Shown: positions 1 to 32,000, counted from the stretch's first letter. The stretch: 32,000 nucleotides of DNA from an uncultured Eubacteriales bacterium (GCA_934647945.1 CAKUFK010000019.1:1-32000), one strand, 5' to 3'. Notes: generated by a model from the sequence alone, not told the origin. Made by a program: numbers and translations.

Positions 1-9
1 GAAACCCCC

Positions 10-63
10 ACAAGAAAAGGCGGTACGCTACCCCTCCACGGGGCGCATACCGCCTTTTCTTGT
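10..63 (-). terminator. Stem-loop downstream of the 41-aa HTH ORF (16-nt arms, 22-nt loop)
   Basis: Perfect inverted repeat ACAAGAAAAGGCGGTA (10-25) / TACCGCCTTTTCTTGT (48-63). It lies 3' of the minus-strand ORF ending at 124. There is no clean U-tract after the stem; the only U-rich stretch is inside the distal arm. Confidence 0.4.
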
Positions 64-123
64 TATCCAGCCCTCCTGCTGTATCGGTTGAGCAAAAGTC
101 AGCGTGGGAATGGTGTGGTATCT

Positions 124-249
124 TTAACTTTGGGAAACTCCCGTCTCCCAATAGGAGACGGTGCTGCGGTGAATATGCAGGCGTTCCCCCAGCTCTTCCT
201 GAGTCCAGCCGCGCTCTTTGCGCAGCTCCCGCAGTTTTTTCCCGATCAT
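124..249 (-). CDS. Miniature or truncated XRE-family HTH protein (41 aa): MIGKKLRELRKERGWTQEELGERLHIHRSTVSYWETGVSQS
   Basis: Hand translation of the minus strand from ATG at 249 to TAA at 124-126. AAGGAGG sits 8 nt upstream of the ATG. The sequence has a classic XRE helix 2-3 signature (WTQEELGERL..STVSYWETG) but stops before helices 4-5. It is below the ORF-track length cutoff. Confidence 0.55.
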   Translation of the reverse strand: MIGKKLRELRKERGWTQEELGERLHIHRSTVSYWETGVSQS

Positions 250-272
250 AAACAGCCCCTCCTTGGAAATAT

Positions 273-290
273 TAGAACTTATACGTTCTA
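273..290. promoter_or_regulatory. Candidate operator palindrome TAGAAC-N6-GTTCTA between divergent HTH genes
   Basis: Inverted hexamers at 273-278 and 285-290, in the AT-rich 111-bp gap between the ORFs starting at 249 (-) and 361 (+). Confidence 0.3.
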
Positions 291-360
291 TTTTGGCTCG
301 TATGTATGTCTCCTATGATACACTGACAGCCATAAAATAGTTTAAAAGTGTGGTGACATT

Positions 361-585
361 ATGGAGCCCTCTTTCATCATCCGATGGCTGCGGGAGGATC
401 ATGATAAAACACAGGCCGAGATCGCCGCTGTCCTTGGCATAGAGCAAACCATCTACTCCCGTTATGAGAGAGGGGTCCACCCGCTTCCTCTCCGCCATTT
501 GAAGAAGCTGTGCCAGTATTACGGTGTGTCCGCCGATTATATTCTAGGGCTGCCGGACAATTTGTCGTACCCAAAATTAAAGTGA
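361..585 (+). CDS. XRE-family HTH transcriptional regulator (74 aa)
   Basis: ORF-track protein with KTQAEIAAVLGIEQTIYSRYERG (an HTH_3-like core) and a C-terminal LCQYYGVSADYILG helix. Confidence 0.8.
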   Translation: MEPSFIIRWLREDHDKTQAEIAAVLGIEQTIYSRYERGVHPLPLRHLKKLCQYYGVSADYILGLPDNLSYPKLK

Positions 586-713
586 TGCTACATGTGATAA
601 TTATAGGATATGTGTCTACAGGCTGCAACTATCTTTTTATTTTATCCTTAATTTATTCCGGTTCTGTTCTGGCACAAAAATCTACCAAACAATTTTACGA
701 TTGGGGTGATGGC

Positions 714-950
714 ATGTCCGAGTTCCGTCAAGGCTGGGGAACCATCCGTTTCACCCTGGCCGAGTATATGAAAGCCCACGGGATCAGCAAATCCCAGCTC
801 GCCAAACGTGCCGACCTGCAGTATACCCAGATGCTGACGTATTACAACAATACCGTCCAGCGGCCGGATGTCGGTGTCCTTTGCCGGATCTGTTATGTCC
901 TGAATTGCGGTGTGTCCGATATCCTGCATTACGACCCGCCGGAGGATTGA
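714..950 (+). CDS. XRE/Cro-C1-type HTH transcriptional regulator (78 aa)
   Basis: Internal ATG at 714 of ORF 510-950, preceded by GGGGTGA. The sequence LAEYMKAHGISKSQLAKRADLQYTQMLTYYNN..LCRICYVLNCGVSDIL is HTH-like. The upstream 68 codons of the ORF are AT-rich and not protein-like. Confidence 0.75.
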   Translation: MSEFRQGWGTIRFTLAEYMKAHGISKSQLAKRADLQYTQMLTYYNNTVQRPDVGVLCRICYVLNCGVSDILHYDPPED

Positions 951-1015
951 GCCGGGATGTGCCTTATTCCGGCCAGCCCTGTGAGAATGCGCACTGCTGT
1001 CGACGGAGGAGACTT

Positions 1016-1900
1016 ATGCGTATATCGGATTTCGCGGATGTGCGCCCAATTCTCAAGGGATGGTCCGGCGACAGGAAATACCGTGTGACCAGGCCGGACG
1101 GGAGCCTCTGCCTGCTCCGCACCGCCTCTGCTGACCAATATGAGCGAAAAAAAGCCGAATATGAGTGGATGGAACGGGTAGCGTCCCTCGGGGTCCCCAT
1201 CTGCCGGCCGCTGGAGTTCGGCCGGTGCGGCGAGGGGGTTTATACCCTGTTCTCCTGGGTGGAGGGGGAGGACGCCGAGCCGGTAATCCCCCGCCTGTCT
1301 GAAACGGAAGCGTCCGCCTACGGGCGGACGGCCGGCGAATATCTGCGCCGAATCCACACCCTGCCGGCCCCTGCCGATCAGGAGGACTGGAAAGCCCGTA
1401 TGGGCCGGAAAATGGACCGGAAAATCGAGATGTACCATGGCTGCCCTGAAAAAATCGATGGGGGCGAAGCTATGATCGCCTACTTGCAGGAACACCGTTC
1501 TTTGCTGGCCGGCCGCCCTCAATGCTTCCAGCACGGGGATTATCACGTCGGCAACCTGATGCTGGAAAATGGACGGCTGGTGGTCATCGACTTCAACCGC
1601 TTCGATTTCGGCGACCCGTGGGAGGAATTCAACCGCATCGTATGGTGCGCGCAGGCGAGCCCCGTTTTCGCCTCCGCTATGGTCGACGGCTATTTCGGCG
1701 GCGAACCGCCCCGGCTCTTCTGGAAGCTACTGGCGCTGTATATCGCGAGCAACACCCTCTCCTCCCTGCCCTGGGCGGTCCCGTTCGGGCAGGCCGAGAT
1801 CGACACCATGCGGAACCAGGCACGGGACGTGCTGTCCTGGTACGACCGGATGACCTGTGTCGTTCCCCGCTGGTACCGCCATACGGGGGATAAAACCTGA
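1016..1900 (+). CDS. Phosphotransferase-enzyme-family protein (APH / choline-kinase fold)
   Basis: ATG at 1016 with GGAGGAG 5 nt upstream. Brenner and activation motifs FQHGDYHVGNLML and VIDFNRFDFGDPWEEF match the HGDxxxxN ... IDxxxxxxGD pattern of aminoglycoside/antibiotic kinases. Confidence 0.85.
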   Translation: MRISDFADVRPILKGWSGDRKYRVTRPDGSLCLLRTASADQYERKKAEYEWMERVASLGVPICRPLEFGRCGEGVYTLFSWVEGEDAEPVIPRLSETEASAYGRTAGEYLRRIHTLPAPADQEDWKARMGRKMDRKIEMYHGCPEKIDGGEAMIAYLQEHRSLLAGRPQCFQHGDYHVGNLMLENGRLVVIDFNRFDFGDPWEEFNRIVWCAQASPVFASAMVDGYFGGEPPRLFWKLLALYIASNTLSSLPWAVPFGQAEIDTMRNQARDVLSWYDRMTCVVPRWYRHTGDKT

Positions 1901-1947
1901 TCCGCAGCGTGCGGATGCCGCCGTATTCCGATCCGGAATGTACGGAT

Positions 1948-1990
1948 AACGCCCCTAAAGGGTTCCGGAACCCTTTAGGGGCGTTGTTTT
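1948..1990 (+). terminator. Intrinsic terminator after the APH-family gene
   Basis: 38-nt perfect palindrome AACGCCCCTAAAGGGTTCCGGAACCCTTTAGGGGCGTT (1948-1985) followed by GTTTT. Confidence 0.75.
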
Positions 1991-2068
1991 AGGCCTTGGA
2001 TTTCCCCGGCCTATCCTCTTTTGCGCCTTATCCAGCCGACCGGTTTCATCCAATGGATGCCCGCTTCT

Positions 2069-2118
2069 ACCGGACAGCCCGATCCCCTGACGCCATCGCA
2101 GGGGCCGGGCTGTCCGGT
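2069..2118 (-). terminator. Nested stem-loop just downstream of the chromate transporter pair
   Basis: 13-nt arms ACCGGACAGCCCG (2069-2081) / CGGGCTGTCCGGT (2106-2118), with an inner CCCCTG/CAGGGG stem. It starts 15 nt 3' of the stop at 2133. No U-tract. Confidence 0.35.
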
Positions 2119-2132
2119 GTTCTCATGCGCTC

Positions 2133-2696
2133 TTATCCCAGACCATAGAGAAGAACGCCGGCAAGGCCGGCAGCCGCCAGCATCAGGATGGGGCTGACCT
2201 TCCATTTCCGCAAAACGAAAAAACACAGCCCGCACAGGATCACGGCCGGCCACTCTACCCCCGATACCTCACCGAACACAGATGTACCGAAAAAGGTCAG
2301 CATCAGAATGGTGGCGGCCGCCCCCATGATCAGCCCGACCGAAGCCGCCTTGAGCCCACGCAGTACCTCCGCCGCATAGAGCGAGGCGCTGTGCCGCTGA
2401 AAAAACGCGTACAGCAGCAGGGACAACGTCACCCCCGGCAGAATACAGCCAATTGTGGCCACAACGGCCCCAGGAACTCCCGCAATGCGGATCCCCACAA
2501 AGGTAGAGGTGTTGACGGCCAACGGCCCGGGCGTCATCTGGGAGATGGTAAGAATGTCGGTGAACACCCGCTGGCTGATCCATTCGTAGGTTTCCACCAC
2601 CTGCTGCTGGATGGCGGGGATCACCGCGTAGCCGCCCCCAATGCTGAACAGGCCGATCTGCAAAAACGCCAGGAACAGGCGCCAAAGCTCCATCAT
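2133..2696 (-). CDS. chrA: Chromate transporter (CHR family), C-terminal-type half protein
   Basis: MELWRLFLAFLQIGLFSIGGGYAVIPAIQ... is the CHR signature (FGGG/GGGYA), and the protein is multi-TM. Its ATGATG start overlaps the stop of the upstream half at 2693-2696. Confidence 0.85.
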   Translation of the reverse strand: MMELWRLFLAFLQIGLFSIGGGYAVIPAIQQQVVETYEWISQRVFTDILTISQMTPGPLAVNTSTFVGIRIAGVPGAVVATIGCILPGVTLSLLLYAFFQRHSASLYAAEVLRGLKAASVGLIMGAAATILMLTFFGTSVFGEVSGVEWPAVILCGLCFFVLRKWKVSPILMLAAAGLAGVLLYGLG

Positions 2697-3259
2697 CCGC
2701 CCATCCCCCTCCTTTTCCGCCACCAGACCCGGCCGGCGCAAAGCAGGCAGCAGGCCAGCAGGACCAGGGCGACGGGAACGTGGAACAGGAAACTGGCTGC
2801 AAAGGCGGCCGGGACCATCATCGTCAGCAGCCGCGAGCGTTCCTTCAGGACCGCCCGGCACATATCCACCACGACATCCACGATCAGCGCGGCCACCCCC
2901 GCCTGCATCCCTCTCAGGATTGCCGCGATGACGACGTTCTCACAAAATGCCGTATAGAATAGGGAGATCAGCGACAGCAGCAGCAACGGCGGCAGCACCC
3001 CCGCGAGGCAGCTCACCACACTGCCGGCCACCCCGGCGACCCGATACCCCGCCAAGGCCGCCAGGTTCATGGCAATGGCTCCCGGGGCGGACTGGCCGAC
3101 GGCGGCCATCCCGAGCAGGTCGTCCTCGGTAAAGCATTGCCGGCGGGTGACAAAATATTTCCGGATCATGGGGACAACCACGTATCCCCCGCCAAAGGCA
3201 AAAGCGCTGATGAGCAGATTGACCCCGAACAGCCACAGGCAGAGCCGTGCTTTTTTCAT
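2693..3259 (-). CDS. chrA: Chromate transporter (CHR family), N-terminal-type half protein
   Basis: MKKARLCLWLFGVNLLISAFAFGGGYVVVPMIRKYF... matches the CHR family. Short-chain CHR pairs are a known architecture. Confidence 0.85.
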   Translation of the reverse strand: MKKARLCLWLFGVNLLISAFAFGGGYVVVPMIRKYFVTRRQCFTEDDLLGMAAVGQSAPGAIAMNLAALAGYRVAGVAGSVVSCLAGVLPPLLLLSLISLFYTAFCENVVIAAILRGMQAGVAALIVDVVVDMCRAVLKERSRLLTMMVPAAFAASFLFHVPVALVLLACCLLCAGRVWWRKRRGMGG

Positions 3260-3373
3260 GGAAGCGGTACCCCCTTTCTCCCGACCATCTCAGTATACGG
3301 CTTGCAAACCCATCTGTAAAATGATAGAATTTCAGTGTTCACATGAATTTTTTTCATGTCTGGAGGGAGTCTC

Positions 3374-4255
3374 TTGATCCTGCGGCATATGCAGATCCTG
3401 CGCGCGGTCGCCCGGACGGGCAGCTTCACCAAGGCGGCGGAACACCTCTACCTCACCCAGTCCGCCGTCTCCCATGCCGTCCGCGACATGGAAAACCGGG
3501 CAGGGACCGCCCTGTTCGACCGGCTTCCCAAGGGCGTCCGCCTGACCCCCTGCGGGCGGCGGCTGCTCGAGGAAGCTGCCCCCATCCTGGCCGCATGGGA
3601 GAGGCTCGAAGCCCGCATGGATACGATGGAGGCGGACACCCCCCTGCATCTCGTCTCCAGCATCACCATCGCCTCCTTTTGGCTGCCCCGCCTCCTGCGG
3701 CGCTTTTCCTCGGCATGCCCGCAAACCCCCGTGGAAGTAGAGGTGGTCAGTGCCGGGGAAGCGATGGCCATCCTGCGGGAGGGCGGGGCCGACCTCGCTC
3801 TGGTGGAAGGCGCGGTCCCGCTGGGCGCTTTCCGCTGCGTCCCCTTTGCCTCTTACCGTCTGGCGGTCGTCTGCGCGCCGGGCTATCGTCCGGCCGGGGA
3901 GGCGCTGACCCTCCGGGAGCTTTGCGCCGACCGGCTGCTCCTGCGCCAAAAGGGGAGCGCCATCCGGGATACCTTCGACAGCGCGGTACTCCTGTCGGGG
4001 CTCGAGCCCCGCCCGGTCTGGACCAGCATCAATTCTACCGCCCTGATCGAGGCGGCCAAGGCCGGGCTGGGCATCACCATCCTGCCCGACCTGCTGGTTC
4101 AAAGCGCCCTCGAGGCGGGATCCCTGGTCGAGCTGAGGGTGCGGGACCTCTCGCTGCACAACGACCTCAACGCCGTCCGCCGCCGCGACCGGTATGAATC
4201 CGCCCCCTTGGCTGCCCTGCTGCGGCTCATCGGGCAGGGGGTCCCGGAGCCCTGA
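3374..4255 (+). CDS. LysR-family transcriptional regulator, divergent from the chromate transporter pair
   Basis: LILRHMQILRAVARTGSFTKAAEHLYLTQSAVSHAVRDME is a LysR HTH. I prefer the TTG at 3374 (GGAGGGAG 4 nt upstream) over the RBS-less ATG at 3356. The C-terminal part resembles a LysR substrate-binding domain. Confidence 0.85.
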   Translation: MILRHMQILRAVARTGSFTKAAEHLYLTQSAVSHAVRDMENRAGTALFDRLPKGVRLTPCGRRLLEEAAPILAAWERLEARMDTMEADTPLHLVSSITIASFWLPRLLRRFSSACPQTPVEVEVVSAGEAMAILREGGADLALVEGAVPLGAFRCVPFASYRLAVVCAPGYRPAGEALTLRELCADRLLLRQKGSAIRDTFDSAVLLSGLEPRPVWTSINSTALIEAAKAGLGITILPDLLVQSALEAGSLVELRVRDLSLHNDLNAVRRRDRYESAPLAALLRLIGQGVPEP

Positions 4256-4348
4256 ACGGACAAGTGGCTGGACGGGGACGCCGGATCACAGCGGTTCGCT
4301 GACGCTCACCTGGCTCCCTCCGTCCCCGCCAGGCTCACCCCTACTCTT

Positions 4349-4387
4349 GACAAAGGGTGGAAACACACCGTGTTTCCACCCTTTGTC
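4349..4387. terminator. Strong hairpin between the convergent LysR and thiT genes
   Basis: 18-bp stem GACAAAGGGTGGAAACAC (4349-4366) / GTGTTTCCACCCTTTGTC (4370-4387) with a 3-nt loop. No flanking U-tract on either strand. Confidence 0.5.
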
Positions 4388-4504
4388 GCTTATAAGGAGT
4401 GTTTTCTAGGCACGTGTCCTCGAAAACACGGATCTTAAACGAACCGCCGCCGTTTGGGCCATTGCTTGCTCGTTTTCCACTTTTTCGTCCAGCCGCTTGT
4501 CGAC

Positions 4505-5434
4505 CTATTTCTGTTCCGGACTCCGCCGCAGCGGGAGCCGCTGCCGGCTGAGGAGGACCTTCCGGATAATGAGGGCCGCCCCGGAGAGGACGAGGGCCAC
4601 GGCGGTGACGGTGATAACCAGCGTCCAGTTGCATCCGGTGATACCGGTGATGTCAAACACGCCGGTGTCCGGATTCTGCAGATGGGAGAAGATGTGGGCG
4701 GTGTCGAACACCAGGCCCGCCAGGAAGAGGACGGTGGCTGCCGCGAACAGAATCACTGCGGACAGGGGCTGACGCTCCTGCTTGGGAGCACGGCCCACCA
4801 TCTCCCGGCGGAAATCCAGCACCCCGCCGATCATGAAGGCTCCCAGGACGGTGATAATGGTTTCAGGGAGCATGTAGGTGGCATTATAGATCAGCGAGAA
4901 GGGCACGGCGCCGGCCATGGGGATGGAGATGTCCCGCCAGACCGTGATACCGGAGAGAAAATGGCAGGCATAGCGCAGCAGACAGACGAGAACGGTGCCC
5001 GCAGCCAGTTCGGCCCGCTGGCTTTTGATCTGGCCGCGGAACACCCCCGCGAGGCCCAACACCGTAAAGGCGATGACATAATCGAGGAAAAAGACCAGCA
5101 GGAAGGAGCCGGGGGTTTTGGTAAAGGCGCTCAGGGTACCGATGCCCCCCTCCACGATCTGGAGCAGGCTGAACACGAAGCCGGTGAGCAGGCCCCATTT
5201 CCAACCGTAGCGGTAGGCGATGATGACGACGGGCAGCATGCTGCAAGCGGTGATGGTGCCGCCATACGGCAGGCTGGCCAGGGGGAACAGGCAGAGCACG
5301 AAGGCGAAGGCGAGCATGACGGCGCTTTCCGTCAGCTTGAGGGCGGGGGATCCCGCGCCCCAGTGGGTGTTGCGGATGGATTTTTCCACGGGTGTTTCTC
5401 TCTTTTCCTCTGGATTTTCGCGCTCACGTCCCAA
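4505..5434 (-). CDS. thiT: Energy-coupled (ECF S-component) thiamine transporter ThiT with a C-terminal two-TM extension
   Basis: LKLTESAVMLAFAFVLCLF..GGTITACSMLPVVIIAYRYGWKWGLLTGFVFSLLQ resembles ThiT, and the gene sits directly behind a TPP riboswitch. The start is uncertain: TTG at 5434 or GTG at 5389. The last ~100 aa add two predicted TM helices. Confidence 0.8.
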   Translation of the reverse strand: MGRERENPEEKRETPVEKSIRNTHWGAGSPALKLTESAVMLAFAFVLCLFPLASLPYGGTITACSMLPVVIIAYRYGWKWGLLTGFVFSLLQIVEGGIGTLSAFTKTPGSFLLVFFLDYVIAFTVLGLAGVFRGQIKSQRAELAAGTVLVCLLRYACHFLSGITVWRDISIPMAGAVPFSLIYNATYMLPETIITVLGAFMIGGVLDFRREMVGRAPKQERQPLSAVILFAAATVLFLAGLVFDTAHIFSHLQNPDTGVFDITGITGCNWTLVITVTAVALVLSGAALIIRKVLLSRQRLPLRRSPEQK

Positions 5435-5440
5435 ACGGAA

Positions 5441-5475
5441 TGTAAAAAGCCCCTCCCGTTTTGGGAGGGGCTTTC
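5441..5475 (-). terminator. Riboswitch expression-platform terminator
   Basis: On the minus strand the sequence reads GAAAGCCCCTCCC-AAAAC-GGGAGGGGCTTTTT, between the TPP aptamer and the thiT start. The 3' arm contains the GGGAGGGG Shine-Dalgarno-like sequence. Confidence 0.75.
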
Positions 5476-5524
5476 GCCGACAAACGTCGTCCGCCGCAAA
5501 AAGTGCGGCAGCCGGGTCTCGTAT

Positions 5525-5618
5525 GAAAACATCCCTCCGCCGGTATTATCCGGATCAGGTTTCAGGGTTTGAAGCCGCGGGCTTCCTCTCAGCCGGCCTT
5601 GCGCCAGCACCCCTTGTT
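5525..5618 (-). promoter_or_regulatory. TPP (THI-box) riboswitch aptamer
   Basis: The minus strand reads GGGGUGCUGGCGCAAGGCCGGCUGAGAGGAAGCCCGCGGCUUCAAACCCUGAAACCUGAUCCGGAUAAUACCGGCGGAGGGAUG. This contains the conserved CUGAGA, ACCCUGAACCUGAUC.GGAUAAU.CC.GCG.AGGGA core of RF00059. Confidence 0.9.
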
Positions 5619-5645
5619 TGTGTTGTGAGGTTTGCGAATGAAAAT

Positions 5646-5674
5646 AGTATACACGATTCGCCCGGATTTGTCAA
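5646..5674 (-). promoter_or_regulatory. Sigma-70-type promoter for the riboswitch-thiT unit
   Basis: Minus strand TTGACA (5674-5669), a 17-nt spacer, then TATACT (5651-5646). The -35 box lies 1 nt from the stop codon of the upstream peptidase gene (5676-5678). Confidence 0.6.
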
Positions 5675-5675
5675 A

Positions 5676-6434
5676 TCACGAGGGCCGGACGGTGACAACG
5701 AAACCGTCCGCGTTGTTTCCCGAAATTTCGGCGCAGCCCTGTTCGGGAAGAGGGATCACCGTCTCTTCCTCCCCGGCCGGCACCACGTAGATCCGGGTGC
5801 CGTCGGGCAGGCGGCGGGGTGAACCGGCGGAATAGGCGCCGAGGGCGGCGGTGTATTCCTCCAGCGTCAGGCCGTCCCGGGCGATCAAGGAGGCGTGAGG
5901 CGTGCCGACATAGCGGAAATGCCAGGGTTCCTGAGCCACGCCGGTGATCCCTTCCTTTCCCGCCTGATACCGTTCGATGAATCCGTAGGCGGGCGCCAGC
6001 TCCCGAAAGCGCTGACACAGACCGGCATAGGGAAACGCGGGGCGGATGAAATCGATCTCTTTTGCCGCCTTTCCCACATCGATGGCTAGCCCAGTCTGAT
6101 GTTCACTGGTGCCGGGATAGGCGATGTACTGCTTGGTAAAAACCTCTCCATTATCTTTCAGGGAGGTCGTATACAGCTCCTCCTGTTCCCGTCCGCTGCG
6201 GTAGCCGCTGACCGGGACAATCCCCTTCCCCGCCGCGCAGGCGGCGAGCAGGGCGCCGAGCGCCCGCGCGGCCGCGCGGTCCAACAGGATATCCGGAAAG
6301 CCCGGCACCGCTTCGCAGAGCCGCTCCCGCAGGGTCTCTTCCGGGAGCCGGAGGGGATGGGTGCGGTTGACCAGGATCAGAGGCCCGTCCCCGGCCGCCT
6401 GACGGGGCAGGCGGAGGACCCGACCGGCGCTCAT
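5676..6434 (-). CDS. vanXY: M15-family D-Ala-D-Ala dipeptidase/carboxypeptidase, VanXY-like (cytoplasmic)
   Basis: Carries the zinc D,D-peptidase signature motifs SGYRSGREQEELY, SEHQTGLAIDV and EPWHFRYVG. No N-terminal TM segment. The ATGA start overlaps the ligase stop. Confidence 0.8.
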   Translation of the reverse strand: MSAGRVLRLPRQAAGDGPLILVNRTHPLRLPEETLRERLCEAVPGFPDILLDRAAARALGALLAACAAGKGIVPVSGYRSGREQEELYTTSLKDNGEVFTKQYIAYPGTSEHQTGLAIDVGKAAKEIDFIRPAFPYAGLCQRFRELAPAYGFIERYQAGKEGITGVAQEPWHFRYVGTPHASLIARDGLTLEEYTAALGAYSAGSPRRLPDGTRIYVVPAGEEETVIPLPEQGCAEISGNNADGFVVTVRPS

Positions 6435-7489
6435 GCCGGTTCCTCCGCCAGGGTAATCAGCCGCTCGGCAATGGCGGAGAAAGGCATTCCCGCCGCCTCC
6501 AGCATTTTGGGATACCGGCTGTGGGCCGTGAACCCTGGAATGGTGTTGATTTCATTGAATACCACGTCCCCGGCGGGGGTCAGGAACATGTCCACCCGGG
6601 CGAAGCCGCGGCAGCCCAACGCCTGATAGAGCACCGCCGCCGTGCCACGGATCTTGTCGCGGCTTTCGGGGGAAATGCGGGCGGGCAGACGGATTTCGGC
6701 GGTGCGGTTGCCGTATTTTTCCTCGTAATCCAGCCAGCGTTCCCCCAGCGCCACTTCATCCACCTCGCCGATGAACAGTTCCCGGTTGCCTATGACCGCG
6801 CAGCCGACCTCGAAGCCGGGGATCTCCTCCTCCACCACCGCCTTGGAGTCGAAGGCAAAGGCCAGCTCCACCGCCGCGGTGAGCTCGTCGGCCCGTTCCA
6901 CCCGGGTGATGCCATAGGAGGAGCCCGCGTTGGCGGGCTTGACAAACAGGGGATAGAGAAGCCCGGCGGCCCGTTCCAGGGGGGATCCCTCCTCCCCTTT
7001 ATAAAGCGTGACCGAGCGGGGGACCCGTACCCCGGCCGCCGCCGCCAGGGTATGGGCGACCTCCTTGTCCATGCAGGCGGCGGAGCCCAATACGCCGCAG
7101 CCCACATAGGGGATGCCGGCCAGCTCGCACAGCCCCTGGACGGTACCGTCTTCGCCATTGGCGCCGTGGAGCATGGGAAACACCACGTCCACCCGCACCG
7201 GACGGACGCCGGCCTCATCCCACTCCAGCAGGCCGTGAACCGACCGGTCGGGAGACAGAGAGGCCCGGATAAGGGGCCTCTCTGTCCAGTGCCCCGCTTC
7301 GATATCGTCGGCGGAACAGGCACAGCGGAACCACTCGCCGCGGCGGGTGATCCCGACCGGGATCACGTCGTACCGCGCGGGATCCAACCCACGCAGCACA
7401 GCCGCGGCGGAGCAGAGGGAGACTTCGTATTCGGGCGAGCACCCTCCAAAGAGGAGGGCGACGGTTTTCTTCTGATCTGCGGTTGTCAT
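6431..7489 (-). CDS. vanG: Van-type D-alanine--D-serine (VanG-like) ligase, ATP-grasp
   Basis: Internal ATG at 7489 (MTTADQKKTVALLFGGCSPEYEVS...). VGCGVLGSAACMDK, FEVGCAVIGN, LDYEEKY and NEINTIPGFTAHSRYPKM align by eye along the whole length with the VanG sequence as I remember it. It is flanked by vanW and vanXY-type genes. The substrate (D-Ser, D-Ala or D-Lac) cannot be fixed without an alignment. Confidence 0.85.
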   Translation of the reverse strand: MTTADQKKTVALLFGGCSPEYEVSLCSAAAVLRGLDPARYDVIPVGITRRGEWFRCACSADDIEAGHWTERPLIRASLSPDRSVHGLLEWDEAGVRPVRVDVVFPMLHGANGEDGTVQGLCELAGIPYVGCGVLGSAACMDKEVAHTLAAAAGVRVPRSVTLYKGEEGSPLERAAGLLYPLFVKPANAGSSYGITRVERADELTAAVELAFAFDSKAVVEEEIPGFEVGCAVIGNRELFIGEVDEVALGERWLDYEEKYGNRTAEIRLPARISPESRDKIRGTAAVLYQALGCRGFARVDMFLTPAGDVVFNEINTIPGFTAHSRYPKMLEAAGMPFSAIAERLITLAEEPA

Positions 7490-7490
7490 G

Positions 7491-14895: not shown

Positions 14896-15954
14896 TTACC
14901 GGGTGGCCGGCAGACCCGCCGCCCCGGCCGTGTACCCGGCCCCGGCCAGCAGATCCCGCGCGTTCCGGTACAGGATATCCTCGATATCGCCGTCCGACAG
15001 CTTGAGGTCGAAGGCGCACCGCTTGAGCGCGCGCAACTCCTCGTAAATCATCAGGGTGATGTCGGTCTCGTCGGTCTGACGCATATGCGGATCGCCCGAC
15101 ACGTCGCCGTACAGGCCCCTGGGCACCACGTTGCGGTACACCCCGCCTTCCACCACCCGGTACATCCGCATGATGGCGATCGGCAAATCGGAACCGAACA
15201 GCAGCCGCTTCGTCCCTACCGCCCGGATACAGGCCTTGATCGCGTCGTCGCAGACGTTGGCCGTAAAATCGAAAAGCATATGCCGGGTATTCCGCAGCAC
15301 CTCGAATGCGTCTCCGATATCCTCCTTGGAATAGGCCCGGCCGATATGGGCGACGACCAGCCGGATATTCGGGTATTTCTGCTCGATCTCCATGAGCTGC
15401 GCAATGTTGAGCGCATCCCGCAGCCGCGCCGCCCGGGGGATATGCAGCATGACGATCCAGCCGTTCCTGTCTGCGGCTTCCAGATGCTCATGGGGCAGGA
15501 AATCGAAAATGCGGATCTCCTTTTCCGGAATATAGGGCGGGCAGTTGCTCAGGTAGGGTTTGAGCCCCAGAAAGCCGCCTTGCCGGACTTCCGATTCGAG
15601 AAAATCGGGCGGCATGTCGTATGTCGTGCGGAACAGGGTGGGAAAGCCATAGGCCTGCGCGGATTCCCGGACATAGGCGTTGCACTGCCCCACGTCGTGG
15701 GAAACGCCGCCGAAAACCAAGGGCGTGACGGCCTGGCCGGGAAAGAGGGCCCGGAAGCCGCCGGTCAGATCCTCCGCCGTCTGTTCGTCCGCGACCAGGT
15801 CGATCCAGGTGGATCCGCCGTTGGGCTCTCCCTGCGGCCGGAAGGTGTTTTTCCAGATATGGGTGTGGATATCGATCAGATTGTCCGGCAGAAACCCCCG
15901 CAGTTCCGTCTCGTACACGCGGCGGTCATAGTCGGTCAGATTCAGCTGAAACAT
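14896..15954 (-). CDS. Amidohydrolase_2 (metal-dependent TIM-barrel hydrolase/lactonase-type) family protein
   Basis: DIHTHIW near the N-terminus and LLFGSDLP near the C-terminus are the PF04909-type hallmarks. AAGGGGG RBS. Confidence 0.85.
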   Translation of the reverse strand: MFQLNLTDYDRRVYETELRGFLPDNLIDIHTHIWKNTFRPQGEPNGGSTWIDLVADEQTAEDLTGGFRALFPGQAVTPLVFGGVSHDVGQCNAYVRESAQAYGFPTLFRTTYDMPPDFLESEVRQGGFLGLKPYLSNCPPYIPEKEIRIFDFLPHEHLEAADRNGWIVMLHIPRAARLRDALNIAQLMEIEQKYPNIRLVVAHIGRAYSKEDIGDAFEVLRNTRHMLFDFTANVCDDAIKACIRAVGTKRLLFGSDLPIAIMRMYRVVEGGVYRNVVPRGLYGDVSGDPHMRQTDETDITLMIYEELRALKRCAFDLKLSDGDIEDILYRNARDLLAGAGYTAGAAGLPATR

Positions 15955-15966
15955 GGCATGACCCCC

Positions 15967-17322
15967 TTAGTCCTCCCGCAGCGCGGCAAATGCCGCGGCC
16001 TCGTCCCTATACAGCCCGGCCGCGATGCCCGCGACCATCGCGGCGCCCATCGCTCCGGCGTATGATCCGTGCATGACCCGGACCGCCAGCCCTGTCATCT
16101 CCCCGATCACCCGGACCCAGAGCGGGTTTTCCGATGGGCCGCCCACCATGACGGCCGATCTGGCGGAGATGCCGTTTGCCTCCAGCTCCCGGAGTTTATC
16201 CCGGAGCAGGCGCACCGTCCCCTCCATGATAGCCCGGGCAATATCCGGCTTGGCAAAGCCGCGGACGGTTCCGTCGTCGGGCTCCTCCAGGGGGTCGAGC
16301 ACCAATCCCCCCGCGCCCGGCCCGCTCCGGGCAGCCTCGGCGGCAAACGCCCGGAACCGGCCGTCGGAATCGTCGATATACCGGCGGATATACCGCTCGA
16401 TCCGCGGTGAAATGGACGGGATCGAAACCATCCCGGCCCAGCAGCCCTCCGGGGACAGGAAGGGGTCCACGATCATGCGGTTGGCGATCCCCTTTTGCCG
16501 GTCCCTCAGGGGAAAGAATCCGACCCAGGATGTGCCGCAGGAAAGGAGCATCTGCCCCTCTTGCAGCACACCGGCGCCTCTGGCGGCGCTGGGATGGTCG
16601 AACGTCCCGAGCAGAACGGGCACACCCTCCGGCAGCCCGCTCCGCGCGGCGCCTTCCTTTGTGACCGCTCCCACCGCATCGCCCGCCCTGCCGACCGGCG
16701 GAAGCTGCTCCTCCCCAATCCCGAAAAGGCCGAGCAGCTCGCGGTTGTATTCACCGGTGCGCTGGTCGAGCAGATAGAAGGGGGAGCCGGCCGAGGTGCT
16801 GACCCCCCACCGGCCGGTCAGGCGGTAGACGAGGTATTCGGTGCTCATGCACACCTTGGAGGCGTGTTCCAGGAGCTCCGGACGATGACACTTGATCCAG
16901 CACAGCATGGCCAGCGGGAAGGTCTTGTAATCGAAAGGCCAGCCGGTCTGCCCGTACAGCGCGCCGGCGTCGATCCGGCCGAGAACGGTTCTCGCTTCTT
17001 CTCCCACCCGGCTGTCCTGCCAGTTGAAAATGGGGGTGGAGGGGCGGCCCGCCTCGTCCAGAAGCAGCAGGTTGCCGCTGGCCGACGCAGCCGATATCCC
17101 CCGCAGGGCGCCGTGTTCGGGCAGGGCCGACGCCAGTCTCCGCAGCACCGAGAAACAGGCGTCCAAATACGCTTCCGCGTCGATCTCGATCCCGCCGTCC
17201 TCCCGATAGGTATAGACAAATTCGGCTTTTCCCGTCGTTTTTTCCGTGCCGTCCTCCGCGACGAGGACGCCCTTGACCGACGAGGTGCCGATATCCAGGC
17301 CGATGATGTAATTCAAAGCCAC
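15967..17322 (-). CDS. FGGY-family carbohydrate kinase
   Basis: GTG start. ALNYIIGLDIGTSSVKGVLV, GTFDHPSAARGAG and VMVGGPSENPLW are FGGY N- and C-domain motifs. Confidence 0.9.
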   Translation of the reverse strand: MALNYIIGLDIGTSSVKGVLVAEDGTEKTTGKAEFVYTYREDGGIEIDAEAYLDACFSVLRRLASALPEHGALRGISAASASGNLLLLDEAGRPSTPIFNWQDSRVGEEARTVLGRIDAGALYGQTGWPFDYKTFPLAMLCWIKCHRPELLEHASKVCMSTEYLVYRLTGRWGVSTSAGSPFYLLDQRTGEYNRELLGLFGIGEEQLPPVGRAGDAVGAVTKEGAARSGLPEGVPVLLGTFDHPSAARGAGVLQEGQMLLSCGTSWVGFFPLRDRQKGIANRMIVDPFLSPEGCWAGMVSIPSISPRIERYIRRYIDDSDGRFRAFAAEAARSGPGAGGLVLDPLEEPDDGTVRGFAKPDIARAIMEGTVRLLRDKLRELEANGISARSAVMVGGPSENPLWVRVIGEMTGLAVRVMHGSYAGAMGAAMVAGIAAGLYRDEAAAFAALRED

Positions 17323-17336
17323 GCACCCTTTATCCG

Positions 17337-18722
17337 TTATTTGCCGCCGATCACGGCAGTTTCCAGCCCCAGCCGCCGGCCGAAATACACGATTTCATCC
17401 GCCGTGGCACCATAGACGAAGGCGCTGTGATGCGTCGCACCGTTCCGGCTGAGCTCCTCCAGGAACCGCGCGGTGGTGCAGCGCGGCCGCATCCAGCCGC
17501 GCATGGTACGCCCGAAGGTATCCTCGTCCACCGACAGCATCTCAGCCGGCGCCGCCACCAGTTTGTAGTCGTCCCGGCCGCGGCAGACGTTCACATACAC
17601 ACCGGCACCGCCCTTCATGCGGGCGTACCCCACATAGGGAAACCCACCCGGCGTATAATTCACACCCGCCCGGCAAACGCAGGGCTTGGTGTCCGCAATG
17701 CGGTAGTTGATCTCTCCCATGTGGCTGAGGAAGAGGGTGCCGTTCTTCCAGTCGGGGCAGAAGATCTCGACAAAGGTGGTATCGGGATATCCCCGCATCA
17801 GCGCCCCGACGAACGCGGCGGTGAGCGCGTCCCCCTCCCCCGCATAGCCGATGCCGCGTCCCATGGCTTTGCAGCATTCCAGAAACGGCATGGATTCCAA
17901 CCCGGAATCGCCGCCGATGCAGGTGAAATTGACCGAGAAGGAGGACAAGCGGTCCTCCTCCAGGCAGCGGCGCAGGGTCAGGCAGGAGCGGACGGCCGCC
18001 CGGTATTCGTCCGGGTCGACGCCACCGGCAAAATCGAACGCCTCCGCGTTCGCGGACATTTCGGCGTCGATCTCCGCCTCACTGACGGCGGCGTTCCACC
18101 CTCTCATCCGTTCGGCCTTCTGCTCGACCACCTCGACCCCGAACCGCTCCTTCAGTTCCTCATAAGGGACCCGGAAGTCCCCCATGCCGTCGAACGCCCC
18201 GCCGACCAGCCCGACCCTGGCCCCGCGGAGGGCCCCGGCGGCCTTCGCCGCCCGCACATAGCCGCACACGCGGTCGAGGACGTCAGAATCCCGGTAATGC
18301 CCAGCCGCGACGGCATAGTCCTTGCCCTCTCTGGTGAGCATACTGCACATGTCCATGACGCCGTGGATGCCGTGGTTGTAATCGATCTCCACGGGATCCT
18401 GCCCATTCGTAAATTCCAGGGTTTCGGTGGTGTCCAGCACGACGATGGGGAGTGCGGTCCCCGCCAGCACGTCGATGGACTCGAGGGAGGGTGAATAGGC
18501 CATGTGCAGGGTGACCAGGGCGTCCACACCGGCGGCTTCGAATTTCCCGACCGCTTGTTCGAATTCGGGTTTCAGGCGGCAGAAGGGGGACGTTTCCACC
18601 TCCACGCCCCGTTTGGAAAATTCCTGAGCGATCTCCTGATAAAAAGCCTCCAGGCGTGGCCGCATGGACGGCGAGGTCCGGTCATACAGCGCGATATACA
18701 GCGGCAGCAAACCGATTTTCAT
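17337..18722 (-). CDS. L-fucose/L-arabinose isomerase family protein
   Basis: Internal ATG at 18722 (MKIGLLPLYIALYD...). At 461 aa, the size and N-terminal pattern fit the COG2407-type isomerases. The upstream 61 codons of the ORF track run across an intergenic hairpin. Confidence 0.8.
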   Translation of the reverse strand: MKIGLLPLYIALYDRTSPSMRPRLEAFYQEIAQEFSKRGVEVETSPFCRLKPEFEQAVGKFEAAGVDALVTLHMAYSPSLESIDVLAGTALPIVVLDTTETLEFTNGQDPVEIDYNHGIHGVMDMCSMLTREGKDYAVAAGHYRDSDVLDRVCGYVRAAKAAGALRGARVGLVGGAFDGMGDFRVPYEELKERFGVEVVEQKAERMRGWNAAVSEAEIDAEMSANAEAFDFAGGVDPDEYRAAVRSCLTLRRCLEEDRLSSFSVNFTCIGGDSGLESMPFLECCKAMGRGIGYAGEGDALTAAFVGALMRGYPDTTFVEIFCPDWKNGTLFLSHMGEINYRIADTKPCVCRAGVNYTPGGFPYVGYARMKGGAGVYVNVCRGRDDYKLVAAPAEMLSVDEDTFGRTMRGWMRPRCTTARFLEELSRNGATHHSAFVYGATADEIVYFGRRLGLETAVIGGK

Positions 18723-18780
18723 ATGGCAATCCCTGTCCTTTCCGGGATCCACACCCGGTAAAGGGTATAAATCCGCTGTG

Positions 18781-18817
18781 AAAAAAGGGCGGTTTCGGAC
18801 CGGCGCCGCCCGCCCTT
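18781..18817 (-). terminator. Possible internal terminator or attenuator between YjbQ-like gene 2 and the isomerase
   Basis: Minus strand AAGGGCGG, a 17-nt loop, then CCGCCCTTTTTT. An alternative GGCGCCGCC/GGCGGCGCC stem overlaps it. Confidence 0.4.
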
Positions 18818-18867
18818 GTCCGGCGGCGCCGTCATTCCCGTTCCCTGTTCCAGGGCCCGGCGGCCTG

Positions 18868-19362
18868 TTATTCTCCAATAACCATGACCTGCACCGTGCG
18901 TTCACGGGCCCGGGTCTGGTCGAAATCGATGAAATAGATGAAGCCGAATTCCCCGAGGTCGAGGCTGCCGCCGTCGATCACGATGGTTTCGCTGCGGCCC
19001 ACGATGGAGGAGCGCAGATGGGCGTCGGTGTTGTGGCAGCCCCTCGCGTCCTCACCGTGTTCCTCCGCGAACTTCAGGGCCTTGGGGCCGGGATGGAGAT
19101 ACTGCCCCTCCCGCCGGCAGGTGGGGACGATGGCCTCGAACACATCCACGAGATCCTGCTGGAGGGTTTCCAGCCCCGTCATGGACATGTCGAAGGCGCA
19201 TTCCTGGGTGATGACACAGCAGGTAGTGTGGTGGGAATACACCACCGCGATCCCATTCTTCACTCCCGAGCGTTCCACGATGTCCCGCGCCTGCCCGGTC
19301 ACATTATGGAAGGTGCAGGCCTTGTCGTTCGACCGCACCTTGAAGGATTCCTTATATACCAT
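18868..19362 (-). CDS. YjbQ/UPF0047-family protein (164 aa)
   Basis: VVYSHHTTCCVITQEC, HNTDAHLRSSIVGRSETIVI and GEFGFIYFIDFD match the family pattern H-T-T-x...N-x-x-A/G-H-L. AGGAGG RBS. Confidence 0.8.
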   Translation of the reverse strand: MVYKESFKVRSNDKACTFHNVTGQARDIVERSGVKNGIAVVYSHHTTCCVITQECAFDMSMTGLETLQQDLVDVFEAIVPTCRREGQYLHPGPKALKFAEEHGEDARGCHNTDAHLRSSIVGRSETIVIDGGSLDLGEFGFIYFIDFDQTRARERTVQVMVIGE

Positions 19363-19369
19363 CCCGTCC

Positions 19370-20077
19370 TTACCTCCTGTTTTTCAGGTCGTCGGCGGCA
19401 CGCCGTGTCGCCGCGATCATCTCGTCGATCATGGCGAGAGGATCCTTCGCGTTGACGATACCGGAAGCGGCGCCGGCGGCCTCGGAACCCGCCATGATAA
19501 AATCGTATACCTGCTGCCCGTTCGTGATCCCCGCGGCCTGCTCGACCAGGATGTCGGGATAGATGGATTTGATGGCCTGGATGGATTCCCGGACAAAATC
19601 CATGCTGCTGACGCCGCTCCCGGCCCCGCCGATCAGCTCGGAAGGCTCGGGATTGAGGATATCGGGATGGAGCTGAGCGACCGCCTTGGCCTCCGCGATG
19701 GTGTCGGCACAGGCAAACACCAGCATATCCAGCTCATGGGCACGCTGGATGGTTTCCTTGATCGCGGGCAGGGACATCGGCTTCTCGCAGTGGTTGACCA
19801 CCACCCCCGCCGCCCCCGCGGCCTTGAGGGCTTCCGGCAGGATGTCGGCCATCCCCCGGCCCGGCCGGAGGGTGTCCATATAGGGGGCCAGCACGATGAG
19901 ATGCTTCGTCTGTTCCACCACCCGGCGGATCTCCACGGCCGGAGTGATGAATAAGACGTCGATGTCATATTTCTCCGCCGCGGCGTCGGCGGCCAAGGCG
20001 TATTCCAGCACCGTGTCGCCGTATATGTAATTCTTGGTCCCGATTTCAAAATACGGGGTCCGGATCTGCCGTTTCAT
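19370..20077 (-). CDS. Triose-phosphate-isomerase-family paralogue (archaeal-type, 235 aa)
   Basis: EIGTKNYIYG, VVVNHCEKP and LNPEPSELIGG correspond to the TIM Lys/His/Glu catalytic regions (NxK, NHSE, EPPELIG). Confidence 0.75.
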   Translation of the reverse strand: MKRQIRTPYFEIGTKNYIYGDTVLEYALAADAAAEKYDIDVLFITPAVEIRRVVEQTKHLIVLAPYMDTLRPGRGMADILPEALKAAGAAGVVVNHCEKPMSLPAIKETIQRAHELDMLVFACADTIAEAKAVAQLHPDILNPEPSELIGGAGSGVSSMDFVRESIQAIKSIYPDILVEQAAGITNGQQVYDFIMAGSEAAGAASGIVNAKDPLAMIDEMIAATRRAADDLKNRR

Positions 20078-20086
20078 GCTCCACCC

Positions 20087-20707
20087 CTATCTTTCCTGCT
20101 GGAAGGTAAACCGCGGGTCGTACGCCGTTTCCTCATCGGTGAATTTGCGCAGGGTGTCGATGGTCTCTCCGCCGTTCCATGTCCGGTCCCCTACGTCCTC
20201 CGTGGTGCCCATGACGGTGACGTTGAGCTGGCGGTGCCGGGCCCGAACATGATCCCAGTCGATGAAATAGACGTGGGCGAACTCGCCGCCGTCCAGCGCC
20301 CCGTCCTTGATGGTCATGGTCTCGCTCCGGCCGAAGAACACGCTGCGCAGATGCCCGTCGGTGTTCATGCTGGTATAATTGCCGGGCTCCCCGACATACC
20401 GGCCGAACTGCGCGTGCAGCGGGCCGGGGTGGCGGTATTGGTTCTCCTCGGTATAATCGGGGATCAACCCCCGCATGATATCGAGCAGGTCGTGCTGGAG
20501 GTATTCCAGATCGAAGGAATCCAGGTCATGGGAACACTCCTGGATCATGACCGAGCAGGTCGTATGGTGAGACGCGATGCAGCAGGTGCCGTTTTTGACG
20601 CCGGACGCCCGCACGATCTCCAGCACCTCCCGGGTCACGTCGTGGAAGGTGGGGATCCAGCCCCGTGACTGCAGCTCCAGCTCCTTTTGAACCACTTTGA
20701 ATTCCAT
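20087..20707 (-). CDS. YjbQ/UPF0047-family protein (about 206 aa, with a C-terminal extension)
   Basis: CIASHHTTCSVMIQEC, MNTDGHLRSVFFGRSETMTI and GEFAHVYFIDWD. I prefer ATG 20707 (9 nt after GAAAGG) over ATG 20716. Confidence 0.8.
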   Translation of the reverse strand: MEFKVVQKELELQSRGWIPTFHDVTREVLEIVRASGVKNGTCCIASHHTTCSVMIQECSHDLDSFDLEYLQHDLLDIMRGLIPDYTEENQYRHPGPLHAQFGRYVGEPGNYTSMNTDGHLRSVFFGRSETMTIKDGALDGGEFAHVYFIDWDHVRARHRQLNVTVMGTTEDVGDRTWNGGETIDTLRKFTDEETAYDPRFTFQQER

Positions 20708-20767
20708 GCTTCTCATCCTTTCTGTATACGGGACATCCGCCGGCCTTTGCCGGCAAAGCCGTCGGAA

Positions 20768-21412
20768 TTATGGGGTGCCGGCCGGCCGCGCGTGCTGCTC
20801 ATTGAGCCGCTCCCCGACCGCGCCGCCGGGATGGATCAGGGCGAACTGCTCATTTTGATAGCCGGTCTCCTCGATGAGCGCGGTCGCTAAGGTGTGGAAC
20901 AGCACGCACAGCGCCGTCGACGACGTGGTTCCCTGGCTGTTGTACTTGTCGGTTTCCCGGTTGACATATTGCTTGAGCGCCACGTCGGCCTCCATGGCCA
21001 GCGTGGAGTCCATATTTTCGGTGATGGTCAGCACCGACACGCCCTTGGCCTTGCAGATCCCTAGGACCGGCAGCAGCTCCTTGGTCCGGCCGCCTCTCGA
21101 CGCAAAAACCATGACGTCGCCTTTTTGCAGGAACCCAGTGGCGCCGTGGACCGCCTCCGCCGGGGAGATAAAGCGCGCCGGGCGTTCGATGCAGCAGAGC
21201 AGATGGGCGAAATGCTGGCACAGGATCCCCGAATGCCCGCAGCCGATGGTGCCGATCCGCGGGGCGTTTTGCAGGAGGGTCACCGCCTGCCGAAACGCTG
21301 TCTCGTCAAAATAATCGAGCATGGTTTCGATGCATTCGCTCTCGATTTTGTACACGGCCTTGGCCTGCCGGATCGCTTCCTCTTTGATAACGCACCCCTC
21401 CCCCTCGTTCAG
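20768..21412 (-). CDS. SIS-domain sugar-phosphate isomerase/binding protein
   Basis: RIGTIGCGHSGILCQHFAHLL, VFASRGGRTKELL and VLTITEN are SIS motifs. There is no in-frame ATG/GTG/TTG upstream of the conserved N-terminal helix, so the start is unresolved: CTG at 21412, or ATC at 21388 after GGGGGAGGGG. Confidence 0.7.
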   Translation of the reverse strand: MNEGEGCVIKEEAIRQAKAVYKIESECIETMLDYFDETAFRQAVTLLQNAPRIGTIGCGHSGILCQHFAHLLCCIERPARFISPAEAVHGATGFLQKGDVMVFASRGGRTKELLPVLGICKAKGVSVLTITENMDSTLAMEADVALKQYVNRETDKYNSQGTTSSTALCVLFHTLATALIEETGYQNEQFALIHPGGAVGERLNEQHARPAGTP

Positions 21413-22089
21413 AAATCCAGGATCGTCCGGCCGCCGTAGACGCCGGCCCAGTCCCGGTCGAACCCCGTCACCGCCGCGTCGGTCATCGGATGGCTGATCA
21501 CGGCTTTCAGGATATCCGCGGACACCGTCACGCTCTGGCATCCGGCCATGGCGCACCGATGGACCTGCTCCGCGTTCTTGAAGCTGGCCGCGAGGACGCG
21601 GCAGTCCATCCCATACAGCCGGAACTGCCCGGCGATCTCCCCGACCACGCGGGCGCCGTCCCCCAGGATATTATCCAATCGGTTGACGTACGGTGCGACG
21701 AACGATGCGCCCGCTTTCGCGGCGATGAGGGCCTGTGCCGGGGTGAAGATGGCCGTCATCGTCACCCCGATGCCTCGTTTTTTCAGCTCCATCGTGGCCT
21801 TGAGCCCTTCTTCGCCGATAGGAATCTTGATATACAGCTCGCCGCCGATCCGGGCTTTGAGCAGCTCTGCCTCTTCCACCATCTTCTCCGCCGTTTTCTG
21901 CACGGTCTGCACGTGCAGCATCTTGCCGCCACCGATAACGGCGCGGATCTCCCCCACCAGCCGCCAGAAATCCGTCTTTTCCTTGGCGATAATCGACGGA
22001 TTGGTCGTCACACCCGCCAGCGGGTAGAATTCGTTGCAGTGCCGGATAGCCTCCAGATCGGCCGTATCCAGTATGTACAGCATGCTCAT
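21409..22089 (-). CDS. Fructose-6-phosphate aldolase / TalC-type transaldolase family protein
   Basis: YILDTADLEAIRHCNEFYPLAGVTTNPSII, YIKIP (Schiff-base Lys region), FVAPYVNRLD and VLAASFKN align by eye with E. coli FsaA. AAAGGAGG RBS. Confidence 0.9.
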   Translation of the reverse strand: MSMLYILDTADLEAIRHCNEFYPLAGVTTNPSIIAKEKTDFWRLVGEIRAVIGGGKMLHVQTVQKTAEKMVEEAELLKARIGGELYIKIPIGEEGLKATMELKKRGIGVTMTAIFTPAQALIAAKAGASFVAPYVNRLDNILGDGARVVGEIAGQFRLYGMDCRVLAASFKNAEQVHRCAMAGCQSVTVSADILKAVISHPMTDAAVTGFDRDWAGVYGGRTILDF

Positions 22090-22119
22090 TTCCTCCTTTA
22101 TTTTGATCGGATGTCCTGT

Positions 22120-23385
22120 TTACAGCGGGGCCGCGTCGGGCTCCGTCCGTCTTCCCCCCTCGTCCCACAGGTTCCGCATATTCCGATAGACCACGCCCGG
22201 GATGTCCGGGTTCCCTTTGGAAAAGGACGGGATCCATTGATCCCCCGCCGTCTTCGGGTCGGTGCACATGGTGTCGTGCCGGTAACGCTCCCGCGCCGCC
22301 CGGTCACGCAGATTTGGGATCTCCATCGGGATGCCGCCCCTAAGGACCGAGCGGTAGGCGAAGAGCCCGGGCAAAAACATATCCAGCGCTTCATAGATGC
22401 CGATGACGTCCGCATCCCGGCTCCCGCGTATTTTTTTCACAAAGTGGTGCATGGCGTAGTAATCCGAGCCCTCGTGCCCGAAGTCCCCGGCCTTCCCCCG
22501 CAGGCCGTCGGTCAGGATGCGGGCCTTCGGCCGGACGGGGGCGTATTCCCCGGAATAGCGGTCGGCGCCGACATACAGGGTCGACACCCCGCCGCCGGCA
22601 TCGGCGCGCCCGCTCTCCATCCGTCCCTTCGAACCATACAGGCAATACCACACCGAGTCGCGGTACAGGTCACCGTGCAAGCTCTTGAGGAGCCCGCCGT
22701 TATCCAGCTCGATCAACTCCATGCCGAAGCTGCCGCCCTTGGCTCCGCAGCGCACCTTCCGCTCGGTTTTCGTCCCCTCGAACCCTGTGACCCGGACCGG
22801 GCGCAGGCCGGTGATGTGGAGGAGGGGGCCGATGGAATGGGTGCAGTAGAAGGTGGCATACATGCCGTTGCGCCAATGGTCCGGATCCCCGCCGGTGAGC
22901 ACCGGCCAGATCGGCTCGCAGTTGTGGACGTACTCGCCCTCGCCGTATTCGAACTCCCCGATCACGCCCTCCCGGTACAGCCGCCTCATCTCCCTGGGTG
23001 CCGGCATGTAGCAGTAGTTTTCGCCGTATGCGTAGACCCGGCCGGTCCGTTCCACCGCCTCGACAAGCTCGACTGCCTCCCGCATGGTCTGTGCCGGCAG
23101 CACCTCACTGAACACATGAAACCCGGCTTCCAGGCAGCGGATCGCAAACGGGGCGTGCTCGGTGGCATAATTTGCGAGGACCACGGCGTCCATATCCTGC
23201 TCCAGGAACGCCTCGAAGGAGGATAGGCAGGGAACCTCCTCCCCCACCCCTTCCTGAAGGCTGCGGAGGATCCGCTCGTCTTTGTCGCACACCGCCGCGA
23301 GCTGCGTGTACTCGCTTTCCCGGCAAAAACGGATCATGCTCCGTCCCCGCCGTCCGCCCAGCACCCCGATCCGGATTGTTTTCAT
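22120..23385 (-). CDS. Gfo/Idh/MocA-family oxidoreductase (long form)
   Basis: MKTIRIGVLGGRRGRSM is a Rossmann N-terminus. ATG at 23385 follows GAGGTAAGG. The TTG and GTG codons immediately upstream are less likely starts. Confidence 0.85.
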   Translation of the reverse strand: MKTIRIGVLGGRRGRSMIRFCRESEYTQLAAVCDKDERILRSLQEGVGEEVPCLSSFEAFLEQDMDAVVLANYATEHAPFAIRCLEAGFHVFSEVLPAQTMREAVELVEAVERTGRVYAYGENYCYMPAPREMRRLYREGVIGEFEYGEGEYVHNCEPIWPVLTGGDPDHWRNGMYATFYCTHSIGPLLHITGLRPVRVTGFEGTKTERKVRCGAKGGSFGMELIELDNGGLLKSLHGDLYRDSVWYCLYGSKGRMESGRADAGGGVSTLYVGADRYSGEYAPVRPKARILTDGLRGKAGDFGHEGSDYYAMHHFVKKIRGSRDADVIGIYEALDMFLPGLFAYRSVLRGGIPMEIPNLRDRAARERYRHDTMCTDPKTAGDQWIPSFSKGNPDIPGVVYRNMRNLWDEGGRRTEPDAAPL

Positions 23386-23433
23386 CACCAACGCCTTACC
23401 TCAGCCCATTTTTATAGTAGTCTCTCCAGCTTC

Positions 23434-23462
23434 ATTATACGGCCCCCTTTTCCGCTCGTAAA
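23434..23462 (-). promoter_or_regulatory. Promoter of the carbohydrate locus
   Basis: Minus strand TTTACG (23462-23457), a 17-nt spacer, then TATAAT (23439-23434), about 45 nt upstream of the oxidoreductase start. Confidence 0.55.
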
Positions 23463-23505
23463 TGGAATTCATCCACCTTTATATGGTCAAAATCCACTAT
23501 TCCAA

Positions 23506-23534
23506 TTGACACACCTCTCCGGCGGCGTTATAAT
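23506..23534 (+). promoter_or_regulatory. Consensus sigma-70 promoter facing araC
   Basis: TTGACA (23506-23511), an exactly 17-nt spacer, then TATAAT (23529-23534). Confidence 0.65.
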
Positions 23535-23600
23535 AAACGGAGATGGAACGTGTATCCGGCCCGAATGGGAAAAGCGGCGGGCCTCTGGCGGCACACAGAA

Positions 23601-23645
23601 CAAACGGGATGTCCGTCAGCACGGACATCCCGTTTGATTTTTATC
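23601..23645 (+). terminator. Intrinsic terminator about 60-100 nt downstream of the consensus promoter and upstream of araC
   Basis: 16-bp stem CAAACGGGATGTCCGT / ACGGACATCCCGTTTG with a CAGC loop, followed by ATTTTTAT. Confidence 0.7.
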
Positions 23646-23697
23646 TTTCCGCCTTCCGCCCACACGGCGATCGCTGGAAAAGGAGTGGGGCCTGGAT

Positions 23698-24516
23698 ATG
23701 GACAACAATATCTGTAAATTCGTGCCGACGCGGAGCAGCGGCGATCAGATCAACACCGTCAATTTCGTGTATGAAACCATCATCCCGCAGCGCAACCAGT
23801 TCATCACCAAATCCACCTACATGATCTATCTGGTCACCGAGGGCCGGGGTACGCTCTGCCATACCCAGAAAAGCGTGGAAATCCGGAAGGGGGATCTGTT
23901 CTTCACCTTCCCGTCCACCCCCTTTGCCATCGAGGTGAGCGACAGCAATCTCAAGTATATTTACATCTCGTTTTTGGGGATCCGGGCGGGACGCATTTTG
24001 GAGGAAATGAAGATCGGGTCGGGAAACTGCGTGTTCCGTCACTACGATTTCCTGGAGGAATTCTGGACAGGGGCCTTGGATATCGCCACCCAGTACAACC
24101 TGGATATGCTGTCCGAATCGGTGCTGCTCTACACCCTGTCCGTACTGTCGGGCAACACCCTCAAGGAAGAAAAGCTCTCCCGCAATGCAGATAATATCCT
24201 CCAGATCAAGAAATATATCGACGACCACTACACCCTTCCCGACCTATCCCTGGAAACCATCTGCGCCCAGTATCAATACAACCGCAAATACCTGTCGGGC
24301 GCCCTTAAAAAGGTGCTGCACGTGGGCTTTTCCGAATACCTGCGCACCCTGCGCATCCAGCACGCCTGTATGCTCATCAACGAGGGGCTCTCCAACATCA
24401 AGGACATCGCGACCTTGTCCGGCTATCGCGATCCCCTGTATTTTTCGAAGGTGTTCAAAAACGCGATGATGCTCTCCCCCAAGGAATACATTTCCTCCGT
24501 CCGGGCCGGGCGGTGA
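23698..24516 (+). CDS. AraC-family transcriptional regulator
   Basis: The C-terminal region (IKKYIDDHYTLPDLSLETICAQYQYNRKYLSGALKK..FSEYLRTLRIQHACMLI..IKDIATLSGYRDPLYFSKVFK) is the AraC double HTH, and the N-terminus is cupin-like. AAAGGAG RBS. The gene is divergent from the sugar locus. Confidence 0.9.
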   Translation: MDNNICKFVPTRSSGDQINTVNFVYETIIPQRNQFITKSTYMIYLVTEGRGTLCHTQKSVEIRKGDLFFTFPSTPFAIEVSDSNLKYIYISFLGIRAGRILEEMKIGSGNCVFRHYDFLEEFWTGALDIATQYNLDMLSESVLLYTLSVLSGNTLKEEKLSRNADNILQIKKYIDDHYTLPDLSLETICAQYQYNRKYLSGALKKVLHVGFSEYLRTLRIQHACMLINEGLSNIKDIATLSGYRDPLYFSKVFKNAMMLSPKEYISSVRAGR

Positions 24517-24532
24517 CAGGGGCGGGGGCGGA

Positions 24533-24778
24533 TCAAGCGTCTTCTCTCTGCCGCTCTTTTTCCTGCAGCAGGTTTTCGATATGGGTGCAGACGAAATCCA
24601 GGGGGCTGAAATTCGCCTTCACAAGGTACGTCTCCTCGATCCGGATATCGAACCGGTTTTCCAGCTCGATAACAAACTCGACAAAAGCCAGGGAATCCAG
24701 CTCCGCCTCAAAATGTTCCGGATCCCCGACCCCCTGCTTTTCCAGAATTTCTATAACCGAGCGTTTCACGGATTCCAT
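24533..24778 (-). CDS. Orphan acyl/D-alanyl carrier protein-like protein (81 aa)
   Basis: Internal ATG at 24778 after GAGGAGG. ELDSLAFVEFVIELENRFDIRI contains the DSL phosphopantetheine-attachment motif and resembles the LDSFGTVELLLAIENRFDI region of DltC. Confidence 0.7.
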   Translation of the reverse strand: MESVKRSVIEILEKQGVGDPEHFEAELDSLAFVEFVIELENRFDIRIEETYLVKANFSPLDFVCTHIENLLQEKERQREDA

Positions 24779-24880
24779 GGCACGCGTTACCTCCTCGTCC
24801 GAATGGGCGGATCCTGCTCCGCCCGCGTTGACCAATGGTCTTTGTGGTTTCAGCTTTTTATGGTATGGGTTTGTGGCCAG

Positions 24881-25557
24881 CCCCATCCTCTGGGGCCGCG
24901 GCCTCTTTCTGTATAAAGGCCGGTTCGGGTGTCGGCCTACCCGCCGGCTTTCCTGAAAAGAAAACCGGCGGGAATGTTGACTCTTGAACCAACGCTATAC
25001 AAGGAGGGGGCCTGGGGCCCCCGGGGTAGGGTGGGTGCGAGACTGAAAAAATACAGCAACCCCATCCCCTGGGGCCGCAACCCCTTTCTGTATAGAGGCC
25101 GGTTCGGGTGTCGGCGTCCGAGTCGATTTTCATAGAGAGAACCTCGGGCCGGCCCCTGAAAGACACTCTAAACCGGCGGGCATTGGGGCCGGTCACCCGC
25201 CATTGTGGTGTCCCACAATGGCCCTAAAAATCAAAACCATCCGGGGCTCCAAGGAAACTCCCCTTGGCACGTCTTTGCCTACTTTCTTCGTGTGAAGAAA
25301 GTAGGTGGCCCTCAGGCCAGACCTGAAAAAGACGAGCATTGTGGTTTGTCCGCGCATAAAAACGCAGTCCTTCTAAAAAGGAGATCGGTTGCGCGGCCAC
25401 GTCCTTTCTCCGCGTGGAGAAAGGACGCAAAGAGACGCTTAGGGGGTGCCCCCCTAAGCACCCCGGATGGTCGGCCGGTTTTCTTTTCAGGAAAACCGGC
25501 GGGGATGTTGACTCTTGAACCAACGCTATACAAGGAGGGGGCCCGGGGCCCCCGGGG
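24881..25557. repeat. Non-coding mosaic array A of palindromic repeat modules
   Basis: Internal direct repeats: 24881-24936 vs 25060-25115 (about 5 mismatches in 56), and 24944-25026 vs 25475-25557 (the 58-nt core differs at 2 positions). It contains at least 8 separate hairpin units, e.g. CCATTGTGG-TGT-CCCACAATGG, CCTACTTTCTTC-GTGT-GAAGAAAGTAGG and GTCCTTTCTCC-GCG-TGGAGAAAGGAC. Confidence 0.85.
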
Positions 25558-25585
25558 AGTCTAGAGGGCACAATTTTATATGCCT

Positions 25586-26230
25586 TTAAAATCTCTGTAC
25601 GGAGGATTGTTTCCCTTGTTTTCCACCGAGACACAATCTACCCTGTAATACAATACGGCCCGCATCCTTGCTTCGGGCTAAAAATTCCCGCACCGCCTGT
25701 TTTTTCCGGGAGCGGTAGGGCCGCAGGCTGGCTGATACCCCTACGGCGTCGATGCCCGCGTTTTCTGCGAGATAAAGGGCACGGTAGAGGTGATACTCCT
25801 GGGTGACGATCACGAGGGTGCCGGTACCGAAAACCGTCCGGGCCCTCCGGACGGAAGCAGCGGTGGATACCCCCCGGCGATCCAAGAGGAGGGCCTCTTC
25901 CGGAACGCCCGCCCGCAGAACGGCGCGGCGCATGGCCGCCGGCTCGTCGTATCCCGGCCGGCCGTCGCCGCTGAGCAGCAGCTTCCGGCCGGCACCGCGG
26001 CGATAAAGCGCGATTGCCACCTCCACGCGGTCGGCCAGCATATCGGACATCCGGCCGTCCGGTTCCACACCGGCGCCCAATACCAGGATCGCGTCGGCGG
26101 ACCGGCCATCCAGATCGGAGAGCCTTCGAACAGCAGGGGCCGTCCGGGCAACCACGCAGGCGTTGAGTGCCGCGGCACCCCCTCCCAGGGCGGCGCCGGC
26201 GGCAAAAAGCGCTTTGGTTAGGAATTTCAT
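25586..26230 (-). CDS. SanA/YdcF (DUF218) family membrane-anchored protein
   Basis: N-terminal TM (MKFLTKALFAAGAALGGGAAAL), then ADAILVLGAGV..DRV..A..LY..G...LLLSGDG, YDEPAAM and LVIVTQEYHLYRALY match the SanA pattern. GGAAAGGGG RBS. Confidence 0.8.
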   Translation of the reverse strand: MKFLTKALFAAGAALGGGAAALNACVVARTAPAVRRLSDLDGRSADAILVLGAGVEPDGRMSDMLADRVEVAIALYRRGAGRKLLLSGDGRPGYDEPAAMRRAVLRAGVPEEALLLDRRGVSTAASVRRARTVFGTGTLVIVTQEYHLYRALYLAENAGIDAVGVSASLRPYRSRKKQAVREFLARSKDAGRIVLQGRLCLGGKQGKQSSVQRF

Positions 26231-26503
26231 CAGGTGAGCCCCTTTCCTGTGCGGCAGCAGCGCGGTTTATCCCACTGCCGGATGCCCCCATTCCTTTCAT
26301 CCTGAGCGGGCGGCAATCCTTCGGCCACTAGGGCGCGGCCCTGCAGAATCAGGGCCAAAAAAGGGGAATACCGGCTCCCGATACGATCAGCAGGATCTGT
26401 ACCGGCGGACAGGTCCGCCAGGAATGGGACGGCGGGAGATGGATGGGGGCATATGGATATCCTCTCTCCGGGGCCTGCTGAAAATTCAAGCTCTAACTTA
26501 TTT

Positions 26504-26533
26504 ATTTTACCATATCCGGATCCATTTTACCAT
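26504..26533. repeat. 10-bp direct repeat ATTTTACCAT x2 flanking the palindrome ATCCGGAT
   Basis: Copies at 26504-26513 and 26524-26533, a 20-bp period. On the minus strand each reads ATGGTAAAAT, which resembles an extended -10. The repeat lies between the hydrolase stop and the SanA gene. Confidence 0.4.
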
Positions 26534-26540
26534 GTCTGCC

Positions 26541-27347
26541 CTACCGTTTTAGGAATTCCAGAAAGCTGTGGTTGAACGCCGCCCGCTCGTCGTATATCAG
26601 GCCGTGGCCGCTGGAGGGAAGGGTATAGAGGCAGGCGCCCGGGATGCCGCGGCGCAGGAAATCGTTGAGGGCGTCGGGAACGAGGGCGTCCTGTCCTCCC
26701 GCGAAGACCGCGGCGGGCACATGCACAAAGGCGAGGTCCTCCCGGCCATCCTCGTCCCGGTAGGTGTAGCCGCTCTGGATGGTAGCCGTTGAGGAGGCGG
26801 AGAGCACCACGTCCCGGAACCAGTGGAGGGCGGCCTCGCTGTGTTCGTTGGCGAACAGGAGACGGGTGAACAGATCCGCAAACTGCGGCCGGTCGGCCAT
26901 GGCCAGGCGGATAAGTTCGGTTGCGCTCTGGCGCGGCAGGCCGTAGGGAAATCCGGGTCGTTCGGTCCAACAAGGCGCGCCCGCGGCGAGCAGCACCAGT
27001 TTTTTGACCCCGCCTCCGGGATGCCGCCGTATGTATCGCAGCGCCACGCCGCCGCCCATGCCGTACCCCACCAGAATGATGCCGCACAGGTGCAGTGTCT
27101 GGATGACATTGTGCAGATCCTCCGCCATATCGTTGTAGGTGTAGCCGACCGCCGGGACGTCAGATTTTCCAAAGCCGCGCAGGTCCACCAGGACAGGGCG
27201 GTATCCCGATTGGATCAGCAGATCGGTCTGATATTCGAACAGGTCATGGGTCATAGGCCACCCATGGAGGAGCAGGACGGGTTCCCGGCCATGGGGATTC
27301 GGGTCATAGACGGCGATCTTGACACCGCGGGAGCATACGTAAAACAT
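26541..27347 (-). CDS. Alpha/beta hydrolase (non-haem haloperoxidase/aryl-esterase subfamily) with Gly at the nucleophile position
   Basis: Aligns by eye along its full length with Pseudomonas fluorescens aryl esterase as I remember it (HGW..D.WEYQ, RGFG.SD, LVGFSMGGG..ARYI.RH, ..GD.D.IVP, ..HG.., FLKR). Here the nucleophile elbow reads LVGYGMGGG. GAGGTGA RBS. Confidence 0.85.
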   Translation of the reverse strand: MFYVCSRGVKIAVYDPNPHGREPVLLLHGWPMTHDLFEYQTDLLIQSGYRPVLVDLRGFGKSDVPAVGYTYNDMAEDLHNVIQTLHLCGIILVGYGMGGGVALRYIRRHPGGGVKKLVLLAAGAPCWTERPGFPYGLPRQSATELIRLAMADRPQFADLFTRLLFANEHSEAALHWFRDVVLSASSTATIQSGYTYRDEDGREDLAFVHVPAAVFAGGQDALVPDALNDFLRRGIPGACLYTLPSSGHGLIYDERAAFNHSFLEFLKR

Positions 27348-27446
27348 CTGTCATCACCTCATGAACAGGGTATGCGGAAGATAGAGGCTTTGACAGTTTT
27401 GGACAGGCAAAATCTCAAATCCGGCCGGTTTACGGGCGGATTTCGT

Positions 27447-28094
27447 TCAAACCGGCGGCCCGTCGTGATAAAACAGGTAATCGCCGCCGATGAAATCCTC
27501 CAGGATTTCATCGAACTGTGTAAATGAAACGAAAGCGTTGTTGAGGCGCTTAATCAGGTTTTCCACGACCACGCGGTTGGTGGAGAGCTCGGGGATATGC
27601 CGCTGACGGACGGTGCCGTCAAGCCGATGCTGGGTGGCCCGGATGCCGTAGACCTGCACCCGGTGCCGGTCCATCAGGCGGTGGGAGGAGGTCATGGCAT
27701 AGGTGGTGAAAGGCACCGTTCGGAGCATACGGTCCCGCAGCAGGACGGCGTACGCGTCGTCCGGCTCTGCCTGATTGACCACCATATTCAGTACCTTGAG
27801 AATAACCAGGGACATATGCCGCTGGGTCGGGTCAAGGGTGCTTAGTTCGACATCCGGGATATAGTCCCGCAGACGGTCCGGCTGGTCGGACTGGAACAGG
27901 AGCGCGGGCTCCACCTGCAGGCCCCGGGCGATCCGCAGGATGTTATCGATAGTCGCGTTGACAGATCCCCGTTCCACCCGGCCTATGTATGAGGGGTCCT
28001 TACCGATCTGGTGGGCGAGTTCTTCCTGGGTGAGATGTAGGAGCTCCCGCTGTTTCCGGATATTGTCGCCGATCAACCGTCTGTAAGCTTCCAT
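27447..28094 (-). CDS. XRE-family HTH regulator fused to an unrecognised ~140-aa C-terminal domain
   Basis: Internal ATG at 28094 after AGGAAAGGAG. IRKQRELLHLTQEELAHQIGKDPSYIGRVERGSVNATIDNILRIARGL is an HTH_3 domain. I did not recognise the remainder. Confidence 0.8.
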   Translation of the reverse strand: MEAYRRLIGDNIRKQRELLHLTQEELAHQIGKDPSYIGRVERGSVNATIDNILRIARGLQVEPALLFQSDQPDRLRDYIPDVELSTLDPTQRHMSLVILKVLNMVVNQAEPDDAYAVLLRDRMLRTVPFTTYAMTSSHRLMDRHRVQVYGIRATQHRLDGTVRQRHIPELSTNRVVVENLIKRLNNAFVSFTQFDEILEDFIGGDYLFYHDGPPV

Positions 28095-28324
28095 AATACG
28101 GCTCCTTTCCTCTGATGCGGACATTTTACACCAGAATCCGCGGGAGCGCAAAGCCGTTTACGGCCTTTTTTCAACAATTTATGTGAATTTTTCCGACAAT
28201 GCGCGAGGTCTTTGCCGGGGCCGCAGCGTCCGATGGCGAGGAGGCAAAATGAAGCGGCGTTGACAAATTGGAGAGAGCTGCAGTACTCTAAATTCAAACG
28301 AACAGTTAGATTTGTAACCAGTGC

Positions 28325-29047
28325 AATCCCCGGGGCCCTTGGGTCCTCAAGGATGGGGCAGGCCACAAACCATGATTTTATAGCCTCCAAGCCCTCGGGG
28401 CGGCAGCCCCTTTATGTATGGCGTTGATTCAAAAGATTCCGTACCCGCCGACTTTCCTAAAAAGAACTCCGGCCTCGCCCCTGAAGGGCTCTCTATACTG
28501 GCGGGCACTGGGGCCGGTCACCGGCCATTGTGGTGTCCCACAATGGTCCTAAAAATCAAAATACCTGGGGGTGCCAAGGGGGCTCCCCCTTGGCGCCTCT
28601 TTCCCCGTTCCTACTCGATTAGCCTAGGGCAAATGCGGAAGCATTTGCGAGGGCCGGGGCAGGCCACGTATGATTTCGACGGCGTTCGACCCGGCCTTCT
28701 TGTCGACAAGAAAGAGGGTGCCGAAGCACAGATCGTGCTTTATGGCATGAGCGCGTTTAAAATATAGTCGCATCGTGTAAGCGGGCAGATCGCCATACCC
28801 GTCTTTTTCAGGTTTGGCCTGAGGGCCACCTTCTTTCTTCGCACGAAGAAAGAAGGCAAAGACGTGCCAAGGGGTTACCCCTTGGAGCCCCGGGTGACTA
28901 GCCGGTTTTCTCTTAACGAAAACCGGCAATAGCCTCACCACCCGATCCCACTATATACAGGAAGGGGCTGCGGCCCCAGGGCTTGGGGTTGCTGTCTTTT
29001 TTCGGCCCCGCGCCCAATCGAGCCCCGGGGGCCTCGGGCCCCGGGAG
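28325..29047. repeat. Non-coding mosaic array B of palindromic repeat modules, sharing modules with array A
   Basis: 28481-28561 is a direct copy of 25156-25236 (8 mismatches in 81 by hand alignment). 28801-28893 is an inverted copy of 25241-25333. 28897-29047 is an inverted, diverged copy of the 25005-25115 unit plus its continuation in unit copy a (24937-24970). There are additional unique hairpins, e.g. GCCAAGGGGG-CT-CCCCCTTGGC, GCAAATGC-GGAA-GCATTTGC and TTCTTGTCGACAAGAA. Confidence 0.85.
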
Positions 29048-29099
29048 TTTGGGTGGTCATCATTTTATGCATACGTTCCCAACCGGTCCGGGATGCCCG

Positions 29100-30830
29100 C
29101 TATGGCATGGGGAACCTCACGGTGAAGGTGGTGCCCACCCCCACTTCGCTCGCCACGCCGACGTCCCCGCCATACAGGCCGACGATATGCTTGACGATGG
29201 ACAGCCCCAGTCCGGTGCCGCCGAGCTCCCGGCTCCGTCCCTTGTCCACCCGGTAAAACCGCTCAAAAATCCGATCCTGATGCTCCGGCGGAATACCGAT
29301 GCCGGTATCGTGGACCCGGATGACCAATGTCCCCCGCTCGGTGGCGGCACTGACGTTCAAGGCCCCGCCCTCCCGATTGTATTTGACCCCGTTTTCCATC
29401 AGGTTCTTCATCAGCTGGTACAGCCGGCGTGGATGGGCACGCACCCCGAGTTCCGGCGGAACAAAGATATGCAGGCGGATTCCCCTCGCTTCCGCCTCGG
29501 GCCGGAGGGATTCGGCCACCCGTTCCACCGTCTCGGCAAGGGAGGCAAGAGGCACATCCGGCTCCGATCCCCTATTTTCGATTTCAGAGAGCTGGAGCAG
29601 ATCGTCGGTCAGTTTCTGCAATCGCTCCGCTTCGATCTCGATGATCTCATAGAAGGAACGGGCGGTTTCCGGATCCCGCTCCCCCGATTTCAACAGTTCG
29701 ATATACCCCCGGATGGAGGTCAGGGGTGTCTTGAGCTCGTGGGTGACATTGGCGACGAAATCGCTGCGCATCTGCTCAAGCTTGCGCAGGCGGGTCACAT
29801 CCGACAACACGGCGAGGGCTCCGCCTTCGGGATCCCCGCTGACCCGGGCCGCATAGACCTGGACGACCCGTTCCTCCGGCGCAAGGGCGAGGGTTTCACG
29901 GACAGGGCCGCCCTCCCGCATCACCCGGTCCAGGATTTCCCCGACGGCGAGGTAATGTGCGCCGCATTCGCCCAGACGGCGGACGGTGGCCGGGCAGTCT
30001 CCCAGAAGCTCCCTGGCCCGATGGGTCATCAGCAGGATCCGACCCCCGGCGTCCACAGCCAGCACGCCGTCGTCCATCCCCTGCAGGATCCCGGCCAGAC
30101 GGTCGTTCGTCTGTTCCAGCTCCGCGCGGGCGGCAGCCAGACGGTCGGACATGGTGTTGAAAGCGCCTGCCAGTTCTCCCATCTCATCCGGCGCTCCCTC
30201 CACCTTGACCGGGGTATCTCCCTCGGCCATGGCCCGGGCCGCGCCCGTCAGAGACTGAAGGGGTTCTACCACCCGCCCGGCAGCATAATGGGCGCTGATT
30301 AGGGCGGCTACCAGCCCCATGAAGATTCCCACGCCGCCGCACAGCCACAGGGTGCCCTGCACCTGATTGGTTCCGCCCAGAGAGACGCTCGCCCGGTATA
30401 TCCGCACCACACCGTCCTCTCCGGCGATCCGACGGGCCATATACATCTGCCGGCCGCCGGTGGTGGTGCTCTGCCGGACATCCTCACCGGCGCCCGACAT
30501 CACCGCCGCCCGGATCTCGGGCCGGTCTGCATGGTTCTCCATCTCGCCGGCATCCGCCGCACTGTCTGCCAGCACGCGTCCCTGCCCGTCGAGCACCGTC
30601 AGACGGACGGGCGCCTCCTCTTCAGCGAGACGGCTGCTCAAGCGGGCGATGGTCTCCGGCAGCGCCTCATCCGGCGTCTCCATTTCGCCGGTCAGGGCAA
30701 GCACGGCAGTCAGCCGCTCCCGAATCTCATCGGTATACACCTGCTGCATCAGCGGCACGGCGAACAGAAACGCGATGAGCAGCCCTGCGATGATGGACAC
30801 TGTGGCCGCCCGGAAAAACCGTTTTCTCAT
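29100..30830 (-). CDS. Sensor histidine kinase, PhoR-like (2 TM, HAMP, PAS, HisKA, HATPase_c)
   Basis: SDFVANVTHELKTPLTSIRGYIELL is the H-box. NLMENGVKYN, DTGIGIP and GGTGLGLSIVKHIV are the N, G1 and G2 boxes. The gene is in an operon-like arrangement with a response regulator and phoU. Confidence 0.9.
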   Translation of the reverse strand: MRKRFFRAATVSIIAGLLIAFLFAVPLMQQVYTDEIRERLTAVLALTGEMETPDEALPETIARLSSRLAEEEAPVRLTVLDGQGRVLADSAADAGEMENHADRPEIRAAVMSGAGEDVRQSTTTGGRQMYMARRIAGEDGVVRIYRASVSLGGTNQVQGTLWLCGGVGIFMGLVAALISAHYAAGRVVEPLQSLTGAARAMAEGDTPVKVEGAPDEMGELAGAFNTMSDRLAAARAELEQTNDRLAGILQGMDDGVLAVDAGGRILLMTHRARELLGDCPATVRRLGECGAHYLAVGEILDRVMREGGPVRETLALAPEERVVQVYAARVSGDPEGGALAVLSDVTRLRKLEQMRSDFVANVTHELKTPLTSIRGYIELLKSGERDPETARSFYEIIEIEAERLQKLTDDLLQLSEIENRGSEPDVPLASLAETVERVAESLRPEAEARGIRLHIFVPPELGVRAHPRRLYQLMKNLMENGVKYNREGGALNVSAATERGTLVIRVHDTGIGIPPEHQDRIFERFYRVDKGRSRELGGTGLGLSIVKHIVGLYGGDVGVASEVGVGTTFTVRFPMP

Positions 30831-30872
30831 CTCTCCCGCCCCCTTTCCCAGCCGGACGGCTGGGGACTGCGT

Positions 30873-31562
30873 TTATTCCGCGAAGCGGTATCCCACACCT
30901 CGGACGGTCAGGATGCGCTTTGGATTGTCCGGCTCGTCCTCCAGCTTTTGCCGGAGATACCGGACATGTACGTCGACGGTACGGGTATCCCCGTAAAAAT
31001 CCACCTTCCAGACCGTGTCGAGCAGCATCTCCCGGGTAAATACCCGGCCCGGCGTCTTCATCAGGGTGTACAGCAGCTCGAATTCCCGATGGGTCAGCTC
31101 TACCGGAAGGCCGTTTTTGGTCACGGCACGGCGGGCATAGTCCAGCGTGATGCCATGGCCGGACAGCACCGGCTCCCCGGCGGCGCTCAGATATTCCTGC
31201 CGCCGGATGACCGCGCGGACACGGGCCGCGAGCTCCTTGACGCTGAAGGGCTTGGTGATATAATCGTCCGCCCCCATCTCCAGGCCGAGCACCCGGTCCA
31301 CCTCGTCGGCCCGGGCGGTCATCATCAAAATGGGCACTGGCCGGGTGGCCGGATCGCCGCGCAGAGTCCGCAGGACGGCGATGCCGTCCTGGCCCGGCAT
31401 CATCCAGTCGAGCAGAACCGCATCGGGCAATTTCTGCCGCATGGCATGCAGCAGCACCCCGCCTTCGGAAAACTCCGCCGTTTCAAAGCCGGCGTCGCGC
31501 AGGCCGATAGAGGCCAGGCGGCGGATATGGGGCTCGTCGTCCACAATATAAATCAGCGGCAT
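30873..31562 (-). CDS. OmpR/PhoB-family response regulator
   Basis: Receiver domain: IYIVDDEPHIRRL..DAVLLDWMMPGQDG..KPF. Winged-helix C-terminus: LTHREFELLYTLM..RTVDVHVRYLRQKLE..ILTVRGVGYRF. Confidence 0.9.
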   Translation of the reverse strand: MPLIYIVDDEPHIRRLASIGLRDAGFETAEFSEGGVLLHAMRQKLPDAVLLDWMMPGQDGIAVLRTLRGDPATRPVPILMMTARADEVDRVLGLEMGADDYITKPFSVKELAARVRAVIRRQEYLSAAGEPVLSGHGITLDYARRAVTKNGLPVELTHREFELLYTLMKTPGRVFTREMLLDTVWKVDFYGDTRTVDVHVRYLRQKLEDEPDNPKRILTVRGVGYRFAE

Positions 31563-31604
31563 GGCGTTCCGCCCTTTCTGTTCAGTCTATGTGGGACATC
31601 TCCA

Positions 31605-32000
31605 TTATATATCCTCGTCCGGACCCTTGTCGAGGACTTTTTCCTCCCCTGCCGGCATGGCCGGGGCGACGGCGTCGTTGAGATTGGGATGGATGCCGGT
31701 CTCCACAAAAATCGCCCATTCCGCGATGTTGGTGGCGTGATCGCCGATCCGCTCGATGTATTTGGCAATGAACATGAAATCCACCGTCGAGGGCACGGAA
31801 GAGGGATGGTGTTCGAGCTGCCCGCACAAATCGAGGATGGAGGAGGAAAACAGCGCGTCCACCTCGTCGTCCATGCCGCAGACCGTACGGGCGGCTTCGG
31901 CGTCCCGGCGCAGATAGGCGTCCAGCGCCCCGGCGAACATGGACCTGGCTTTTCCGAACATCCGCAACAGCCTGGGAGAGGCCGTTTGGCCCGCCATGCC
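31605..32000 (-). CDS. phoU: Phosphate signalling complex protein PhoU (N-terminus truncated by the window edge)
   Basis: DDEVDALF...FIAKYIERIGDHATNIAEWAIF is the PhoU repeat signature. The ORF runs out of the window. Confidence 0.85.
   Translation of the reverse strand, partial: GMAGQTASPRLLRMFGKARSMFAGALDAYLRRDAEAARTVCGMDDEVDALFSSSILDLCGQLEHHPSSVPSTVDFMFIAKYIERIGDHATNIAEWAIFVETGIHPNLNDAVAPAMPAGEEKVLDKGPDEDI

Follow-up and report, generated by a model that had tools for sequence, protein, structure and literature searches.

Introduction

The ERIC (IRU) sequences of Enterobacteria and Vibrio are imperfect palindromes of ~127 bp that form a simple stem and may insert at TA. The Correia (NEMIS) elements of Neisseria and the RUP elements of the pneumococcus are 100-155 bp long, carry repeats of 16-26 bp, and have a proven TA duplication. 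BOX elements of Streptococcus pneumoniae are assembled from modules A, B, and C of 45-60 bp, with a whole that measures <350 bp. REPINs and BIMEs, together with the RAYT, have been defined in previous work (PMC3116915, PMC3337134, PMC6006769), in which a REP is a 20-40-nt unit with a conserved 5' GT[AG]G foot (PMC6006769).

Here we analyze an extragenic array, array A, within a 32,000-nucleotide stretch of DNA that we refer to as the window. A preliminary description of this DNA had classed array A as a REP/BIME-like mosaic. That description saw the pattern correctly and got the subtype wrong: the array is indeed an extragenic mosaic of palindromic modules, but the canonical features of a REP are mostly absent. 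Array A probably represents a new non-autonomous, MITE/REPIN-like foldback family that has been remodelled by recombination, and it carries two tandem copies of the element.

Results

Array A lies in a gap flanked by an ACP-like gene and a SanA/DUF218 gene (Table 1); the ACP-like gene is also called as 81 aa in L001-L010. The host appears to be a Clostridia-like lineage, high in GC, spore-forming, and resident in the human gut; one DUF218 homologue, at 56% identity, bears the label Acutalibacteraceae, and sporulation genes lie nearby. Array A is a real, non-chance feature. Folding, the stems themselves, and a check of the reading frames all confirmed that the gap is non-coding and built of reiterated hairpins. 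For the 166-nt unit at 24870-25035, folding gave z=-5.3 on the - strand and z=-6.1 on the + strand, and a 531-nt unit folded at -263 kcal/mol (z=-9.3), with 0 shuffles equally stable.

The direct repeats noted in the preliminary description were recovered. Module 1 at 24881-24936 recurs at 25060-25115 (56 nt, 91%, E=6e-15), and module 2 at 24943-25026 recurs at 25474-25557 (84 nt, 90%); the first copy of module 2 had been written as "24944-26", a typing error for 24944-25026. Within module 2, the core at 24960-25026 matches 25491-25557 over 67 nt with two mismatches (97%, E=1e-28). The core string quoted earlier does differ at 2 positions between copies, but it is 66 nt long, not 58. The additional stem-loops of 9-12 bp were also present, with perfect 12-bp stems at 25278-25305 and 25400-25427 and, from direct reading of the sequence, stems of 9-10 bp at 25199-25222, 25437-25459, and 25474-25500. 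The repeats given for 24881-25557 are therefore real, but a profile search widens the stretch to 24865-25581.

What did not hold is the view of modules 1 and 2 as independent types, since the folds and the arm profile show that they are inverted-repeat partners. On either strand, 24870-25035 folds into a single long hairpin, with the two modules paired to each other and a central hairpin between them. A terminal-arm profile, built from five arms out of different contexts, matched array A in two pairs of opposite orientation, 24865-24952 (+) with 25034-24960 (-) and 25047-25131 (+) with 25581-25491 (-). In a second array of the window, array B, it matched 28372-28456 (+) with 28993-28918 (-) as well as a solo arm at 29068-29029. 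A profile of the full element found two complete copies in the window, both on the - strand: element 2 at 25052-25579 (profile positions 2-524, 540 bits) and element 3 at 28378-28995 (positions 9-525, 400 bits). For element 1 (24879-25036), only profile positions ~12-106 and 429-518 aligned, that is, both ends. Given these arm-pair and full-element matches, array A consists of two adjacent foldback copies in the same orientation (head-to-tail), one full and the other a short internal-deletion derivative. The motif to which their linker belongs also separates tandem copies elsewhere (L009, L012, L027, and within L023:40-140). In a consensus scan, the hairpin close to the ACP-like gene has 9 pairs, 6 of them G-C, and is oriented along the direction of the flanking genes; it looks like a terminator.

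Table 1. Coordinates of arrays A and B, their parts, and the genes beside array A (positions in the window)
Feature	Position	Strand	Size	Remarks
ACP-like gene	24533-24778	-	81 aa	Downstream flank of array A; Pfam PP-binding, 21.9 bits
Array A gap			807 bp	Between ACP-like start 24778 and DUF218 stop 25586
Element 1, short internally deleted copy	24865-25036		172 bp	Arms 24865-24952 and 24960-25034
Element 1, central hairpin	24940-24972			
Element 1, terminal GC hairpins	24892-24905; 25006-25022			
Linker between elements 1 and 2	25037-25046			Belongs to motif GAGACTGAAAAAATACAGC
Element 2, full-length copy	25047-25581	-	535 bp	Arms 25047-25131 and 25491-25581
Element 2, internal hairpins	25199-25222; ~25248-25269; 25278-25305; 25306-25319; 25350-25396; 25400-25427; 25437-25459; 25474-25500; 25537-25553			
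Terminator-like hairpin followed by TGTATTTTTT	25056-25078	-		ACP-proximal end of element 2
SanA/DUF218 gene	25586-26230	-		Upstream flank of array A; Pfam DUF218, E=1.5e-25
Arm remnant, degenerate	28330-28371			HTH-gene side of array B
Element 3, full copy	28372-28995	-	624 bp	Core of array B; includes an extra ~90-bp optional module
Solo terminal arm (AT-rich tip and GC hairpin)	29029-29068	-		HisKA-gene side of array B; arm-profile positions 4-45 only

Array B (28330-29068) lies between a HisKA gene and an HTH-DUF6514 gene, and arrays A and B bracket a block of three genes (HTH-DUF6514, alpha/beta hydrolase, and DUF218). We rejected the possibility that this block is invertible: the longest perfect inverted match is 21 nt, and all 10 loci have the block in one orientation. 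Element 3 shares segments of 75-85 nt with array A at 91-95% identity, in both orientations. The arm remnant, which is common to all locus B alleles, is 95% complementary to 24868-24889 over 28350-28371, and 29023-29042 is 95% complementary to 25538-25557.

Relatives of the locus were found by looking up the exact DUF218 protein, which led to this locus in ten metagenome samples of the human gut; other copies of the element came from a degenerate arm pattern run on metagenome contigs and from a search with a spurious ORF (see below). Together these place the family in at least 10 intergenic contexts, including those adjacent to mfd and to a flavoprotein gene, between purN and the IMP-cyclohydrolase gene (purH), between ftsW and murG, downstream of ftsZ, upstream of spoIIR, downstream of yqfD, and at alpha-amylase/MerR. 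The preliminary description would have counted it as refuted if the modules occurred nowhere else in the genome, as a local duplication only. Because copies are dispersed in array B and on metagenome contigs, in at least 10 other intergenic contexts, this is not the case. Tandems of 2-3 copies are the rule, arranged head-to-tail with a linker of 10-25 bp, and copies lie both sense (about 3) and antisense (about 4) to the genes beside them.

The spoIIR locus is from the same species as the window, as L005, which encodes the identical DUF218 protein, matches L026 at 98% identity along 6.5 kb. The copies next to mfd and the flavoprotein gene are 96-98% identical to those of the window; these two loci are probably in the same species too, judged by that similarity between copies and not by any genes linked to them. 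Several contigs switch locus inside an array (L005, L012, L013/L017/L032, and L014/L015). At L005:10679, compared with L026, locus A passes into the spoIIR-upstream array within a repeat copy, and at L012:9300-10336, compared with L017, it passes into the mfd-adjacent array, again within a copy. All these switches may reflect real rearrangement, such as recombination between dispersed copies in L005 and L012, or chimeric metagenome assembly, and part of the apparent variation may therefore be artefact. L005 also differs from L026 by a 2.27-kb insertion (L005:15204-17474) downstream of the sigma-F operon, with genes for an IS110-family transposase and an aminoglycoside N-acetyltransferase-like protein (Antibiotic_NAT).

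We aligned 16 oriented copies from at least 10 intergenic contexts (alignment A1), and they match from end to end. The family unit is ~525 bp, with inverted arms of ~70-90 nt and ~10 nested hairpins between them. A single order of modules is kept across all 16 copies, and indels remove or add whole hairpins or 1-2 nt. Each arm is composed of an AT-rich tip TATAAAATTRTGGCCACC, a GC hairpin of the form GGGGGCC-NNN-GGCCCCC, and the motif TCCTTGTATAGCGTTGGTTCAAGAG. Inward of TCCTTGTATAGCGTTGGTTCAAGAG come a 10-bp hairpin, GCCGGTTTTC...GAAAACCGGC, and a further chain of hairpins with optional whole-hairpin modules. The far end of the element mirrors its first three parts, and the two halves have a rough two-fold symmetry. 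Some copies hold an optional module of ~90 bp beside one of the two symmetric 12-bp hairpins (A1 columns 213-298 and 491-577), for example at ~28600-28700 in the window and at L016:4975-5065. This module includes a piece resembling two joined element tips, AAATCATACGTGGCCTGCCCC, which hints at nested insertion of one family member into another.

The pairing within the element is conserved. Paired cells in A1 amounted to 82.9%, compared to 39-55% when partners were slid by 1-3 columns, a measure that favours the tested structure over the slid controls because that structure is the fold of the window copy, one of the 16 aligned. Pairs changed on both sides numbered 53 versus 19-31 in the slid controls, and cells changed on both sides 137 versus 27-53; these compensatory changes cover both local stems and long-range helices. 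When the count was limited to pairs that are Watson-Crick in the reference and the near-identical relatives of the reference were excluded, G.U pairs (123) and A.C mismatches (103) did not differ significantly (p=0.2), and neither strand is preferred. A palindrome at the level of DNA therefore fits better than a strand-specific RNA, which we rejected for want of supporting evidence once the bias of the reference fold had been removed.

Array A encodes no conserved protein: family members have no open frame in common, and copy L026a reaches at most 72 codons without a stop, whichever frame is read. This lack of a conserved frame led us to reject a small protein or type I toxin. Gene callers nevertheless place "hypothetical proteins" of 50-220 aa in the arrays (for example L001:10597-11118 and L004:7166-7681), and given that they have neither Pfam domains nor a conserved frame, these are false genes in public protein sets. 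A search with one such spurious ORF returned 51 "protein" clusters (P0001-P0051) that have no Pfam domains and come mostly from contigs of <2 kb, suggesting that assemblies break at the multi-copy repeat.

The Rfam/Infernal scan proposed in the preliminary description gave no family match at gathering score in array A. With Rfam 15, matches in the array were weak and far under the gathering scores (E>=0.08), six other family loci gave no hits, and the only hit in the window was a TPP riboswitch at 5515-5624 (-), which scored 74.6 bits against a gathering score of 54.3 and is immediately upstream of the gene for a thiamine transporter of the ThiT/YuaJ type (4505-5434, -). No tRNA or tmRNA was found in the arrays. 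A scan for sigma-70-like promoters over 24400-25800 returned 0 sites; by eye, module 2 contains TTGACT...TATACA with a spacer of just 13 nt. A sigma-54-like sequence, TGGCACGTCTTTGC at 25265, was rejected by eye, given a GG-to-GC spacing that is one base short and a lack of conservation in array B. The element had no match in IMG/VR or in phage and plasmid collections, and so nothing suggests that it came from a phage or a plasmid. In a genome collection from which the source species is absent or in which it is masked, arm patterns, whether exact or degenerate, hit only by chance (Bartonella, Liquorilactobacillus), and the literature on MITEs or REPs in these bacteria yielded nothing specific. 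By these searches the element is new to Rfam, IMG/VR, the phage and plasmid collections, and the literature covered, all of which matched nothing.

Two other repeat systems were considered for array A and rejected. A CRISPR array would have one short repeat of constant length in alternation with unique spacers of similar size, but the repeats here are of several kinds, 56-149 nt long, irregularly spaced (179 and 531 bp), and in both orientations; the preliminary description had likewise judged the array not to be a CRISPR array, and this variation in length and spacing bears it out. For an integron attC array, neither cassettes nor an integrase was found in the window or in the locus A contigs.

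Some other parts of the window are worth recording. At 5676-8357 (-), adjacent VanW, D-Ala-D-Ala ligase, and VanY-domain genes make up a van-like cell-wall remodelling cluster, which adjoins an Na+/H+ antiporter family gene. The G+C content falls to 0.47-0.55 at 1-1000 and 13000-15000, compared to about 0.62; one of these stretches has a Cro/C1-type HTH gene and the other a Pfam-less ORF (13046-14029) and a GrpB gene, and both may be foreign DNA.

Locus A occurs in three length classes. The alleles of 272-274 bp (L002 and L003) contain one short unit and nothing else, and this unit is closely like element 1; those of 805-806 bp are found in the window and L009; and those of 1071-1072 bp, found in six samples, contain two full copies. 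Each class was seen in at least two independent samples, beside an identical DUF218 protein, which supports copying that is recent or still under way, in agreement with the earlier suggestion of recent copying. Locus B has identical flanks around different family members, with L002 unlike the window throughout and L001 unlike it only in its left half. The length alleles are well accounted for by slippage or recombination between modules, as in a 61-bp deletion between CGGACAA repeats in L005 and in loss of the body between the two inner hairpins, from which the short unit results.

In a sister species whose DUF218 protein is 86% identical, we found no copy of the element in 14.6 kb around the same three-gene cluster, and more distant relatives had none either. 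The ACP-like orthologue of the sister species is 88% identical and occupies a different position: in L033:3700-8600 it is upstream of the HTH gene, in divergent orientation, whereas in the window it is downstream of DUF218. Homology between the DUF218 proteins stops at residue 192 of 214. Because the ACP-like gene differs in position and DUF218 homology stops, arrays A and B lie at the two junctions of a lineage-specific rearrangement.

TA was found just outside both tips at locus A and in L016, the best-bounded copy. In L015, L032, and array B it adjoins single tips, and TG was present instead at L030 and at an internal junction. A target-site duplication of TA is possible from these sequences, in which the tip boundaries are drawn partly from the same motif, so that target and own tip are separable only with an empty site. 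We found no clean pair of filled and empty sites within one species. The predicted empty sites would read AAAGGCA-TA-CCATAAAAAGC at locus A and AAAAACG-TA-GGAGGACATG at purN/IMP cyclohydrolase. The preliminary description had also suggested looking for a RAYT gene elsewhere; neither a Y1/RAYT gene nor a transposase with matching ends turned up in the 32-kb window or in the gene calls for the related loci.

Discussion

We place the family with MITE/REPIN-like elements because of its inverted arms, non-coding sequence, dispersal at gene boundaries, mixed orientation, tandem arrangement, turnover between strains, and absence from the corresponding region of the sister species. The members are small (172-624 bp) and non-coding, have terminal inverted repeats, and occur as dispersed copies with differences between related genomes, all of which are MITE features. 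The preliminary description had preferred a REP/BIME mosaic to a MITE with terminal inverted repeats, but each unit is bounded by inverted arms of 70-90 nt, with two units in tandem.

For such a family, a trans-acting enzyme would recognise the terminal arm and insert copies exactly where genes end or begin, in AT-rich targets that are probably TA. New copies would often land beside an existing one, giving rise to tandem arrays, and recombination between modules together with slippage would generate the short derivative and the length alleles of the strains. Read-through from flanking transcription would then form very stable hairpins, of which the one at 25056-25078 would be terminator-like. 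Mobility itself, the TA target, and an effect on transcription are what we infer; what the data show directly is the anatomy, dispersal, and polymorphism of the copies, the compensatory base-pair changes, and the absence of coding potential and of strand bias. The copies might also have spread by recombination in place of transposition.

How far the elements might instead be true REPs, as the preliminary description supposed, depends on features that can be compared directly. If they were, the terminal GC hairpins would be REPs, the unit would be a doublet with a long spacer, and a single-copy RAYT (Y1 HUH) elsewhere would copy the single-stranded hairpins without target duplication. Copies of the family are extragenic and clustered, compensatory changes keep the hairpins, there is no strand bias, and no target duplication is clear. 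The paired terminal arms also form a hairpin from two inverted units, as a REP doublet does. RAYTs of group 1 have been reported in Clostridia (PMC5581495), and a central deletion between inverted REPs gives shorter forms (PMC6006769), much as element 1 relates to element 2. However, the units measure 170-620 bp, not 20-40 nt, and the arms are long, true inverted repeats that reach well past the hairpin. Direct reading of A1 found no conserved GT[AG]G foot 5' of the terminal or central hairpins; a GTAG occurs only next to the hairpin at the centre of element 1 (as its complement CTAC, 24937-24940), where its polarity is wrong, and L002 and L003 have GCAG in its place. Neighbouring copies are head-to-tail, where the Y/Z REPs of a BIME would alternate, and neither the window nor the genes of related loci include a Y1_Tnp domain. 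Taken together, a REP/BIME (REPIN) system seems unlikely. A broader proposal is that the ~525-nt units are a new, large class of selfish element defined by structure, in which the whole nested fold is copied or selected, through a single-strand mechanism (HUH-type or other) that recognises hairpins or through an RNA role on both strands in essential operons such as ftsW-murG and purN-purH, and which also drives rewiring of gene order between strains of gut Clostridia. We consider this proposal distinctly improbable.

The extremely stable predicted folds raise the question of whether each ~525-nt unit encodes a large, structured non-coding RNA or acts in cis as a regulatory RNA (terminator, insulator, or stabiliser), under selection for its fold and repeated because the RNA is useful at many operons. 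Covariation includes long-range helices, and the compensatory changes would fit RNA function on both strands; copies inside operons, at ftsW-murG and purN-purH, are necessarily transcribed, and one end of element 2 is terminator-like. On the other side, orientation is mixed, G.U and A.C are about equal with no preferred strand, and there is neither a sigma-70-like promoter in 24400-25800 nor an Rfam family. The number and identity of copies also vary between strains at one site, and the sister species has no copies around the same three-gene cluster. An RNA of this kind is thus very unlikely to be what is repeated. A purely local product, in which the arrays are duplication or rearrangement scars of the lineage-specific relocation of the ACP-like gene and there is no dispersed family, would account for the position of arrays A and B exactly at the two junctions at which the sister species has another gene order, and for the confinement of the family to these two arrays within the 32-kb window. 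It is scarcely credible, given members in unrelated housekeeping contexts on other contigs, the spoIIR-upstream context that L005/L026 tie to the same species, and the 96-98% identical copies by mfd and the flavoprotein gene.

If the reading as a MITE/REPIN-like foldback family holds, a common human-gut Clostridia lineage has unusually large structured non-coding repeats with no match in the libraries and papers searched. They lie at gene boundaries, some of them inside essential operons, vary between strains, and coincide with changes of gene order. Such repeats would serve as useful strain markers and would be candidate modulators of operon expression. They also probably account for metagenome assemblies that are broken or chimeric and for spurious "hypothetical proteins", as in the 51 clusters that come from one reading frame. 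The mobilising enzyme, if found, would tell a MITE mode from a REPIN mode in a poorly studied group.

The family resembles REPINs and BIMEs in that its two inverted terminal modules, each a hairpin, combine into a larger one, in its extragenic and clustered copies with compensatory changes in the stems, and in having no clear target duplication and short forms that arise by central deletion. It differs in a unit that is 5-20 times larger, in long arms, tandem arrangement, and the lack of a GT[AG]G foot, and in that no RAYT was seen in the window or related loci. Like ERIC/IRU, the copies are non-coding, imperfect palindromes in intergenic and often transcribed DNA, in either orientation, that can form one long hairpin, with possible insertion at TA and with size variants produced by internal indels at fixed points. 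Unlike ERIC/IRU, they are ~525 bp long with ~10 nested sub-hairpins, usually form head-to-tail tandems, occur in Clostridia, and show no similarity in sequence, with no Rfam, phage, or plasmid match. With the Correia and RUP elements they share terminal inverted repeats, non-coding sequence, dispersal at gene boundaries, TA by both tips, and possible effects of the hairpins on transcripts, although the arms here are 70-90 nt, the body is a conserved chain of hairpins, and the TA duplication is only possible. BOX elements are similarly modular, with terminal modules that pair and a number of internal modules that varies between copies, but long inverted arms that end in an AT-rich tip are missing from them, and their sequence is unrelated. 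By analogy, then, the closest counterparts of the family appear to be ERIC, Correia/RUP, and BOX; it exceeds them several-fold in size and has a much more elaborate fold.
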